Shown: positions 1-64,000 of the stretch, piece after piece | Numbering within the stretch: position 1 is the first letter of the stretch | Layout of the letters: each line of letters begins with the position of its first letter | Translations under genes and position numbers: made by a program | The notes under the pieces: generated by a model | Databases searched by the model: none | Seen by the model: the letters and a program-made list of their open reading frames with translations, nothing else | Told to the model about the DNA's origin: nothing | NCBI GenBank assembly: GCA_049510295.1 | Contig: JBEKZC010000016.1 | Span: 1,316 to 65,315 of the forward strand | Direction of reading: 5' to 3' | DNA length: 64,000 nt | Source of the DNA: Verrucomicrobiota bacterium | GTDB taxonomy: Bacteria; Verrucomicrobiota; Verrucomicrobiia; Limisphaerales; UBA11358

Positions 1-1
1 A

Positions 2-667
2 CTCCAAGGTGGGCGGACGGGTGGGAAGCCCTTTCAGGTCAAACTGGCCGATGATGAAGGACGGTCGGCTGACCCATTCGGGATAACGGGTTCTGACGAT
101 GCGATTCCAGATCAGCGTTTCCCAGCCGCCCATTCCGAAACAGGCGAGCAGGCCGCAGCCGTAAACAGGAATGGAGGGAGTGCGGAGAAAAAAGCCAATG
201 GCAATTTCAGAATCTTTCGGGGTTTTGCTGCGAGGTCCGCGCAGCCGCCGGGAGTATTTGAGGCGCGCATTATTGTGCTGGTAAAAAACAAAATCGAATC
301 CCTCGAAATCGGCACCCACCGCCGATGTGAGTTGCACATGGGAACGGGCGCAAACGGCAAGATATTTCCGAAATTCAGCAAAAACCTGTTCCTCCAAATG
401 GGTGGAGCTTTCATCCACGTGTTTCTTGTCGCCATGCGACAAATCGCTGATTGGCGGCCTTGTGGTCAGAACCAGCAGATCATCCGGTTTGATGAAGGTG
501 AAATGCTCATGGCCTAACTTCTTGTCCTTTTTGGGGTTAAACGGCGAGTTGAAGAGAATGTTCCCGTATTCGTATCCGAGTTTTGCCAGGGGAGCGGAAA
601 GTTCTGAAAAAGCCGCACCATCGCGGATCTTCGACGGCTTCGCGGTCTCGCCGGTGCGCAGCGGCAT
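2..667 (-). CDS. hypothetical protein, truncated by the window edge
   Basis: My own translation of the minus strand gives a stop-free frame from about 712 down to position 2, at least 222 codons from the ATG at 667. It is missing from the ORF track because it runs off the window. The opposite-strand track ORFs 275..517 and 327..686 look like shadow ORFs. I recognise no family. Confidence 0.45.
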   Translation of the reverse strand, partial: MPLRTGETAKPSKIRDGAAFSELSAPLAKLGYEYGNILFNSPFNPKKDKKLGHEHFTFIKPDDLLVLTTRPPISDLSHGDKKHVDESSTHLEEQVFAEFRKYLAVCARSHVQLTSAVGADFEGFDFVFYQHNNARLKYSRRLRGPRSKTPKDSEIAIGFFLRTPSIPVYGCGLLACFGMGGWETLIWNRIVRTRYPEWVSRPSFIIGQFDLKGLPTRPPTLE

Positions 668-1099
668 CGAATACGCGAAGCGATGATACAGTTTAGGCGT
701 TTTCAATTCTGTTACGGAAAAGTTACACCACGCGAAGCAAAATTAAAAGGAGCAGAATTCACAATCGGTCGAATGTTCAATTTCGATTCAAATTGAACTT
801 TTTGGGGATATTCAGATTCAAAACGAAGCGACCACTTCTGCTTTTTTGCCCTACCATTCGGGCACAATCCATGAACAGGCATCTCATACACCTCTGGGCG
901 GCGATTTCAGGCCGTCTCAAAACATGCTTCTCGGCGCTCGCTGTGGATTGGCGGACGACCGAAGACAATTGGTCTGGGAAGTCTCCACGAAACTGGAGCA
1001 TACCACACCAACTTTGTAATCACCAGGATTTCAATTTGGACTCGTGTATGAGCTACACCTCAACCGCAGCAATAAATCGTATCAAGGACACACAAAATT

Positions 1100-1324
1100 A
1101 TGCGACACGATTCAAATCTCATCGGAAGGAAGGTAGCCAAATTGCGATACATGAAGGGCTGGTCGCAGGACACGCTCGTGGCAAAACTTCAGGTTCTCCA
1201 GTGCAACATCACACGGGATGTTCTCGCGAACATCGAAACCCAACGCTCCGTGGCCACATCAGTTCATTGTTTCTTTCTGGCCAAAGTTCTCGGTGTCAGC
1301 ATCGACGAACTTTTCCGGCCATGA
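1100..1324 (+). CDS. XRE-family helix-turn-helix transcriptional regulator
   Basis: 74 aa. 'IGRKVAKLRYMKGWSQDTLVAKL...LAKVLGVSIDELF' matches the Cro/C1-type HTH_3 pattern. Confidence 0.8.
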   Translation: MRHDSNLIGRKVAKLRYMKGWSQDTLVAKLQVLQCNITRDVLANIETQRSVATSVHCFFLAKVLGVSIDELFRP

Positions 1325-1427
1325 ATCGGGAGGCGAAAATAACTTCGCAAAAACATCATGGCCTCCCGGCGCAACCATGTAGAATTAGACCAGCAGTTGG
1401 ACCTTTTCTCAACGCGAAGACCGACCC

Positions 1428-1679
1428 ATGACAGCACTGACGCAATACGGCCGGATGGCCGAGAAACACTGGCGCGAACACCGTCCGAAAATGGTGCGCG
1501 ACCTGAATCGGAAGGGGCTTCTGCACCAGATGCTTCTGGAGGCGGAGGAAAAGACGAAGGACGAAATGGCCACGCTGCGAATGGAATTGATGAAGCAGGG
1601 AAAAACGGCGCAACAAGCGCAGACGCAGGCGTGGGAAATGGTGCGGGAGAAATACATCCTCCTGCCGCCCGAAGAATAA
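1428..1679 (+). CDS. TnpV-like small protein typical of conjugative or integrative elements
   Basis: 83 aa. 'YGRMAEKHWREHRPKMVRDLNRKGLLHQMLLEAEE...' resembles the TnpV family pattern (YG..R..YL.EHRP......L...G.L..HL.EIE). It sits directly upstream of the methylase-helicase, as in many ICEs. Confidence 0.55.
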   Translation: MTALTQYGRMAEKHWREHRPKMVRDLNRKGLLHQMLLEAEEKTKDEMATLRMELMKQGKTAQQAQTQAWEMVREKYILLPPEE

Positions 1680-4600
1680 TTCACCGTCACCACGAAGAAC
1701 CGCCCAGAAATCTCAACGCTTACCGCATCACCGAGGCTGACCGCCTGGGCGACGGCGGGCCAAAATTAAAGTTCCAAAAAAACATCGCGGCAATCGAAAC
1801 GCTGCGGCAGCTCGATGCCGAGGAACGACCGGCGACGCCGGAGGAAAAAGGCACGCTGGTAAAATACGTCGGCTGGGGCGCGATGCCCCAGGTGTTCGAC
1901 GTGGACAACACCGACTGGCGCAAAGAACAATTCCGGCTTTCGGAAATACTTTCGGACGAAGAACACCGCTCCGCCCGCGCCACCACCCTCAACGCCCATT
2001 ACACCGCTCCGACCGTCATCGGCGCGATGTATCACGCCGCTGAACGCTTCGGTTTCAAAGGCGGGCGCGTGCTTGAACCCGCCTGCGGTATCGGCCACTT
2101 CGTCGGCCTCATGCCTGAAGACATGCTCCGCCGTTCGACTGTCACCGGCATCGAAATTGATCCGTTGACCGCCCGCATCGCCAAAGCGCTCTATCCCGAC
2201 GCGGACATCCGCGCGCAGGCGTTTGAGCAAACCAAAATCGCCGATGGATTTTACGACCTCGCCATTTCCAACGTCCCGTTTGGCGATTACACCGTCCACG
2301 ATCCGCGCTGGAACAGCTACAAGTTTTCCATCCACGATTATTTCTTTGCGGCGGCTCTGGAAAAAGTCCGCCCCGGCGGCCTGATGATGTTCGTTACGTC
2401 ACGGGGCACGATGGACAAACTCGACTCGACGTTGCGTGAATTGCTTTCCGCACGCACGGAATTGTTGGGTGCAATCCGCCTGCCGAATGACGCCTTCAAA
2501 AAGAACGCCGGCACGGAAGTCACAACCGACATCGTGATGTTCCGCAAGCTGCGCCCAGGTGAATCGCCCGCTGGCCCGGCGTGGAAGGAAACCGCCGAAC
2601 ACACCAACGATGGCGGCGAGGCATTCACCATCAACGAATACTTCGCCGCACGCCCGGAAATGATGCTCGGTCAAATGCGCCTCACCGGGGGAATGTATGG
2701 CGGCAACGAACCGACGCTGGAACCGGACGGTCGCAATTTGGCGGAGGCACTGACTCAAGCAGTTGAACAACTTCCGCAGGGCGTTTACGAGGCGCAGTCA
2801 CACAAGATCGCCGAGCCGACGCTCGAAGAATCCATTCCCGCGCCGGATTTCGTAAAACCAAATGCCTACTGCCTTCACGATGGCATGGTGTGCATCCGCG
2901 AGGAAAATGTTTTGCGCCCGCTCACCGACATGCCAAGCGATATGCGCTCGCGCATCCGGCATTTGATTCCGGTGCGGGATGCGGTGCGGGATTGTCTGCG
3001 TTCGCAGATGGACGGCAGCACCGAGGAACGTGTCCTCGAAACGCGGCAACAACTCAATTTGGCTTACGACCGTTTTGTCGGGCGCTTTGGTCCGGTGAAT
3101 GTTCGCGCCAACCAGCGCGCCTTCGACGGCGACCCCGATTTGCCGTTGCTGCTTTCGCTGGAGAACTACAACGACGAGACGAAGCGCGCGACCAAGGCCA
3201 CGATTTTTACCGAACGCACGATTCATCACCGCCAGCCGGTCGAGTCCGTCGCCACGCCGAAGGAGGCGTTGCTCGTCACCTTGAACGAGCATGGTTGCGT
3301 TGACCTCGACCACATGGCCGACTTGCTCAACAAACCGGTGCAAGAATTTTTGCCGGACTTGAAAGGCATCATTTTTCTGAACCCGCAAGCAAACCAATGG
3401 GAAACCGACGACCAGTATCTCTCCGGCAACGTGCGGGAGAAACTTTCAGTTGCGGATGCAGCGTCAGTGACCGACCCGCGCTTTGCCGAGAACGTCGAGG
3501 CATTGAAATCCGTCCAACCGGCAGACCTCGCGGCCACGGAAATTGACGTGCGGCTCGGCGCGGCGTGGCTGCCACCGGAAGACGTGCAGCAGTTCACGAA
3601 TACGCTGTTAAACATTCCGTCCGGTGTGGAAATCGGGCACATCCACGCCCTCGGCGCGTGGCATATCAACGCGAATTGGGAGGCGAAAGGCGCGACCGCT
3701 AACACGACGGATTGGGGCACTGACCGTTACACGGCGCTGGAATTGATTGAAGACGCGCTGAATCTCAAAACCCCCACGGTTTATGACACGGTGGATAAGA
3801 AACCCGTCGTCAATGCGCAGTCCACCGAGGCCGCGCGCGAAAAGCAGGAACGCATCAAGGAGCGTTTCAAAGAGTGGGTCTGGTCGGATGATTCACGGCG
3901 GGAACGGCTTTGCCGCCTCTACAACGACACGTTCAATCACACGCGCGTCCGCACGTTCAACGGCGACCATTTGACGTTACCCGGCGCAAGCGGGGCGATT
4001 CAACTTCACGCACACCAAAAGGCCGGTGTCTGGCGCATTTTGCAGACACCGAACACGCTGCTGGCCCACGTCGTTGGCGCGGGCAAAACCTACACGATGG
4101 TCGCCGCCGCGATGGAATCGCGACGGCTGGGCATTTCCGGCAAGCCGATGTTTGTCGTCCCCAATCACATGCTCGGCCAGTTCTCCACCGAGTTGCTGAC
4201 GTTGTATCCGGGCGCGAACATCCTGGCCGCCGGCAAGGAGGATTTCGAGTCGCAGAACCGCAAGAAACTTTTCAGCCGCATCGCCACCGGCAATTGGGAT
4301 GCGGTCATCGTCACGCACTCCGGTTTTGAGCGCATCCCGCTTTCCCGCGAAACCCAGGAACGATTTTTCAAGGAGCAGCTTCACGAGTTGGAAATGATCA
4401 AACGCCAGCACGCGGACAGTTCCAATCGCCGCCTGGTGAAAGAACTTGAAAAGGCGAAGAAGCGGCTCGAAGCCAAACTTCAAACGCTGGCTGCCGAACA
4501 CAAAAAGGACAACACGTTGACCTTTGAAGAACTTGGCGTGGACCGGTTGCTCGTGGACGAGGCTCACTATTTCAAGAATCTGTTTTACGTCACCAAGATG

Positions 4601-6505
4601 ACGCGGGTTGCGGGTCTGCCACAGACGGCCAGCGAGCGGGCGTTCGATATGTTTTTGAAAGTGCGCCACATCCAATCGTTGAACGGCGGGGGAGGCGTGG
4701 TGTTCGCCACCGGGACGCCCATCGCCAACAGCATGGCCGAGATGTTCACCATGCAGCGGTATCTCCAGCATGACGAGCTGAAGAAACACAACCTGCATCA
4801 CTTTGACTCGTGGGCCGCGACGTTTGGTGAACCCGTGACCGCAATGGAACTTTCGCCGGACGGCGCGGGCTACCGGCTGAACACCCGCTTCGCACGGTTC
4901 ATCAACGTGCCGGAATTGATGCAGATGTTCCGCCAGTCCGCCGACGTGCAGACCGCCGCGATGCTCAATTTGCCGCGCCCGAAACTCGACGGCGAGAAGC
5001 CGACCATCCGCAATGCGCCAGCCACCGAGGAACTAAAGGCATTCGTGCAATCCCTCGCCGCCCGCGCCGAGAGATTAAAAACCGGCCGGGTTGACCCCAG
5101 CGAAGACAACATGCTCAAAATCACATCCGAAGGACGCAAGGCGGCTTTGGATCTTCGGCTGATGAAACCAGCCGCGCCGGACGAACCGCAGGGCAAAGTG
5201 AATCTTGCGGTCGAAAAGATTTTTAACATCTGGCAGGAATCCAAGCCGGAGCGTTCCGCCCAGCTTGTGTTCTGCGACCTCTCCACGCCGAAAGACCGGG
5301 GTTTCTCCGTCTATAATGACATGGCGCAGAAGTTGGAAAAGCTCGGCATCCCAAGCTCTGAAATCGCCTTTATTCAGGATTACGATTCGGACATTTCCAA
5401 GTTGACGTTGTTTCGTGATGTGCGAGCGGGCAAAGTCCGCGTGCTGTTCGGCAGCACGCAGAAGATGGGGTCGGGGACGAACGTGCAGGAACGGTTGATT
5501 GCCTTGCATCACTTGGACGCGCCGTGGCGACCGGCAGACGTGGAGCAGCGCGAAGGGCGCATTCTCCGGCAGGGCAATAAAAACTCTGTCGTGCAGATAT
5601 TCCGCTACGTCACGGAGGGTAGCTTTGACGCCTATATGTGGCAGACGTTGGAGACGAAGGCCAAATTCATTGCCCAAGTGATGAGCGGTGACATGACCAT
5701 TCGCCGGCTTGAGGATTTGGACTCTGCCGCGTTGACTTACGCCGAGGTGAAAGCCATCGCGTCGGGCAATCCGCTGGTGATTGAAAAGGCCCAGGTGGAC
5801 GCGGAGTTGATCCGGCTCACCCGGCTGCGTTCCGCCCATGCCGAGGAACAATACCGCATCCGCTCCAATCTCCGCCGTTCGCACGAGGATGCAGAAATCT
5901 TCACCACCCGCCTTGCCAACCTGCGGCAGGACTTGGTTGTTCGTCTGGACACGTCGGGCGACAAATTCCGCATCGAACTCGACGGACAGGAATCCAACAA
6001 CCGGGGCATAGCGGGCGAATTGATAATGCGCCGGGCGGAAAAACTGAAGGCGCGGTTTGGCGATGACATCCGCATCGGGCGCTTCGCCGGTTTTGATTTG
6101 TTTCTGCGTCCGGGTTTCAACAACACCACCGAAATGGTCTTGCGCGGCAAAAACAGTTACGGCGCGAGGGTCACAGACACGGCGCTCGGCACCATTCGTT
6201 CGCTGGAAGCGACGGTTCAGGGATTTGAAGAACGCGCAGAAAGATTGGAGTTGGACATCACCGATGCCAACAAGCGCGTCAAGGAGCTTGGCGAAAAAGT
6301 CGGCGCGAAGTTTGAGCGTGAGGACCGCTTTCAGGAACTGACCCGGCGCCAGAGTGAGATTGAGGAAAAACTTGATCTCACCAAGAACCAAGCGCCGAGC
6401 CAGGTCGAAGCCGTTGCAGCCGGCGATGACGAACAAACGAATGCCGAGAATCAAACCCAAAAACATTCTGCCCGGCGCGCGCGCGGGGCGGCCATTCATG
6501 TATGA
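1631..6505 (+). CDS. fused N6-adenine DNA methyltransferase / SNF2-family helicase (DarB-like, mobile-element type)
   Basis: MTase motif I is 'VLEPACGIGHF' and motif IV is 'SNVPFGDY'. Helicase motif I is 'HVVGAGKTYT', motif II is 'DEAHYFKN', and the C-terminal part has 'HHLDAPWRPADVEQREGRILRQGN'. The track ORF starts at the ATG at 1358, but 1358-1679 overlaps the TnpV-like gene and translates as low-complexity G/A-rich sequence. An in-frame GTG at 1631 is a candidate start, and there is no in-frame ATG between 1358 and the conserved 'YRITEADRLGDGG' region. The exact start is uncertain. Confidence 0.85.
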   Translation: MGNGAGEIHPPAARRIIHRHHEEPPRNLNAYRITEADRLGDGGPKLKFQKNIAAIETLRQLDAEERPATPEEKGTLVKYVGWGAMPQVFDVDNTDWRKEQFRLSEILSDEEHRSARATTLNAHYTAPTVIGAMYHAAERFGFKGGRVLEPACGIGHFVGLMPEDMLRRSTVTGIEIDPLTARIAKALYPDADIRAQAFEQTKIADGFYDLAISNVPFGDYTVHDPRWNSYKFSIHDYFFAAALEKVRPGGLMMFVTSRGTMDKLDSTLRELLSARTELLGAIRLPNDAFKKNAGTEVTTDIVMFRKLRPGESPAGPAWKETAEHTNDGGEAFTINEYFAARPEMMLGQMRLTGGMYGGNEPTLEPDGRNLAEALTQAVEQLPQGVYEAQSHKIAEPTLEESIPAPDFVKPNAYCLHDGMVCIREENVLRPLTDMPSDMRSRIRHLIPVRDAVRDCLRSQMDGSTEERVLETRQQLNLAYDRFVGRFGPVNVRANQRAFDGDPDLPLLLSLENYNDETKRATKATIFTERTIHHRQPVESVATPKEALLVTLNEHGCVDLDHMADLLNKPVQEFLPDLKGIIFLNPQANQWETDDQYLSGNVREKLSVADAASVTDPRFAENVEALKSVQPADLAATEIDVRLGAAWLPPEDVQQFTNTLLNIPSGVEIGHIHALGAWHINANWEAKGATANTTDWGTDRYTALELIEDALNLKTPTVYDTVDKKPVVNAQSTEAAREKQERIKERFKEWVWSDDSRRERLCRLYNDTFNHTRVRTFNGDHLTLPGASGAIQLHAHQKAGVWRILQTPNTLLAHVVGAGKTYTMVAAAMESRRLGISGKPMFVVPNHMLGQFSTELLTLYPGANILAAGKEDFESQNRKKLFSRIATGNWDAVIVTHSGFERIPLSRETQERFFKEQLHELEMIKRQHADSSNRRLVKELEKAKKRLEAKLQTLAAEHKKDNTLTFEELGVDRLLVDEAHYFKNLFYVTKMTRVAGLPQTASERAFDMFLKVRHIQSLNGGGGVVFATGTPIANSMAEMFTMQRYLQHDELKKHNLHHFDSWAATFGEPVTAMELSPDGAGYRLNTRFARFINVPELMQMFRQSADVQTAAMLNLPRPKLDGEKPTIRNAPATEELKAFVQSLAARAERLKTGRVDPSEDNMLKITSEGRKAALDLRLMKPAAPDEPQGKVNLAVEKIFNIWQESKPERSAQLVFCDLSTPKDRGFSVYNDMAQKLEKLGIPSSEIAFIQDYDSDISKLTLFRDVRAGKVRVLFGSTQKMGSGTNVQERLIALHHLDAPWRPADVEQREGRILRQGNKNSVVQIFRYVTEGSFDAYMWQTLETKAKFIAQVMSGDMTIRRLEDLDSAALTYAEVKAIASGNPLVIEKAQVDAELIRLTRLRSAHAEEQYRIRSNLRRSHEDAEIFTTRLANLRQDLVVRLDTSGDKFRIELDGQESNNRGIAGELIMRRAEKLKARFGDDIRIGRFAGFDLFLRPGFNNTTEMVLRGKNSYGARVTDTALGTIRSLEATVQGFEERAERLELDITDANKRVKELGEKVGAKFEREDRFQELTRRQSEIEEKLDLTKNQAPSQVEAVAAGDDEQTNAENQTQKHSARRARGAAIHV

Positions 6506-6801
6506 ACATCACCGCCCAGCAAACCGAATTTCTCAGTTGGAAGGTCGTTCCCGCCCGGCTCGACGCAACCCAGGCGGCGTGGTTTCTCGGCTTTGAACCG
6601 CACGAGATTCCCAGGCTCGTCACGGCAGGCTTGTTGAAACCGCTCGGCCATCCCGCCCGCAACAGCACGAAGTTCTTTGCCACGGAAACACTGGAACAAT
6701 TCCGGCGCGACGAGAAATGGCTCGCCCGCGCCAGCGATGCCATCGCCAGCTACTGGCGGGAACGCAACGCCCGCAAGCAAAAGGCTCGCGGGCGGGCTTG
6801 A
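6502..6801 (+). CDS. Xis/AlpA-like helix-turn-helix protein (paralog 1 of 3)
   Basis: 99 aa. Its start overlaps the methylase-helicase stop by ATGA. It shares '..EAAWFLG....IP.LV.AGLLKPLGHP......FF....L......WL.......H/YW+.+NARK' with 55577..55876 and 57645..57989. Confidence 0.6.
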   Translation: MNITAQQTEFLSWKVVPARLDATQAAWFLGFEPHEIPRLVTAGLLKPLGHPARNSTKFFATETLEQFRRDEKWLARASDAIASYWRERNARKQKARGRA

Positions 6802-6832
6802 AGCAAACGATTCAACGCATCGCACGGACGCA

Positions 6833-7060
6833 TCATAAAAGCGTCTTGCCCTTGCTGGGATGAATCCTGACTTCCTCACGGATGGCAACGCGGACTTTCG
6901 CCTCGATGCGTTCAACGAAGCTCATGCCAACCCGGCTGAACTTATTGGCGGGCCGGATCGCGGAGGCAATTTCAAGCGCGGTTTGCTTTACCTTGCTCCG
7001 GCAAAGATGCGGAGTCGTGTTGATGCTTTTGAGTGTGTCTGTCATTTCAGTTGTTTCCAT
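6833..7060 (-). CDS. small protein, possibly DUF1931/histone-fold-like
   Basis: 'SKVKQTALEIASAIRPANKFSRVGMSFVERIEAKVRVAIREEVRIHPSKGKTL' resembles the DUF1931 pattern (SKVK..A......RVS..F...L...V...I......NGRKT). I chose the internal ATG at 7060; the track start is 7165. Confidence 0.35.
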   Translation of the reverse strand: METTEMTDTLKSINTTPHLCRSKVKQTALEIASAIRPANKFSRVGMSFVERIEAKVRVAIREEVRIHPSKGKTLL

Positions 7061-7279
7061 ATTTTGCTTTTCTGGTTGCGTCGCTGATTCATTCAACGAC
7101 GCCACTATTTTATCAGGCGCGCTTTTGTTGAACTGCGAATTGAGTGGCCGAACCCTTGCAAACATTAAGCAAAACCGCCGTTGCCCCAGACACTTGACAC
7201 AAAAGCACGCTGATTTTACGCGGGGCGACTCGGCTAATTTTCATCTTCGACACCGTTTTCATTCAATGTTTGCAGGGTG

Positions 7280-7300
7280 AAAAATAATTTAATTATTTTT
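7280..7300. repeat. perfect A/T-only palindrome 'aaaaataatt-t-aattattttt'
   Basis: A 10-bp inverted repeat with a 1-nt spacer, lying between the integrase stop (7346) and the small gene at 6833..7060. Confidence 0.6.
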
Positions 7301-7345
7301 ATCACTGGCGCAGACGGCTATGGCGATTCCTGGAAAGCCGGACAC

Positions 7346-8422
7346 TTAACCAGCCGCTGAAATCGAGTGATCATTGCCTTCGTGCTTTGGCAGGGGCGGG
7401 AGCAACGGAATGATGCGACCTGCCACGTTTTGCTTTTCGTAGCTTTCCAATGAAGGCAGTCTCACTTGCGCTTTGCGGGCGTAGGCACGGTGAATGGCCT
7501 TGCTGTTGTGTCCGAGAGCTTCTTGTGCAAACCGCTCCGGGTAGCCGCACGTTTTCGCCCGCTCCGCCCAAGCGTAGCGATAGGAGTGCAACGAAACCCC
7601 GTTGATTCCCAGCCCCAGACAACGTTGGTGAAATTCCGTGGCGCGGTCGCCACAGCGAACGGATTGCAGGTAGGGAAACAACGGGCCGGTTGCCGGCATT
7701 TGTCGCAAGAGGGCTTCAATGTCCGGGCCAAAATGAATCATGGCCAGACTGCCGGTTTTCTGCCGGGCGTAAGCAATGGTTTGGTTGGGCCAGTCAATGT
7801 CCTCCGCCTTGAGGTTGGCGATGTCGGTTTGAGAACCGCCGAGATGCCAGCACAGTTCGTAGAAGCTGCGTCGCTCCGGGTTCTTTTCCCGACCAATGAT
7901 GAGTTGATGTTCTTTAATGGTAATGGCACGTCTTTCCTTGAAGCGCACTTCCGGCCAGAGACGCTTGGGAATAATCGGCCACGGCAGCCAGTTCATTGAA
8001 AGGCAGAAGTTGTGGAGTTTCCGCAGATGGACATTCGTGCTGACCGTGCCCGCCTTGAGGCAGGCAAGCAGATGCTCGCCTTGCGTTTCAAGTATGACGC
8101 GATGGCGAATAAGGTCCAACGCGGCTTGTTTGGCTGCCTGCCGCCAGCGATCCTGGGTTGAACCGCTTTTGGTCTCGATGATGGTATCAAGAGCTTGTTG
8201 CCATGTCCGGGTCGCGACGCCTGAATCCGTTCCGGCCAGGTATGCCTTCGCGATCTGGAGATTCAGATGCGGCTGGCGGATGGATTCATTCCGGGCGTTG
8301 AGCAGCGACGTGGCCTCGGCGCGATTTCTCGTGCCGGTGCTTTCCTGCTTCCGGGTTTCGGTGTCTTCGATGTAGAACATGCCGCCGCGTTTGCGGCGGT
8401 AGAGGATGTAACGACGTTTCAT
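7346..8422 (-). CDS. tyrosine recombinase / phage-type integrase (paralog of 56273..57334)
   Basis: 358 aa. The C-terminal catalytic region is 'HSYRYAWAERAKTCGYPERFAQEALGHNSKAIHRAYARKA'. It aligns along its whole length with the second integrase in the window. Confidence 0.9.
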   Translation of the reverse strand: MKRRYILYRRKRGGMFYIEDTETRKQESTGTRNRAEATSLLNARNESIRQPHLNLQIAKAYLAGTDSGVATRTWQQALDTIIETKSGSTQDRWRQAAKQAALDLIRHRVILETQGEHLLACLKAGTVSTNVHLRKLHNFCLSMNWLPWPIIPKRLWPEVRFKERRAITIKEHQLIIGREKNPERRSFYELCWHLGGSQTDIANLKAEDIDWPNQTIAYARQKTGSLAMIHFGPDIEALLRQMPATGPLFPYLQSVRCGDRATEFHQRCLGLGINGVSLHSYRYAWAERAKTCGYPERFAQEALGHNSKAIHRAYARKAQVRLPSLESYEKQNVAGRIIPLLPPLPKHEGNDHSISAAG

Positions 8423-8567
8423 AGTTTCAGACGTTTTGTCCGAAGCTATGAGGTTGAACGCGGCTTTGGGCGTATCAGCTACACCAAACGGGCTGCGAAT
8501 CCCGTCGTCGCGAGTGATTGCCGAGTTTTACCGGAGTAGTTGTTGAGTATTAGCCCGGTAATGATTT

Positions 8568-8604
8568 CACTGGCACTTTCACTGGCACTGACCTCCTCTG
8601 GCAT
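8568..8604 (+). repeat. CTGGCAC direct repeats (3 copies; putative recombinase arm-type sites)
   Basis: CTGGCAC at 8570 and 8582 (12-bp phasing) and CTGGCAT at 8598. Confidence 0.5.
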
Positions 8605-8629
8605 CTGCAACCCGTTGCAAAAATGCAAC

Positions 8630-8660
8630 TTAGAGTTGGAGGCGAGGGTCGGAATCGACC
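8630..8660 (-). repeat. putative att core resembling a tRNA 3' end (copy 1)
   Basis: 'ttggaggcgagggtcggaatcg' (8636..8657) is identical to 57482..57503. Its reverse complement '...CGATTCCGACCCTCGCCTCCA' reads as the second half of a T-loop, the 3' side of the T stem, a 7-nt acceptor strand, a U discriminator and CCA. No matching 5' acceptor strand (GGCGAGG) lies upstream, so this is not an intact tRNA. Confidence 0.55.
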
Positions 8661-8803
8661 GAGTCTCGTCTTCCACAAGCCACTCGAAATCAACGGTCTA
8701 AATCATCACCGTTGCCCAGAAAATAAAGGCGTTCCTGCATTATGTCAAGGATAACTTCAGCCGACTTTTTTTTACTCCATTTTACTCCCCACCGATGAGG
8801 TTT

Positions 8804-8857
8804 GCTGGCACTCCTGCTGGCACTTTCTCCCCACTGCAAAATTAATCCTGCTGGCAA
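8804..8857 (+). repeat. CTGGCAC direct repeats on the other side of the core
   Basis: GCTGGCAC at 8804 and 8816 (12-bp phasing) and CTGGCAA at 8851. Confidence 0.5.
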
Positions 8858-8895
8858 CGGCCACCTCAATCAAGAGATTTGTGTTTGTTCCACGG
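8840..8895 (-). repeat. 56-nt duplicate of the 3' end of the rhodanese-DUF2892 gene plus downstream sequence
   Basis: 'aaattaatcctgctggcaacggccacctcaatcaagagatttgtgtttgttccacgg' matches 16566..16620 with about 5 differences. It would encode 'PWNKHKSLD*', against 'PWNKRKSLD*' at the real gene end. Confidence 0.75.
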
Positions 8896-8971
8896 AAATT
8901 CCGAAGGACAAACAGCGCGGCGAATGTGCCCGCAATATAATCTTTATTTCACGCTGGCACCCGAAGCAAAC

Positions 8972-9220
8972 TCAACTCTCGATAACATCCAATTCGATGG
9001 GGTCAACTTTGACTCCTCGTTTTTGAAACCATTTTACGGCAGCAGCGATGATTTTTTGTTCGCCGGTAAGTTCAAGGGCGATGATGCCGACTTGCTCCGT
9101 GACGCTGGCATTGCGGACATTGAAGATTAAATCAAATGTTTTGCTCATCTCCCAAATTAACGGCCGTTTTGCACGGTCCGCTGGGAAGGTGAGCCAATAG
9201 CGTTTTGATTCTTTGGTCAT
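8972..9220 (-). CDS. NIL-domain (MetN C-terminal-like) small protein
   Basis: 82 aa. 'RYWLTFPADRAKRPLIWEMSKTFDLIFNVRNASV...GIIALELTG' fits the NIL-domain pattern. It is the last gene of the met/cys operon. Confidence 0.55.
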   Translation of the reverse strand: MTKESKRYWLTFPADRAKRPLIWEMSKTFDLIFNVRNASVTEQVGIIALELTGEQKIIAAAVKWFQKRGVKVDPIELDVIES

Positions 9221-9232
9221 ACGCGGTTCAAT

Positions 9233-9415
9233 TCAAAACGGTTTCGATGGGCAGATGATAACCAGCGCGGCGCGGTCTTTTACCGAGCCGCCGGGGTTCA
9301 TGAATTCGGCCCAGCCCAGAATTTCGCAGCCGGTCAGTTCGGACAGGTGGCGCAGCCGGATCAACGGGGTGTTCTCGACATGGCTATCAACTCCGTGATA
9401 ACGCGAGTCACTCAT
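9233..9415 (-). pseudogene. 5' fragment of a cysteine synthase/CBS-family gene (partial copy of 20403..21419)
   Basis: '[51 protein letters not shown]' parallels the N-terminus of the 20403..21419 protein and then ends after about 60 codons. The DNA of 9241-9400 visibly aligns with 21250-21400. Confidence 0.7.
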
Positions 9416-9419
9416 AATT

Positions 9420-11228
9420 TTACCTGGTGTTGCTTAATACAAAGATGGCAAGATCGGCGTCCTGGTTCGCATCTTCCGTGATTTCTGCGCCCGTCTCTGT
9501 GTTAAGCGCGATGCGCCGCCGAACGTGAAGTTCCTTTTCGCGACAGAACTCCTCGAAGTCCGTGATCGAAAGAAAGCGGATGTCCGCCGTGTCATACCAT
9601 TTATCCCGCAACCAGCCATAAGCGCGCGGCGCGCGGCCTTCCTCGGCGAGAATGCGGCGCAGCTTGTGAAATGCCAGATTGGGAAAACTGACGATGCACG
9701 TCGCTCCCACGCGAAGCATTTCGGCGATTACTCCTTCAACATCCTTAACCGCCTGCAAGGTCTGCGACAGCACCACGCAATCGAATTGCTTGTCGGCAAA
9801 CGTCTGCAAGCCTTCGTTGAGGTCGGCCTGGATGACATCCAGATTTCGCTGAAGCGCGCCCAAAATCTTTCGCTCATCCAGTTCGACGCCGACCAGACAC
9901 CCGCGCCCCTGATGCTTAAGCCGCGCGAGCAACCGGCCGGTGCCGCAGCCGAGATCCAACACGCTGGCATTTGGCGGAATCAATTCCACGATGCGGTCGT
10001 AGTCAAGCCGGCGCTCGTGAAAAATACTGGTGGGTCCGGGCAACTCATCCTTCGCGATGCCCGGAGCGTGCGGCGCGGGGGCGAGGTTGTGGATGAAGGA
10101 GCGAATCATTTCACCGTAACGATCAAAGTCGTCCGGCAACAGAAACGCGTCGTGACCACAATCGCTTTGGATGTTGCAGTAGGTCACGGCGGCGTTGTCA
10201 TGAATCAGCGCGTTGGCGATTTCGCGGGACTGATCGGGCGGAAACAGCCAGTCGCTGGAAAAACTCAACACCAGCCAGCGGCATCTGGCGGACCGGAAAT
10301 TTGCCGCCAGTTGGTCCGGCGTTCCGCCAAGATCAAACAAGTCCATCGCCAGCGACAGCGCGAGGTAACTGTTTGCGTCGAAGCGCTCCACGAACTTCGT
10401 TCCCTGATGGCCAAGATAGGAGCCAACGGAAAAAGTTTTCTCGAATTCAATCGCCTCCTCGCGCGGATGCAGCCGGTCGCCCTCGAATTTCTGGCTCATG
10501 GCCTCCGCTGAAAGATAGGTGATGTGGCCAATCATCCGCGCCAGCGCTAGGCCAACGGCAGGCCCGTGGGGTTTGTCGTAATACTGTCCGCCGTGATAAT
10601 GCGGATCGCGGCGAATGGCGTTTCGCCCCACCACATCAAACGCCAGCGCCTGGCTGGTCAGCCGTGGTGAACTGGCCAGCACCACCGCGCCACGCAAGCG
10701 GTCCGGGTGCCGGGTGGCCCAAGTCAGCACCTGATGTCCGCCAATGGAACCGCCAATGACTGCGACGAGCTGGTTGATGCCAAGCTTGTCGAGCAAACGG
10801 CGCTCAACTTCCACCATGTCGCCGATGGTGATGGTCGGGAAATCCGCGCCGAAAGGTTTGCCGGTCGCCGGATTGAGACTGCCCGGCCCGGTTGTGCCGC
10901 GACAGCCGCCGAGAAGATTCGGACAGACCACGAAAAAACGGTTCGTGTCCACGGGCTTGCCCGGCCCGACCAAAATGTCCCACCAGCCGGGATCGTCCGC
11001 GTCGTCATGGCGGGCGACATGGGAATCACCGCTGATGGCGTGGCAAATCAGAATCGCATTATCGCCGGCTTGGTTGAGCTTGCCGTAAGTTTCAAAAGCC
11101 ACGGTGACGCCGGGCAAGGTGCCGCCGGACTCCAAACCGAGCGGCTCGTCAAGCGTGACACTCTGCGCATGACGCAGAGGTTGCGCGGTGCGAATTGTGT
11201 CGCTGCTTTCAAAAATGTCCTTGGCCAT
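9420..11228 (-). CDS. metX: homoserine O-acetyltransferase MetX fused to MetW
   Basis: 602 aa. The N-terminal alpha/beta hydrolase part carries '[12 protein letters not shown]...GGSIGG'. The C-terminal roughly 200 aa carry a MetW-like '[12 protein letters not shown]' SAM-fold motif. Confidence 0.9.
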
Positions 11229-11288
11229 TAGGCTTGGGCGAACAGACGCGGCACCGGCGGGTTTCCCGTTCCCGCCGGTGCGCGGAAC

Positions 11289-12716
<1,428 letters not shown>

Positions 12717-12748
12717 TTAAATGATTTTGTGAAATTGGTCGAATGCAA

Positions 12749-13729
12749 TTACGCACTTTGCGAAAACAGATTGCTGATGTCATCCGAATCGGTGTTCACG
12801 TCGGCGAACAGCCACGTGGAAAGGTAGCGTTCGGAAGACGACGGCACGATGGCGACGATGGTCTTGCCCTTGTTCTCCGGGCGTTTGGCCACTTGCAGTG
12901 CCGCCCAGACCGCCGCGCCGCTGGAAACGCCGATGGGAATGCCGTCGAGCTGGTTGACCTCCTTGGAAATCGGGCCGGAATCCGCCTCGTCCACCTTGAT
13001 GACTTCGTCCACGATTTTCGTGTTCAGGTTTGCCGGAATAAATCCCGCGCCGATGCCCTGCAATTTGTGCGGTCCAGGCGCGCCGCCCGAAATGACGGGC
13101 GACTTCACCGGCTCGACGGCAATCGCCTTGAAAGACGGCTTCAATTTCTTGATGACTTCTGCCACGCCGGTGATGGTGCCGCCGGTGCCGACGCCCGCGA
13201 CGACAAAATCCACCTTGCCGTCGGTGTCGCGCCAGATTTCCTCGGCGGTGGTTTTGCGATGGATTTCCGGGTTGGCCGGATTGGAGAATTGCTGGGGGAT
13301 GAAGCTGTTGGGAATCTGCTTGTTCAATTCCTCGGCCTTGGCAATGGCGCCTTTCATTCCTTTCGCGCCCTCGGTCAAAACGAGTTTTGCGCCGAGGATT
13401 TTCAGCAGCTTGCGGCGCTCGGTGCTCATCGTTTCGGGCATCGTCAGGATCAGCTTCAATCCCTTCGCCGCCGCAACAAATGCGAGCGCGATTCCAGTGT
13501 TGCCGCTGGTCGGCTCGATGATGACGGTGTCCGGTTTGATCTTCCCGGCCTTCACGCCGGCGTCAATCAGGGCGATGCCGATGCGGTCCTTGACGCTGGA
13601 GAGCGGGTTGAAGAATTCGAGTTTGAGCAGCACGTCGGCGAGAGCGCCGTGTTTTTTCGCCGTGCGGTTCAGCCGCACGAGCGGGGTGTTGCCGATGGTT
13701 TCAGTGATGTCGTTGTGGATGCGTGACAT
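12749..13729 (-). CDS. cysK: cysteine synthase A (O-acetylserine sulfhydrylase)
   Basis: 326 aa with '[11 protein letters not shown]', 'NPLSSVKDR', '[12 protein letters not shown]' and '[10 protein letters not shown]'. Confidence 0.9.
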
Positions 13730-13913
13730 AATTTAGGCGATTGGGTTTGATTGGTTTCGGCTTTTGTTTTCCAACATTTTTTGTGAAAAATTGTCCAGGT
13801 TCAGGTTTGGGCTGGAGGCGGACCGGCGGCGCGAAACGGTGCGCGCGGAGGAACCACCACGTTGCCGCAAAAGCGGGCGCCGGCGCCTCCCCCAGCCTTG
13901 ATCGTTTTGGCCT

Positions 13914-14933
13914 TTAGAATTCCCATTTGGTTGTGATGCCCCAGACGCCGTTGGCCTCGTCGTTCAACACGTTGCCGAAATGTCCGTAGCCCGCCGCGAG
14001 CGTCAGGTGTTTGTTGACAACGTAAGCCGCGTCAAGCGTCCACCAGTCACCTTCCTTCTGGACCAAACTGCCGATGGCCTGATAATTGCGCGGCTGTTGT
14101 TTGTATTCCGCCGCCAGCGCGAAATTGCCGGTGACGAACACCACCACGTTGCCTTCAAAGACAACCCGGTAACTGTCGGTGAACCCGCCCAAACCTTCCC
14201 AGACGCCCTCTGTCGCGCGTCCGCCAAGTTCGAGCAGCACCGGTCGCGGCAGTTGCGTGAACATTTTCGAGGCGTAGAACGTGTAATCCACGCCTTGCTG
14301 GCGCGAGAGGCCGGCGTTGCCCAGCAAGTCCGCACCCGCGTCTCTTTGGACTTCACTTCTGACCTCGCTGATGCCGTCGTTGTATTTGTAATGCACGCCG
14401 GCTGTCACCGCCGGAATCCATTTCTGGTCAAACTCGCCTTCCTTCAAAATCTGAAAGCGCGCGTTGAAGTTGTGCAGTTGCACCTCGTCCTGGTTGTAAT
14501 GAACCAGCCCCGCGTTTCGCAAAGCCAGCGGCAGGTTTCCCAAACCGAGGTGATCCCAGCCGTAGCCGAGTTCCAGACGGCTCAATGGCGATTCGGTAAG
14601 CGTCAACGCCTCGAGGTTTTTGTCGGCACCGAGGTTGACGTAGGCGAACCCGACGCTGGGACGCCCCACCGCCTCGCCGTTGCGCGGCGGGTTGACGATG
14701 TAAGCCGACAGCGTGGCGAAAATGCCGCCGTTGCCTTCAATCTGGTGGAGCGGAAGCGGCGGCCCCTTGTCGTCAGATTTGGCGGCAGTGGATTGCGCGG
14801 GCGGTGTGTTGGTTTGAGTTTGATCCGCATTCACGCTCCAACCCGCCGCGACCAAAAATGCGGCAAGCCAGGCGATGGAACGGTTTCGATGCTGTTTGTT
14901 ATGCTTTTCAACGACGTATCGGCCGGTTTTCAT
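13914..14933 (-). CDS. putative outer-membrane beta-barrel protein
   Basis: It has a signal-peptide-like N-terminus, alternating aromatic/glycine beta-strand texture and a C-terminal '...TKWEF' signature. Confidence 0.5.
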   Translation of the reverse strand: MKTGRYVVEKHNKQHRNRSIAWLAAFLVAAGWSVNADQTQTNTPPAQSTAAKSDDKGPPLPLHQIEGNGGIFATLSAYIVNPPRNGEAVGRPSVGFAYVNLGADKNLEALTLTESPLSRLELGYGWDHLGLGNLPLALRNAGLVHYNQDEVQLHNFNARFQILKEGEFDQKWIPAVTAGVHYKYNDGISEVRSEVQRDAGADLLGNAGLSRQQGVDYTFYASKMFTQLPRPVLLELGGRATEGVWEGLGGFTDSYRVVFEGNVVVFVTGNFALAAEYKQQPRNYQAIGSLVQKEGDWWTLDAAYVVNKHLTLAAGYGHFGNVLNDEANGVWGITTKWEF

Positions 14934-14960
14934 GTTTGTTCTTAATTAGTTCCCAACAAA

Positions 14961-14979
14961 CCTCCAGTAGTCCGGTCGG
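14961..14979 (-). promoter_or_regulatory. leader motif copy a (CYGACCGG-N3-ACYGGARG)
   Basis: The plus strand reads 'cctccagtagtccggtcgg', 27 nt upstream of the ATG at 14933. Confidence 0.45.
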
Positions 14980-15126
14980 TGTTGCTCGATTATTGTTGTT
15001 TTGTTCTTTGATCCAGTTCGTCTGGTGCTCAATCTTAATTCAAGTGGAGCGCCCACAGGTTTCAGCTAACACGCCGAAACAAATTTCAATTCTTGCGAAC
15101 TCGCCGCCACTGTTTCGCATTGGTTT

Positions 15127-15153
15127 AATATGCGACTTAAATGGTCGTATATT
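15127..15153. promoter_or_regulatory. candidate Rrf2-type operator palindrome
   Basis: 'AATATGCGAC-ttaaatg-GTCGTATATT' in the AT-rich region upstream of the operon that starts with the beta-barrel gene and runs through cysK, metY and metX. Confidence 0.4.
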
Positions 15154-15450
15154 CGTTTGATTTAACCGCAAGCTCTCTCCGTTTATTGGCAAATCATTTA
15201 CATTTCTTGCTACCGGTCAGAACGGTGTTATTTGAAATAAAATCGCTGTTTTGCCAATTCCTTCGGTCATCGGTTGTGGAGGCTGGCTGATAATGCCTGC
15301 TTTCACCTCGTCGGCGAGCAGAACGAAAATACTTCACCCACTAACTTGGTCGTGTAAAGAAGTGCTTCGCCGAAAACTGGTGAAATTTTTTCGTGCTCGA
15401 ATCAGACGATTCTGAAAGCTGAAGCTATTCCAATCGTGACCGGCACGATT

Positions 15451-16473
15451 TCAACCAATGGTCAGCGTGAACTTGCCGATGGTTCGTCCTGATTCGAGAC
15501 GCAGGTGAACAAGCGCTAGATTTTCCGCCGTCAATTGGCCAACGGTCTCCGTGTTTGTGGTGCGTAGAATCTTATTCTCCACAAGTTCCGCGACGCGGGT
15601 GAGCAGGCGATGCTGTTCAATCATGTCTGGCGTTTGAAATTTAGAGCGGGTGAACATGAATTCCCAAACGAACCCGGCACTCTTGTTTTTCAACAAACCC
15701 AAATTGAGCGGGTTCACATTTTCGACAATGGAACATATCCGCCCTTGCGGTTTGATGGCTTCGGCCATGCCGGCCCAATGCTGGTCGGTGTCGTTGAGGC
15801 AAAGAATGTAACCCACTCCACCGACACCCAAAGCTTTGAGTTGCGCGAGCAGAGGCTGGCGGTGATCAATCACATGATCCGCGCCCAGCGATCGGCACCA
15901 TTCAATGGATTCTTTCCGCGACGCCGTGGCGATGACCTTCAAACCCGCCACTCGTTTGGCAATTTGAATTGCGATTGAACCAACGCCGCCTGCGCCGCCG
16001 ATGATCAAAACGCTGCGATCGCGGTGTTCCGGCCTTTTTTCCGGCGTGATGTTCAATCGGTCAAACAAGGCTTCCCAGGCGGTGATGGCCGTGAGCGGCA
16101 ACGCGGCGGCCTCGGCAAACGAAACCGTGCGCGGTTTGATGGCGACGATGCGTTCGTCCACAATGTGAAATTCCGCGTTCGATCCGGAGCGCGTGATGTC
16201 GCCGGCATAAAAAACTTCATCGCCCGGCTTGAAAAGCAAAACCTCCGAACCAATGGCTTCGACAATCCCCGCCACATCCCAGCCGAGAATTTGGGGTTCA
16301 CGCGCAGCCGCACTGCGACGCTGCCGGACTTTGTAATCAACGGGATTAACCGAGACTGCCTTGACCCACACCAACAAATCGCGCGGGCCGGGCGCGGGTT
16401 TGGGCAGTTCAATCTCGACAAAACATTTTGGATCATCGAGCGGAAGTTTTTCAACAATGGCTATCGCTTTCAT
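15451..16473 (-). CDS. zinc-type alcohol dehydrogenase / quinone oxidoreductase family protein
   Basis: 340 aa in MDR family style with 'VLIIGGAGGVGSIAIQIAK'. Confidence 0.85.
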   Translation of the reverse strand: MKAIAIVEKLPLDDPKCFVEIELPKPAPGPRDLLVWVKAVSVNPVDYKVRQRRSAAAREPQILGWDVAGIVEAIGSEVLLFKPGDEVFYAGDITRSGSNAEFHIVDERIVAIKPRTVSFAEAAALPLTAITAWEALFDRLNITPEKRPEHRDRSVLIIGGAGGVGSIAIQIAKRVAGLKVIATASRKESIEWCRSLGADHVIDHRQPLLAQLKALGVGGVGYILCLNDTDQHWAGMAEAIKPQGRICSIVENVNPLNLGLLKNKSAGFVWEFMFTRSKFQTPDMIEQHRLLTRVAELVENKILRTTNTETVGQLTAENLALVHLRLESGRTIGKFTLTIG

Positions 16474-16565
16474 GGCTTTCTCGAATCAAGACGCCGCCGC
16501 CTATGCACAACACCGCACCGTTAGAGTCCTACGACAGCGAACTACAGACACGCTGCTTGTTTGGA

Positions 16566-16620
16566 AATTATCCTGCCGGTAACGGCCATCTCAATCAAGA
16601 GATTTGCGTTTGTTCCACGG
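16566..16620 (-). repeat. parental copy of the 56-nt repeat (the true 3' end of the rhodanese-DUF2892 gene)
   Basis: See 8840..8895. Confidence 0.75.
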
Positions 16621-17118
16621 CAGTTTGGCGATGAGCAAGCCCATCCCGCAGAAATCCGTGATGCCGGCGAAGATCAAACCCGCGCCAACGAAACCTGACA
16701 GCCAGATGAAGTTGAAATTCACGAACCGCGCGAGCAACACGCCGGTGAAAACAATCGCGCCTGCGGCGATGCGCACCTGTCGTTCGAGGCTGATGACTTT
16801 GACTGTGCCGCGCGTCACCGGCAGATTGGCTTCAATCCAAGCGAGCGTGCCGCCCTCGACGACGACTGGCTGCAAAAAACCTTCCTTTGCAAATTTGTCC
16901 GCCGCTTTCGTTGCACGCTGGCCGCTCCGGCACAACAGATAAACCGGTTGGTCCTTCTGAAGTAGCAGCGAACCCGGCTTCAATTCATCCAGCGGAACGC
17001 TTCGGGCCTGCGGAACGTGGACTTCCGCGAACTCGACCGGCGTGCGAACATCAATGACCGCTGATGCAGGTTGCGACGTGAGAATTTTTTGCAGTTCAGC
17101 AGGCGTGATTAATTTCAT
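16591..17118 (-). CDS. rhodanese-domain protein with a C-terminal DUF2892-like membrane domain (YgaP-like)
   Basis: 175 aa. The rhodanese active-site loop is 'LLCRSGQRA', and two C-terminal hydrophobic helices follow. Confidence 0.8.
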   Translation of the reverse strand: MKLITPAELQKILTSQPASAVIDVRTPVEFAEVHVPQARSVPLDELKPGSLLLQKDQPVYLLCRSGQRATKAADKFAKEGFLQPVVVEGGTLAWIEANLPVTRGTVKVISLERQVRIAAGAIVFTGVLLARFVNFNFIWLSGFVGAGLIFAGITDFCGMGLLIAKLPWNKRKSLD

Positions 17119-17132
17119 GTTCCGCCAGCTTA

Positions 17133-18863
17133 TCAGCTTCGCTTCAACGAACGCAATGCCAGCACCAGTGCATCCACCTCTTCGCGGGTGTTATAGAGTG
17201 CGAGTGACGGACGGACGCTGCTCTCCAGCCCGAAATGGCGGATGGCCGGTTGCGCGCAGTGATGCCCAGCGCGAACGGCGATGCCGTTTTTGTCCAGATG
17301 CCGGGCGATGCTTTCGTTGGGCACGCCGGGAATGACGAACGACAGCACGCTCGCCTTGCTGGCCGCCGTGCCGATGGGGCGCAGACCGGGAATCGTCGCC
17401 AGCGCCTGCGTCGCGTATTCGAGCAGCGCGTGTTCGTAGGCCGCAATCGCAGGAATGCCAACCTTGAACAAATAATCAATCGCCGCGCCCAGGCCCACGA
17501 CCCCGGCGATGTCGGGCGTTCCGGCCTCAAACTTTTCCGGCGCGTGTTGATAGTCGGTTTTCTCAAAGCGCACGTCCTTGATCATGTGGCCGCCGCCCTG
17601 CCACGGCGGCATCGCTTCGAGCAGCGGCGCTTTGCCGTAGAGCGCGCCGATGCCGGTCGGGCCAAAAATCTTGTGCGCCGAAAAAACAAAGAAGTCGGCG
17701 TCCAGCGCCGTGACGTTGACCGGGAGGTGCGGCGTGGATTGCGCGCCGTCCACGAGCACGGGCACGCCGCGCGCGTGGGCGAGGGCGATGATTTGCTCGA
17801 CAGGATTGATAGTGCCGAGCGAATTGGACACATGCGCGACGGAAACAAACTTGGTCTTGTCACCGAGCAGCTTGACGTATTCGTCCAGAATCAATTCGCC
17901 TCGGTCATTGATGGGAATCACGCGGAGCGTTGCGCCTACTTGTTCGGCGAGCAACTGCCACGGCACGATGTTCGCGTGATGCTCCAGTTCGGTGACGATG
18001 ATTTCGTCGCCGGCGCCGATATTTTTACGCCCGTAACTTTGCGCGACGAGGTTGATGGCCTCGGTGGTGCCGCGAACGAAAATGATTTCCTTGGCATCCG
18101 CCGCGCCGAGAAATTTGCGGACTTTTTCGCGACCAGCTTCAAATAATTCGGTCGAGCGCGCGGCCAGCGCGTGAGCGGCGCGATGGATGTTCGAATTGTC
18201 GCGGCTGTAGAATTGCGAGGTAGCATCAATCACCGCCTGCGGCTTGTGCGTCGTTGCCGCGTTGTCGAGCCAGATGAGCGGCTTGCCGTTGACGAGCTGA
18301 TGCAGCGCTGGAAAATCGCGGCGCACGCCATCGAGATCGAACTTCGGGACTGGTGCGGCGGTTTTCGGATAAGATTGGCAGGCGAGCGGCGACTTACCGG
18401 AAGCATTGCCGCCGCGCAAAAAATAATACTCCGGCGTGGCCAGCGATTCGGCGTCGGGAAAACCGAGCAGTGGATTTCCGTTCGCCGTTTTTGTGTCCGG
18501 CTGGTTGCCCTGCGGGCGGTAAGCGCCATTGCAACGCGGTTCGCCGAACGCGTAAGAGTCGCCCGAATCCGGCGCGTGACCGCCCGACTGAGTTTTCTCC
18601 GGTTCGGATAATTTTGGCGCGGCGGGCTGCGCACTCGGATGCACTGGCGGCACGGCGGAACTGGCATCCGCTGCGGAAATACCGGGTGGCTTGGCAACAT
18701 CGGGAATCTCCGATGGCACGGTGGGTATCGCGGCTGGCCGTGCGTCACGGCTGAATTCCGAAAATGCCTCGGCCACGAGTTTGGCGACAAGATCACTGTG
18801 CGCCAGTTCGCCCGCCGCCGGCTCGGCTGCCGGCACAGCCGCGCTATTTGGCGCTGTAGTCAT
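17133..18863 (-). CDS. cysteine desulfurase (SufS/CsdA class) with a long disordered N-terminal encapsulin cargo-loading domain
   Basis: 576 aa. The first roughly 190 aa are Pro/Ala-rich and include 'LVAKLVAEAFSEFS'; compare the LARLANEFFS motif of family 2A cargo. The C-terminal part is an aminotransferase class V domain with 'FSAHKIFGPTGIG' and 'RAGHHCAQP'. Confidence 0.85.
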   Translation of the reverse strand: MTTAPNSAAVPAAEPAAGELAHSDLVAKLVAEAFSEFSRDARPAAIPTVPSEIPDVAKPPGISAADASSAVPPVHPSAQPAAPKLSEPEKTQSGGHAPDSGDSYAFGEPRCNGAYRPQGNQPDTKTANGNPLLGFPDAESLATPEYYFLRGGNASGKSPLACQSYPKTAAPVPKFDLDGVRRDFPALHQLVNGKPLIWLDNAATTHKPQAVIDATSQFYSRDNSNIHRAAHALAARSTELFEAGREKVRKFLGAADAKEIIFVRGTTEAINLVAQSYGRKNIGAGDEIIVTELEHHANIVPWQLLAEQVGATLRVIPINDRGELILDEYVKLLGDKTKFVSVAHVSNSLGTINPVEQIIALAHARGVPVLVDGAQSTPHLPVNVTALDADFFVFSAHKIFGPTGIGALYGKAPLLEAMPPWQGGGHMIKDVRFEKTDYQHAPEKFEAGTPDIAGVVGLGAAIDYLFKVGIPAIAAYEHALLEYATQALATIPGLRPIGTAASKASVLSFVIPGVPNESIARHLDKNGIAVRAGHHCAQPAIRHFGLESSVRPSLALYNTREEVDALVLALRSLKRS

Positions 18864-19800
18864 AGTAATTGTTCACCACGACATTGTCCAAACGGGCGAT
18901 GGCGTCGGTAGTCAGCACGCTGGCCGAGAAGTAGCGCGTGACGAGATGCGACGCGATGGAATGTTCGTTCGTGCCCATGTAGCGAACGGACAAGCCGGGT
19001 TCTACTTCGCCGGTGACGCCGGTTTTTTGGAGGCCGACCACGCCCTGTTCCGCTTCGCCGACGCGCAGGAGCAGAACACTCGTGGAATTGTTTTTCACGT
19101 CCAGCTTGTTGCTCGGAATCAACGGCACACCGCGCCAGGTGATGAAGGGCGTTCCGAAAAGATGAACCGTTGGCGGCGGCACACCCCGGCGCGTGGCTTC
19201 GCGCCCAAAAGCAGCAATCGCTTTGGGGTGCGCGAGGAAGAAGGCGGGCTTTTTCCAGACCAGAGCGAGGAGTTCATCGAGGTCGTCCGGCGTCGGCGAA
19301 CCTTTGCGAGTCTTGATCGTTTGCGCCGCGTCCACTTCCTTGAGCAGACCGAAGTCGGGATTGTTGATGAGCTCCCACTCCTCGCGTTCCTTGACGGATT
19401 CGACGGTAAGCCGAATCTGTTCGCGGAGCTGGTCAATCTTGTTGCTGTAAAGATCGGTCACGCGCGTGTGCGTGCGGAGGACCGTCTGGATGGTGCTCAA
19501 ATGATACTCACGCGGGTCCTGGTCGTAATCCACGAAGGTCGTCGGCAATTTCGGTTCGCCGCCGTCCACGGTGAGCAGGTCCACCTTGGCTTCGCCGAAT
19601 TCATTCGCGGGTTTTCCCTTCGCCGCCTTGGCGACGCGGTTGACGCGATAAACGCCGCCATCCACGTCCACCCACGGCAGCAATTTGTGCAGCCAGCGCG
19701 GAGTGATTTCCGTGTATTGCGGAACGGTGACAGTTGCGGTGGCGAGGTTGCGGGCCGCGGCGGCACTCAAGCTCAAGTGGATTTCGTTTTCTTTGCTCAT
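18844..19800 (-). CDS. family 2A encapsulin shell protein (SrpI-like, HK97 fold)
   Basis: 318 aa. 'ITPRWLHKLLPWVDVDGGVYRVNRV', 'PREYHLSTIQTVLRTHTRVTDLY', 'AFFLAHPKAIAAFGREATRRGVPPPTVHLFGTPFITWRGVPLIPS' and 'EQGVVGL' match what I remember of the Synechococcus SrpI sequence. No cNMP-binding domain is present, so it is family 2A. It overlaps the cargo gene by 20 nt. Confidence 0.88.
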   Translation of the reverse strand: MSKENEIHLSLSAAAARNLATATVTVPQYTEITPRWLHKLLPWVDVDGGVYRVNRVAKAAKGKPANEFGEAKVDLLTVDGGEPKLPTTFVDYDQDPREYHLSTIQTVLRTHTRVTDLYSNKIDQLREQIRLTVESVKEREEWELINNPDFGLLKEVDAAQTIKTRKGSPTPDDLDELLALVWKKPAFFLAHPKAIAAFGREATRRGVPPPTVHLFGTPFITWRGVPLIPSNKLDVKNNSTSVLLLRVGEAEQGVVGLQKTGVTGEVEPGLSVRYMGTNEHSIASHLVTRYFSASVLTTDAIARLDNVVVNNYYDYSAK

Positions 19801-19902
19801 AATTTAGTTTGGTTGTTGGTGAATGGAAAAATCAACGTGGATTGTGTTACGGAAAAATGGGGGGGCCGCTTCGCGCGTGAAAACGCCGAAGCGACAGACC
19901 GG

Positions 19903-19965
19903 CTAAAACTTCCGGTCGCGCCGGAATCTGGACACAATTCGACATGAATACACTTTCAGTTTCAT
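19903..19965 (-). CDS. candidate leader peptide uORF MKLKVYSCRIVSRFRRDRKF
   Basis: The ATG lies exactly 5 nt after the GGAGG of motif copy b. Translated by hand: 20 codons plus TAG. It has Lys4 and a single Cys at codon 8. Confidence 0.35.
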   Translation of the reverse strand: MKLKVYSCRIVSRFRRDRKF

Positions 19966-19970
19966 GGGAG

Positions 19971-19989
19971 CCTCCAGTTGACCGGTCAG
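19971..19989 (-). promoter_or_regulatory. leader motif copy b
   Basis: The plus strand reads 'cctccagttgaccggtcag'. Confidence 0.45.
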
Positions 19990-20139
19990 CGCCGTGAGAT
20001 TTCGATCAGGTTTCAGGGTGGCGTTGTCGCCCAAACTAGATATTAGGCGGAGTTTCCAACGTCAGCAAATGTTTTTTTGAAAATTAGAATCGGCGGGGGC
20101 AGTCTGTTTTTGCCTGACTCCCCCAATCGCGTGGATTAA

Positions 20140-20415
20140 ATGTTTCGTGTGCAGTTCGCCAAACAACCGCAGCAAATCATTCTCTACACCCGGCCCATGT
20201 GTAGTTGGTGCATGGACGCCAAGGCATGGCTGGATGAGCAAGGTTTGAAATACACCGTGGCCGATGTCGGCACAGACCTCGCCGCCCGGCAAAAGGCCGT
20301 TGCATTGAGCGGCCAGACGCTCGTGCCGGTGATCGAAGTGGATGGTCTCGTGCTCGGCGACTTCGACGTGGAACAGTTTGAAGTGTTTCTGAAAAAGCAC
20401 GGTTATCTGGCTTGA
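20140..20415 (+). CDS. glutaredoxin-family protein
   Basis: 91 aa with the CxxC motif 'CSWC' in 'ILYTRPMCSWCMDAKAWL' and 'TLVPVIEVDG'. Confidence 0.75.
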   Translation: MFRVQFAKQPQQIILYTRPMCSWCMDAKAWLDEQGLKYTVADVGTDLAARQKAVALSGQTLVPVIEVDGLVLGDFDVEQFEVFLKKHGYLA

Positions 20416-21419
20416 CCAGACCAGATGGATTCGATGTTCCGGGCCGGATCAAGCTGGTGCGCCGCCAGCCATTCGGGGTTGAAAAGCTTGGACTGGTATT
20501 TGTGGCCGGAATCGCACAGCAACGTGACGATGGTCTGGCCGGGTCCGTGTTCGCGGGCCAGCCGAACGGCGCCGGCAATGTTAATGCCGGAAGAAAGACC
20601 CAGAAAAATTCCCTCCTCGCGCAACAGTTGATAAACAATCGTCAACGCCTCCTGGTCGGGAATGCGATACGCGAGATCCACCGGCACGCCTTCCAAGTTT
20701 TTCGTCACCCGCATCTGGCCGATGCCTTCGGCGAAGGAATCACCGTCCTTCGTATCGGTGTTGCCATTGGTGAACCATGACCACATTGCCGCGCCGAACG
20801 GGTCGGCGCAGACGATGGCAACCTTGGGATTTTTCTCCTTCAAAAACAACGCCGCGCCCGCCAGTGTGCCGCCGGTTCCTACGGCGGAGACAAAAGCGGA
20901 AACCTTGCCGCCAGTCTGCTCCCAAATCTCCGGGCCAGTCGTGCGGTAATGCGCCAGGCGATTGGCGGTGTTGTCAAACTGGTTCGCCCAGAACCAGCCC
21001 TTCTCCTGCGCGAGCCGCTGGGCAACGCGATTGTAATTGCCGGGATTGCTGTAGGGTTTTTCCGGCACGGTGATGACCTCCGCGCCGAGGGTGCGGAGCA
21101 GGGTGATTTTTTCCGGCGACTGGGTTTCGTTGATGACGATCGCCGTGCGATAGCCTTTCGCATGGCCGATCACCGCGAGTCCAATGCCGGTGTTGCCCGC
21201 CGTGCCTTCCACGATAGTATCGCCTGGCTTCAACAATCCTTTTGCCTCCGCATCGGTAATGATGCCCAGCGCCGCGCGGTCTTTCACCGAGCCGCCGGGG
21301 TTCATGAACTCCGCCTTGCCCAGAATTTCGCAGCCGGTCAGTTCCGAGAGGCGGCGCAGCCGGATCAGCGGCGTGTTGCCAACGTGCTTTTCAATTCCAT
21401 AATAACTCGTGATGCTCAC
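20403..21419 (-). CDS. PLP-dependent cysteine synthase / cystathionine beta-synthase family protein
   Basis: 'GNTPLIRL', 'NPGGSVKDR', 'EGTAGNTGIGLA' and 'AVGTGGTLAG'. I prefer the start at the GTG at 21419 because 'MSITSYYGIEKHVGNTP' then aligns residue for residue with the paralogous fragment '[17 protein letters not shown]'. The track start is 21437. Confidence 0.85.
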   Translation of the reverse strand: MSITSYYGIEKHVGNTPLIRLRRLSELTGCEILGKAEFMNPGGSVKDRAALGIITDAEAKGLLKPGDTIVEGTAGNTGIGLAVIGHAKGYRTAIVINETQSPEKITLLRTLGAEVITVPEKPYSNPGNYNRVAQRLAQEKGWFWANQFDNTANRLAHYRTTGPEIWEQTGGKVSAFVSAVGTGGTLAGAALFLKEKNPKVAIVCADPFGAAMWSWFTNGNTDTKDGDSFAEGIGQMRVTKNLEGVPVDLAYRIPDQEALTIVYQLLREEGIFLGLSSGINIAGAVRLAREHGPGQTIVTLLCDSGHKYQSKLFNPEWLAAHQLDPARNIESIWSGQAR

Positions 21420-21441
21420 AGTGAATATGCTTTCCATTCAC
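21391..21441 (-). CDS. candidate leader peptide uORF (GTG) VNGKHIHCEHHELLWN
   Basis: The GTG lies 5 nt after the GGAAG of motif copy c. It has Lys4 and Cys8. The Cys codon (21420..21418) overlaps the GTG start (21419..21417) of the downstream enzyme gene. Confidence 0.3.
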   Translation of the reverse strand: MNGKHIHCEHHELLWN

Positions 21442-21446
21442 GCGAA

Positions 21447-21465
21447 CTTCCGGTTGTCCGGTCGG
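21447..21465 (-). promoter_or_regulatory. leader motif copy c
   Basis: The plus strand reads 'cttccggttgtccggtcgg', intercistronic between sulfite reductase and the cysteine-synthase-family gene. Confidence 0.45.
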
Positions 21466-21530
21466 TCGGCTGTTTGATTTTCGATTTGGGAACGAGCGGG
21501 CGCCGGTTTGAACCGTTACGCGCCGCAAAT

Positions 21531-23615
21531 TTATTTGGCTGCCGTCCTGAACCGCAGCGATGAATCCAGGTTTTCGTGCAACAAGCGCACCGATGCCACC
21601 AGCGCGGCCACGTCGGCGGGCAGGCCATCGAATTTCTCCGCCGGATTCGCAGCGGCAGCGGCGCGTGCGCCCTCCGCGATGACCGCGGTGAGCGCGGCAT
21701 CCACCAACCCGGCTTCGATGAAATGCTTTTGAAACAACGTGAACGTCTCCACGTCATTCTTAGGCTGTGCCCGCTGAACCACAAGCAGTGCCCGTGCAGC
21801 CGCGAGTGCCGCCGCGTAAAACCGCCCGGCTTCCTGCGACTCGCGCGCGTTGGCGAGGTCCACTTCAATCAAATCGAACACGCCCGCGCTGCATTCACCC
21901 TGCCCGCGCCCGGCCAGTGAAAACAATGCGTCGGCGTCCCAGTCGTAATAAAACTCCTTCCGGCTGGCGATCGGCGGAACGTCCTGATGCCGCGCCAGGA
22001 TTTCCCCGGCGATTTTCCTGCCGTTCTTGTCCACGAACTGGTGGAAGTCGGCCGTGTCGGGGGATTTTTTCCACGCTGTGAGCAAGTCGCGGACAAACGC
22101 CGGCGCATTCTTCGCCGGCACCGCGCCCACGTTGACTCCAAAACGCGATTTGCCTTCGGCCAAACGTCCGCCGAGTTGCACGGCGTAAAATGGGACGAGG
22201 TTTCCGCCCACGCGCCGCGCCGCGCCGGAAAAACCAATGTTTCCAATCGAATGACGACCGCAGGAATTCGGGCAGCCGCTGATGTGGATCGAGAAATCTC
22301 CGAGTCTGTCGAGGTCCAGTTCGCTCGCGCTCAATTCGCTCCGCACCGCCTTGGCGAGTCCGCGCGAAAGGCAGATGCCGAGGCGACAGGTCGAGGCTCC
22401 GGCACAGGCGACAAGATTCCGCAACACCGGCGCTTCGGGTTCGGCCAGGCCGAGCGCCGCGAGCTTCTGATGCACCACCGGCAATTCCGCCGCCGTGATC
22501 CAGCGCAGCCCGGCGTTCTGCGATTGCGTCGCCCAAAGAATGTTGTCGCCGTGCGCCGCCAGAATGTCCGCGAGCGCGGCGGCCTTGCCGGCGGGAATGT
22601 CGCCGAGGGTCAGCGGAATTTGCACGAGGAAAAATCCCGGCTGCTTCTGCGGCGCGACGTTGTGCGCGAACCAGCGGTTGAATTCGGCGGACTCATTTTT
22701 GACTCCGCCATTTTCCGGCACGCTCGTGAGTTGCGTCAAAGGACGCAGTTCCAGCGGCACGGGATTGCCGGCGCGCAACGCGGCCAGTTCCTTTTCATAC
22801 AATTCGCGGAATGCCGGCAGGCCGATTTTCTCGACGAGAAAACGCAGCCGCGCAAGATGCTTGTTTTTGCGGTCGCCATTTTTGTCGAACACGCGCTTGA
22901 TGGCTTCAGCCACGACAAAAGTTTCAGTCGCAGGAATGAATTCGTGCAGCAAACTGGACAGCCGGCTCTTGCCGCCCATGCCGCCTGCGACATAAACCGC
23001 AAAACCGTCCAGGCCGTTTTGCTTCCGGGCGACAAAGCCGACATCATGCACGGTGGCGCCGGAGCAATCCTGGTTGCACGCGGCGAAGGCGATCTTGTAT
23101 TTGCGCGGCAACTGGAGCGAAAGCGGATCGGCCAGCAGCCGCTCCGTGGTGGCCACGGCATACGGTGTCACATCAAAGACCTCGTCGCGGCAGACGCCGG
23201 AATCCACACACGCCGTGATGTTGCGAACCGTGTTGCCGCCGCCGCCTTTCGTGGACAGCCCGGCCTTGGCGAGCAAGCGCAGCGCGGGAATGATTGAATC
23301 CAGCGGCACGCGATGGATTTGAAATTCCTGGCGCGTGGTGATGTGCAAAAGCCCGTTGCCAAATTTCGCCGAGACTTCGCCCAGCCGGCGCAAGCGCGAC
23401 GGCGTCACACCGCCGGCGGGAAAGCGGACGCGCAGCATATAAGTGCCGTTCTCGCGTTGCTCATAAATTCCCGCCGGGACGCGGACGATGCGGAACTGGC
23501 CTTCGTTGATTGCGCCGGACTTGAATTGCTCCACCACGTATTCAAATTCATCCAATTCGTCTTGAATGCGGTCGGAAACCCGGAAAGCCCAGGTGTCTTT
23601 ATGTTGTCTGTGCAT
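21531..23615 (-). CDS. sir: assimilatory sulfite reductase (ferredoxin-type, nitrite/sulfite reductase family) with a C-terminal extension
   Basis: It has NIR_SIR ferredoxin-like and 4Fe-4S/siroheme domains: 'LRVRFPAGGVTPSRLRRLGEVSAKFGNGLLHITTRQEFQIH', 'TACVDSGVC' and 'CPNSCGRH'. The ATG at 23615 is preceded by GAGGA. The track start at 23648 is a TTG. Confidence 0.85.
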   Translation of the reverse strand: MHRQHKDTWAFRVSDRIQDELDEFEYVVEQFKSGAINEGQFRIVRVPAGIYEQRENGTYMLRVRFPAGGVTPSRLRRLGEVSAKFGNGLLHITTRQEFQIHRVPLDSIIPALRLLAKAGLSTKGGGGNTVRNITACVDSGVCRDEVFDVTPYAVATTERLLADPLSLQLPRKYKIAFAACNQDCSGATVHDVGFVARKQNGLDGFAVYVAGGMGGKSRLSSLLHEFIPATETFVVAEAIKRVFDKNGDRKNKHLARLRFLVEKIGLPAFRELYEKELAALRAGNPVPLELRPLTQLTSVPENGGVKNESAEFNRWFAHNVAPQKQPGFFLVQIPLTLGDIPAGKAAALADILAAHGDNILWATQSQNAGLRWITAAELPVVHQKLAALGLAEPEAPVLRNLVACAGASTCRLGICLSRGLAKAVRSELSASELDLDRLGDFSIHISGCPNSCGRHSIGNIGFSGAARRVGGNLVPFYAVQLGGRLAEGKSRFGVNVGAVPAKNAPAFVRDLLTAWKKSPDTADFHQFVDKNGRKIAGEILARHQDVPPIASRKEFYYDWDADALFSLAGRGQGECSAGVFDLIEVDLANARESQEAGRFYAAALAAARALLVVQRAQPKNDVETFTLFQKHFIEAGLVDAALTAVIAEGARAAAAANPAEKFDGLPADVAALVASVRLLHENLDSSLRFRTAAK

Positions 23616-23657
23616 ATTCTTTTCAGTCCTCTTGCATTTTTCAATCAATGCGGAAAA

Positions 23658-24668
23658 TCAAATGATCCAGTCATGCGCGGCTTCTGCTTTCCGCGCGGAC
23701 TTGTCGCGGATGACAAGCTGTTTCTCCTCATAAACTACGAGCGAATCCGGCGGGACACTGTGCATCAGAAACACATTCGCGCCGATGGTCGAGTTGGCGC
23801 CGATGACCGTTTCGCCGCCGAGAATGGTCGAGTTTGGATAAATCGTCACGTTGTCCTCCACGTTCGGATGGCGCTTGCCGCCCTTGACGATGTGGCCAGC
23901 CTCGTCCTTGGCAAAGCTCCGCGCGCCGAGTGTCACACCGTGGTAAAGTTTCACGCGCTTGCCGATTTTGCACGTCTCGCCAATGACCACGCCGGTGCCG
24001 TGGTCTATGAAAAAATGTGAGCCAATTTGCGCGCCCGGATGAATGTCAATACCCGTGCGACTGTGCGCCCATTCCGTCATCATGCGCGGAATGATCGGTG
24101 CGCCGGCGCGATACAAAATATGCGCAAGCCGCTGGATGGTTATGGCCTCGATGAACGGATATGACAGAATGATTTCCTCGCTGTAAAGTGCGGCTGGATC
24201 ACCTTCGTAAGCAGCCTCAATGTCGCTACGCAATAATTCGCGCACCTCGGACAACGAGTCGCAAAAATGCCGGACGATCGGTGGCGTGCGTCCGGTGGGC
24301 TTCTTCGGGTCGCCGATGCGGACGCTTTTGCGCACCTGGTCTTCTAGCTGGATACCCACGGCGGAAAGGCGCTCGCGCGTCAACTCCGCCAGCGTGCCGT
24401 GATGCACCGCGTCGTCGTCGTGGAACCCGGGGAACAGTAATTGCAGCAGCCCTTCACAAATCTGCCCGACGGCGCGCGTGGACGGCATGTTGTGCGCGTC
24501 ACGATTGTTCAGTCCCCCGACCAAGGCGTAAGACGCGATCAACTTCGGCACAAACTGGTCGTAAAAGGTCTCTTCGAAGCCGGGACGAGCGGACAAGTGC
24601 GCGACAGCAGCATCCGCCGAATGGGCCGGGGGCGTGGCGTGGTTCAAATATTCGAGTGCAGGTTTCAT
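23658..24668 (-). CDS. cysE: serine O-acetyltransferase (long form)
   Basis: The hexapeptide-repeat region is 'IHPGAQIGSHFFIDHGTGVVIGETCKIGKRVKLYHGVTLG...IGANSTIGANV'. Confidence 0.85.
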   Translation of the reverse strand: MKPALEYLNHATPPAHSADAAVAHLSARPGFEETFYDQFVPKLIASYALVGGLNNRDAHNMPSTRAVGQICEGLLQLLFPGFHDDDAVHHGTLAELTRERLSAVGIQLEDQVRKSVRIGDPKKPTGRTPPIVRHFCDSLSEVRELLRSDIEAAYEGDPAALYSEEIILSYPFIEAITIQRLAHILYRAGAPIIPRMMTEWAHSRTGIDIHPGAQIGSHFFIDHGTGVVIGETCKIGKRVKLYHGVTLGARSFAKDEAGHIVKGGKRHPNVEDNVTIYPNSTILGGETVIGANSTIGANVFLMHSVPPDSLVVYEEKQLVIRDKSARKAEAAHDWII

Positions 24669-24773
24669 TCGATCTCGTCTTTTTGTATCAAATCAAATAA
24701 ATGTTCCGGGCTTCCGGCGCGCACACGGTATTCAACGCCGGAAACCCGTTTGCCTCGGAGGTTGGGCAAAGCG

Positions 24774-24956
24774 TCAGGCAAATAATTCGTCCTCCAAGGT
24801 GAATCCCCAGTCCAGCCGCCGCAAACGCTCGCGAATTTTGCGCCGCTCGTAACGGTGTTCCACAGCCTTGGCGGCATTGGGGCGCAACCCGCTGGTGCGC
24901 TTGGCAACCGGACTGGTGGCATTGTGGTCGGACTTGGCATTGGTCTGTGTTTTCAT
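24774..24956 (-). CDS. small basic hypothetical protein
   Basis: 60 aa from the internal ATG (MKTQTNAKSD...). It is the first cistron before cysE. I recognise no family. Confidence 0.4.
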   Translation of the reverse strand: MKTQTNAKSDHNATSPVAKRTSGLRPNAAKAVEHRYERRKIRERLRRLDWGFTLEDELFA

Positions 24957-25325
24957 ATTTTCAAAAAATGGTTGCGGATTTTGCAACGCGAGCGGTGGAG
25001 AAGATCCGCCGCCCGCGTCGCGTCTCCTTTGGTTTGAAAACCGGTTGGAAATGAATATTTCAGTCGCATCTTACCTGTGTTTTTCCGATTTTGCCCAAAG
25101 GCCGCTGAAATGAGTGCCGGGTTCCAACCCGGCGGGTTTTGGTCTTTGAGGTGTTTGCACCTCCCCGTGAAGGGGCGGAAAAGTCAGAAATGACCGCGTT
25201 GAGGAGCGGTAAAAGCGCTTCTTGGCCGGTTGAGAAATTGCGGCTGTCGCCCGATCCGGTTTCAGAAGCTGGCAGGTTCCAATACCTGTGTTGAAAATCA
25301 AAACGGCACTGCAATAGCAAGCGCA

Positions 25326-25403
25326 TCAATCCTGCTTGAGCCGCAGGCGAAACGCGTTGAACTGGATTCTGTAAAACAGACATATTAAATGTTTTGTTCT
25401 CAT
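25326..25403 (-). CDS. candidate leader peptide uORF MRTKHLICLFYRIQFNAFRLRLKQD
   Basis: The ATG lies 5 nt after the GGAAG of motif copy d. It has Lys4 and a single Cys at codon 8. About 370 nt of hairpin-rich leader follow before the next ATG. Confidence 0.3.
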   Translation of the reverse strand: MRTKHLICLFYRIQFNAFRLRLKQD

Positions 25404-25408
25404 GGGAA

Positions 25409-25427
25409 CTTCCAGTTGTCCGGTCAG
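25409..25427 (-). promoter_or_regulatory. leader motif copy d
   Basis: The plus strand reads 'cttccagttgtccggtcag'. Confidence 0.45.
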
Positions 25428-25462
25428 TTTCTAGCTTTTATTTAGTGCCAGGCATTTATTTT

Positions 25463-25484
25463 ATATGCGATAACAAGAGTCGTC
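25463..25484. promoter_or_regulatory. candidate Rrf2-type operator
   Basis: 'TGCGAT-aacaaga-GTCGTC' in an AT-rich promoter region. Confidence 0.35.
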
Positions 25485-25557
25485 TTTTTGATTAAAAAAT
25501 GGCAATTCGACCTATTCTAAAGATAGAATTCTAAATTAAAGCCATCGCTCATATTTA

Positions 25558-25584
25558 TATTGACGACAATATAAGTCGTTATTA
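25558..25584. promoter_or_regulatory. candidate Rrf2-type operator
   Basis: 'GACGAC-aatataa-GTCGTT' with AT-rich flanks. Confidence 0.4.
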
Positions 25585-25621
25585 AAGGCCTGTCAACTAT
25601 TTTTTGAATAATTTTTTCCGT

Positions 25622-26026
25622 TCACTCCGTAGCCAGACCGACCTTGGTGATGTCCAGTTGCTGAAGCACGTCCAGCACGTTGATCATGTTCTGGTAATCC
25701 ACATTGTCCGCGCCCTTCACGACGACGCTCAAATCCGGGTTTTCAGACTTGAGCCGCTGCAAATCCGTCTTAAGCTGCGCGACGGTTACGGATTGGTCGT
25801 TCAAGAAAGTTCCTTTCTCATCCACGACGATGCGGTTGATTTTGGGTTTTTCGTTTTGCGGCGGCTGTGGTTTGGGCGAAGGCAGGTTCATCTCCAGATT
25901 GTTCATCATTTGCGGCGTGGTGATGATGAAAATCACCAGCAACACGAACACCAGATCAAGCAACGGCGTGATGTTCAACTCATTCAACGAGCTGTGCTGT
26001 GCGCGGGATGTTTTTTTGAGGCTCAT
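25622..26026 (-). CDS. exbD: ExbD/TolR family biopolymer transport protein
   Basis: 'LNELNITPLLDLVFVLLVIFIITTP', and the C-terminal part is also ExbD-like. The start is at the internal ATG at 26026; the 81-codon upstream extension in the track looks spurious. Confidence 0.85.
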   Translation of the reverse strand: MSLKKTSRAQHSSLNELNITPLLDLVFVLLVIFIITTPQMMNNLEMNLPSPKPQPPQNEKPKINRIVVDEKGTFLNDQSVTVAQLKTDLQRLKSENPDLSVVVKGADNVDYQNMINVLDVLQQLDITKVGLATE

Positions 26027-26691
26027 TGCAGCACGGGTTCGGTATCCGCCTGGACATCGAAGCGAATGACGATGCGCGGCGGGAAATTCGTGGGCGGCGG
26101 GCGGTTCAAATTCGTCATGGCGGCGATGGCCGCGCGCACCGATGCATCCCAGTGCGAATCGCCGGAGCCTTTCTGCCAGACCGGATCGCTGATCTGGCCA
26201 TTGCGGTTCACCGAAACCTCCACCTCGGCGGCGTAATTGTCGTCGGCCATGTTCTCCGGTCGGTTCCATTTCGAGCGGAAGGCGTATTCAATCGCGTTTT
26301 TGTAAATCTCCACCGGATCGGAACTGCTGACAACAGACTTGCCGCCTTCAAATTCAAACGACGGCAGTTCGGCGGCAGGCGGAGCGACGATGGGCGGTGT
26401 GACACTTGGCGGTGCTTTGGCTTCTTCAACTGGTTTTGGCACCTCGACCGGTTTGGGTGTTTCGACAACCTTCGGCGGTTCTATGTTTGGCTTTTCCGGT
26501 TCCTTCGGTTTCTCCGCTGGCTTTTCCTTGATCAAATCAACGGACAGTTTTTTCAGCGGCTGGCCCAGCCAACCCTGGCGCGCGGCAAAATACAGCACCA
26601 CCAACGCGAGCGTCGCGTGAAAGGTGAATGAAATAAGAAAATTCACCTTGGACGAGTTGCGCTTCTTGCGCGCTTGGGTGTGGGGTAGCAT
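26023..26691 (-). CDS. tonB: TonB-like energy transducer
   Basis: It has an N-terminal TM helix, a Pro/Lys/Glu-rich spacer 'EKPAEKPKEPEKPNIEPPKVVETPKPVEVPKPVEE' and a C-terminal TonB-like domain. Confidence 0.75.
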   Translation of the reverse strand: MLPHTQARKKRNSSKVNFLISFTFHATLALVVLYFAARQGWLGQPLKKLSVDLIKEKPAEKPKEPEKPNIEPPKVVETPKPVEVPKPVEEAKAPPSVTPPIVAPPAAELPSFEFEGGKSVVSSSDPVEIYKNAIEYAFRSKWNRPENMADDNYAAEVEVSVNRNGQISDPVWQKGSGDSHWDASVRAAIAAMTNLNRPPPTNFPPRIVIRFDVQADTEPVLQ

Positions 26692-26692
26692 T

Positions 26693-27106
26693 TTATTTGG
26701 TCAATGATTCGGTTGCCAAATCCACCTTCGGCACGTTGGCCTGCTGGCAGACATCCAGCACGGCGCGGATCTGCTTGTATTTCGTCTTGCCGTCGCCGCG
26801 GACGATGATGTTCAGGTCGGGGTCGGCTTCGCGCAGGCCGATGAGTGTCTGAACCATTTCATCCGCCGTGGCCACTTCCTGCTTGTTCAAATACATTTTG
26901 CCGTCGGCCTGGACGGAGATGTAGTTGGCCTTGCGCGGCGGCTCCTTCAGGCGTTTGGCCGCCGTCGGCAGCTTCAGGGCCAGGTCTTTCACAGGCGGGA
27001 TGGTAGTGATGATGAAGATGACCAGCAGCACAAACCCAAGATCCAGCAGCGGAGTGATGTTCAACTCCGTCAGCGAATGATGCACCGATCGCGAACACTT
27101 TTTCAT
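26693..27106 (-). CDS. exbD: ExbD/TolR family protein
   Basis: 'LTELNITPLLDLGFVLLVIFIITT'. Confidence 0.85.
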   Translation of the reverse strand: MKKCSRSVHHSLTELNITPLLDLGFVLLVIFIITTIPPVKDLALKLPTAAKRLKEPPRKANYISVQADGKMYLNKQEVATADEMVQTLIGLREADPDLNIIVRGDGKTKYKQIRAVLDVCQQANVPKVDLATESLTK

Positions 27107-27109
27107 GCG

Positions 27110-27892
27110 TCAGATGGCCGGCGTGTTTTCGCCCATTTCGACGCGCGTCAACGCCCAGGCGATCTTGTCCTCGATGTCGCGGTTGTCCACGTAGGTGTGC
27201 TCAATCTGGTTGGCGTAGCGCGTGGCAAAGCCGTCAAGTTCCTGGGTGATGGAGCGGATGGTCGTCACCATGAAGTTGTAGGCAAACATCGCCGGGATGG
27301 CGACGAGCAGACCGGTCACGGTTGCCACGAGCGCGGCGGCGACACCGGGCGCCATCGCTGTCAGTGTGGCGGCCTGGCTTTCGGCGATGCCCGCGAAGGT
27401 GGACATGACGCCCCAAACCGTTCCGAGCAACCCAATGAACGGCCCGCCCGCCACCGCCGTTGACAAAACAATCATTCCCTTTTCCAGTGCCATTGCCTGT
27501 GTAGCCGCCGCTTCTTCCAACACCACCTTCACCGCCTCGAACGAACTGGGGCTGATGCGGCGCTCGCCTTTGACGGTCACGGGATTGTTCTTTAACTGAT
27601 ACGCCAACTCCTCCGCGCCGCGATCGTATAGCTCGAATGCGGGTGCGCCGTCAAAGTCCTCGCCACGTTTCTTGATGTCCAGCGGGTCGCGCGTGGAAGC
27701 GTAGGCGGCGAAGAACTTTTTGGCCGCCTTGCGCGCGATGTTGAGCTGCCGGAACTTGGTGATGATTATGGTCCAACTGAACAGCGAAAGCACCAGCAGC
27801 GCGATGACTGTGGCCTTGCCTTCAACGGTGGCGTTCTGGATGGCATAAACCGCCGCGTTGGCGGCGAACATGGGGTGGATGAGTGGGGTCAT
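27110..27892 (-). CDS. exbB: MotA/TolQ/ExbB proton-channel protein
   Basis: 260 aa with 'GGPFIGLLGTVWGVMSTF' and 'AALVATVTGLLVAIPA'. Confidence 0.9.
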   Translation of the reverse strand: MTPLIHPMFAANAAVYAIQNATVEGKATVIALLVLSLFSWTIIITKFRQLNIARKAAKKFFAAYASTRDPLDIKKRGEDFDGAPAFELYDRGAEELAYQLKNNPVTVKGERRISPSSFEAVKVVLEEAAATQAMALEKGMIVLSTAVAGGPFIGLLGTVWGVMSTFAGIAESQAATLTAMAPGVAAALVATVTGLLVAIPAMFAYNFMVTTIRSITQELDGFATRYANQIEHTYVDNRDIEDKIAWALTRVEMGENTPAI

Positions 27893-27929
27893 AAATTAGG
27901 TTCTAGGCTCTAGGTTCTGGGGTCTGGTT

Positions 27930-30900
27930 CTAGGTTCCGGGGTTTGAGGTTTGGGTTTCGGAAATTTTCTTCGGCAGCAAAATCACCGTCACGCGGCTGA
28001 GTTTTTGCCCGAGGATGACTTGCTTGCCCTTCTTTTTCTGGTCGTCGTCTTGGTCGTCGGTTTTTGAGGCGACGGTTGAGGCGTCGTCAGCGGTTTCAGC
28101 ATTGTTCTTGGCGACATTGGATTGGGGAATGCCTTCGGTCGCGCCGGTCATATTGCCGGAAGCGGACACGGATTCGGAAATCAGCGACGCATTGATCGAA
28201 TCGCCACTGACGTTCACGCTGCCGCCGCCGATCACCGTGCCGGAAACTTCGCCTGACGCATTTATGTTCACATCGCCACCGCTGAATGCGGTCACGTCCA
28301 CGTTTTGGGCGGAATGGATGTCAACGCTCTGGCTGCCAATGACGAGGCCGTTGATGTTGCCGCCAGCCTGGAGCCGGATGTTGCTGCCGATGACGCCCGA
28401 ACCGGTGGCGTTGATGTCCTGACCGGCGTTGGCCGAGATAAACGCATCGGCCGGCCCGAGCCCGTTGAAGCCGATTTGCAAAATGCCGCCGAGGCTCGCG
28501 TTGATGCTGCCGTTGGGCGCATTGACGGTGATGTTACCCAGCAAGGCGTCCGAGCCGACGACCGTCGTCGCCAGAATGCCGCTGCCGGGAATCGTCGCCG
28601 GAATGCCAAACAATTGTCCCAACGGATCCAATTGCAGCGCGCTCATCGTCACATAACCCGCGCCGCCCGCGCCGGCGTTCACGTCGCCGTTCAGCGATTC
28701 CACGTTAATGTTCCCGCCGTCGTAGGCGGCGATGCGCGAGCCGTCCACGTTCACGTCACCGTTGGCGGTGACAGAAACGTTGCCGCCGCTCGTGGTGTAA
28801 ATTCCCTTCGGCGCGCTCGCATCGCCGAGCGTGGTGAACTCGCCGCCGACATCCAGCGAGCCGCCGACGTTGACATTCACATTGCCGAGATAACTTTCGT
28901 TGGAAATTTTCGTGCTCGTCATCGTCAAATCGCCGAGCGTCGTGACATTTAGATTCGCGCCGTAAGGCGAGATCGCCGACAGCCCGGCGTCCGGCGCGAG
29001 CACACGGATGCCGCCGGAAACTCCAAGGTCAATGCTGTTTGCGGTGACGTTGAAAGTTCCCAAACCGGCAAGCGAGAGACCCTGGTCGCCGAGCGACGCG
29101 CTCTGGCTCGCGGTGTAAAGCTGCGTGATCATCGCCTGCTGCGTGGTGTCCAGCGCGAGCGGCGTGGTGGCCGGCACCATTTCCGGATTTCCGTTTGCGT
29201 CCAGAACCGGATTGCCGTTCGCATCAAGCAGCGGCACGAACTGGCCCGGCACAATCACGCTGGGATTCAGCAGAAAAGCCAAATCGGAAGCGCTCATCAC
29301 GCCGACATAAATCAACTGTCCCGTCGCGAGATCGTAGCTCAACTTCGCCGTCACGCTTGTATCGGCGCTGTCGGCGAACAATGTTGCCGGCAAAAGATCG
29401 GCCAATTGCGCCGCCGTCAGATTGATGGCCGTCAAATCACCGCGATAAGTAATCGTGCCGAGAACATTGATCGAAGTCGTCTGGCTGGCGGACAGATTGC
29501 GGCCCTGAAAACCGAAATTGTAAGTTCCAAAAATGCTGGTTCCGTCCGATGTGACAAATGGCGCCGTGCTTTCCACCGTGATGTTGGCGAACGTCGGCAC
29601 CGTGAGGCTGAAGCTGCCGATGCTGCCGGAAACGTCCACATACACCGGCTGCGGATTCGGATCGTATTGATGAATGTTGTCGTGCTCGGAGGCGAACGTG
29701 GTGTAATTGCCCGACGCGCTGTCCGACATCGTGATGCCATTCAGCACCGTCGAACCGGAAACCACCGCGCCGCTCAAATTCCCGCCGTCGCGCGTGACGA
29801 TGCTCAACGAACCTTCGCTGTAAGTGTTGCCCGTTACCGGATCAGTATAAAAGATGGGCGCGAGGATGATGCTTTTGTCAATTTTGATGCCGCCCGCGCC
29901 GGCGTTGAGCGAAAGTGACGGCGCGTAAATGGGTGTCAACCTTACGGACGAAGGCGCCGATCCAAAGGAGCCGCCGACGAGTTCAATCGCGTTGCCCGCC
30001 CAAAAATTCACCGCCGCGTCCGGCGCGTAATCGTAGGCAAACGACTGGCTGTTGTTGAACGCGCCGTTGGGGTTGATGACCTGCTTGATGGAAATGTCAT
30101 TCGCCGCCCACACGTTCCACGAACCGGTGGTCAATCCCAAAGTCACGGGCGCGGTGGATGGATTGCCGTTCACCGGCGCGGCGCCGACGTTGCCGCCCAA
30201 ATTTTGTGATCGCTCCACCGCCGTTACCAAACTGTTCAAAGTCGTCGCGTAAGCTGAAGGATCGGCGGACGGATTTTGCAAAATGGCGGCTTGCGCACTG
30301 GAAACCGGCATGCCTGCGAGCATCGTGCCGGTGCCATCAGTCACCGTGTAATTTCCGGTGATTTGATTTCCCGCAATCACCGTCATGTCGCCCGCGCCGT
30401 AAGCGCCGGACGCGCCGGGCGCCTGACGCGACGGAACAAGCGGCGTGCTGTCAATATTGTTGCCGGCAATCAATGTCACGTTCCCGCCCGCCGCCGTGGA
30501 AATGCCGCCCAGAAACGGATTCGGTGCCCAACCGCTGTCGGTAAAATCGTAATCCGTTGATTGCTGCAGACCGTTGGCGCTGCCGTTGTCAGAGCCGGTG
30601 CTGATGCTGCCCGCCAGCGCGTTCGCAAAAACACTGCCGCCGCCGGTCGTGGAGACCGAACCGGAACCGACCAAAATATCTTGACCCGCAATCAGATTGA
30701 CATTGCCCGCCGCCGTTTGAATCGAACCGCCGCCGCTGTTGCCGCCACTGTTGTTGTTCAGATAAATGCTGCCGGCACCGGGTTGAACCACGTTGTTGAC
30801 GAAATTGTATCCGGCCTGGAGAGTCACCGACCAGTTGTATTCGTCCGTCAACAGCGAGTTATTCCCAAAAATGATATTGCGCCCGGCCTGCAAAGTCAGT

Positions 30901-32168
30901 TGACCGCCGGTCACGCCGCCGAAGTTTGCGCCGATGGTTCCGCTCAAATCCCATATCGTGCCGCCGGCGAGCGTGATGTCATACGCCGCCTGAAGATTGA
31001 TTTGAGAAACCGCGATGTTGGCAAACGCGGTATTCACGTTCAAATCGAGCGTGCTGCCCGGATTGCTCCCGGCCAGAACCGTGCCGTTGCCGGCGCTGCC
31101 GGAGCCGGACGAATCCAAAATAATGTAATCTGGATCCAACAACAGCGTCCCCGCCGTCAAGCCGGTCGCAGCCCGCGCGTTGATGCCGGAATTCAGCGAC
31201 AGGATATTCGGCGCGCTGATTTCCACGCTGCCGCCGTTGCCGCCCTGTGAACCGCCGGTAGCAACAATCGTGCTGCCGATTTGGTCGCTGAAATTATTTC
31301 CAGATTTGAGTGTAATCGTTCCGCCGGAGCTTCCGGCGGTTGAATTGTCACCGTTCGCGACGATTTGCGAATTCGCGCCGAGATTTAGTTGATCGGACGC
31401 GACAAGCTCGATGACGCCATTCTGATTCTGCACCGAGTCAGCCTGGATGATTCCATTCTGGTTCACCACTTGCGCTTGCAGGGCAATCGTTCCGGCGTCG
31501 GCGGTTATTTGGCCGAAATTGTTCACCGATCCCTTCGGCACCTTCAAGGTGGCGCTCAACCCGCGACCGTCGGGACGGTCACTCACCAGCACGCTTTCTC
31601 CAGCATAAAGCCCGATGTTGCCACTCGGCGCGTTGAGCTGGCCGTTATTTTGGATGTTCTCGGCAATGAGAAACAGCGATTTGCCTCCGCCAACCTGAAT
31701 CTGCCCATAATTGACGATGCTCGCGAGTGGCGGCATTCCGGTGAATTGCCAGCTCGCTCCAATCCCAAAATCCGGCGTCAATGGCGCGGTGGTGGCGATG
31801 AAGCTGCCGCCGACTTTGACCATCGAGTTTGGGCCGAAATAAAATCCGTTCGCGTTGGCGAGAATCACTGTGCCGTTCGCATTGAGATTTCCAAAAATCT
31901 GCGACGGGTTCGCGCCGCCGATTTCGTTTAGAACGACGGAATTTGCCGAAGGTTGGATGAACGTGGTGGTTTCGCCCTGCTGGATGTTGAAGCTGCTCCA
32001 ATTCAAAAGCGCGGCCTGGCTCGTTGTCACGTTCAGTTGCGCGCCGTTTTGCTGCGCGGAAGCCGAACCGGAAACCACGGTCATGCCCGTCGGATTGGCG
32101 AACAAAAAATTATTCCAGCCGAATATCAACGCGGCCACGAACCGGAATTGTCTGCATTTGAATTTCAT
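27930..32168 (-). CDS. filamentous-haemagglutinin-type TpsA exoprotein
   Basis: The N-terminal TPS domain reads 'NPTGMTVVSGSASAQQNGAQLNVTTSQAALLNWSSFNIQQGETTTFIQPSANSVVLNEIGGANPSQIFGNLNANGTVILANANGFYFG'. A long Gly/Asn/Ser-rich beta-helix repeat region follows. I see no VENN or toxin module. The start is at the ATG at 32168 (MKFKCRQ...), just after the TpsB stop. Confidence 0.85.
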   Translation of the reverse strand: MKFKCRQFRFVAALIFGWNNFLFANPTGMTVVSGSASAQQNGAQLNVTTSQAALLNWSSFNIQQGETTTFIQPSANSVVLNEIGGANPSQIFGNLNANGTVILANANGFYFGPNSMVKVGGSFIATTAPLTPDFGIGASWQFTGMPPLASIVNYGQIQVGGGKSLFLIAENIQNNGQLNAPSGNIGLYAGESVLVSDRPDGRGLSATLKVPKGSVNNFGQITADAGTIALQAQVVNQNGIIQADSVQNQNGVIELVASDQLNLGANSQIVANGDNSTAGSSGGTITLKSGNNFSDQIGSTIVATGGSQGGNGGSVEISAPNILSLNSGINARAATGLTAGTLLLDPDYIILDSSGSGSAGNGTVLAGSNPGSTLDLNVNTAFANIAVSQINLQAAYDITLAGGTIWDLSGTIGANFGGVTGGQLTLQAGRNIIFGNNSLLTDEYNWSVTLQAGYNFVNNVVQPGAGSIYLNNNSGGNSGGGSIQTAAGNVNLIAGQDILVGSGSVSTTGGGSVFANALAGSISTGSDNGSANGLQQSTDYDFTDSGWAPNPFLGGISTAAGGNVTLIAGNNIDSTPLVPSRQAPGASGAYGAGDMTVIAGNQITGNYTVTDGTGTMLAGMPVSSAQAAILQNPSADPSAYATTLNSLVTAVERSQNLGGNVGAAPVNGNPSTAPVTLGLTTGSWNVWAANDISIKQVINPNGAFNNSQSFAYDYAPDAAVNFWAGNAIELVGGSFGSAPSSVRLTPIYAPSLSLNAGAGGIKIDKSIILAPIFYTDPVTGNTYSEGSLSIVTRDGGNLSGAVVSGSTVLNGITMSDSASGNYTTFASEHDNIHQYDPNPQPVYVDVSGSIGSFSLTVPTFANITVESTAPFVTSDGTSIFGTYNFGFQGRNLSASQTTSINVLGTITYRGDLTAINLTAAQLADLLPATLFADSADTSVTAKLSYDLATGQLIYVGVMSASDLAFLLNPSVIVPGQFVPLLDANGNPVLDANGNPEMVPATTPLALDTTQQAMITQLYTASQSASLGDQGLSLAGLGTFNVTANSIDLGVSGGIRVLAPDAGLSAISPYGANLNVTTLGDLTMTSTKISNESYLGNVNVNVGGSLDVGGEFTTLGDASAPKGIYTTSGGNVSVTANGDVNVDGSRIAAYDGGNINVESLNGDVNAGAGGAGYVTMSALQLDPLGQLFGIPATIPGSGILATTVVGSDALLGNITVNAPNGSINASLGGILQIGFNGLGPADAFISANAGQDINATGSGVIGSNIRLQAGGNINGLVIGSQSVDIHSAQNVDVTAFSGGDVNINASGEVSGTVIGGGSVNVSGDSINASLISESVSASGNMTGATEGIPQSNVAKNNAETADDASTVASKTDDQDDDQKKKGKQVILGQKLSRVTVILLPKKISETQTSNPGT

Positions 32169-32175
32169 GGCGCGG

Positions 32176-34392
32176 TTAGAATTGGACTCCGATGTTGAAA
32201 TAAGCCTGCGCACTTCCGGCGGATGTCGTGGGTGTGTCGTGCAAGGCCCACGCGAGGGCGAGCCGGGCGCTCACATGACTGCCTGCGGTGAGAAAAAAGC
32301 CGACGCCGGTGCCCCATTGCGTGACGGAAACATCGGCCGGCGCCGGACGGTCCATCGAAAACGTCTGGCCGACATCCATGAACCACGAGCAGCGCAAATC
32401 CGCCGGCACGTCGCCGCTTTGCGTCGGGAAATAACCGACATTGATTGGCGGAGCGCGCAGATCAAAAAGCGCGCGCCATCCGGTATCGCCGTAATTTTGC
32501 CCCTCCTGATAGCCGCGCACGCCGCTCGTGCCGCCCAAGGCCATTTGCTCGTTGCTGATGAGCGGCGCGCTCGCCCACTGGCCGTTGGCATTGAGAACCG
32601 CGGACCAATCACCGGGTAAATTCTGTTGCCGAACCAGACCGGCTGTGATCGTGGTGTAATTGCCGCCCGCAGAACTTGAACCGGCAACGGACTGAAAACC
32701 GCTCCGGGCGGACGCCAGCGGCGACAGGAATACGTTCTGATTGTAATTGAAACTGAAAGCGCCCCATTTGTCCGGCCGCACGGCGACCCAGCTTGCCGAT
32801 AGCGGCAGATAATAAAGGTTCTGCCTATTGTTGGCGGGCAGGCTGATGGTTTGGTTCGTCACCAGAACTCGATTGCCGAAAGTATCGAGAGCGTAGAGGT
32901 CAAAATACGTCAGGTTCGTGCTGTAAGTTTGCGCCTGATAGGACTTGTAATCCAGGCCGAGCAACAGCGACGATTTCACGCCGAGAAATTCTCGCAGGGG
33001 GACGGTGAGCTTCGTTCCGATATTGTTGTTTTCGGTCACCGTGCGCTGTGCAAATTGCGAACTGATGTTCGCGAGCGTGTTCGTAAAAATCGTCGTGAGC
33101 GGACCAAGATTGACCGGTGTGTCGGACGTGGAACGCGAGGCGTAAAAAATCACGTCGGGATTTCCCGTTGCGGGCGGCAGATTAAATTTGTGCGTGACTT
33201 CGTCGTAGCCGAAATTGACCGGAAGATTTTCATAGTCCTCGCGCAGGCCTTGGGCAAACGCCAGTGGAATCCGGTAAAATCCGCTGTAACTGGCGACCAT
33301 CGGCTGATCGTAAAATCCTGAAAAATCACCGGCGGGTTTGAATTCCTGCGGTGAAAAATTGTAATCGAGGCCGAATTGATGTTCGCGCTGCCAGAGATTG
33401 CCGTATTGCACCGCCGAGTCCACGCGCAGCAACGGCGTGTCTGGTGTTGATTTGTCATTGATTTCAATATGCTCGTGCAATGGCAACTGGTCCTTGACCT
33501 TGAGCGTCAAATCGCTAGTGCCCGGTTCCGGACCGGGACTGATGACCGGATAAATCTGGCGGTCTTGATTTGCATTGGCGCGGTCGAGTTCCGGCTGGAA
33601 CCATTTCGTGTTGATCAAGATGTTTGTGGTCAGGCTCGGCAGCGCGCGGCGAACGTTGTCGGCGCTGTAATAACGGTTGCCCTCGACTATGATGTCGCTC
33701 AAACGGCCCTCGATGATTTTCACGCGCACGATGCCGTTGGTCAGCTTCTGCTGTGGCAGCGTGACGCTGATGGTTGGAAAACCAAGATCGCGATACCGCA
33801 GTTGCAGTTTGCCCAAACCTTCGCGAATGCGGGCGAAATCCAACTCGCCGATGTAATTGGTGAGGATGTTAAATTCTCCCGGAGGCAGCGCCGTGTTGCC
33901 TTCAAGCTGATAGCCGTGAATTTCAATTGTCGGTTTCGGCGCGGTAAAAAGATTTATGATCGCCGCGGCCAAATCGGATTCCGCAGCGGCATTGGTCTGG
34001 ACAATTTTGATTCGGACAAGCCCGTTGGTGAATTGTTGCTCCGGCAACGTGACGTTCACGTTCGAAAATCCCGATTGGCGGTAGAGCGCCTGCAAGCGAT
34101 CCAAGCCCTCCCGCACGCGCCTCAAATCCACCTTGCCAGTGTAATTGGAAAGCATTCCAAATTCGGACGGCGGCAGTGCGGTGTCGCCTTCAATCCGATA
34201 AGTTCGGACGTCAAGGGCGGGCAGCAGCTTGGGCGGAGGATTGGTGACTGCGGGAATGGGCGCGGCAAAAAGGTCTTCAATGACGGCGGGCGGATTGGTT
34301 TCCGCCGCGATGCCACTTGAAATTTTTGCGAGCGCGATCATCGCGATCACCCCAAGTCGGAATCTCATTTGCTGTGGTTGTCCTCTCGACAA
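32176..34392 (-). CDS. ShlB/FhaC/HecB-family TpsB outer-membrane transporter
   Basis: 738 aa with POTRA-like repeats and a C-terminal beta-barrel ending '...YFNIGVQF'. Confidence 0.85.
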   Translation of the reverse strand: MSRGQPQQMRFRLGVIAMIALAKISSGIAAETNPPAVIEDLFAAPIPAVTNPPPKLLPALDVRTYRIEGDTALPPSEFGMLSNYTGKVDLRRVREGLDRLQALYRQSGFSNVNVTLPEQQFTNGLVRIKIVQTNAAAESDLAAAIINLFTAPKPTIEIHGYQLEGNTALPPGEFNILTNYIGELDFARIREGLGKLQLRYRDLGFPTISVTLPQQKLTNGIVRVKIIEGRLSDIIVEGNRYYSADNVRRALPSLTTNILINTKWFQPELDRANANQDRQIYPVISPGPEPGTSDLTLKVKDQLPLHEHIEINDKSTPDTPLLRVDSAVQYGNLWQREHQFGLDYNFSPQEFKPAGDFSGFYDQPMVASYSGFYRIPLAFAQGLREDYENLPVNFGYDEVTHKFNLPPATGNPDVIFYASRSTSDTPVNLGPLTTIFTNTLANISSQFAQRTVTENNNIGTKLTVPLREFLGVKSSLLLGLDYKSYQAQTYSTNLTYFDLYALDTFGNRVLVTNQTISLPANNRQNLYYLPLSASWVAVRPDKWGAFSFNYNQNVFLSPLASARSGFQSVAGSSSAGGNYTTITAGLVRQQNLPGDWSAVLNANGQWASAPLISNEQMALGGTSGVRGYQEGQNYGDTGWRALFDLRAPPINVGYFPTQSGDVPADLRCSWFMDVGQTFSMDRPAPADVSVTQWGTGVGFFLTAGSHVSARLALAWALHDTPTTSAGSAQAYFNIGVQF

Positions 34393-34413
34393 ATTCGTTT
34401 GCTAATCCATAAC

Positions 34414-34443
34414 GGCAGGCCCGGCGTGCGCGCCGGACCTGCC
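34414..34443 (-). terminator. GC-rich hairpin between two cistrons (attenuator or stabiliser; no U-tract)
   Basis: 'ggcaggcccggcg-tgcg-cgccggacctgcc' forms a 13-bp stem with one mismatch. Confidence 0.35.
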
Positions 34444-34468
34444 GCGTGTTGGTCTTCGCCTATGAATT

Positions 34469-35350
34469 TTATTGCGCGGTCACGCGGTAAAATTCGGCGC
34501 TGCCGGAATTGGTGTGGTTGATAGTGTCTGCCCTGCCATCGCCAGTTATCGTGGTGGCATCCACCGGCCAGGTTGACACCGGACCGCCAAGATTGTTGGT
34601 GTAAGCCACGGCGTAGGTGTTGCCAACCGTGGTCGTGAATTGCACCGCGCTGATGGTGCCGGAATGGTTAACGCTCACAATCTTCGACTGTCGCGGCCCG
34701 GCCACGAATGTGATCACGCTATTTGTGGCGACGGTGAACACGCCAATCAATTTATCCGGCGGCGGATTCGGATAAACCGACGAGGACTGGATTTGCCAGA
34801 AATCCAGCGAGGCCGGCAATGCCTGCTCCACCGTGAACGGCGCGTTGCCACCCAATTGCGCGATGCCGTTGAAATGTCCTCCCGAAACAATCGAGTCATA
34901 CGACGACGCGGCATACAAACCGCCACTATCAATGACGTAGGCATTCGGGCCGTTCGACGGAATCGCAAGGGGAATCAGCGGTCCCGTTCCAATCGCGCTG
35001 ATGATGCTGTGCAATGTGTCCGCCACCTGCGGGCCAACGTTGTAAGCCGTGGTGTTCGGTTCGGGGCTGCTTAAATAGTTGGTCTGGCCAGTCGCCAGCA
35101 AAACCACTTTTGCACCGGTGAAACTTCCCACGTTGCCCGTCACCTGGGTCGGATCCCAATTGCTGACGGCGGTGGTGTAGCCGTTGGTGTGGCCCAGAAA
35201 GTTGGTGACGCTGCCAATGTCGTATTCGATGTCTTGCGCGCTCTTGCGGAAGACGAGCAGCACGTCGCCGTCGTTATAAATCCACGCCCGCGCGGGCGGT
35301 GCGGACAGCAGCGTCGCCGCCGCGAAAAGGGTTAAAATTATTTTTTTCAT
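34469..35350 (-). CDS. secreted hypothetical protein
   Basis: 293 aa with the signal peptide 'MKKIILTLFAAATLLSAPPARA'. I recognise no family. Confidence 0.6.
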   Translation of the reverse strand: MKKIILTLFAAATLLSAPPARAWIYNDGDVLLVFRKSAQDIEYDIGSVTNFLGHTNGYTTAVSNWDPTQVTGNVGSFTGAKVVLLATGQTNYLSSPEPNTTAYNVGPQVADTLHSIISAIGTGPLIPLAIPSNGPNAYVIDSGGLYAASSYDSIVSGGHFNGIAQLGGNAPFTVEQALPASLDFWQIQSSSVYPNPPPDKLIGVFTVATNSVITFVAGPRQSKIVSVNHSGTISAVQFTTTVGNTYAVAYTNNLGGPVSTWPVDATTITGDGRADTINHTNSGSAEFYRVTAQ

Positions 35351-35381
35351 ACGCTGTTAGGTTCAAAAACCGCCAAGTGGG

Positions 35382-36485
35382 TTAGTAATTGGGCAAAGGA
35401 ATGATCGGGCCGCCGTCGGCGCCTGCAGTGCGCAACTGCACCTTCATCGAAGGGATGGGAACAAAGTTGTTCGTGAACACCGGGTTGGTAATGCTCTGGA
35501 ACGCCGCGTTGGTGACGCTGTTGTAAAGCACGTTGATCACGGCCTGTTGCGGGGTTGAAGGCGCTCCCGTGTTTGGCGAGGTGATGTAATAATAATGCTC
35601 GGTGCCCCAAAGCGGGTAACTGCCGTTGATGACGTTGGTCACGGAATAAGGCACGCCTTCAAAAGCGATGGGCGCAAGCGGAGGCGTCGCATTTTGCACC
35701 GCGACAGTGCCAATCGAATTGGTCACCGCCGTCACCGCCGTCACCAATTTGGAGGCGGAGGAAAGCCCGGGATCGGCGCTGCCATCCTGGACGGGCAACC
35801 CGGCGGCATTGTTGGTGAAGGTTTTGATATTTCCGGTATTGTAGATGTTCAGGTCAATTTCCGTGCGGACGGCAGAGGAGCGGTTGCGGCCCACAAAATA
35901 AACGTAGTTGGTGCCGGTGCTGCCGTAAAAATACGCCTTGTTGGTGGTGGTTTCCAACTCGACAGCCTGTCGTTGGGTCAGGTTGGTGATGGCATATACA
36001 TCCGGGTAGTTGGTGTTTCTGACATAGACCAGCGGCACCACATAAGTTGGCAAATCAGTAAGATTCGCCGCCACCGAATCAATGCCCACGGCCTCGGGCG
36101 AGGTCGCCGAGTCCACAAACGTCGGAATGATGGGCGCGCCCGCATAATTGGTGTCACCCGCGCCGGCCGCCTGGTTCACCAAAGCACTAAGGCCGTTGAT
36201 GGCGCCGTTGTTGAGGTTGATGTTCAGCGTAATGGTGCCGTAGCCGTTCAAATTCGGGTTCAAGCTGGAGCCTACGAATTGAGCCACGTTTCCTTTGATG
36301 CTGCCGTTGACAGAAAAGGCGCCGCCCGCAAACACGTTGGTGGCGCGGTCGAATAACACGGTCGAGCTGGCGCTACCGCCCTCGATGTTGACGGTTACTT
36401 GCGCGTGCGAACTTGGGGTGAGCGCCAATCCGGCGAGAGCGACGCCGGCGGCGAGGATTATTTTTTTGAGTTTGATTGTTTTCAT
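35382..36485 (-). CDS. secreted periplasmic-binding-protein-like (PstS-type fold) protein
   Basis: It has a signal peptide, and 'GSYPLWGTEHYYY' resembles the PBP-like_2 'YPL.r.lYlY' signature. The assignment is tentative. Confidence 0.5.
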   Translation of the reverse strand: MKTIKLKKIILAAGVALAGLALTPSSHAQVTVNIEGGSASSTVLFDRATNVFAGGAFSVNGSIKGNVAQFVGSSLNPNLNGYGTITLNINLNNGAINGLSALVNQAAGAGDTNYAGAPIIPTFVDSATSPEAVGIDSVAANLTDLPTYVVPLVYVRNTNYPDVYAITNLTQRQAVELETTTNKAYFYGSTGTNYVYFVGRNRSSAVRTEIDLNIYNTGNIKTFTNNAAGLPVQDGSADPGLSSASKLVTAVTAVTNSIGTVAVQNATPPLAPIAFEGVPYSVTNVINGSYPLWGTEHYYYITSPNTGAPSTPQQAVINVLYNSVTNAAFQSITNPVFTNNFVPIPSMKVQLRTAGADGGPIIPLPNY

Positions 36486-36667
36486 AGGTTCACAATTTTT
36501 CGGTTTGGTTGTTTCAGTAAAAAAACGTCCGCGTATGCGGGAGACAGCGCCGCCTGCCCAAGCAGTCGGCGGATTCCGGCAATGTCACTTTGACGACCGG
36601 AATCGGGTGATGTTTTGCCCACTGTCTCTTTCGCAATCACACGGTTTCGTTTGTTCTTTTTGAAGAA

Positions 36668-36686
36668 CCTCCGGTGAACCGGTCAG
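36668..36686 (-). promoter_or_regulatory. leader motif copy e
   Basis: The plus strand reads 'cctccggtgaaccggtcag', about 180 nt upstream of the ATG at 36485. Confidence 0.45.
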
Positions 36687-36794
36687 CCTTCGTAAATTTT
36701 CTAAATGTTGAGCCTCTCCCGCAGTGGAGTCGGCAAATGGTAAATGCGGTGGACCACAAGCTGCTCGCGTCGCTGTGCATTCTAATCATGGATT

Positions 36795-37622
36795 TTACAG
36801 GTTTGGCGCGTAGGCGATGAATTTGCGGTATTCGACTAAAATGGTCTGCAACGCCGTCACAAACGCTTGTTCCTTCACATAGGTCAGCGGCGCTTTGGGC
36901 GTCTCGAGGATGATCTCGAACGGACGCGGACGGACTTTTGGCGGGGCGCTCAATATGCCGTCGCAGGTGTCGTAAATGACGCCGTTGCACGCCCGAAAAC
37001 CGTCAATGACCGGACGCTCATCGCGCGCAAGCACTTTTTCAACGGCCTGTAGCGCGGGCTCTATTAGATGTTTGGTCAATGTCGCGCCGTGAGCGAACCC
37101 GTAAAAGCCGCCACTCGTTTCATCGGTGTGCAGTGAAATGATGCCGTGAAACGAATGGGAAATGAGTTCGGCCTGCAGCAGCCGGACTTCCGGCTGGTCC
37201 GAGTTTTTCCAAAACTCGCGATTCAAATCTTTTCCGCCGCGCGAAAATCTTGTGCCGTCTTCATAACCGGTTGGATTGCATATCGGATAAAACGACAGGC
37301 AGTAACCGGCGGCCAGTTCCGGCCGGGCTTCGAGCAGCTTGACGAACTGGACAATGGCGCGCGCGCCTTCCGGTTCGTCTCCGTGAATCGCGGCGAAGAT
37401 GCCAATGCGAATCGGTGCGTCGCCGCCTTTGGGGCCGACGAACAGGAAGCGCGGCAATTCGTAAGTTTCGCCGGCATTTTTGAACTTCGCTCCGTGGTTG
37501 ACGACGAGGTTCGGCGAATGCTCCGCAATTTTTCCAAGTGGCACAAGCACACTGGCGGTGGAGCGCCAGCGCACGCGCGGGGTTGGCGGGGCAATTTCAA
37601 ATTGGGAATCGGCGATGGTCAT
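36795..37622 (-). CDS. M14 / succinylglutamate desuccinylase-aspartoacylase family metallopeptidase
   Basis: 'IGIFAAIHGDEPEG' and 'NPTGYEDGTRFSRGGKDLNREF'. The start is at the ATG at 37622, just after the sbp stop. Confidence 0.75.
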   Translation of the reverse strand: MTIADSQFEIAPPTPRVRWRSTASVLVPLGKIAEHSPNLVVNHGAKFKNAGETYELPRFLFVGPKGGDAPIRIGIFAAIHGDEPEGARAIVQFVKLLEARPELAAGYCLSFYPICNPTGYEDGTRFSRGGKDLNREFWKNSDQPEVRLLQAELISHSFHGIISLHTDETSGGFYGFAHGATLTKHLIEPALQAVEKVLARDERPVIDGFRACNGVIYDTCDGILSAPPKVRPRPFEIILETPKAPLTYVKEQAFVTALQTILVEYRKFIAYAPNL

Positions 37623-37629
37623 GGCTCGT

Positions 37630-38622
37630 TTATAATGCTTGGAATATCTGGTCAAAGACGCCGCCGTCGGCGAAATGGGTTTTCTGCGCTTTCTGCCAGC
37701 CACCCGCGATTTCATCCACCGTGAACAACTCCAGCGGTTTATATCGCGTGGAATATCTCGCAAGGATGGTTTGGTTTTGGGGACGGAAAAAATGTTGGGC
37801 AGCCAGTTCCTGTCCGGCATCGCTGTATAGATATTCGAGATAGGCGCGCGAAACGGCCTCGGTATGATGCCGTCTCACGTTGCGATCCACCCAGGTGACG
37901 GGGTTTTCTGCAAGAATGCTCACGGGCGGTAGCACAACAACCAGTCCGTCGTCGGGAAATTGTTTCTGAACCAGCGCGGCCTCGTTTTCAAAAGTCAGCA
38001 GCACATCCCCGATTCCGCGATCGGCAAAAGTCGTCGTCGCGCCGCGTCCGCCGGTGTCGAGCACAGGCACGTTGGCGAAGAGTTTCGCCACAAACGCGCG
38101 CGCCTGCTTCTCGTCACCGGCGGATTTCTTCAGCGCATATCCCCACGCCGCCAAATAACTGTAGCGACCATTGCCGGAGGTTTTCGGATTCGGAATGACA
38201 ACCGATACATCAGAACGGACAAGGTCGTCCCAATTTCTGATGTTCTTCGGATTGCCTTTGCGAACCACAAAGACAATTGTCGAAGTGTAAGGCACGCTGT
38301 TGTTCGGCAAACGCGATGACCAATTTGCCGGAATTAAATCAACCGAATGTAAAATATCAATGTCCGGCGGCTGGTTCATCGTTACCACGTCCGCTTCGAG
38401 TCCATTGACCACGGATTGCGCCTGCTTGCTTGAACCGCCATGAGATTGATTGATCGTCACGGCTTCCCCGGTTTTCTCCTTCCAATACGCCGCGAAAGCC
38501 TGATTGTAATCCTGATAGAATTCCCGCGTAACGTCGTAGGAAACGTTCAGCAGTTTGGTTTCCTTCGCGCTTGCGGAAATGGCAAGGGTCGAAACCAGCA
38601 GAATTTTCAGAAAGGTTTTCAC
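37630..38622 (-). CDS. sbp: sulfate/thiosulfate-binding periplasmic protein
   Basis: 'LLNVSYDVTREFYQDYNQAFAAYWKEKTGEAVTINQSHGGSSKQAQSVVNGLEADVVT' closely parallels E. coli Sbp. Confidence 0.9.
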   Translation of the reverse strand: MKTFLKILLVSTLAISASAKETKLLNVSYDVTREFYQDYNQAFAAYWKEKTGEAVTINQSHGGSSKQAQSVVNGLEADVVTMNQPPDIDILHSVDLIPANWSSRLPNNSVPYTSTIVFVVRKGNPKNIRNWDDLVRSDVSVVIPNPKTSGNGRYSYLAAWGYALKKSAGDEKQARAFVAKLFANVPVLDTGGRGATTTFADRGIGDVLLTFENEAALVQKQFPDDGLVVVLPPVSILAENPVTWVDRNVRRHHTEAVSRAYLEYLYSDAGQELAAQHFFRPQNQTILARYSTRYKPLELFTVDEIAGGWQKAQKTHFADGGVFDQIFQAL

Positions 38623-38649
38623 GCGTTATGGGTTCGGGTTCCGTTTTGA

Positions 38650-40197
38650 CTAAAACGACAGTTGAATTCTGGTGAAGAAAACATCTTCCGGATGCTGCGT
38701 TACCGCTGCTGGCACGCTCGTGCCCGCGCCTCCACCGCCCGTAAAAGTCGTGCGCGAAAAGCTTGCGTTCACGCGAATGTTACTGTTGAGATACCAGTTC
38801 AGCCCGATCGCCCAGGCATGCGCCTCCGAAGCTGACGTGGCCGGGTTGGCAAAAACCGGGAACGCCGCCTTGTCCACGTCCAGTTCCGCGTAACGCGCCA
38901 CTAGTTGCAACGCACCCCAACCGCCATTTCTGGGATCGAAGGGATGGCGCGGCGTCACACCGTTGAAGGTGGCGTCTTCGCCCGTCAATACCCAGCCGCC
39001 GTCAATTTCCCATGCCGTGTTCTTCAAATTTGCAGTCTGGAGAGTGGCACTATTCTCAACCCCTTGATCTGAAACTACATATTCGCCCAATAAACCAAAC
39101 GGGCCGTAATAATAATACCCTTGGGGCGAAAGCCGCCAGTGCGTGCCGTGTGCCATCACCCCGCCAGTGGTCGGATTGTAGGCAAAGAACTGTTGCTGCC
39201 CGTCCGTGAAATATCCCGGCTGTGAGCCGCCAGTGGTGTTGGGCAGACCGAGGATGTTGGTGACGGAAGAATCCCCCCAACTGCCGCCAACGCCAAATCC
39301 CAGGTTTTGCAGCGGCTTGTAGCTCGTTAGTTTGAACGGCTGGATAAACAATCGCCCGTCAAATTCCCGATCATCCTGAAAGCCAGTGTTGCTCGAGTTG
39401 CGGGCGTCACCCACGCCATTGAAGATGCCTACAGCATAACTCAACACGCCGCCGGCAATGTCACCGTGCAGTTCGAAACCCAAGTCCCGGTTCGGCACCA
39501 GATCGGTGACCAGCGAACGCTCATTGAAGGAGGTGTTAACGTCCGCTTGCAATTGTTCCAGCCCGACCGGCGCTTTGAATTTACCCGCCTGAATCTGGAA
39601 CGCGGGCGAGTAGCGATAATTCACATAGGCATCGAAGATGCTTGGCGTGGTGGCCGAACTGGAAGCACCGGGTGTGCCGTTGCCGAAATCCGGCACGAAA
39701 AGGAAGTCAAAGTCGTGATACACGGTCCCGGAAAGGATTGGCCGTGCTCGACGCAACAAGATACTGTCGTTGCCCGGCACGTTGTTGTTTTGCTGGAAAG
39801 TGCGGCTGTCCACCTGTAATACCCCATGCAGCGAAATGGAAAAATTCGTGTCGGCGGAACTAAAGTTGACTCCGTTCGCACCCACGGCCAGACGCGGCTG
39901 CGCCTTGGCTGACGTCGCCGCCGCGTCCTGATCATTCTCGCGCAGACGTTCAAGAATGCGAACCTTCTGGTCGAGTGCCTGAACCTGCTCATTGGAAGAG
40001 TTCGTGGCTGCCTGCTGCTTCGCGTCGTTCCGCTCTTCCAGAGCCTGAACCTTTTGGTCGAGTGCCTGGATTTCCTGCTTCAAGGCTTGAATCTCGGCAG
40101 CCTCCGTGGAGTTGGTGGCGGTGCCGTCGTCGGCAAACAGCGGGAAGGCGAATAGCAACCCGGTAATGGCTGCGAATATCAATCTGTTTAGTTTCAT
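38650..40197 (-). CDS. OprO/OprP-type anion-selective porin
   Basis: 515 aa with a signal peptide, the N-terminal coiled coil 'AEIQALKQEIQALDQKVQALEE', a Porin_O_P-like barrel and a terminal '...RIQLSF'. Confidence 0.8.
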   Translation of the reverse strand: MKLNRLIFAAITGLLFAFPLFADDGTATNSTEAAEIQALKQEIQALDQKVQALEERNDAKQQAATNSSNEQVQALDQKVRILERLRENDQDAAATSAKAQPRLAVGANGVNFSSADTNFSISLHGVLQVDSRTFQQNNNVPGNDSILLRRARPILSGTVYHDFDFLFVPDFGNGTPGASSSATTPSIFDAYVNYRYSPAFQIQAGKFKAPVGLEQLQADVNTSFNERSLVTDLVPNRDLGFELHGDIAGGVLSYAVGIFNGVGDARNSSNTGFQDDREFDGRLFIQPFKLTSYKPLQNLGFGVGGSWGDSSVTNILGLPNTTGGSQPGYFTDGQQQFFAYNPTTGGVMAHGTHWRLSPQGYYYYGPFGLLGEYVVSDQGVENSATLQTANLKNTAWEIDGGWVLTGEDATFNGVTPRHPFDPRNGGWGALQLVARYAELDVDKAAFPVFANPATSASEAHAWAIGLNWYLNSNIRVNASFSRTTFTGGGGAGTSVPAAVTQHPEDVFFTRIQLSF

Positions 40198-40220
40198 TTC
40201 TTGATTTCATATTCATTCGA

Positions 40221-40240
40221 CCTCCGGTTTTTCCGGTCGG
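40221..40240 (-). promoter_or_regulatory. leader motif copy f
   Basis: The plus strand reads 'cctccggtttttccggtcgg'. Confidence 0.45.
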
Positions 40241-40258
40241 GATTTTTTTGTTTTTTTG

Positions 40259-40277
40259 CCTCCAGTGCTCCGGTCGG
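40259..40277 (-). promoter_or_regulatory. leader motif copy g
   Basis: The plus strand reads 'cctccagtgctccggtcgg', 2 nt after the stop of the YezD-like gene. It is in tandem with copy f across an A-rich spacer. Confidence 0.45.
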
Positions 40278-40279
40278 CG

Positions 40280-40468
40280 CTATTCTTTTTGAGCTGGCGG
40301 CTTCTCCAGCCGCACGCGTTCGGTCTTTTCAATTTGAATCACACGCGAATCATGAATGACAATTTCCACCACGCCGTAACGCAATGAACCAACGTGTTGA
40401 ATAACCAATTCCAGCCACTTCAGATCGTCGCTGCTATTCGTTTTTGTCTCTTTGATCCCTTCACTCAT
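40280..40468 (-). CDS. YezD-like (DUF2292) small protein
   Basis: 62 aa. 'GSLRYGVVEIVIHDSRVIQIEKTERVR' matches the YezD pattern seen in sulfur-metabolism operons. Confidence 0.6.
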   Translation of the reverse strand: MSEGIKETKTNSSDDLKWLELVIQHVGSLRYGVVEIVIHDSRVIQIEKTERVRLEKPPAQKE

Positions 40469-40625
40469 ATAAAATGTTTTTATTGCTTAATATGTTTAAC
40501 ATCTATTTAACTGGTCGTCATTTGATTCAAATAAAAAGCCAACTTTAATTCACAGATTTTCAAAACGGCTAACATTGCCATTAAGGTCATCGTATTTTAC
40601 TTGCATGACATCCATTTCGATTTCA

Positions 40626-40650
40626 AATAGCGACTTACATTGTCGTTATT
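40626..40650. promoter_or_regulatory. candidate Rrf2-type operator (best palindrome)
   Basis: 'AATAGCGAC-ttacatt-GTCGTTATT'. Compare the IscR type-1 logic ATA..GACT...AGTC..TAT. Confidence 0.45.
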
Positions 40651-40694
40651 ATCGGCAAATTATTGGAGATGTCAACTGACTTTTTCATTTATTT

Positions 40695-41156
40695 TTAGAT
40701 GCCTTCCCCGCCGATGAAGCCGGCCGAAACCTCGCGTTTGGAAACCGGCGCGCCCTTTGCAACCTCGGCCAGAGTCGCCTTGTCCATTAGTCCGGCCACA
40801 TAATTTCGCGCGTCGAGGAAAACGCGGCGGAACCGGCAGACCGGCTCTTGTGAACAACGCTGGTAGCCAGTCAGCGAAACGCAGTCAATCGGCGCTAAAA
40901 TGCCGTCAAAATGCCTCACCACCTCGCCCATTGTAATTTGGGCGGGACTTTTGGCGAGTATGTAACCGCCGCGGATTCCGGCGGCGCTGTTCACCCAGCC
41001 CTGCGCCTTGAGGTCCAGCATAATCTGCTCCAGAAAGCGCTTGGGAACATCATTCCGCCGGGCAAGCTCCCGAATGGGTATCGGCGCACCTCCAAAATGA
41101 TCCACGAGCGTGAACAAGGAGCGCAGCGCATAATCAGTCTTCTTTGAAACTCGCAT
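40695..41156 (-). CDS. Rrf2-family transcriptional regulator (CymR/IscR-like)
   Basis: 'MRVSKKTDYALRSLFTLV...PIPIRELARRNDVPKRFLEQIMLDLKAQGWV.S..G.RGGY.LA' and a Cys cluster (C..C.....C). The start is at the internal ATG at 41156. Confidence 0.85.
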   Translation of the reverse strand: MRVSKKTDYALRSLFTLVDHFGGAPIPIRELARRNDVPKRFLEQIMLDLKAQGWVNSAAGIRGGYILAKSPAQITMGEVVRHFDGILAPIDCVSLTGYQRCSQEPVCRFRRVFLDARNYVAGLMDKATLAEVAKGAPVSKREVSAGFIGGEGI

Positions 41157-41162
41157 ATCAAT

Positions 41163-41185
41163 ATACACGATAAAATAAGTCATAT
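41163..41185. promoter_or_regulatory. weaker operator-like palindrome upstream of the Rrf2 gene
   Basis: 'ACGAT-aaaataa-GTCAT'. Confidence 0.25.
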
Positions 41186-41367
41186 TTAAGTCAACAGATA
41201 TTACGGATTTTTCGGAGCGGAGTTGACTTAACTGATGATCCAATAAACTTCGTCGAGTAAGATGAAACCAAAGCCCGTCGCCACCGCACAAGTGGTCTGC
41301 CCCAGTTGAGATTTGGACAGTTTGAAAGGCCTGAATAACCTTATGCAAATGAACCCAGATCCACCCG

Positions 41368-42531
41368 TCAAGCGCGGGCGTTGTCAAGTTCAGCTTCGAT
41401 TTCCGCCACAGTCGGCAGGCTGCCTTTCAAATTCCTGGGCAGGGATTCAACCAGTTTGGTCTGCCATTGGGCGACACCGATGGGCTTTTTCAAATCGCGC
41501 AGCGCATACTCAACGGTCAGATGGTCACGTTCCTTGCACAGCAGCAGGCCGATGGACGGTCTGTCATCGGCATGGCGCAACTGGTCGTCCACCGCTGAAA
41601 GGTAAAAATTCATCTTGCCCGCAAATTCCGGCTCGAAAGCCTTCATTTTCAGATCAATCACGACATAGCAGCGCAGTTGCAGGTGGTAAAACAGCAGGTC
41701 GAGATAATAATCCTGGCCGCTGATCTCCATGTGATATTGCCGGCCGACAAACGCGAAGCCGACGCCGAGTTCGAGCAGGAATTTCTGGATGTGGTCAAGC
41801 AAACCCTGTTCGAGGTCGCGCTCGTGCGCGTCGCTGCGGATCGTGAGGAAATCGAAATTGTATGGGTCTTTGAGCGTTTGCTCAGCGAGGTCGGACTGCG
41901 GGGGCGGCAGGGTGCGCTGGAAATTGGTAACGGCTTTGCCTTCGCGTTTGTGCAGTTGCGTCTCAATGTGGTGCGTGAGCACCGCGCGTGACCAGCCATG
42001 TTCGATGACTTTGTGAGCATACCAGAGCCGGATGAGCGGGGTTTTCAATTTGGCCAGCAAAACCAAATTATGTCCCCAAGGGATTTCCGCCACAGGTTGC
42101 GGCAAATTTGATCCAGCCAATTCTCCAACAAGCTGTGGGAGAATCTTCGAGGTGGATTCTCCAACAGGCTGTTGGAGTTTTTGAAGTTCCTTGGTCCAAG
42201 CGAGATAAAAACTCCGCATATACCAGACGTTTTGCGGCGAGAAACCCGCCGTGCCGGGGAATTCCTTTTGCAGGTCTTCCGCCAACCGCTCCACCACCTG
42301 CTTGCCGTAGCCTTTGGTCTTTTGCGCCTCGACAATGATTCTACCGATGTCCCAATAAAGCAGAATCAACTCGCGGTTGATGGAAACCACCGCGCGAAGT
42401 TGCGCCGCGCGGACCCGCGCCTTGAGGTCGGCGAGCAAATTGGCATAACCGACAGGAAGCGCGGCGGATGGTTTGCCATCCTGTCCGCTGATCTTTGCCA
42501 AACCTGTGGCTGTTGTTTTTCGTTTCGTCAT
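41368..42531 (-). CDS. DUF1016 / YhcG-family PD-(D/E)xK nuclease-domain protein
   Basis: 387 aa with 'INRELILLYWDIGRII' and 'YLDLLFYHLQLRCYVVIDLKMKAFEPEFAGKMNFYLSAVDD'. Confidence 0.85.
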   Translation of the reverse strand: MTKRKTTATGLAKISGQDGKPSAALPVGYANLLADLKARVRAAQLRAVVSINRELILLYWDIGRIIVEAQKTKGYGKQVVERLAEDLQKEFPGTAGFSPQNVWYMRSFYLAWTKELQKLQQPVGESTSKILPQLVGELAGSNLPQPVAEIPWGHNLVLLAKLKTPLIRLWYAHKVIEHGWSRAVLTHHIETQLHKREGKAVTNFQRTLPPPQSDLAEQTLKDPYNFDFLTIRSDAHERDLEQGLLDHIQKFLLELGVGFAFVGRQYHMEISGQDYYLDLLFYHLQLRCYVVIDLKMKAFEPEFAGKMNFYLSAVDDQLRHADDRPSIGLLLCKERDHLTVEYALRDLKKPIGVAQWQTKLVESLPRNLKGSLPTVAEIEAELDNARA

Positions 42532-42853
42532 ACAAAATGTTCGCCTGCCATTCCGCTCACAACAATCCTGAACCGATTTCGGAAACTTCGGACATGATGC
42601 CGAATTTTGCCGGTGTTGAAAAGTTTTTCGCGCACATGACTTTCAAGGTGTCCGGTGCTGCTGGCCATACTTGTCGCAAGCAATTCTCCACGCGCCAAAT
42701 CCTAAACGCAAAACTCCCGGAGCCGGGCGGCGGGTCAACGGTGGAGCAGTTCGACTATGAGGACTGACAACCTTGACGCGACGACCGGCGACATACAATT
42801 GAATCTGGATTGGCGCGCGTTCTTGCCCACGCGACTGCGCCCATGAGCAAAGC

Positions 42854-43438
42854 TCAATGAATCCAATAATGGCCGATGCAAAGTCCATAGCCGAGAGCCA
42901 GCAAAAACCAAGCGACCGACCGAAGCATCACCCGCCACGCGAAACGGTCCTGCAAGTCATTGGAGACTTGTTCCAACCGTTCGCATTGAGCCGTGGTGCT
43001 GGCCTTGATGTTTTCCCATTCAACCACCGCACTTTCCATCAAAATTTTGACCCGCCTTGCGACTGCCTCCGCGTCGGCAAGCTGCACCTGGATTTGTTCC
43101 GCCGCCTGCCGGGTTGCCTGAATGTGAATTTCGACGGTTTTTTTCAACTCCTTGTTCTGGCCGTCCACCGTGCCGGCAAAATCATCGGCCATTGCCCGAC
43201 TCTGCCGCCGGTATTCAGCCAGATGCAGTTCGATCAATTTGCGGGCATCATTCATCAAACGCGGCAGATTGGCCGCGATGCGCCATTGCGCCCTGGTCAA
43301 CAACGCCAGTTGCACCGGGAAATTGCTATCCGGCCCGACATTCCATTCGTGCAGCAGCCGGTGAACCCGGTCCACTTCATCCGTGGTCAGCCCGGCGCAC
43401 AGCGCCGCCAAATCATCTTTATCCAAGTCCATACTCAT
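42854..43438 (-). CDS. coiled-coil protein with a C-terminal TM helix (occupies the TraM position)
   Basis: About 195 aa from the ATG at 43438, which overlaps the upstream stop by ATGA. I recognise no family. Confidence 0.5.
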   Translation of the reverse strand: MSMDLDKDDLAALCAGLTTDEVDRVHRLLHEWNVGPDSNFPVQLALLTRAQWRIAANLPRLMNDARKLIELHLAEYRRQSRAMADDFAGTVDGQNKELKKTVEIHIQATRQAAEQIQVQLADAEAVARRVKILMESAVVEWENIKASTTAQCERLEQVSNDLQDRFAWRVMLRSVAWFLLALGYGLCIGHYWIH

Positions 43439-44262
43439 TCGCCCAAGTTGAGCATCGGGTGTTTTAGGCGGGCAGGCTTTGTCGCCGGTTCCGGCTGTGA
43501 TTCGACCTCCGGCATCTGTTGCTCTGGCACCAGCTGATCGGCAAGGGCGCCGTATTGCCGGAACATCTGCTGCATCGCCCATTGCATTTCACCGGCCAGC
43601 ATCAATTCAAGATGCGGTGCGCCGGGCGTAGCCACTTCCGCAAAACTCAACTTGCGCCCCGCCTTGGCCTCGGCGCGTTTGATCGCCAGCAACGTGATGG
43701 AAGTCACCACCGGCAATATCAGTTCCTTCGCGCCAAACTTCTTCAACTCGGCCTCGATGTTGGATTTTTTGAACAGGTTCGTCCGCACTTTCGCCGGATT
43801 GTGGACAATCACATAATCCACGCGGTCGCCCGCGAAATAAAACAGGTCGAGCAGATTGTTCATGCTCTCGGTGTCCTCGCTGGGAAACAGGAAAAAAGTG
43901 AATCGGATGCCCTGCGTGGCGAGCGATTCGAGCAATTGCAACGACTCCAGCGCCTGCACGATGAGGCCGTCGGCTTGCGCCCGGCAATCAATGACGTGAA
44001 CCGGCGCGTCACTGCGCGACACGTTACGAAACAATCCGAGCAGGGTGGATTTGCTGTCGTCGTCATTGCCCAAAACATAGGACTGCACCTGTTCGGGATG
44101 GCGGTCGGCAAACGAATGGTGCCGGTCATCGAGGTCGGAGCCGTTCCACTGGATGCCGTGATAATCGAGCCAGGCGGTGCGGAATTCAGCCTCGAAACTT
44201 TTACCGAGGCTGCCTTTGGATTGGGGATTGATGTGGATGCGTTTGGTGATGTTGGTGTTCAT
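43435..44262 (-). CDS. ParA/MinD-like P-loop protein with a deviant Walker A (TraL-like position)
   Basis: 275 aa. The 'NPQSKGSLGKS' near the N-terminus resembles KGGxGKS. It is translationally coupled to both neighbouring genes. Confidence 0.45.
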   Translation of the reverse strand: MNTNITKRIHINPQSKGSLGKSFEAEFRTAWLDYHGIQWNGSDLDDRHHSFADRHPEQVQSYVLGNDDDSKSTLLGLFRNVSRSDAPVHVIDCRAQADGLIVQALESLQLLESLATQGIRFTFFLFPSEDTESMNNLLDLFYFAGDRVDYVIVHNPAKVRTNLFKKSNIEAELKKFGAKELILPVVTSITLLAIKRAEAKAGRKLSFAEVATPGAPHLELMLAGEMQWAMQQMFRQYGALADQLVPEQQMPEVESQPEPATKPARLKHPMLNLGE

Positions 44263-44621
44263 GTGAATTCTTGGTCGGTGTTAATTTTTGAAAGGTTCGG
44301 ACGGTTGAAAGCGTTTTGTTGCGGCAACGGCGATTGGCGTGATTGCGGCTGGCTGGCCGCTGCGTTGGGGCGGGCGGGTTGGAATTCGGAATTATTTTCC
44401 GCATCTTCCCAATGCGGTTTGGTCGCCCGCTTCAATCTGCGCCGGTAAAATAGATACGGAGCATGAAACGTGACGCGGATGCCCTTTTCACTCAACAGCA
44501 AGTCGGCGATTTCCTGCCACGTCTTGCGCCGTTGGCGCAGTTCGCGGATGAAATCGAAGTGCGGTTCCAAAATGCTATGGAACGGTTTGCCGCCGCGTTT
44601 TTGATGTGCCGTTTCAGTCAT
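44259..44621 (-). CDS. small putative DNA-binding protein (TraK/MobC-like position)
   Basis: 120 aa. 'FDFIRELRQRRKTWQEIADLL' is HTH-like. It is the first gene next to the repeat-dense region. Confidence 0.45.
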   Translation of the reverse strand: MTETAHQKRGGKPFHSILEPHFDFIRELRQRRKTWQEIADLLLSEKGIRVTFHAPYLFYRRRLKRATKPHWEDAENNSEFQPARPNAAASQPQSRQSPLPQQNAFNRPNLSKINTDQEFT

Positions 44622-44700
44622 CGCCGGACAGGATAGCCCGATAATGAAAAACGGCGGCTGAGAGCAGGTGAAAGTTAAAGTGAGATGAAATCACGCCGCA

Positions 44701-44819
44701 GGTAGCGGCAAAGGGCGACAATTGGCGACAAATTCAACTGACGAAAAGCGGCAAGTGCCGACGAAATGTCGGTAGCGGATGCGACGAAAAGTGACAAATG
44801 CGTTGTCGCCTTTCGTCGC
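44701..44819. promoter_or_regulatory. repeat-dense oriT-like or operator region
   Basis: A 17-bp imperfect inverted repeat (44781..44797 and 44803..44819, 15/17 matching). The palindrome 'ccgac-gaaat-gtcgg' (44758..44772). The tandem 'GGCGACAAnT' (44714..44734). 'GGTAGCGG' occurs twice. Confidence 0.35.
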
Positions 44820-45100
44820 TTTTAGTTGCCTGGTTTCTGGTTGCGTTTTTTACTACCGATTTTGGTAGGGGATGGTGTCTCGAAAAAATTGAGGCTTTCA
44901 AATTTCAGAAAGCCGTCAGAATCGCGTTCGGCTGAACGTATCAAATTGGATGATGATGGGCGCACTGAACGGGCGTTCTGAAACCGGCAGCGAAACGGAG
45001 CAGGTCGGGAGTGGCATGAACGAACGACGGCGGAGTGGAGCGCGGTTTTAGAACGACCGGTGAGTGCGTGACCGTCTAGGTTTCACTTGAGGCGATTTGT

Positions 45101-45138
45101 CTGGCCGGTTGCTGAATACCTGGAAGCAAGCCGGCCAG
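45101..45138 (-). terminator. stem-loop downstream of jetD
   Basis: 'ctggccggttgc...gcaagccggccag' forms a 12-bp stem with one bulge. No clear U-tract follows. Confidence 0.35.
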
Positions 45139-45169
45139 TCAAAGCGCCGTTACTGTCGTTAGCTATTGG

Positions 45170-46300
45170 TCAGTAAAACGGCCAAGTTTTTAGTTTTGGT
45201 CGTCCAAGAGATTCTTGCTCAAACGGAATTCTTCCAGCTTGCATGTGCAGCGGACGGAAATCGCGCCCTGATTTATCCCGGAGCACTCGAAGAATTTCAA
45301 AGCCGGCCTCATCGCTGTCGCCAAAATGCCAGCAATCAATCTTTGGCGGCAAGCGTCGGAGCAATGCCACCGTGCCACTGCCGGGGTAGCTGGTGCAAAT
45401 AAGCAGTTCGCCGCTCTGGAGTTTGGCCAATTCATGAAACGTCGTTTCATTTTCAATCGTCGTGCAGCGCAAAGACGATGTTTCAATTTTTTCTGCGCGC
45501 TCAATATCCGCTTGAGATAAACGAAAAGAGCCATGCAAAATCCCGAAATCCAACCATGTGCCGTCCAGACAAAGTTTTAGCGGGCCATGAACCAGCACGG
45601 AGCGTGGGTTGGAAATAATTCCAATATCGTCAAGCGTGCGAATTTCGCCGCCGGTGATTTCTTCGAGCAAGCGGCCTAGTTTGCCGCGCAATTGACCTGA
45701 AAATTCGCCGTCTCGTTCCAGCATGGCGAGTTCTTCCAACTGTTTGGATGATCCGCACAATACGCAGCTTGCAAATCGAATGAGCGATTCACCATCCCAA
45801 GCCAGCAACTTCGGAAGCAGAGCAAGCAGTTCGCTGTTGGCACGGCTCGGTTCGCGGTCAAAACCTGCGGTGGATCGGCCAGCCAGCGCCTCATTACGCA
45901 TCCGTCCGCACCAAGCCGTCCATTTTTCTCGCCAGTGCGTCGGCACGTCGGCATAGGCTGCCGCTACGAATTGTTCCGCCAGATTGGCGCGCGTCTTCGT
46001 CGGCGATAACCGTGCGATTTTCGCGTAAAGAGCGTCCTCGTTTGTGGCCGAAAAACGAATTTGGTGAATGTGAGAACGGTCGCGTTTGTGAACTGGAACG
46101 CGCACGAGCAAACCGGCAGATTCAGCTTCGGCAAGTTGTTGCTCGGCCAGCGCCCGGTTTTCCCCTTCGTTGCAGCCGGCCTCCGCAAGCAGTTCTTCCA
46201 ATAGCACGAGCATATCACGATTTGCCGTGCCGGTGCGTCCAGCCTGACTTCGTTCAAAACGACGGGCAAGGGCTTCAAGAACGGGCGAAGGCGTTTTCAT
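45170..46300 (-). CDS. jetD: Wadjet JetD (DUF3322 + Toprim/DUF2220)
   Basis: 376 aa. The C-terminal Toprim-like part reads 'TIENETTFHEL' ... 'HFGDSDEAGFEIL'. It is the fourth gene of the operon. Confidence 0.85.
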   Translation of the reverse strand: MKTPSPVLEALARRFERSQAGRTGTANRDMLVLLEELLAEAGCNEGENRALAEQQLAEAESAGLLVRVPVHKRDRSHIHQIRFSATNEDALYAKIARLSPTKTRANLAEQFVAAAYADVPTHWREKWTAWCGRMRNEALAGRSTAGFDREPSRANSELLALLPKLLAWDGESLIRFASCVLCGSSKQLEELAMLERDGEFSGQLRGKLGRLLEEITGGEIRTLDDIGIISNPRSVLVHGPLKLCLDGTWLDFGILHGSFRLSQADIERAEKIETSSLRCTTIENETTFHELAKLQSGELLICTSYPGSGTVALLRRLPPKIDCWHFGDSDEAGFEILRVLRDKSGRDFRPLHMQAGRIPFEQESLGRPKLKTWPFY

Positions 46301-46312
46301 TCACTGGTTAAA

Positions 46313-49300
46313 TTACGAACCCATCAGCCGCCGGGCATCTTCCGAATTACGCGCTAGGCTCACCGAGACGTTGCTGATTTCGGTGCGTTTGCCAACACGT
46401 CGGTCATTTTTCGATACAACAACGAGCCAGTCGCAATGTTCAAACGCATACGGAATGTTACCGGTGCTCATGGAAAACACGCCCTGAAGATCAAACGCCT
46501 TGAGTGCGGTAATGCAGTCCTTGATGCGCTCACCGCTCAACTTGGAAAACGCCTCGTCAATCGGCACAAGTCCCAGCGAAGGCTCTGGCTTGCGGGAACT
46601 GTAACGACGATACGCACGCAAATAACTCGCCAGTATGGCGATGAAATACGGCGATTGATTTTCACCACCACTGAATTTGCCGGAGTGCCTGTCCACGCTC
46701 GTTTTGCGGCCGTCTTCTTCCAAAACCTCCATGTCATATTCATAATAGTGACGGTAGTCGAGCAACCGGGCTGCTTCTGCGCTGTCCGGTTGCTCGGTGA
46801 GCGTTTTCAAAAAATGTGCAATCGCATCGCGGAAACGCGGCTCGGCCGAGGCGAAAAATAAATCATCTTCGCGCGCGATGGCGCTGGCCTGAAGCAAATC
46901 GTGGTAGAGTTGATAATCCCGGTTGAGCCAGTATCGAAGCGTGTAGGTATTCGTGCCGATTGGCCGTTTCTTCAGCGACGTGTTGAGCAACGTGACCAAG
47001 TTGACAACTTCATTCAACGCGTTGTGCAGTTTTTCCAAAATCTGCGTTCGGAACAGATGCTCCCAATTTTTGCGTTCGCGCTCGGCTTTGGTGCGATAAT
47101 CTGGGATGTCGCTCTGCTCCAATTTGGCGAGTTGCTTGGCATGTGCGTCATTTGTTTCGGTTTCGACAGGCAAATCATCGAACTTCGTGTGAACCATCGC
47201 GAGTTCACGGCGTTTGGCCTTTAACTCCTCCCACGCGCCAGCGGCCTTCTCGTTGCAGTCATAGAACTGATCCTTAAAATGATTTGCGGTGGCGTCCTTT
47301 GCAGGAAAACGCGCCAGCATCTCGGCACGCAACTCCTCCAGCCGTTTCAGCCACTGCGAAATGTCGGTTTCATTCCGAACCTGCTCAAATTTTCCAGCCA
47401 GCGCCGCGACCTCGGTTTGGAACGCTTTAACTTGCGTTTCCAAATTGCGAAGATTCGTCCGTTTCTCGCTGCGGTCGAGTGCTCTTTGCTCGTCCTCCAA
47501 TTTTTTAAGTTCGGCTTCACGTTTGGCTTGCTGTGTCGCCAATTCGTCGAACTTCGCCCGGTCAATTGTATTGAGTTTCGCAATGTTGTCGCTCAACTCG
47601 GACTGCAACTCAGGCAATTGCCGGACTCGCGCGAGTTCCTCGCTCAAATTTGGGGCTTGTTCAAAATGTTCACGCCAGCCTTCGGTGGCAGCTTTGACCG
47701 CGCGTTCGATGGGTGTCAGCTTGCGTTCTTCAACCTCAAGATCACCAACCAGCTTTTGTTTCCAGGCAAGCTGTTGCTCCAAACCTTTTTCGCCGACAAA
47801 CGGATTGCCATCATAGAAGCGTGGACGTTCAACGAACGCACCGCGCGTCATAAAGCCGTCCGGAAGAATGCCGTTTTGCTCTGGCGGCAAGGCGCGCAAT
47901 TGAGCGAGTGATTCTACGCACATCAAATCGCCGAACAATTGGCTTACAATGGATTCAGCGACGGAGTGGCTGGCCGTCAGCTTTTCTGCCAGCGAACCGG
48001 GCCGGACCAATTTTTTGAGTTTTGCCGCCTTGTTTGGATTGATGAGAGATTCCCGGCCAGTCTCATTGCCAAGCTCGGATGCCTTTAATCCGTGATAAAT
48101 TTTCTCCGCCTGTTCGTAATGTTCGAGTGCAACCACAATGGCGAATTTACGGGCGAAGACGACTTCGATTGCCGGACGCCAGCGTTCATCGTTTACTTCG
48201 CACAGCGCCCGGAGATGTTGGGCGGGCAAACGTGAACCAGTCGAAGGCAAACTGCTGTTCAGCGTATCCAACAACCGAGTTGGAAACGGGAGTTTACCGA
48301 TTTTAAGAGCGCCAACTTCATCGCGCAACTGGCCGAGTTGCTGGCGTAATTCGACTAGACGCTTTTGCGTTGGCGCGGCAGCACGGCTGACTTCGATGGC
48401 AGCACGCTGGGCGGCGTCACCGAGTGCGCGCAAGGTTTCGCCAGCCTTCGTAACTCCACCTTTTTCAACGCCGTTGATGGCCCGTTCAACCGAAGCGACC
48501 GAAGCCGCATCAATGTCCAGAGGCACTGCGCGAAGTTCTTTGAGCCACGAACGGGCATTGCGAACACGATTGGCGAGCGCTTGCCCCAGCGTCGTGCCGA
48601 CCTCGGCAAGTTGACTGATTTGATGGGTCAGCTTGCCATTGCGTGATTTCAACTCGCTATAAAGCCGGCCTTCAGGTGTTTCGTTGATGCTCGCCATGAG
48701 GCTGCCTATCCGCTGTTTGAGATTGGGGATGGCCTCCTCCAAGTGTTTCAGCCTCGCTTCCTCGGTCGCGTAATCTTCCTTCAGCTTCGCGAGCTTGGTT
48801 TCATCAGCCTGAAGTTGTTCGGCGGAATGTTCGTGACGGAGTTGGGCTTCGAGATAACGCGCTAATGCGCGGTCGCGGCGAAGTTCGGTCAGCCGGACAA
48901 ACGTGGCTTGGATGGACTTTAACCTATCAAGCTGGTCGTTCAGCTTGTTCAGGTCGCCCTCGTAGTTCAGGAATGTCTTGTAACTTGCGGTCACGTCACC
49001 GACATCAAGTTTATCGGAAGGCAGGATGAAATCGCGCGCGAACTCGTTGAAGTTTTTCTTAAAAAACGTAAAGGACATTGCTGTGGGCAAAAGCGACCGC
49101 AACGCTTTGTTGTCGAAATTGAGATGAACCGGCTGCGCCATGTCGCGCAAATATACCTCAATGCCTTCCGGGTAAATTCGTCCCTGACGACTTTCCGCAA
49201 ATCCCTTGAACGCGGTATAATCTAGCGGACGCTTTTCGGCATCGAGAAAATCACCTCGCGCCAGCGATTCAGGAATAAAAAACGGTGTGACTTTGCCGTG

Positions 49301-49675
49301 CGCCTCCGCCGTGCTGGTGAATTCAACGCGAATGCCCCAGGTCTCGCACTTTTTGCCATTCGGCCAGATGAATTCCAGCGCCACATAGGTGATAGCGCTG
49401 CTACGCATATATTGCGTGACGCCATTTTCCTCCTCTTTGGTGTCGCCAAGACAATAGCCTTTGAGCGAACGGTCAGAACGGTCGCCGGTAGCGGACTGGT
49501 TGAAACGCACAAGGCGCTGGTCGCCCACGAGGACGAACTGAATCAAATCCATCAGGATGGATTTGCCCGAACCGGTCAAGCCCGCAAGCAGCATGTTGCC
49601 TTCAACTGGAATGGTATCCTTGTAGCCATACCAATTGAGCGCGTGGATTCGTGTGAGTCGGATGGTGCGAGTCAT
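46313..49675 (-). CDS. jetC: Wadjet JetC (SMC/MksB-like ATPase)
   Basis: 1120 aa. Walker A is 'LAGLTGSGKS', a very long coiled coil follows, and the C-terminal part has signature/Walker B motifs 'FSGGENQ' and 'LVPIDEAF'. Confidence 0.9.
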   Translation of the reverse strand: MTRTIRLTRIHALNWYGYKDTIPVEGNMLLAGLTGSGKSILMDLIQFVLVGDQRLVRFNQSATGDRSDRSLKGYCLGDTKEEENGVTQYMRSSAITYVALEFIWPNGKKCETWGIRVEFTSTAEAHGKVTPFFIPESLARGDFLDAEKRPLDYTAFKGFAESRQGRIYPEGIEVYLRDMAQPVHLNFDNKALRSLLPTAMSFTFFKKNFNEFARDFILPSDKLDVGDVTASYKTFLNYEGDLNKLNDQLDRLKSIQATFVRLTELRRDRALARYLEAQLRHEHSAEQLQADETKLAKLKEDYATEEARLKHLEEAIPNLKQRIGSLMASINETPEGRLYSELKSRNGKLTHQISQLAEVGTTLGQALANRVRNARSWLKELRAVPLDIDAASVASVERAINGVEKGGVTKAGETLRALGDAAQRAAIEVSRAAAPTQKRLVELRQQLGQLRDEVGALKIGKLPFPTRLLDTLNSSLPSTGSRLPAQHLRALCEVNDERWRPAIEVVFARKFAIVVALEHYEQAEKIYHGLKASELGNETGRESLINPNKAAKLKKLVRPGSLAEKLTASHSVAESIVSQLFGDLMCVESLAQLRALPPEQNGILPDGFMTRGAFVERPRFYDGNPFVGEKGLEQQLAWKQKLVGDLEVEERKLTPIERAVKAATEGWREHFEQAPNLSEELARVRQLPELQSELSDNIAKLNTIDRAKFDELATQQAKREAELKKLEDEQRALDRSEKRTNLRNLETQVKAFQTEVAALAGKFEQVRNETDISQWLKRLEELRAEMLARFPAKDATANHFKDQFYDCNEKAAGAWEELKAKRRELAMVHTKFDDLPVETETNDAHAKQLAKLEQSDIPDYRTKAERERKNWEHLFRTQILEKLHNALNEVVNLVTLLNTSLKKRPIGTNTYTLRYWLNRDYQLYHDLLQASAIAREDDLFFASAEPRFRDAIAHFLKTLTEQPDSAEAARLLDYRHYYEYDMEVLEEDGRKTSVDRHSGKFSGGENQSPYFIAILASYLRAYRRYSSRKPEPSLGLVPIDEAFSKLSGERIKDCITALKAFDLQGVFSMSTGNIPYAFEHCDWLVVVSKNDRRVGKRTEISNVSVSLARNSEDARRLMGS

Positions 49676-50328
49676 TCTGCTTTGTCGTTGTCGTCAAGAT
49701 CGGTTTCAACTGGTTCTTTGGCCGATGCCAGATAGCGTTCGGCGTTTTTGTTCCATTCCTCGATCCCTTGAAATGGAATGACCCGCTTTAACGTCGGCAT
49801 GATTTCAATCTGTGAGCGCTCCAACACCGCGTCGGGCGTGAAGTGAATAAGGTTTTTGCGCTGCGCCAGCGAGAGAATTTCACGCAAACGTGTCTGGCTG
49901 GGAAGATGTTTGCGGAGCGGTTCAAATTTCGCGGTCAATGAATCGTTGAGTTGTTGCGCGGTGAGGCGAACCGGCGGAGTTTCACCACGGTCACGCACGG
50001 CAGTGTCGAACTCATACCACAGCGTAAGCAAAACCAATGTGGCGTCCAATTTGAGGCGAAGAAGGAACGCGCTACTTTGCGGCACGGCCTGCACCGTCCG
50101 GTCTTGATGCTCCCAATGAAGTTTCAGGTCGAGCAATCCGGCCAATTCGTCCACCCAATCCCGGTTTTGATAACACCAGTGGTAAAGATCGGTCTGCGCG
50201 GGTTCGAGGCCAAGGATTGAACCGCTGGTCAACAAACGCCGCAAGGCTTCACCGAGCCGTTCGCGGTCATTGACGGAAAGTTTATTCAGCAATCCGTTGG
50301 TATTTGTATTTGTTCCGTCGGTGGTCAT
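49672..50328 (-). CDS. jetB: Wadjet JetB (DUF4194, MksE-like)
   Basis: 218 aa. Its size, position and 4-nt overlaps with both neighbours fit JetB. Confidence 0.8.
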   Translation of the reverse strand: MTTDGTNTNTNGLLNKLSVNDRERLGEALRRLLTSGSILGLEPAQTDLYHWCYQNRDWVDELAGLLDLKLHWEHQDRTVQAVPQSSAFLLRLKLDATLVLLTLWYEFDTAVRDRGETPPVRLTAQQLNDSLTAKFEPLRKHLPSQTRLREILSLAQRKNLIHFTPDAVLERSQIEIMPTLKRVIPFQGIEEWNKNAERYLASAKEPVETDLDDNDKAE

Positions 50329-51764
50329 TTTTTAAGCAAAGTGAAACGCTCGATGCGGTATTGCAGTTTGGTGTCGAAGTTGCCGGAGTCAGCCTCGGTT
50401 TCGCGCCGGGGCACTTGAATTTCAAATTGGGCATCCGTCGAGCGCGCGTGCAGGAGACAGGCAATGAGGTTGTCCACATCCTCGTCATTATGAACATGGT
50501 CGCGAAGCAACTCGTCGGATTCAATACGCGCGCCCTTTTTGCCGGGCAATGCGGCCACAAAATGATTGGCGCGGCTGACGGTCAACGAATCACGCATCGT
50601 GCTTCCAAGTTGCGCCAACGCGTGATCTTGCTGGCGCTGGTCGGCATCCGCCAAAGGTTCAATTTCACCTGCCGCCCGGCGAAGGCGCGGCGTGTAGAGC
50701 GATTCCATGCCGCCAAAAATTCGCGCGTCGTGCAGCAGCAAAGCTGGAAACTCAATGCCCAGCTCGTCCAGTTCGCCGACGCGCCGACCGGCAAAATGAC
50801 GATTGAGCGTCTCGAAAAATTCCTGCACACGGGAGCGGTTTTCGCTGGTCGTTTCCTGAAGATAGCGAAAACGCGCCTGCGAACGGCGAGTGAATTCAGC
50901 CGTGCGCCGATCAATGGCGTTGGCCAGTGGCTGGATTCCATCCAGCAAATTCGCAAGTTCATCCAGCCGCACCCTGGCATGTGCCATCGCCCCTTCCGGT
51001 GAAACCGCCGGATCGCGCCGCATCACCTCGGTCTGCATTTTGGTCAGAAGTTCAGCATTGGCCTCCAATTCTTCAATCGCCCGCCGTGCTTCCGCGAGCT
51101 TCGATGGCAGACGTGCATGAACCAATTGCGCATAGCAGGTTCGTCCGATGCGTTCGGCGAATTGATCAAACAACACCGCGAGATTTTCTTTCAGCGTCGA
51201 AGCCGCCAGTTGTTGTTTGGTGTGGCGCTCAATGGATTTTTGCATCCCGCGCAATTCGACCAGGCCGGCTTGGAGGCTGGCGACACAACTCTCGACCTGC
51301 GCCCAAGGTTGATCCGCCAGCGCGTCGCGGTTGGTCAAAGTGAAACATACGTTCACCAGCTTGTCCGAAAAGACGGCGGCCTCGGGACAGGCGATTTTTC
51401 TCAACGCCTGAACCAGCACAACCCCGTTTGCGTCAAAGAAAATTTTCCGCTGCCAATCTGTGCGTTCCTCCTCGTATAACCAGCCCGTCTTGCGAAGTGT
51501 TTCCAAAACAATGCGTGCCTTGTCGCGGAGAGTTGCCCCTTGGGCAACCGATTCATCCTCGGCGGCACTCAAATCGCCATGTTGCTCAACGACCCGTTCC
51601 ACCAATGCCAGCGCTTCCTCCCGATCAAGCCCTTGGTTGCGTTGCACCGCCTCATATTCGAGCACATCAAGCGAATCCACATAGAGACGCGCCGACGGTC
51701 TCGCCAGCACCCCAAAAAAATCGGGGCGCACTTCGCGAAAAAGTTGAGCGGCAAGTGCGGACAT
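50325..51764 (-). CDS. jetA: Wadjet JetA (DUF3375, MksF-like kleisin)
   Basis: 479 aa. It is the first gene of the operon, with canonical jetABCD order and sizes. Confidence 0.8.
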   Translation of the reverse strand: MSALAAQLFREVRPDFFGVLARPSARLYVDSLDVLEYEAVQRNQGLDREEALALVERVVEQHGDLSAAEDESVAQGATLRDKARIVLETLRKTGWLYEEERTDWQRKIFFDANGVVLVQALRKIACPEAAVFSDKLVNVCFTLTNRDALADQPWAQVESCVASLQAGLVELRGMQKSIERHTKQQLAASTLKENLAVLFDQFAERIGRTCYAQLVHARLPSKLAEARRAIEELEANAELLTKMQTEVMRRDPAVSPEGAMAHARVRLDELANLLDGIQPLANAIDRRTAEFTRRSQARFRYLQETTSENRSRVQEFFETLNRHFAGRRVGELDELGIEFPALLLHDARIFGGMESLYTPRLRRAAGEIEPLADADQRQQDHALAQLGSTMRDSLTVSRANHFVAALPGKKGARIESDELLRDHVHNDEDVDNLIACLLHARSTDAQFEIQVPRRETEADSGNFDTKLQYRIERFTLLKK

Positions 51765-52079
51765 TTTTCAAAGTCTATCGTGCTGGATGGGACAAAGACA
51801 GTCCAACCCTCCATGTGCGAAGATCGCGATCCAGAAGTTCATTTGAACCATGATTATTGTTTTTATCGGAAAGAACAATCTTTGGATCGTCGGCGAGTTT
51901 TCTACCTCATGATTTCCGTAGTCGCGGCTACTGCGGTGCAAACATCGAAATAATTTTCGATTCTTGCAAAGTTTGCAACTTCACCGCTCTGAATTCGGCC
52001 AGACTGACGGCGACAAATCGGAAAATTGCTGGTTGTCAACCTGTGCGGGAATCGCACTGGCACGGCTTCAATCTATGGG

Positions 52080-52182
52080 AAAATGCCGCCATGAAAATTT
52101 TCCAGCATAACAAAGCCAAAATTAAAGTCGTGTAACCAGTGACACAACGCGCCTTCGGCCATCTGTAAAAATGCCGCCATGA
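52080..52182 (+). repeat. direct repeats 'aaaatgccgccatgaa' (2 copies, 87 bp apart)
   Basis: Copies at 52080..52095 and 52167..52182. The flanks are also similar (ATCTrT...). They lie in the AT-rich gap between jetA and the relaxase. Confidence 0.5.
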
Positions 52183-52510
52183 ATCATTTTGATCAAGGCT
52201 TGAACCTAGATGACGGCAGGTTCCGGTAAAAGGCAAACCGTGAATCGAAACAGAAAAATAACTGCCGATTGTGTAAAGATTACGCAAAAGGGGCCGGGGC
52301 ACGCGATAAAATTACCGCATGAATAAAACAACGTTCAGGTTTTTGATTCATCCGCCCGTCGCGGGTGGAAAATCTGAAAACGCATTTTGCGTGTCTGGCA
52401 CGCCTTTGCCGGTTCGCCTGCGGATAAATTGGCAAAACGATGAATGGAGAAATTAACGATTGTTCCAAACGGGAACAAAGCCTTTTGAAAAACAGATAAA
52501 ATAACGCCTT

Positions 52511-55237
52511 ATGTTTACTGCCGTCGCGCAAAAAAATCTGGGCGATGCCGAGAATTATTTCGACGAGCACCTGTCGCAGAATGATTACTACGCGGTGGGC
52601 GAAATCCGTCCCGGCCAGTGGATCGGCGCGGGCGCGGAACGCTTGGGATTAAAGAGCGAAGTCACGCGCGAACAATTTCATGCGCTCTGTGAAAACCAAA
52701 ATCCAAACGATGGCGAACGACTGACGCAGCGGCAACTGAAGGAGGGCCAGCGGCGGGTGTTTTATGATTTCACCTGTTCCGCGCCGAAATCGGTGTCGGT
52801 GCTGGCGGTGACGTTGGCGGATGAACGGCTGGTGACGGCGCATGAGGAGGCCACGCGCATTGCGTTCCGCGAACTTGAATCTTTCGCTGCTACCAGAGTC
52901 CGCAAGCAGGGCAATCAAAAAGACCGGATCACTGGCAATCTCGCCGCTGCCGCGTTCACGCACACGAGCAGCCGCGCGCTTGACCCGCAGTTGCACACGC
53001 ATTTCACGGTGTTCAACGCCACGTTTGATGACAGTGAACGGTCATGGAAAGCCCTGCAAGCGGGCGGCATGTATGACGCCATCCGTTACGGCACGGCGGT
53101 CTATCGGAATGAACTGGCGAAACGGGTGCAACAAATCGGCTACCGGATTCAACCGTCCAAACATGGCTTTCAAATTGAGGGCGTCAGCGATGAGGTGTTG
53201 AAACGATTTTCCAAACGCGCACAACAGCGTGACGCGGTGGTTCAGGAGTTGGAACAAAAGCTGGGGCGGAAACTTTCCAACAACGCCATTTCTCTCGCAG
53301 TCCATCAGAGCCGGGCGAAAAAAGTCAAAGGCATCTCTACGGCGGAAGTGCGCGAACGACAGATGGCGCAATTATCATCGGAGGAACAACAATCACTGCA
53401 AAATCTCTGCCCGTCAGTCCAACCCGTTCGGCCAGCCCGTGTCCTTGAACCGGAAAACCAAGCCCTGAATCATGCCGTCGCCCATGTGTTCGAGCGCAAG
53501 TCGGTGGTGCCGGAGCATGAACTGTTGAACGTGGCCCTGTCGCAACGTCCGGGCGAAGTGGATTTGCCGACGCTGAAAGCGGCGGTGCAGCATTCCCCGG
53601 AACTGGTTAAAACCGAGCGCGGATTTTCCACGCGGCAAATTCTGGCAACGGAACTGGAATTGATTCAGGTGGTCAATGCCGGATGCGATGCCGTTGCACC
53701 ATTGCATCCCGGCTACCGTCCCGCTGACTGGCTGGGTGAGGATCAGAAACGGGCGATTTATCATGTGCTGCGCACCAGTGACCGTATCACCGGCCTGCGT
53801 GGTCTGGCGGGCACGGGCAAAACCACGGCGTTGCGCGAGCTGGTCGCCGCCTGCAAGGAAGCCCGCGTTGAACCGCTGTTCTGCGCGCCGACGGCGGCGG
53901 CAACCGAGGTTTTGCGCACCGAGGGATTCGAGGCGGTGACATTGCAAAGTTTGCTGCTGACGAAACCGGTGTTGTCTGCCCGTCAGTTGGTGGTGCTGGA
54001 TGAGGCCGGAGCGGTCGGAATGGACGACATGAAGCGGCTGTTTGACCTGGCGCGGGACGCCCGCATCGTGTTATCGGGCGACACCGGCCAGCACGCATCG
54101 GTCGCGCGTGGCGACGCGCTGCGGATTTTGGAACAACATTCCGATTTCAAATCCGGTCAATTGACGGCCATCCGGCGGCAACGCAAGGCCGCTTATCGCA
54201 ACGCCGTGGAACTGGCGGCAGAGAAACGCACCATGGAAGCTTTCGCGCAGTTGGAACGCATGGGAGCGGTAACAGAGTGTTCAGGTGATCAACTGCATGG
54301 TGAAGCCGCACAGTCGTATCTGAAAGCGTTGGCGCAAAATCAATCCGTGCTGTTAGTTGCGCCGACGTGGGCAGAAATTGAGGCGGTGACGGAAAAAGTC
54401 CGCGCCGCGTTGAAAACGTCCGGTCGGCTGGCGGGCGACGAAAAGGAATTTCAGGTTTTTGATTCGCTGTCGTGGACGGAAGCGCAGAAGCAGGATGCGC
54501 GGCAATACCGGCCCGGCCTGGCGATTCGTTTTCACCGGCAAAAAACTGGTTATGCCAAAGATGAAACGGTTGCGGTGGTCGCCGTCGAAAATGACGCCTT
54601 GAAAGTCCAACGCGCGGACGGTTCCGAAAGCCTTTTCCCATTGGGTGCAGGCTGCGCCTGCTTTGATGTGGGGGAGAAACGGAAATTGAAAGTGGCCGCT
54701 GGCGACAGGTTGTTGCTGCAAGCGAACTGGCAGAAGAAATTTATCAACGGCGAACTGGTCGAGGTGCGGACAATTCAAGGTGATTCCGTGGTGCTGACCG
54801 ATGGCCGGGTGATTCCAGAAAACTATCGCACGTTTACGCATGGCTATGCCGTCACGTCGCACGCCGCCCAAGGCAAGACCGTGGATGAAGTGCTGGTCGT
54901 CGCGTCGTCGCGTTCGCTGCCGGCGATCAATCAGCAGCAATTTTACGTCAGCATCTCGCGAGGGCGCGATGCGTGCCGCGTGTTCACTGATGATGCCGAG
55001 ATGTTGCGCTCGCACGTCACCCGTTCCGGCGCGCGGATGGCGGCGGTGGAAGTTGTCCCGCCCGTCCACCGTCGAAAATTCATCATGACTGTTTTGCAAC
55101 GCGGTCATCGCTTCCTGAAACAGTTCCGCCAGCGCCTCGGAGTGCAACAAACCATTTTACCTGACAAGCGCAGCCCACAAATGAAAACACCCCGTTATGA
55201 ACAGCAACGAACTTCCACCCACCGAATCGGCGTCTAA
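52511..55237 (+). CDS. MobF/TrwC-family relaxase fused to a RecD-like helicase
   Basis: 908 aa. The relaxase N-terminus reads 'AENYFDEHLSQNDYY...GQWIGAGAERLGL'. The His triad is 'HTSSRALDPQLHTHFTVFN'. The helicase Walker A is 'GLAGTGKTT', with 'VLDEAG' and 'AVTSHAAQGKT'. Confidence 0.9.
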   Translation: MFTAVAQKNLGDAENYFDEHLSQNDYYAVGEIRPGQWIGAGAERLGLKSEVTREQFHALCENQNPNDGERLTQRQLKEGQRRVFYDFTCSAPKSVSVLAVTLADERLVTAHEEATRIAFRELESFAATRVRKQGNQKDRITGNLAAAAFTHTSSRALDPQLHTHFTVFNATFDDSERSWKALQAGGMYDAIRYGTAVYRNELAKRVQQIGYRIQPSKHGFQIEGVSDEVLKRFSKRAQQRDAVVQELEQKLGRKLSNNAISLAVHQSRAKKVKGISTAEVRERQMAQLSSEEQQSLQNLCPSVQPVRPARVLEPENQALNHAVAHVFERKSVVPEHELLNVALSQRPGEVDLPTLKAAVQHSPELVKTERGFSTRQILATELELIQVVNAGCDAVAPLHPGYRPADWLGEDQKRAIYHVLRTSDRITGLRGLAGTGKTTALRELVAACKEARVEPLFCAPTAAATEVLRTEGFEAVTLQSLLLTKPVLSARQLVVLDEAGAVGMDDMKRLFDLARDARIVLSGDTGQHASVARGDALRILEQHSDFKSGQLTAIRRQRKAAYRNAVELAAEKRTMEAFAQLERMGAVTECSGDQLHGEAAQSYLKALAQNQSVLLVAPTWAEIEAVTEKVRAALKTSGRLAGDEKEFQVFDSLSWTEAQKQDARQYRPGLAIRFHRQKTGYAKDETVAVVAVENDALKVQRADGSESLFPLGAGCACFDVGEKRKLKVAAGDRLLLQANWQKKFINGELVEVRTIQGDSVVLTDGRVIPENYRTFTHGYAVTSHAAQGKTVDEVLVVASSRSLPAINQQQFYVSISRGRDACRVFTDDAEMLRSHVTRSGARMAAVEVVPPVHRRKFIMTVLQRGHRFLKQFRQRLGVQQTILPDKRSPQMKTPRYEQQRTSTHRIGV

Positions 55238-55580
55238 CCCGCGCGACAATCCTTCTTACGGCACGGATTCCACGGTCGCCACTTTGAACGTGGTGGCCGA
55301 CGACGGCAGGAGTTACCAACTGCCTTACGCGCAATTTCTGTATGCAGAGATGATTTCCAATCCGGCGTTGGAAACGAAGCCGGATACCCCGCCCGAAAGG
55401 CTGTTGCTCTGTTTTGCCGTCGCCGAAGTTGCGGTGCTGGGGAGTGGACTCAAGGCCGTTGAACGGGCGATCCAGAAATATGAATTAAAATTTGTAAAGT
55501 CGGCTGACCGGCGCTACGCCGCTGCGTTCAAAACCCATGTTGCCGCCGTCGCCGTCGCTTTTACCAAGGAGAAAGTATGA
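55197..55580 (+). CDS. hypothetical protein
   Basis: 127 aa. It overlaps the relaxase end and is coupled (ATGA) to the Xis-like gene. Confidence 0.4.
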   Translation: MNSNELPPTESASNPRDNPSYGTDSTVATLNVVADDGRSYQLPYAQFLYAEMISNPALETKPDTPPERLLLCFAVAEVAVLGSGLKAVERAIQKYELKFVKSADRRYAAAFKTHVAAVAVAFTKEKV

Positions 55581-55876
55581 ATCCCGAATCGTCATTGAAA
55601 TTACAGACGCTGGAAAAATTTCCCGTCTTCTTGACCAAGGAGAAAGTGGCTGAAGCACTGGGCATTGCCACCCATAATATCCCGCCATTGGTCCGGGCGG
55701 GGCTGCTCAAGCCGCTTGGCCATCCGGGGCGTTATTGCGTGAAGCATTTTTCCCGCGATGCGCTCGCGGAGAAGTTTGCCAGCCCGGAATGGCTCGATAA
55801 AGTGGTGGCAGCCATCCACCGGCATTGGCGCAACAAGAACGCAAGGAAGCGGGCAAGGCAGGCCCAACCGGCATGA
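55577..55876 (+). CDS. Xis/AlpA-like HTH protein (paralog 2 of 3)
   Basis: 99 aa with 'EKVAEALGIATHNIPPLVRAGLLKPLGHPGRYCVKHF...WL..VV.AIHRHWRNKNARKR'. Confidence 0.6.
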   Translation: MNPESSLKLQTLEKFPVFLTKEKVAEALGIATHNIPPLVRAGLLKPLGHPGRYCVKHFSRDALAEKFASPEWLDKVVAAIHRHWRNKNARKRARQAQPA

Positions 55877-55959
55877 GGACGGGCGAGTCCGTTACGCAGC
55901 AGTGACCGGCGGCGCGGCGAGCTGGAGACTCGAAGCTCCGCGCTGCCGCTCGCCCGTCC
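55877..55959. terminator. long GC-rich hairpin between convergent genes
   Basis: Perfect 11-bp outer arms 'ggacgggcgag' and 'ctcgcccgtcc', with further inner pairing. Confidence 0.45.
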
Positions 55960-55988
55960 CCAAAGCCACACTTCAAAAAACATCTGGT

Positions 55989-56258
55989 TTAATCCATCTC
56001 GTCGTCCGGTGGGTCATATTCGTGGATGATTATCGCCGGTGGCGGTGGTGGCGTATGCGGCTGAATGATAATGCCGATGCCGGAGCTAACGTGCGGTTGA
56101 TTGGGGAATTTCCGGCGCAACCCGCCGTTGAACACCCAGGCCAGCACCAACACCGACAGCCAGACGAACGCGAGAAACAGATAAACTCCCCATTCTGCGA
56201 TGATCCAATCGAGAATATGGAACACGGGGTCGAGCACTATTGCAGGATTCAAGTTCAT
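55989..56258 (-). CDS. small membrane protein
   Basis: 89 aa with two hydrophobic helices and a Pro-rich tail. It lies immediately downstream of the integrase. Confidence 0.4.
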   Translation of the reverse strand: MNLNPAIVLDPVFHILDWIIAEWGVYLFLAFVWLSVLVLAWVFNGGLRRKFPNQPHVSSGIGIIIQPHTPPPPPAIIIHEYDPPDDEMD

Positions 56259-56272
56259 GTGATTTCCTCCGG

Positions 56273-57334
56273 TTATGCCTTGGCCATCACTGGCTCAAGG
56301 GTCTTGGACATTTCCGCGAACTTGTTGCGCATCCGCTCAAATTCGCTCAACGGCGGCAGTTCCACCTGCGCTCGCCGGGCATACGCGCGATGGATGGCTT
56401 TGCTGTTATGACCCAGCGCCTCCTGGGCGAACCGTTCGGGATAACCCGCCTTTTTGGCGCGTTCCGCCCACGCATACCGATACGAATGCAGGCTGACACC
56501 CTTGATGCTCAAGCCCATGCAGCGTTGATGAAACTCCGTCGCCCGGTCGCCGGAACGAATAGAGCGCAAATATGGAAACAGCGGTCCGCTCCCCGGCAAA
56601 TCCCGCAGAATCTCCGCCACTTCATCGTCGAAGCGCATGATGGCAATGGAGCCGGTCTTTTTGCGCGCGAAACTGATGACGTTATGTTCCCAATCAATGT
56701 TTTCAGCTTCGAGGCTGGCGAGATCGGACTGCGACGCGCCCAGATGCCACGCCAGTTTATAGAACGCTTTGCGTTCGGGATTCAGTTCGCGGGCGACGAT
56801 GGCCTGATGTTCCTCCCAGGTGATGGCGCGCTTGTCCTTGAACTCAACTTTCGGCCATTGCCGTTTCACAATGACCGGCCATGGCAGCCATGTCATGTCC
56901 AAGGCGAAGTTGTGGATGCGCCGCAAATAGACATTGGTCGAAACTTTTCCGGTTTCGAGCACGCGCAAAAAGTTTTCCGGCCGCGTTTCCAAAACCGGCA
57001 GGTGCCGAATCAAGTCAAACGCCTTGTCCTTGATGGCGGTCTGCCAGCGGTGTTGCGTCTCGCCTTTTTTGAGTTTGACCATTTCCTCCATGACGAACTG
57101 CCAGTTGCGGGTGGCAATCTGCGGGTCGCTGGCGGCGAGATAGGCGCGGGCGATTTGCAGGTTCACAGCGGGCTGCTGCTGCGCTTCGCCGCGCGAATGG
57201 AACAACCGCAGCGCCGTGGCGCGGTCGGTGGTGTGCAAGCTGTCCTGCTTGCCGGTCACGTCATCGTGAATGTAGTAGCGTCCGCCTTTTTTGCGGCGGT
57301 AGAGCCGGTATCGTTGTCTCATAACTGTATTCAC
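56273..57334 (-). CDS. tyrosine recombinase / integrase (paralog of 7346..8422)
   Basis: 353 aa with 'HSYRYAWAERAKKAGYPERFAQEALGHNSKAIHRAYARRA'. Confidence 0.9.
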   Translation of the reverse strand: MNTVMRQRYRLYRRKKGGRYYIHDDVTGKQDSLHTTDRATALRLFHSRGEAQQQPAVNLQIARAYLAASDPQIATRNWQFVMEEMVKLKKGETQHRWQTAIKDKAFDLIRHLPVLETRPENFLRVLETGKVSTNVYLRRIHNFALDMTWLPWPVIVKRQWPKVEFKDKRAITWEEHQAIVARELNPERKAFYKLAWHLGASQSDLASLEAENIDWEHNVISFARKKTGSIAIMRFDDEVAEILRDLPGSGPLFPYLRSIRSGDRATEFHQRCMGLSIKGVSLHSYRYAWAERAKKAGYPERFAQEALGHNSKAIHRAYARRAQVELPPLSEFERMRNKFAEMSKTLEPVMAKA

Positions 57335-57416
57335 AGCGATGAGTTTACGACGATTGATCTCGACTCCGGCAGGGAGCAGGTGGGAGTTACGCAGGGCAGG
57401 CCAGGGTTAAATCCTG

Positions 57417-57435
57417 CTGGCACTTCCGCTGGCAC
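57417..57435 (+). repeat. CTGGCAC direct repeats (2 copies, 12-bp phasing)
   Basis: 'ctggcacttccgctggcac'. Confidence 0.5.
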
Positions 57436-57475
57436 TCGTCTGTGGAAGTTGACCAAACCCTACAGTTCCAACTGG

Positions 57476-57506
57476 TTAGGTTTGGAGGCGAGGGTCGGAA
57501 TCGGCC
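57476..57506 (-). repeat. putative att core resembling a tRNA 3' end (copy 2)
   Basis: 57482..57503 is identical to 8636..8657, and 28 of 31 nt match over the extended region. Confidence 0.55.
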
Positions 57507-57597
57507 ATTTATCCCCGCGTTTGCAATCCAAATATAGCTGATTTCATTGGCTATTCAAGCTAATTCGGCTTAATCCAACCATACCTTTTCTAACTCG

Positions 57598-57630
57598 TTT
57601 GGTGTCCGTTTTGGTGTCCGTTGGTGTCCG
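57598..57630 (+). repeat. three tandem 'TTGGTGTCCG' repeats
   Basis: 'tttggtgtccg ttttggtgtccg ttggtgtccg', between the att-like core and the third Xis-like gene. Confidence 0.6.
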
Positions 57631-57644
57631 CGAAATGAGAACAT

Positions 57645-57989
57645 TCATGCGCGTTGCATCGCGGATTTGCCGGAATGGTCTGATTCGCCCGGCGAAAAAA
57701 ACTGTCCCGTGTTTTCCGATTTACGGGCGTTCTTGAATTTCCAATGTTCACTTACCGAGTCAGTGACACGAGCCAGCCATTTTATGTCGTGCTTCAGTTC
57801 CTGAAGGGTGTCGTAAGCAAAAAACTTCGTGGCATTATCCGCCGGATGTCCTAACGGTTTGAGCAACCCGTTGGAAACCAAAATCGGAATGTCGTGCGTG
57901 GCGCATCGCAAAATCCACGCCGCTTCCTCCACGGTCACGCGCGCTGGCTTCTCCCTCAAATTCAGAAATTTTTCGCGTTCCTGATCCAT
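57645..57989 (-). CDS. Xis/AlpA-like HTH protein (paralog 3 of 3)
   Basis: 114 aa with 'VTVEEAAWILRCATHDIPILVSNGLLKPLGHPADNATKFF...WLARVTDSVSEHWKFKNARK'. Confidence 0.6.
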   Translation of the reverse strand: MDQEREKFLNLREKPARVTVEEAAWILRCATHDIPILVSNGLLKPLGHPADNATKFFAYDTLQELKHDIKWLARVTDSVSEHWKFKNARKSENTGQFFSPGESDHSGKSAMQRA

Positions 57990-57992
57990 ACC

Positions 57993-58601
57993 TCAAATGC
58001 CGATGCCGCGCGACTGGCGCACAGACTGCATATGTGCCTGTTTAATTACTTCCGTGCCTTCGGCAACGCTGTCGCATCGCTCTGAAAGGGCGCGAATCAC
58101 CTTGCCCGGATGGTCGTCGGGAAATTGTTCCCAAACAATTTTCTGCGCTTTGACTTCCGCGTTACGCGCCATGAACCGCAGCGTGTGCCGCATTTGCCCC
58201 ATGTATTCGGTCGCCACCTCGCGGGGGCCATTTCCTTTCAGCAAAATCTCGGTGTCGCCCTGGGCTTGCGTGTAGGGGGAAGTCTCCAGCCGCTGAATCA
58301 CCGCCCATTCGTCGCCGTCCGCCTTGCGGCAAAGCAAAATTTCAGTTCTGAAAAGTTTAAGCAGCAGTGCGTGCGCGTTCCATTTGCCTTCCGGCGTGGT
58401 GAGGGTGGCAAAAGTCTTTGGCACGGGCCGTTCCCATTGGACGTGTTCCAACCGGCTCAACGCCTCGCGCACTGGTCTCATGGTTGCAAGATCACCTTCA
58501 ATCGCCTGGAAAGCGGCGTTGTAGGCGGTCAGTTGTTCGTCCGTCAGTCGCGCCTCGCTGCCCGGCACTTCGTGTAGTGGATTTCCTTCGTGTTTCTCCA
58601 T
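57993..58601 (-). CDS. hypothetical protein
   Basis: 202 aa, tightly packed between two HTH genes. I recognise no family. Confidence 0.5.
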   Translation of the reverse strand: MEKHEGNPLHEVPGSEARLTDEQLTAYNAAFQAIEGDLATMRPVREALSRLEHVQWERPVPKTFATLTTPEGKWNAHALLLKLFRTEILLCRKADGDEWAVIQRLETSPYTQAQGDTEILLKGNGPREVATEYMGQMRHTLRFMARNAEVKAQKIVWEQFPDDHPGKVIRALSERCDSVAEGTEVIKQAHMQSVRQSRGIGI

Positions 58602-58605
58602 GCCG

Positions 58606-58818
58606 TTAATCCTTTTTCAAAAGCCGGTTCAATTCCTCGTTGGCAATGACAAATTCGCCCGAAGGGGAAAGCCCGGCCTGGACACGCTCGCGTTGAATGA
58701 GCGTGCAAAGCGTATAGGTGTCGAGGCCAAGCCTGCGGGCGGCTCTCGGAATTGAAATTGAATCCGCCTCGCTCAACCTGCCGGTCAAAATAGCACTTGG
58801 CTCGCTGTCCATAATCAA
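58606..58818 (-). CDS. small HTH (excisionase/MerR-like) protein
   Basis: 70 aa with 'ISIPRAARRLGLDTYTLCTLIQRERV'. Confidence 0.45.
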   Translation of the reverse strand: MIMDSEPSAILTGRLSEADSISIPRAARRLGLDTYTLCTLIQRERVQAGLSPSGEFVIANEELNRLLKKD

Positions 58819-58901
58819 ATCAAATAGCCCAAAAATTTCATTTGTCCAGTGACAAAAAGCAGCGTCACTTCCCCGCGCGCTGTTCCTAAAAGCAAGGGCT
58901 T

Positions 58902-58975
58902 GGCGGCGGCGAAAAAGTCAAGGTGGAGCGCAGAGGGCACAGGGCGAGCAATACCTTGAGTTTTTCGCCGCTGCC
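58902..58975. other. 23-bp imperfect stem-loop (21/23 paired, 28-nt loop)
   Basis: 'ggcggcggcgaaaaagtcaaggt' pairs with 'accttgagtttttcgccgctgcc'. Confidence 0.5.
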
Positions 58976-59074
58976 GTATAATTGCCCGCAGCGACAGCGC
59001 GCGACTCGATTTTTTTTGGACAAGATAAAATTCGCCGTATTGACGTTTTTACGTAGTGCCGCTTTTCGTCCCGG

Positions 59075-59725
59075 CTACTTCCTTGACCGCCAGCACGCCG
59101 CAAGACAGGCGAGACCGGCGAGAGCCAGAGTGCTAGGTTCCGGCACCGCCGTTACAGGTGTGGCAGTGATGGCAAAGACCGGGCTGCCGTTAAATACATA
59201 CGAGGAATCAAAAGGAAATGTTGCGCCGCCATAGCTCCAGCCATCGGTTGAAGTTGGCAAAGTATCTGTGGAACTTATATTCAACGGATTTCCCCCAAAC
59301 CAAAAAAAGACTATTTCATAAGTCGTGTTGGCGGCTAAAAATGAGGTGTGAGCATCAACTGAATCAGGCGTAAACACATCATACCCCCCCGTTGCTGACA
59401 CAACATGATTTGCTGAATCCCCGCTAAAGGCATTAAGGATGTCCCCATAGGTTAAGTCAAGATTTGCATATGTTTGCACGCCTGCGGCATTTGGGTTGGC
59501 TGCGAGCAGCAGCGCGAAGCTATTGAAGGTATAACCCCCTGCGTTGTTGCCTGTGGTGAAGAATAGATTCATTTGCTCGTCTCCTACCGCCTGGGAACTG
59601 ATGCTGACAGCGTTAGTATTGGAGAAATTGACCACGCCTTGCGCGGACGCCAGTTGCGAGGTCAGCGCGCTGCCTAGGACGACAATAAGCGTGAAAATTG
59701 ATTTTAGTTTCATTTGTGTGCTCAT
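59075..59725 (-). CDS. PEP-CTERM sorting-domain secreted protein
   Basis: It has a signal peptide and the C-terminal 'VPEPSTLALAGLACLAACWRSRK'. Confidence 0.8.
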   Translation of the reverse strand: MSTQMKLKSIFTLIVVLGSALTSQLASAQGVVNFSNTNAVSISSQAVGDEQMNLFFTTGNNAGGYTFNSFALLLAANPNAAGVQTYANLDLTYGDILNAFSGDSANHVVSATGGYDVFTPDSVDAHTSFLAANTTYEIVFFWFGGNPLNISSTDTLPTSTDGWSYGGATFPFDSSYVFNGSPVFAITATPVTAVPEPSTLALAGLACLAACWRSRK

Positions 59726-59781
59726 GTTTCAATCATTAAGCATTGAATTGAAACAATCGTTTTGTAAAACTGAATAATTTG

Positions 59782-60573
59782 TCAATCATGTAGTCGAAAC
59801 GTCTGTCGGATTTTCTCAAAATTCCCGGCATAAGTTTTGTAATCACCAAGCGTTGCGTATTCCTCAATGAGACAAACGTTGTCAGCTTTCTCAAACCCAA
59901 ATATTGTGAGGCGAGCATTAACCATTCCCTGTATCTTCCCTTCTAATTCAAAACCTTCGCCATCAAAATCGGACCATTTTTTAATTTCAGTTGTTTTTAT
60001 ATCGGCAAACTTCTTGCTTTGAATGTCCTTTTGATTTTTGACCAATGCAGCAACCGAAGCCCCGGCCGATTTCTGACGGATGATAACGGTAAAAAGAGTG
60101 GATTTGGGGCCATCAAAAAAGACAAAGGAGTCGGGATCGTATGTATCATCCTTCTTATCTTCGGTCCAGTTGCCCGGCAATGACACGGAAAATGTCTTGC
60201 GATTTATTTCAGTGGCAGGCCGGTCTGTTTCACTCAAAGCTCGTGGCAACATTTGAAGCATTATCAGCAAGCAAACGAGAAGTTGCAGAAATGCCCATGT
60301 AATCGCAATCATAAGTGCCCACCGTCTTGCGGGTCGCGGTGATGTTGCTCGGCGCGACCAGACAACGCATGATGTGACGATAAGAGCTATCAAACCAAAG
60401 AACGCGCCAATAAGTCCGATGCCAACGATTTCACGGGACCCTGTTTTGTTGGCCAACGTGAGAAGAACCCGAACGACCACAGTGAAGATGAACACGGCAG
60501 CAAGGCATTTGAGTCCGGGATCAAAGCCTGATGGCTTCCGCGGTGTATGCTCGACAATTGGCGGCGTGTTCAT
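59782..60573 (-). CDS. membrane protein with a soluble C-terminal domain
   Basis: 263 aa with three or four hydrophobic helices followed by a roughly 140-aa domain. The DNA is low in GC. Confidence 0.5.
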   Translation of the reverse strand: MNTPPIVEHTPRKPSGFDPGLKCLAAVFIFTVVVRVLLTLANKTGSREIVGIGLIGAFFGLIALIVTSCVVWSRRATSPRPARRWALMIAITWAFLQLLVCLLIMLQMLPRALSETDRPATEINRKTFSVSLPGNWTEDKKDDTYDPDSFVFFDGPKSTLFTVIIRQKSAGASVAALVKNQKDIQSKKFADIKTTEIKKWSDFDGEGFELEGKIQGMVNARLTIFGFEKADNVCLIEEYATLGDYKTYAGNFEKIRQTFRLHD

Positions 60574-60614
60574 AAGAGTTGCCCCAAAAGCGTATCAGGC
60601 AGCTCTCTTTGTTG

Positions 60615-61058
60615 TCAAACAACCGAACATGGAACAGAAACGATTGTTTCTGTTCCATGCAGTTTGACAGAAATTTCGTTTGCTTTAATTTTGGCGTTTG
60701 CAGATTCAAGCCATCCTTTGGCATCTTCAGATGATTTGTCTGCAAACCATTTGGTATTCCATTCGTATGCCTCCTTTAATTTATCCATCGAAGGAATGCT
60801 TATTCTCACCAAATCATCGCAATCGTCCAATGGTGTATTGTAATCCATTAAAAAAGTTTTAGCTTCTATTGCTCGCTTTGTTTCAACGTCTTGGTATGTA
60901 ATGTGAAGCTCCCCTTGGCAATCTGTGGGGCCAAATCGGAATCCGTAACGATATTGCCCTTGTAAGAAGAATGACAAATCAATGTAAATGTCTGCTAGAC
61001 GGAAGGGTTTTCCCATTTCGTCTACAAGTTGAATAATCAATGTCTGTGTTGGTTTCAT
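60615..61058 (-). CDS. hypothetical protein
   Basis: 147 aa, low GC. I recognise no family. Confidence 0.45.
   Translation of the reverse strand: MKPTQTLIIQLVDEMGKPFRLADIYIDLSFFLQGQYRYGFRFGPTDCQGELHITYQDVETKRAIEAKTFLMDYNTPLDDCDDLVRISIPSMDKLKEAYEWNTKWFADKSSEDAKGWLESANAKIKANEISVKLHGTETIVSVPCSVV
60628..60659. terminator. perfect 14-bp stem, 4-nt loop hairpin
   Basis: 'catggaacagaaac-gatt-gtttctgttccatg', overlapping the last codons of 60615..61058. Confidence 0.5.
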
Positions 61059-61072
61059 TTAATCAGCGGCTT

Positions 61073-61501
61073 TCAACCACAGGCACTTGCCCGTGAAATT
61101 GATTTAAGCCCATCGAAAACCCACGCGCCATGCTTTGCCAATTCATCTGGCCGACCAGAAATCGTAATTAGAACCGCCAAGTCTGGCCAAACTGCATAGC
61201 AATATATCCAACGATATTTTTTATCATCAATCCCTGACATCGCAGCACAATCAGGACACGAGGGTATTGAGATGCTCTCAATTTTCAGATCGGAGAAGTT
61301 CTCTTTGACAAGGCGAGATTTGAGTCTATCGTTTGCGGATACTTGTTTGCCTTCAACACGAGCGTTGCTGGAAAGTTGGAGCAACACCTCGTGCCCTTGT
61401 AGCCAATAGCTCATTACGCGATCATCCTTGTCTTCACAGACATTATCTGGGAGCATTAGGGTGTAACTTCCGGTCGGATTTACAGTTTTTAAGGAGTTCA
61501 T
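61073..61501 (-). CDS. hypothetical protein
   Basis: 142 aa, low GC. I recognise no family. Confidence 0.45.
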   Translation of the reverse strand: MNSLKTVNPTGSYTLMLPDNVCEDKDDRVMSYWLQGHEVLLQLSSNARVEGKQVSANDRLKSRLVKENFSDLKIESISIPSCPDCAAMSGIDDKKYRWIYCYAVWPDLAVLITISGRPDELAKHGAWVFDGLKSISRASACG

Positions 61502-61734
61502 TGGCTATTGATTCGGTTTATTATATTTAACCGAGCTTTGCTTCGCCGGAGAAGCGTTCGTAGGTGAGAAGCTGCGCCAGCGTTAATTTTCATGGCACGT
61601 CCGGTGCTTGGGTTGGCGTGTAAGGTTCAATTCAGGATTATACCTCTGTGGTGTAAGCGTCACGCGGAGCACCCCCTTGACAGAGCAACTACAGCGACAG
61701 GTTCGTAGATGTCAGATATATTATGCTACGACGT

Positions 61735-63267
61735 TTATGATGCGGCTTGCCGGTGTGCCGGCTGCCCCGCTTTGCTCCAAGCTTGGGGTGTGACTTCGGG
61801 GATTTGCCAGTTGGTCATGTTGGGCAGGCGGGTGAGCACTTCACGCAGGTAAGCGTAAGGATCGAGGCCGCGGCGGCGGCAACTTTCAATGAGGGTGTAA
61901 ATGATCGCGCTGCGTTCCCCGGCTTGGGCCTCGCCCACGAACAGCCAGTTCTTCTTGCCGATGGCGGTGGGGCGAATGGCATTTTCCACCAGGTTGTTGT
62001 CAATCTCCACCCGGCCGTCATCGAGATAAACGGTCAACGTGGACCACTGACCCAGGGCGTAATCCATCGCTTGGCCCAACAGACTTTGCGGCAGGTATCG
62101 TCCGCTGGCTTTGAGCCGAATCAGGGCGCGTTCGATCCGCTCGACGAGGGGACGGCTTTGACTGGTGCGTACGGCATGGCGCAACCGGGGACCGGCGCGG
62201 CGTTCGCGCAAGCTCGCTTCGACGCGGTAGAGGTGCTGGATTTGCCGCACCAGCCAACCGGCGGTGCGCGGTGATTGTTCCAGAGCTTCGTAAAACTTCC
62301 GGCGCACATGCGCCCAGCAGCCGGCCAGTTCAATCGCACCGCTACGACTGTTGGCAAACGCCCGATAGGCTGCGTAGCCATCGCATTGCAGCGTGCCTTG
62401 GAAGTTTACCGGAACGATATTCTCCAGACACGCGGCGGCGCGGCTGGTTTCCCAGCGGTAAAATACATCACCACCCGGGCGGCTGCCCGTCCAGAGATAA
62501 CCCTGCCGCGCTCGACCGTGGCCGGGTTCCAAATAATTGACCGGAGTTTCATCCAACTGCACATAGCCGCCGGCCATGACGCCAGTGCGGATGTGTTCGT
62601 AAATGGGCTGTAACCATTCAGCCGCCAGCGCCACCCACCGCGCCAACGTTTGCCGGGGCAGGTGAACTCCGTAGCGGCGAATAAAAATTTGTTCCTGCCG
62701 GTACAGCGGCAGATGGTCGCAGTATTTGCCCACCAAAATGTGCGCCAGCAATCCCGGAGCGGGCAGGCTCCGATCCAGCAACCGTTCGGGCAGAGGTGCA
62801 ATCATCGGAGCCAGGTCCGTGTCAATCCGGTGAACGTATTTGCGACGGATGACGCGGCGACGAAGAAAGCGCGCCGGTTCAAAGTCCAGTTGTTCGCTCA
62901 CTTCCTGCCCGATGCAACGCCAGCTTTGTGGCGCGGCCTTCACGGGTTCGGGATCAATCACCTCTTCGACCAAGGGCAGTTTGTCCGGCAAACGGGGCGC
63001 ACGCTCCTTCCGCGAACGACTAACAGAGGCTTTGGGTTTTTCGAGGGCGGTGACACCGGTGTCGGTGTCTGTAAGAACTGGCAGTTGCAGAAGCAACTCC
63101 AGTTGCGCGCGATCCAGCCGCTCGCTGCTCGACCCAAACACCCGCCGGATGAGCGAGTCTATCTTTTGTCGCAGCAGTTCATTCTCGCGACGGCTCTGCG
63201 CCAATGCCTCCTGGCATTCTCCCAACTGGCTCACGAGTTCTTTTTCGCGCGGCGTCATCGATTGCAC
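61735..63267 (-). CDS. IS66-family transposase (TnpC)
   Basis: 510 aa with an N-terminal leucine-zipper-like region, 'YCDHLPLYRQ', 'VQLDETP' and 'CWAHVRRKF'. Confidence 0.9.
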   Translation of the reverse strand: MQSMTPREKELVSQLGECQEALAQSRRENELLRQKIDSLIRRVFGSSSERLDRAQLELLLQLPVLTDTDTGVTALEKPKASVSRSRKERAPRLPDKLPLVEEVIDPEPVKAAPQSWRCIGQEVSEQLDFEPARFLRRRVIRRKYVHRIDTDLAPMIAPLPERLLDRSLPAPGLLAHILVGKYCDHLPLYRQEQIFIRRYGVHLPRQTLARWVALAAEWLQPIYEHIRTGVMAGGYVQLDETPVNYLEPGHGRARQGYLWTGSRPGGDVFYRWETSRAAACLENIVPVNFQGTLQCDGYAAYRAFANSRSGAIELAGCWAHVRRKFYEALEQSPRTAGWLVRQIQHLYRVEASLRERRAGPRLRHAVRTSQSRPLVERIERALIRLKASGRYLPQSLLGQAMDYALGQWSTLTVYLDDGRVEIDNNLVENAIRPTAIGKKNWLFVGEAQAGERSAIIYTLIESCRRRGLDPYAYLREVLTRLPNMTNWQIPEVTPQAWSKAGQPAHRQAAS

Positions 63268-63316
63268 TCTATACGCGCCACAACCTGACAGATTTCAAAC
63301 TTTCTGAAATTTCTTT

Positions 63317-63673
63317 TCAGTCTTCCCGCTCATACCACGGACGCAATTTCGCCCCGCGCAAATCCACCCCGTCGGTCAGCATCGCCAGCGCCTGCGGCGT
63401 CAGCTTCAACTTGACCCTTCCCGGTTCCAGGTGCTGGGGCCAGGAAAACGTTCCCCGCTCCAAACGCTTCGTCAACACCCACAACCCCGTCCCGTCCCAG
63501 CACAAAATCTTGATCCGCGTGTGCCGCCGGTTGCTGAAGACGAACAGCGTGCCTCCGCGCGGGTCTTCCCCCAGCCGTTCGCTCACCAGCGCGTGCAGCC
63601 CGTTGAACCCTTTGCGCATATCGCAGGCTTCCACGGCCACCAACACCTTCAGGCTGCCCGAAAAACTCAACAT
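63317..63673 (-). CDS. IS66 Orf2 (TnpB)
   Basis: 118 aa with 'VAVEACDMRKGFNGLHALV...LFVFSNRRHTRIKILCWDGTGLWVLTKRLERGTF.WP'. Confidence 0.9.
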   Translation of the reverse strand: MLSFSGSLKVLVAVEACDMRKGFNGLHALVSERLGEDPRGGTLFVFSNRRHTRIKILCWDGTGLWVLTKRLERGTFSWPQHLEPGRVKLKLTPQALAMLTDGVDLRGAKLRPWYERED

Positions 63674-64000
63674 GGCTTTTGCAACGCCCGCAGCAAGGCC
63701 ACTGCCAGTTCAACCTGTTTGAGGTCGCCAATCTCCACACGGGCGCCGCCGGGCAGGTGCAATACCAAGAACGAGGCGCTCGCTTTGGCCACCGAACCGG
63801 GCGCCCCTTCCACCACGGCTTCCAGCCAGCGTATCTTGTCGGTTGTCCTGGCTGGAACTTTCGCTATGGGATAAGCACCGCGCTGTCGCCGTCGCTTTTG
63901 CGCCCAGGTCGCAAACGTCGGATACTTGATCCCGACCAACGCCGCGAACTTTTGCCCGCTCAATCCGCTCCGCTCAAACTCGTCCAGCAAATGCTCCCGC
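63667..64000 (-). CDS. IS66 Orf1 (TnpA), N-terminus outside the window
   Basis: 'LDEFERSGLSGQKFAALVGIKYPTFATWAQK'. The frame stays open to the window edge. Confidence 0.75.
   Translation of the reverse strand, partial: REHLLDEFERSGLSGQKFAALVGIKYPTFATWAQKRRRQRGAYPIAKVPARTTDKIRWLEAVVEGAPGSVAKASASFLVLHLPGGARVEIGDLKQVELAVALLRALQKPC

Follow-up and report, generated by a model that had tools for sequence, protein, structure and literature searches.

A Small RNA Hairpin Ahead of Sulfur Genes and a Family 2A Encapsulin Operon, Probably the Sensor End of a cis-Acting Switch

RESULTS

The Leader of an Encapsulin-Cysteine Desulfurase Operon

The DNA studied here, to which we refer as the window, is a stretch of 64,000 nucleotides from a member of the Verrucomicrobiota. 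Its minus strand carries a SrpI-like shell gene followed by a gene for a cysteine desulfurase with a long N-terminal extension (the Aminotran_5 domain comprises residues 197-566 of 576), an arrangement that identifies a family 2A encapsulin/cysteine desulfurase operon. The elements of the leader and the genes of the operon are as follows.

20040..20068, minus strand: promoter-like element read from the letters (-35 TTGCTG 20068-20063, 17-nt spacer, -10 TAATAT 20045-20040)
20020..20031, minus strand: P0, a hairpin (GGCG-ACAA-CGCC) close to the 5' end of the leader RNA, predicted by RNAalifold, 98% paired
19964..19996, minus strand: core RNA motif (covariance-model match, 39.3 bits)
19975-19971, 19970-19966 and 19965-19963, minus strand: GGAGG, CTCCC and ATG (ATG1)
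19903..19965, minus strand: uORF1, ATG 19965, 20 codons, TAG 19905-19903, translation MKLKVYSCRIVSRFRRDRKF
19938..19970, minus strand: predicted helix P3, CUC plus CAUGAA (19970-19961) with UUCAUG plus GAA (19948-19938)
19847..19945, minus strand: ATG2 (19945-19943) and uORF2, 32 codons, stop TAA 19849-19847, crossing hairpin T
19910..19926, minus strand: predicted hairpin P5 inside uORF1 (UUCCGG-CGCGA-CCGGAA), 79% paired, three pairs changing on both sides
19867..19893, minus strand: hairpin T, 10-bp and bulged, followed by U runs at 19857-19853 and 19831-19827
18844..19800, minus strand: family 2A encapsulin (SrpI-like) gene, first of the regulated operon (Pfam SrpI-like, 3.7e-110)
18863-17133, minus strand: cysteine desulfurase gene (Pfam Aminotran_5, 1.4e-144)
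17118-16591, minus strand: rhodanese/YgaP gene of the same operon (Pfam Rhodanese)
16473-15451, minus strand: Zn-ADH-like gene of the same operon (Pfam ADH)

The promoter-like element occupies the position held by TTGACA-N16-TAGCAT in related leaders; a scan for consensus promoters made no call in the window and, among the relatives, returned a promoter only for one leader (L143). The leader is transcribed, since it is represented in four metatranscriptomes. Metatranscriptome contigs begin at 20004-20022, and the RNA contigs that match exactly (two runs) stop at 19818-19826, past the second U run.

The original prediction had described a Shine-Dalgarno (SD)-led upstream ORF in this leader, with a lysine codon at position 4 and its sole cysteine codon at position 8. 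Its descriptive elements are all found in the DNA. On the minus strand, ATG 19965 follows GGAGG at a distance of 5 nt; the frames that open at GTG 21441 and ATG 25403 next to two other copies of the motif likewise read Lys at codon 4 and Cys at codon 8; the hairpin at 19893-19867 is present and forms part of the minimum-free-energy fold of the window; and the encapsulin start codon (ATG 19800) is devoid of an SD sequence. The latter property is normal for this DNA, as an SD-like element is found at only about three of the 28 long ORFs in the window. The interpretation built on these elements fared unevenly: a regulatory leader, and a motif common to genes of the sulfur-starvation type, are both upheld by our data, while a translated uORF that senses Lys-4 and Cys-8 codons is not.

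Seven Copies of the Motif Precede Sulfur Genes in the Window

The motif occurs seven times in the window, each time ahead of sulfur genes. A 20-nt pattern derived from it found five matches where none were expected, and a covariance model recovered six matches scoring 25.9-40.5 bits together with one variant that has a 5-nt loop; the next best hit scored about 10 bits. Apart from the copy in the encapsulin leader, the relevant sites are:

14954..14986, minus strand: motif copy before a DUF3034 outer-membrane protein gene (14933-13914) and cysK (13729-12749; Pfam), 28.4 bits
21440..21472, minus strand: motif copy directly before a cysK-like PALP gene (ATG 21437), 37.0 bits
25402..25434, minus strand: motif copy before a conserved stretch of about 700 nt, then cysE (24668-23658) and sulfite reductase, 40.5 bits
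36661..36693, minus strand: motif copy about 180 nt before a gene for a secreted 367-aa protein (36485-35382), 35.2 bits
40221..40284, minus strand: tandem motif copies at 40284-40252 and 40240-40221 (the latter with the 5-nt loop), 25.9 and 10.3 bits
40280..40468, minus strand: yezD/oscA-like small ORF, DUF2292, 62 aa (Pfam DUF2292, 6.6e-15)

In three of these copies (14954-14986, 36661-36693 and 40252-40284) no start codon follows the GGAGG sequence, a fact that the original prediction had missed. It had likewise overlooked that the cysK-like gene truly starts at ATG 21437, in a different frame from the supposed uORF at 21441. An ortholog of this gene (L209) retains the N-terminus MES.F.VS, and the sequence GGAAG is present at an ideal SD distance from the real start codon, so that formation of the hairpin could lower rather than raise translation at this particular site. 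Downstream of the copy at 25402-25434 we considered the reading frame ORF107 (25383-25060) as the regulated gene and discarded it: tblastx conservation is the same in all six frames, and this frame is therefore probably non-coding. The tandem pair is positioned between the yezD/oscA-like ORF and a Porin_O_P gene (40197-38650), with sbp (38622-37630; Pfam assignments) next in order. At the first tandem copy, the 5' flank overlaps with the stop codon of the small ORF. Against the NCBIfam OscA model this ORF scores 37.9 bits, which is under the curated cut-off.

The Core Is a Small Hairpin That Acts at the RNA Level

In the encapsulin leader, the core motif consists of a helix P1 (19993-19989 paired with 19971-19967), an internal loop in which UGA (19988-19986) lies opposite AG (19973-19972), and a helix P2 formed by CCGG (19985-19982) and CUGG (19977-19974) that is closed by the tetraloop UCAA. 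The general forms are YGA opposite AR for the internal loop and CCGG:CYGG for P2. What looks like an SD sequence, GGAGG, is composed of the 3' end of P2, the AG of the loop and the first base of P1.

Over 67 instances, P1 and P2 are 86% paired. The P1 pair 7:27 is represented by G-U (27 instances), A-U (19), G-C (16) and U-A (2), and a P2 pair by G-C (52), G-U (12) and A-U (3); in the Chthoniobacterales, P2 takes the compensatory form CCGU:ACGG. The structure is hence conserved with covariation, as is typical of riboswitches, in a set whose cross-phylum members were partly gathered with a fixed sequence pattern, which makes P2 and the 3' strand look more conserved than they are. When the whole 237-nt leader was folded with RNAalifold, P0, the core hairpin and one further hairpin were recovered; no double-compensatory pairs were present in this fold because the sequences are too similar. 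P0 shows G-U variants within the fold set and reads AGCG:CGCU in one leader (L020). The window's own minimum-free-energy fold lacks P2 and contains a CUGGA:UCCAG pairing and a long-range helix in its place; we dropped these two elements, as several relatives break both of them without compensation.

Every clear copy of the motif (at least 25 bits) resides on the strand of its gene. Taken together with the G-U pairs that are allowed in its stems, this indicates that the motif acts at the RNA level. The alternative, a DNA operator for a transcription factor such as the Rrf2/CymR-like regulator encoded at 41387-40695, has the attraction that this regulatory gene adjoins the sulfate-uptake cluster and that CCGG-N4-CCGG is palindromic as DNA. 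However, all seven copies in the window and all 35 copies in Binatia are found on the strand of the gene; G-U pairs (CCGG:CUGG) and compensatory A-U/U-A exchanges preserve RNA pairing and not DNA symmetry; and the motif is located downstream of the promoter within the transcribed RNA, where it abuts start codons and forms the arms of terminators. We therefore consider an operator function exceedingly improbable.

A search of the window against Rfam 15 returned no match at the gathering score, and for the region 19700-20250 none at E-values up to 10. Nor did any Rfam 15 family, including SAM-I to VI, SAM/SAH, T-box, guanidine-II and NMT1, match the motif at 16 loci from various phyla. No description of the motif was found in the full-text literature on riboswitches, sulfur genes, encapsulins and YezD/oscA. 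Judged by strand polarity and loop sizes, the internal loop presumably does not represent a K-turn, a loop E or a UAA/GAN motif.

The Conservation Pattern of uORF1 Is Not That of a Coding Region

The original prediction holds that uORF1 is translated and that pausing of the ribosome at its sole Cys codon (and at Lys-4) under conditions of Cys-tRNA scarcity remodels the leader in such a way that hairpin T no longer terminates or blocks. We assembled 85 distinct orthologous encapsulin leaders to assess the conservation of uORF1, and some of its properties are indeed in keeping with such a mechanism. A short ORF with a canonical GGAGG-5 nt-ATG arrangement is present in the leader of the window; ATG1 is kept in 66 of the 85 leaders and a length of 19-21 codons in 43; codon 8 specifies Cys in 55 of the 63 ORFs that are long enough to reach it; the variants TGT to TGC and CGA to CGG/CGC are synonymous; and the stop codon, situated about 10 nt before hairpin T, belongs to a column (UAR) that is conserved above its flanks. 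The conservation of ATG1, of the UAR column and of the ORF length leaves room for some translation of uORF1, which may therefore take place.

The alignment as a whole speaks against a conserved coding function. No ATG, GTG or TTG is found at the start position in 15 of the 85 leaders; the frame is closed by a stop codon within eight codons in 10 leaders and extends beyond 25 codons in another 10; and the orthologs differ by indels of -5, +2 and 1 nt, which shift the frame in several of them, while the nucleotides as such are conserved. Early stops include TAA or TGA at codon 7, with the nucleotides of the presumed Cys codon conserved nonetheless. Variability by codon position (154/156/146) displays neither a 3-nt periodicity nor an excess at third positions, codon 3 varies at its first and second positions and is fixed at the third, and no periodicity of substitutions was detected in any frame of the leader alignment. 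The nucleotide motif thus persists where the uORF is lost or shifted, the very outcome that the original prediction had named as its refutation. The frame, K4 and C8 are not generally kept.

Other leaders tell the same story. With one Cys codon among 20, uORF1 contains no run of codons for the amino acid to be sensed; the supposed uORF at cysK comprises only four codons in the ortholog L209, and that at 25403 is frame-shifted in the ortholog L002; three of the seven copies in the window lack a start codon; and in Binatia, Firmicutes and Chloroflexi the same motif exists without any uORF. Of 18 leaders of sulfate-binding-protein (Sbp) genes in which an ATG follows the motif in the same way, just one has Cys at codon 8. 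In these leaders, the distance from ATG1 to ATG2 or to the gene start ranges from 16 to 28 nt, and Cys arises only where ATG2 is read out of frame. When one adds that the start codon of uORF1 is buried in a helix (P3) that is 95% paired among relatives, and that SD sequences are rarely used in this genome, sensing of cysteine by this peptide appears very improbable. uORF1 is most readily understood as a side product of a conserved switch formed by an RNA hairpin.

The Motif Accompanies Sulfur Genes in at Least Eight Phyla

A first broad scan with a DNA pattern was swamped by chance matches in GC-rich coding DNA, a problem that a stricter pattern cured. The strict 24-nt pattern yielded 96 stretches, of which we estimate few to have arisen by chance. 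The motif was found in Verrucomicrobiota, Binatia, Nitrospira, Acidobacteria, Omnitrophota, Gammaproteobacteria, Chloroflexi, Lachnospiraceae and Treponema, and hence in at least eight phyla. Across these phyla it mostly precedes genes for OprO/P-type porins and sulfate-binding proteins and usually lies just after yezD/oscA (DUF2292). The 102 distinct downstream ORFs include 36 of the Porin_O_P family and 16 Sbp-type binding proteins; cysK, cysE/sir, the encapsulin-cysteine desulfurase operon, an SsuA-like gene and, at one Lachnospiraceae locus, metK are further targets. In a collection free of selection for the motif, namely loci fetched by porin homology alone, it was present about 21 nt before the start codon in 35 of approximately 40 cases. 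Encapsulin genes with the motif ahead of them occur in Limisphaerales, Chthoniobacterales and Akkermansiaceae. This broad occurrence before the genes of one pathway is a hallmark of riboswitches. Where tandem copies exist, they are spaced 37-68 nt apart.

The 3' Half of the Motif Participates in Varied Expression Platforms

Minimum-free-energy folds of individual leaders place the 3' half of the motif in a second, lineage-specific structure. In two of them (L234 and L181) it constitutes the 5' arm of a terminator, and in four others (L216, L201, L164 and L186) it is part of a helix that covers the SD sequence, the AUG and the first codons. A 9-bp helix in Binatia (GGAAGUUCC:GGGGCUUCC) likewise uses the 3' half and masks the SD sequence, and canonical terminators built from it are present in Treponema (L376) and in the leader L386. 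The terminators recorded (L234, L177, L181, L222, L376 and L386) belong to a distribution by lineage in which Lachnospiraceae, Chloroflexi and Treponema employ terminators, Binatia an anti-SD helix, and Nitrospira and Verrucomicrobiota an anti-start helix. Varied platforms sharing one strand with a conserved element are what one would expect of a riboswitch.

The anti-start helix of the encapsulin leader is P3, which pairs ATG1 with ATG2 and carries the A-rich sequence GAAAG in its loop. It is contained in the window's own fold and is 95% paired in 51 relatives; its outer part covaries in four leaders (L031, L037, L050 and L055), and within the Limisphaerales, where it is too conserved to covary, not one P3 pair is altered on both of its sides. 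Nitrospira and Sbp leaders show this start-to-start pairing as well. In the encapsulin leader, P1 and P3 have only 3 nt in common, so that their competition is weaker here than in the Sbp leaders. Further downstream, hairpin T is compensatory in relatives, with seven of nine pairs changing on both sides; the consensus terminator scan did not call it a canonical intrinsic terminator, and no terminator was called in the window.

These features raise the possibility that translation of the leader matters and the encoded peptide does not. Either GGAGG-ATG1 would serve, when the hairpin is open, as a decoy start from which out-of-frame translation or 30S occupancy blocks ATG2, or regulated translation of uORF2 across hairpin T would avert termination or be coupled to the SD-less encapsulin start, in a manner resembling pyrBI. 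The columns of ATG2 are near invariant in the leader alignment, and ATG1 and the stop column are conserved above their flanks; where the leader is short, sbp and the porin gene actually start at ATG2, and the mini-ORFs of Nitrospira end at or overlap the real start. The contigs of the leader RNA that stop at 19818-19826 would also be in line with this proposal. Of 75 leaders, 70 keep uORF2 open over 28 codons or more, and this frame usually ends 0-50 nt before the encapsulin ATG, the divergent long leaders L025, L031, L032 and L037 included. Yet an open third frame is almost as common (59 of 75), open frames may merely reflect a low A content, and we draw no conclusion as to selection on the length of uORF2. 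Moreover, uORF2 is reduced to four codons in L055 and is absent in L049 and L057, periodicity is missing from every frame, no canonical terminator was recognized, and neither conformer leaves ATG1 accessible (P2/P1 takes up its SD, and P3 the ATG). On balance, we regard control through translation of this kind as a minority possibility.

YezD/OscA and the Nature of the Sensor

A yezD-like ORF ends no more than 400 nt upstream of 70 of the 105 motif copies in other phyla and, conversely, the motif is found within about 300 nt downstream of 112 of 128 yezD ends, in a sample biased toward motif loci. Linkage of a small-protein gene to the RNA site is thus found, as would be expected of a protein-dependent switch. 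Since five motif sites of the window (all except the tandem pair) have no adjacent yezD gene, the protein would need to act in trans at these sites.

YezD/OscA (DUF2292) is a protein that we take to be an orphan of the sulfur-starvation response, and we know of no RNA-binding activity for it. An AlphaFold2 model shows a helix and a beta-hairpin (pLDDT 78.5). YezD has no sequence relative in the PDB, and a Foldseek search with the model found no PDB neighbor with an E-value below 1; tblastn against plasmids gave no match, and no description of its function was found in the full-text literature.

DISCUSSION

Our data suggest that the region upstream of the encapsulin operon is probably the sensor end of a cis-acting RNA switch and not a leader peptide that senses cysteine. 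More tentatively, the hairpin may serve as the aptamer, or as the core recognized by a protein, in an undescribed and phylogenetically widespread switch that turns genes ON when sulfur is limiting; it would either sense a metabolite directly (e.g., O-acetylserine or another starvation signal) or be bound by YezD/OscA. With equal reserve, the targets of this switch would comprise anion porins of the outer membrane, sulfate-binding proteins and cysteine synthesis, joined in Verrucomicrobiota by the encapsulated cysteine desulfurase. As to the sensor itself, we give direct binding of a metabolite close to an even chance, consider the co-located YezD/OscA or another protein a possible candidate, and hold anything else to be unlikely. 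For an aptamer that binds a metabolite, the conserved core would be very small.

The 3' strand of the motif (GG-AR-GYUC[C]) would be common to the hairpin and to a competing helix that hides a downstream expression signal, and from these shared strands only we infer that the folded hairpin is the ON conformer. A sensor that stabilizes the hairpin under sulfur limitation would then turn the genes on. In Verrucomicrobiota, P3 would pair ATG2 (19945), at which the regulated frame starts, with the nucleotides that immediately follow the hairpin on its 3' side. Because CAUG is self-complementary, this anti-start sequence itself reads ATG (ATG1 at 19965, 5 nt past GGAGG), and uORF1 would result from reading the anti-start element in triplets: the AAA of codon 4 (the presumed K4) would correspond to an A-rich loop or a standby tract ahead of ATG2, and codon 8 (UGU, the presumed C8) to the A-UG-U of ATG2 read out of frame, since a distance of 20 nt separates the two ATGs. 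The 32-codon frame that begins at ATG2 traverses hairpin T and stops 46 nt short of the encapsulin start, and the encapsulin switch may work via translation from ATG2; alternatively, a freed GUCGAR segment may pair with the 5' arm of hairpin T.

In Firmicutes, sulfur genes are subject to control by SAM and T-box RNAs, while sulfate uptake and cysteine synthesis in other bacteria are thought to be governed mainly by transcription factors of the CysB, CymR and Rrf2 types. If our reading is true, it adds an RNA layer to the sulfur-starvation response in the form of a short switch common to at least eight phyla, offers the first regulatory handle on family 2A encapsulin operons, and assigns a testable function to the orphan DUF2292 family. 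It also carries a caution for the annotation of leader peptides: as the complement of CAUG is CAUG, an anti-start-codon helix can by itself generate an SD-ATG-ORF arrangement with seemingly conserved residues.

Leader-peptide attenuators (trpL, hisL, pheL; pyrBI) resemble the encapsulin leader in possessing a short ORF with an SD sequence, alternative hairpins and a stop codon just before a conserved hairpin. They differ from it in that the leader studied here offers a single regulatory codon instead of a run, an ORF that is not conserved and no canonical terminator, and in that the motif is also present in leaders devoid of an ORF.

Protein-dependent RNA switches such as those of the HutP-controlled hut and the PyrR-controlled pyr operons, in which the regulator gene precedes the RNA target, share with the motif the order of small ORF (yezD/oscA), hairpin(s) and regulated genes, which holds for 70 of 105 copies. 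The fixed stem sequence would suit recognition by a protein. YezD/OscA differs from HutP and PyrR in having no RNA-binding activity known to us and no significant PDB neighbor.

Riboswitches with a shared strand, such as the adenine ON switches of pbuE/ydhL and the small, tandem guanidine-II (mini-ykkC) elements, offer a close parallel. Like the motif, they are structured elements in 5' leaders and intercistronic regions of coherent sets of genes in many phyla, they act through terminators in some lineages and through helices that sequester the SD sequence or the start codon in others, the 3' strand of their closing helix is common to a competing helix, and tandem copies occur. Guanidine-II has conserved loops, whereas the core of the motif is built from a 4-bp stem of fixed sequence and a 3x2 internal loop; the motif further differs from riboswitches in that one small-protein gene (yezD/oscA) usually precedes it, that it has no Rfam match and that its ligand is a candidate only. 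The SAM riboswitches (the S-box and others) are comparable as RNA regulators of sulfate uptake, of cysteine synthesis and of metK. The motif matches none of the SAM classes of Rfam 15 in sequence or structure, and while these classes are OFF switches, its anatomy points to an ON switch.

The Encapsulin Leader and Its Upstream Reading Frame

The leader of the encapsulin operon is located on the minus strand, in a 339-nt gap between a glutaredoxin-like gene and the divergently oriented gene for a family 2A encapsulin; genes for a cysteine desulfurase, a rhodanese/YgaP protein and a Zn-ADH-like protein follow in this order.

Features of the encapsulin leader region
20140-20415, plus strand: glutaredoxin-like gene, divergent neighbor of the leader
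19964-19996, minus strand: copy of a small hairpin motif
19975-19971, minus strand: GGAGG, directly followed by CTCCC
19965-19903, minus strand: uORF1, starting at ATG1 (19965), translation MKLKVYSCRIVSRFRRDRKF, TAG stop at 19905-19903
19945-19847, minus strand: uORF2, a 32-codon frame opened by ATG2 (19945)
19893-19867, minus strand: bulged hairpin T, 3' of the uORF1 stop
19800, minus strand: ATG of the SrpI-like family 2A encapsulin gene, the first gene of the operon

The original prediction viewed uORF1 as a plausible Cys-codon-dependent switch of this operon. The GGAGG-ATG arrangement, the reading frame and hairpin T are all present as described, and the Lys codon 4 and Cys codon 8 recur in both other frames to which uORF1 had been likened. 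The encapsulin start does indeed lack a Shine-Dalgarno (SD) sequence, and most genes here share this trait: of 28 long ORFs in the window, an SD-like element precedes only about 3. A- or CA-rich tracts precede gene starts window-wide, for instance ACCAACAACCAAACUAAAUU in front of the encapsulin ATG, a tract that is kept in relatives. The cysteine desulfurase gene (17133-18863, minus strand) begins within the last part of the encapsulin gene, with a 20-nt overlap; ahead of its Aminotran_5 domain, the enzyme carries a Pro/Ala/Ser-rich N-terminal extension of about 195 residues that fits an encapsulin cargo-loading domain.

The source organism is a Limisphaerales/Pedosphaera-like bacterium within the Verrucomicrobiota. 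Orthologous leaders were retrieved through similarity of the encapsulin protein, a selection unbiased as to the leader itself; 80 genome and 80 metagenome loci yielded 85 distinct leaders. Conserved blocks (promoter, the 5' leader hairpin P0, the motif, ATG...TTCATGTCGAGTTGTGTCCAGATTCCGG, a hairpin, and the CA-rich tract before the encapsulin ATG) are separated in them by variable spacers.

State of uORF1 in the 85 distinct leaders
Start kept, 19-21 codons: 43/85
No ATG/GTG/TTG in the start column, mostly CTG: 15/85
Start kept, stop within 8 codons: 10/85
Start kept, more than 25 codons: 10/85
Other lengths: 7/85

Early stops include ATG-TGA and TAA/TGA at codon 7, with the "Cys" nucleotides unchanged, and indels of -5, +2 and 1 nt occur in the uORF1 region. 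Summed variability at codon positions 1/2/3 amounts to 154/156/146 (55 collinear leaders), and at codon 3 the first two positions vary while the third is fixed. The frame is thus lost or shifted while the nucleotides persist, the very outcome that the original prediction had named as its refutation; the idea of a sulfur-linked regulatory leader stands, that of a Cys-codon sensor does not. Since 66 of the 85 leaders keep ATG1 and the UAR stop column varies less than the columns around it, uORF1 may occasionally be translated. Six of the records used (L001, L002, L011, L015, L022, L024), whose encapsulin loci are 87-100% identical to the window, bear the title "uncultured Bifidobacteriaceae bacterium", apparently a labeling error in the source MAG records.

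The Motif Is a Small RNA Hairpin

We derived the architecture of the motif from 67 instances aligned in register, the cross-phylum ones having been selected partly by sequence pattern.

Elements of the motif
P1: 3 or more bp whose sequence varies, with an invariant closing C-G pair
Internal loop: 5'-YGA-3' facing 5'-AR-3'
P2: CCGG:CYGG pairing
Terminal loop: a variable tetraloop

The P1 pair 7:27 is G-U in 27 instances, A-U in 19, G-C in 16 and U-A in 2, while the variable P2 pair is G-C in 52, G-U in 12 and A-U in 3. In register, 86% of the cells form pairs, versus 24-50% with the partner slid, and Chthoniobacterales encapsulin leaders carry a compensatory CCGU:ACGG. The "GGAGG" consists of the last two P2 bases, the AR of the loop and the first base of the P1 3' strand. 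Exact-match metatranscriptome contigs extend from 19742, 19797, 19818 or 19826 to 20004-20022. The tolerance of G-U pairs, the strict co-orientation with genes and the position within transcribed RNA argue for an RNA element and against a DNA operator.

A 20-nt pattern derived from three copies has five matches in the window, where none is expected. A covariance model finds six copies (25.9-40.5 bits) plus one variant with a 5-nt loop; no other score in the window exceeds about 10 bits. The seven copies all have minus-strand orientation and precede sulfur-related genes.

Motif copies in the window (minus strand)
Upstream of a DUF3034 outer-membrane protein gene and cysK
Upstream of the encapsulin operon
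Upstream of a second cysK-like gene
25402-25434: upstream of a stretch leading to cysE and sulfite reductase
36661-36693: upstream of the gene for a secreted 367-aa protein
Tandem pair: downstream of a yezD-like ORF and upstream of a Porin_O_P gene, which is followed by sbp

Three of the seven copies have no start codon after GGAGG. The true cysK start (ATG 21437) is 4 nt 3' of the "uORF" start at 21441 and in a different frame; in the orthologous locus L209 the CysK N-terminus is kept, and the "uORF" reads ATG AAT GGA AAG TGA.

Between the copy at 25402-25434 and cysE lie about 700 nt (24668-25402, minus strand) with 69-73% nucleotide identity to the comparison loci L002 and L017. Their tblastx scores are equal across all six frames, and a 107-aa ORF (25383-25060) had no Pfam match; to judge from its sequence, this stretch looks more like a long non-coding leader or RNA gene than a protein gene. 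A gene for an Rrf2-family (CymR/IscR-like) regulator (40695-41387, minus strand) adjoins the yezD-porin-sbp cluster, so that the sulfur genes may combine control at the protein and RNA levels. An AstE/AspA-like deacylase gene (36795-37820, minus strand) is positioned between sbp and the copy at 36661-36693; it seems to be part of this regulon, because its ortholog in locus L207 has a motif copy directly upstream.

Distribution of the Motif

A first scan with the exact pattern, using one genome per species, returned many chance matches; clear leader matches were found in Nitrospira, Binatia ("delta proteobacterium" MAGs), Acidobacteria, Omnitrophota, Methylococcaceae and other Gammaproteobacteria, Zetaproteobacteria, Chloroflexi and Lachnospiraceae. 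A stricter 24-nt pattern gave 96 stretches, Treponema among them, of which only a few are estimated to be chance matches. Among 102 distinct ORFs downstream of the motif are those for Porin_O_P proteins (36), Sbp-type binding proteins (16) and NosD/beta-helix proteins (11); metK, cysK, an SsuA/NMT1-like binding protein and an AstE/AspA-like deacylase are examples of single cases. In an unbiased sample of loci fetched via porin homology alone, 35 of about 40 contain the motif (28-41 bits), its 3' end about 21 nt ahead of the porin gene. Binatia loci (L164, L250, L331, L344 and others) have two copies about 1 kb apart, one upstream of the gene for a 286-aa secreted NosD/beta-helix protein, the other upstream of the porin gene. 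No Rfam 15 family matches the motif and a literature search found no description of it; it appears to be a small, widespread and seemingly undescribed RNA switch, whose sensor would be a metabolite or a protein.

A Proposed Competing Helix and the Probable Origin of the uORF

Whatever the lineage, the hairpin shares its 3' half with a competing helix, of which that half is one arm.

Competing helices
Lachnospiraceae, Chloroflexi, Treponema and locus L386: GAGGUUC... serves as 5' arm in a strong terminator with a U tail
Binatia: pairing of GGAAGUUCC and GGGGCUUCC, spanning the SD
Nitrospira: pairing of CCGGAAGUUCC-CAUGUC and GACAUG-AGAAUUUCCGG, which takes in SD, AUG and first codons
Verrucomicrobial sbp leaders: GUUCC-CAUG pairs with CAUG-C-GGAAC, covering the Sbp start and first codons

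Since the folded hairpin and the sequestering helix are mutually exclusive, we infer from this anatomy that the hairpin would be the ON conformer. A factor stabilizing it would then serve as inducer, which fits genes needed in sulfur limitation.

A start in CAUG context can be sequestered only by a complement that itself reads CAUG, and this accounts for ATG1, 5 nt after GGAGG. The ATG1/ATG2 helix of the encapsulin leader, P3, joins CAUGAA (19966-19961) to UUCAUG (19948-19943), with CUC:GAR pairing outside; the overlap of P1 and P3 is weak in this leader. Across 51 relatives, P3 is 95% paired. Covariation of P3 was absent within close relatives; in leaders farther away its outer part covaries, as UUCGA:UCGAA in L031 and as CUCG(A):(U)CGAG in L037, L050 and L055. 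ATG1 would be masked in both conformers, its SD inside P1/P2 and the ATG itself inside P3.

Because ATG2 follows ATG1 by 20 nt, the ATG1 frame always has UG+N as codon 8, hence Cys when N is U or C, and the AAA of codon 4 is a piece of an A-rich loop. In 18 distinct sbp leaders, the spacing of the two ATGs is 16-28 nt and their relative frame varies. Lys codon 4 is common (11/18) because the tract is A-rich; Cys codon 8 occurs in 1/18, and Cys arises only from an out-of-frame reading of ATG2. The sbp leaders confirm that both codons are by-products of the A-rich tract and the out-of-frame ATG2. At L320:4889-4960, ATG1 and the sbp start share a frame at a distance of 24 nt; there the "uORF" would only lengthen Sbp by 8 residues, another sign that the ATG1 frame is not under selection.

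ATG2 is nearly invariant, and uORF2 runs across hairpin T. In 70 of 75 leaders it stays open over 28 codons or more, its stop usually 0-50 nt before the encapsulin ATG; as the third frame is open in 59 of the 75, this does not demonstrate selection on uORF2. Compensatory changes support hairpin T and a hairpin at 19926-19910 inside uORF1; in a consensus scan, hairpin T was not a canonical terminator. By eye, GUCGAR just 3' of ATG2 could pair with CUUCGGC in the 5' arm of hairpin T, an antiterminator-like alternative. Two metatranscriptomes contain leader-only exact-match contigs ending at 19818-19826, just past the second U run, which, being assembled contigs, weakly hint at a short leader RNA.

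Linkage to yezD

The yezD-like ORF of the window (40280-40468, minus strand; DUF2292/YezD, 62 aa) matches the NCBIfam entry for the sulfur-starvation protein OscA at a sub-threshold score; the flank of the first tandem motif copy overlaps with the stop codon of this ORF. In the cross-phylum set, where such ORFs were located by tblastn and a profile built from its matches, one ends at most 400 nt upstream of the motif in 70 of 105 copies. Conversely, the motif lies within about 300 nt downstream of 112 of 128 yezD ends, a figure biased because the loci were fetched through the motif. The linkage spans Lachnospiraceae, Treponema, Nitrospira, Binatia and Gammaproteobacteria.

We know of no function for the DUF2292 family, and YezD has no solved relative; its predicted model, a helix plus beta-hairpin (pLDDT 78.5), had no PDB neighbor at E <1. 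As the window contains a single yezD, YezD would need to act in trans on the other motif copies. The order of small ORF, hairpin(s) and transport genes is like that of hutP and other RNA switches in which the regulator comes first, the likeness lying in gene order.
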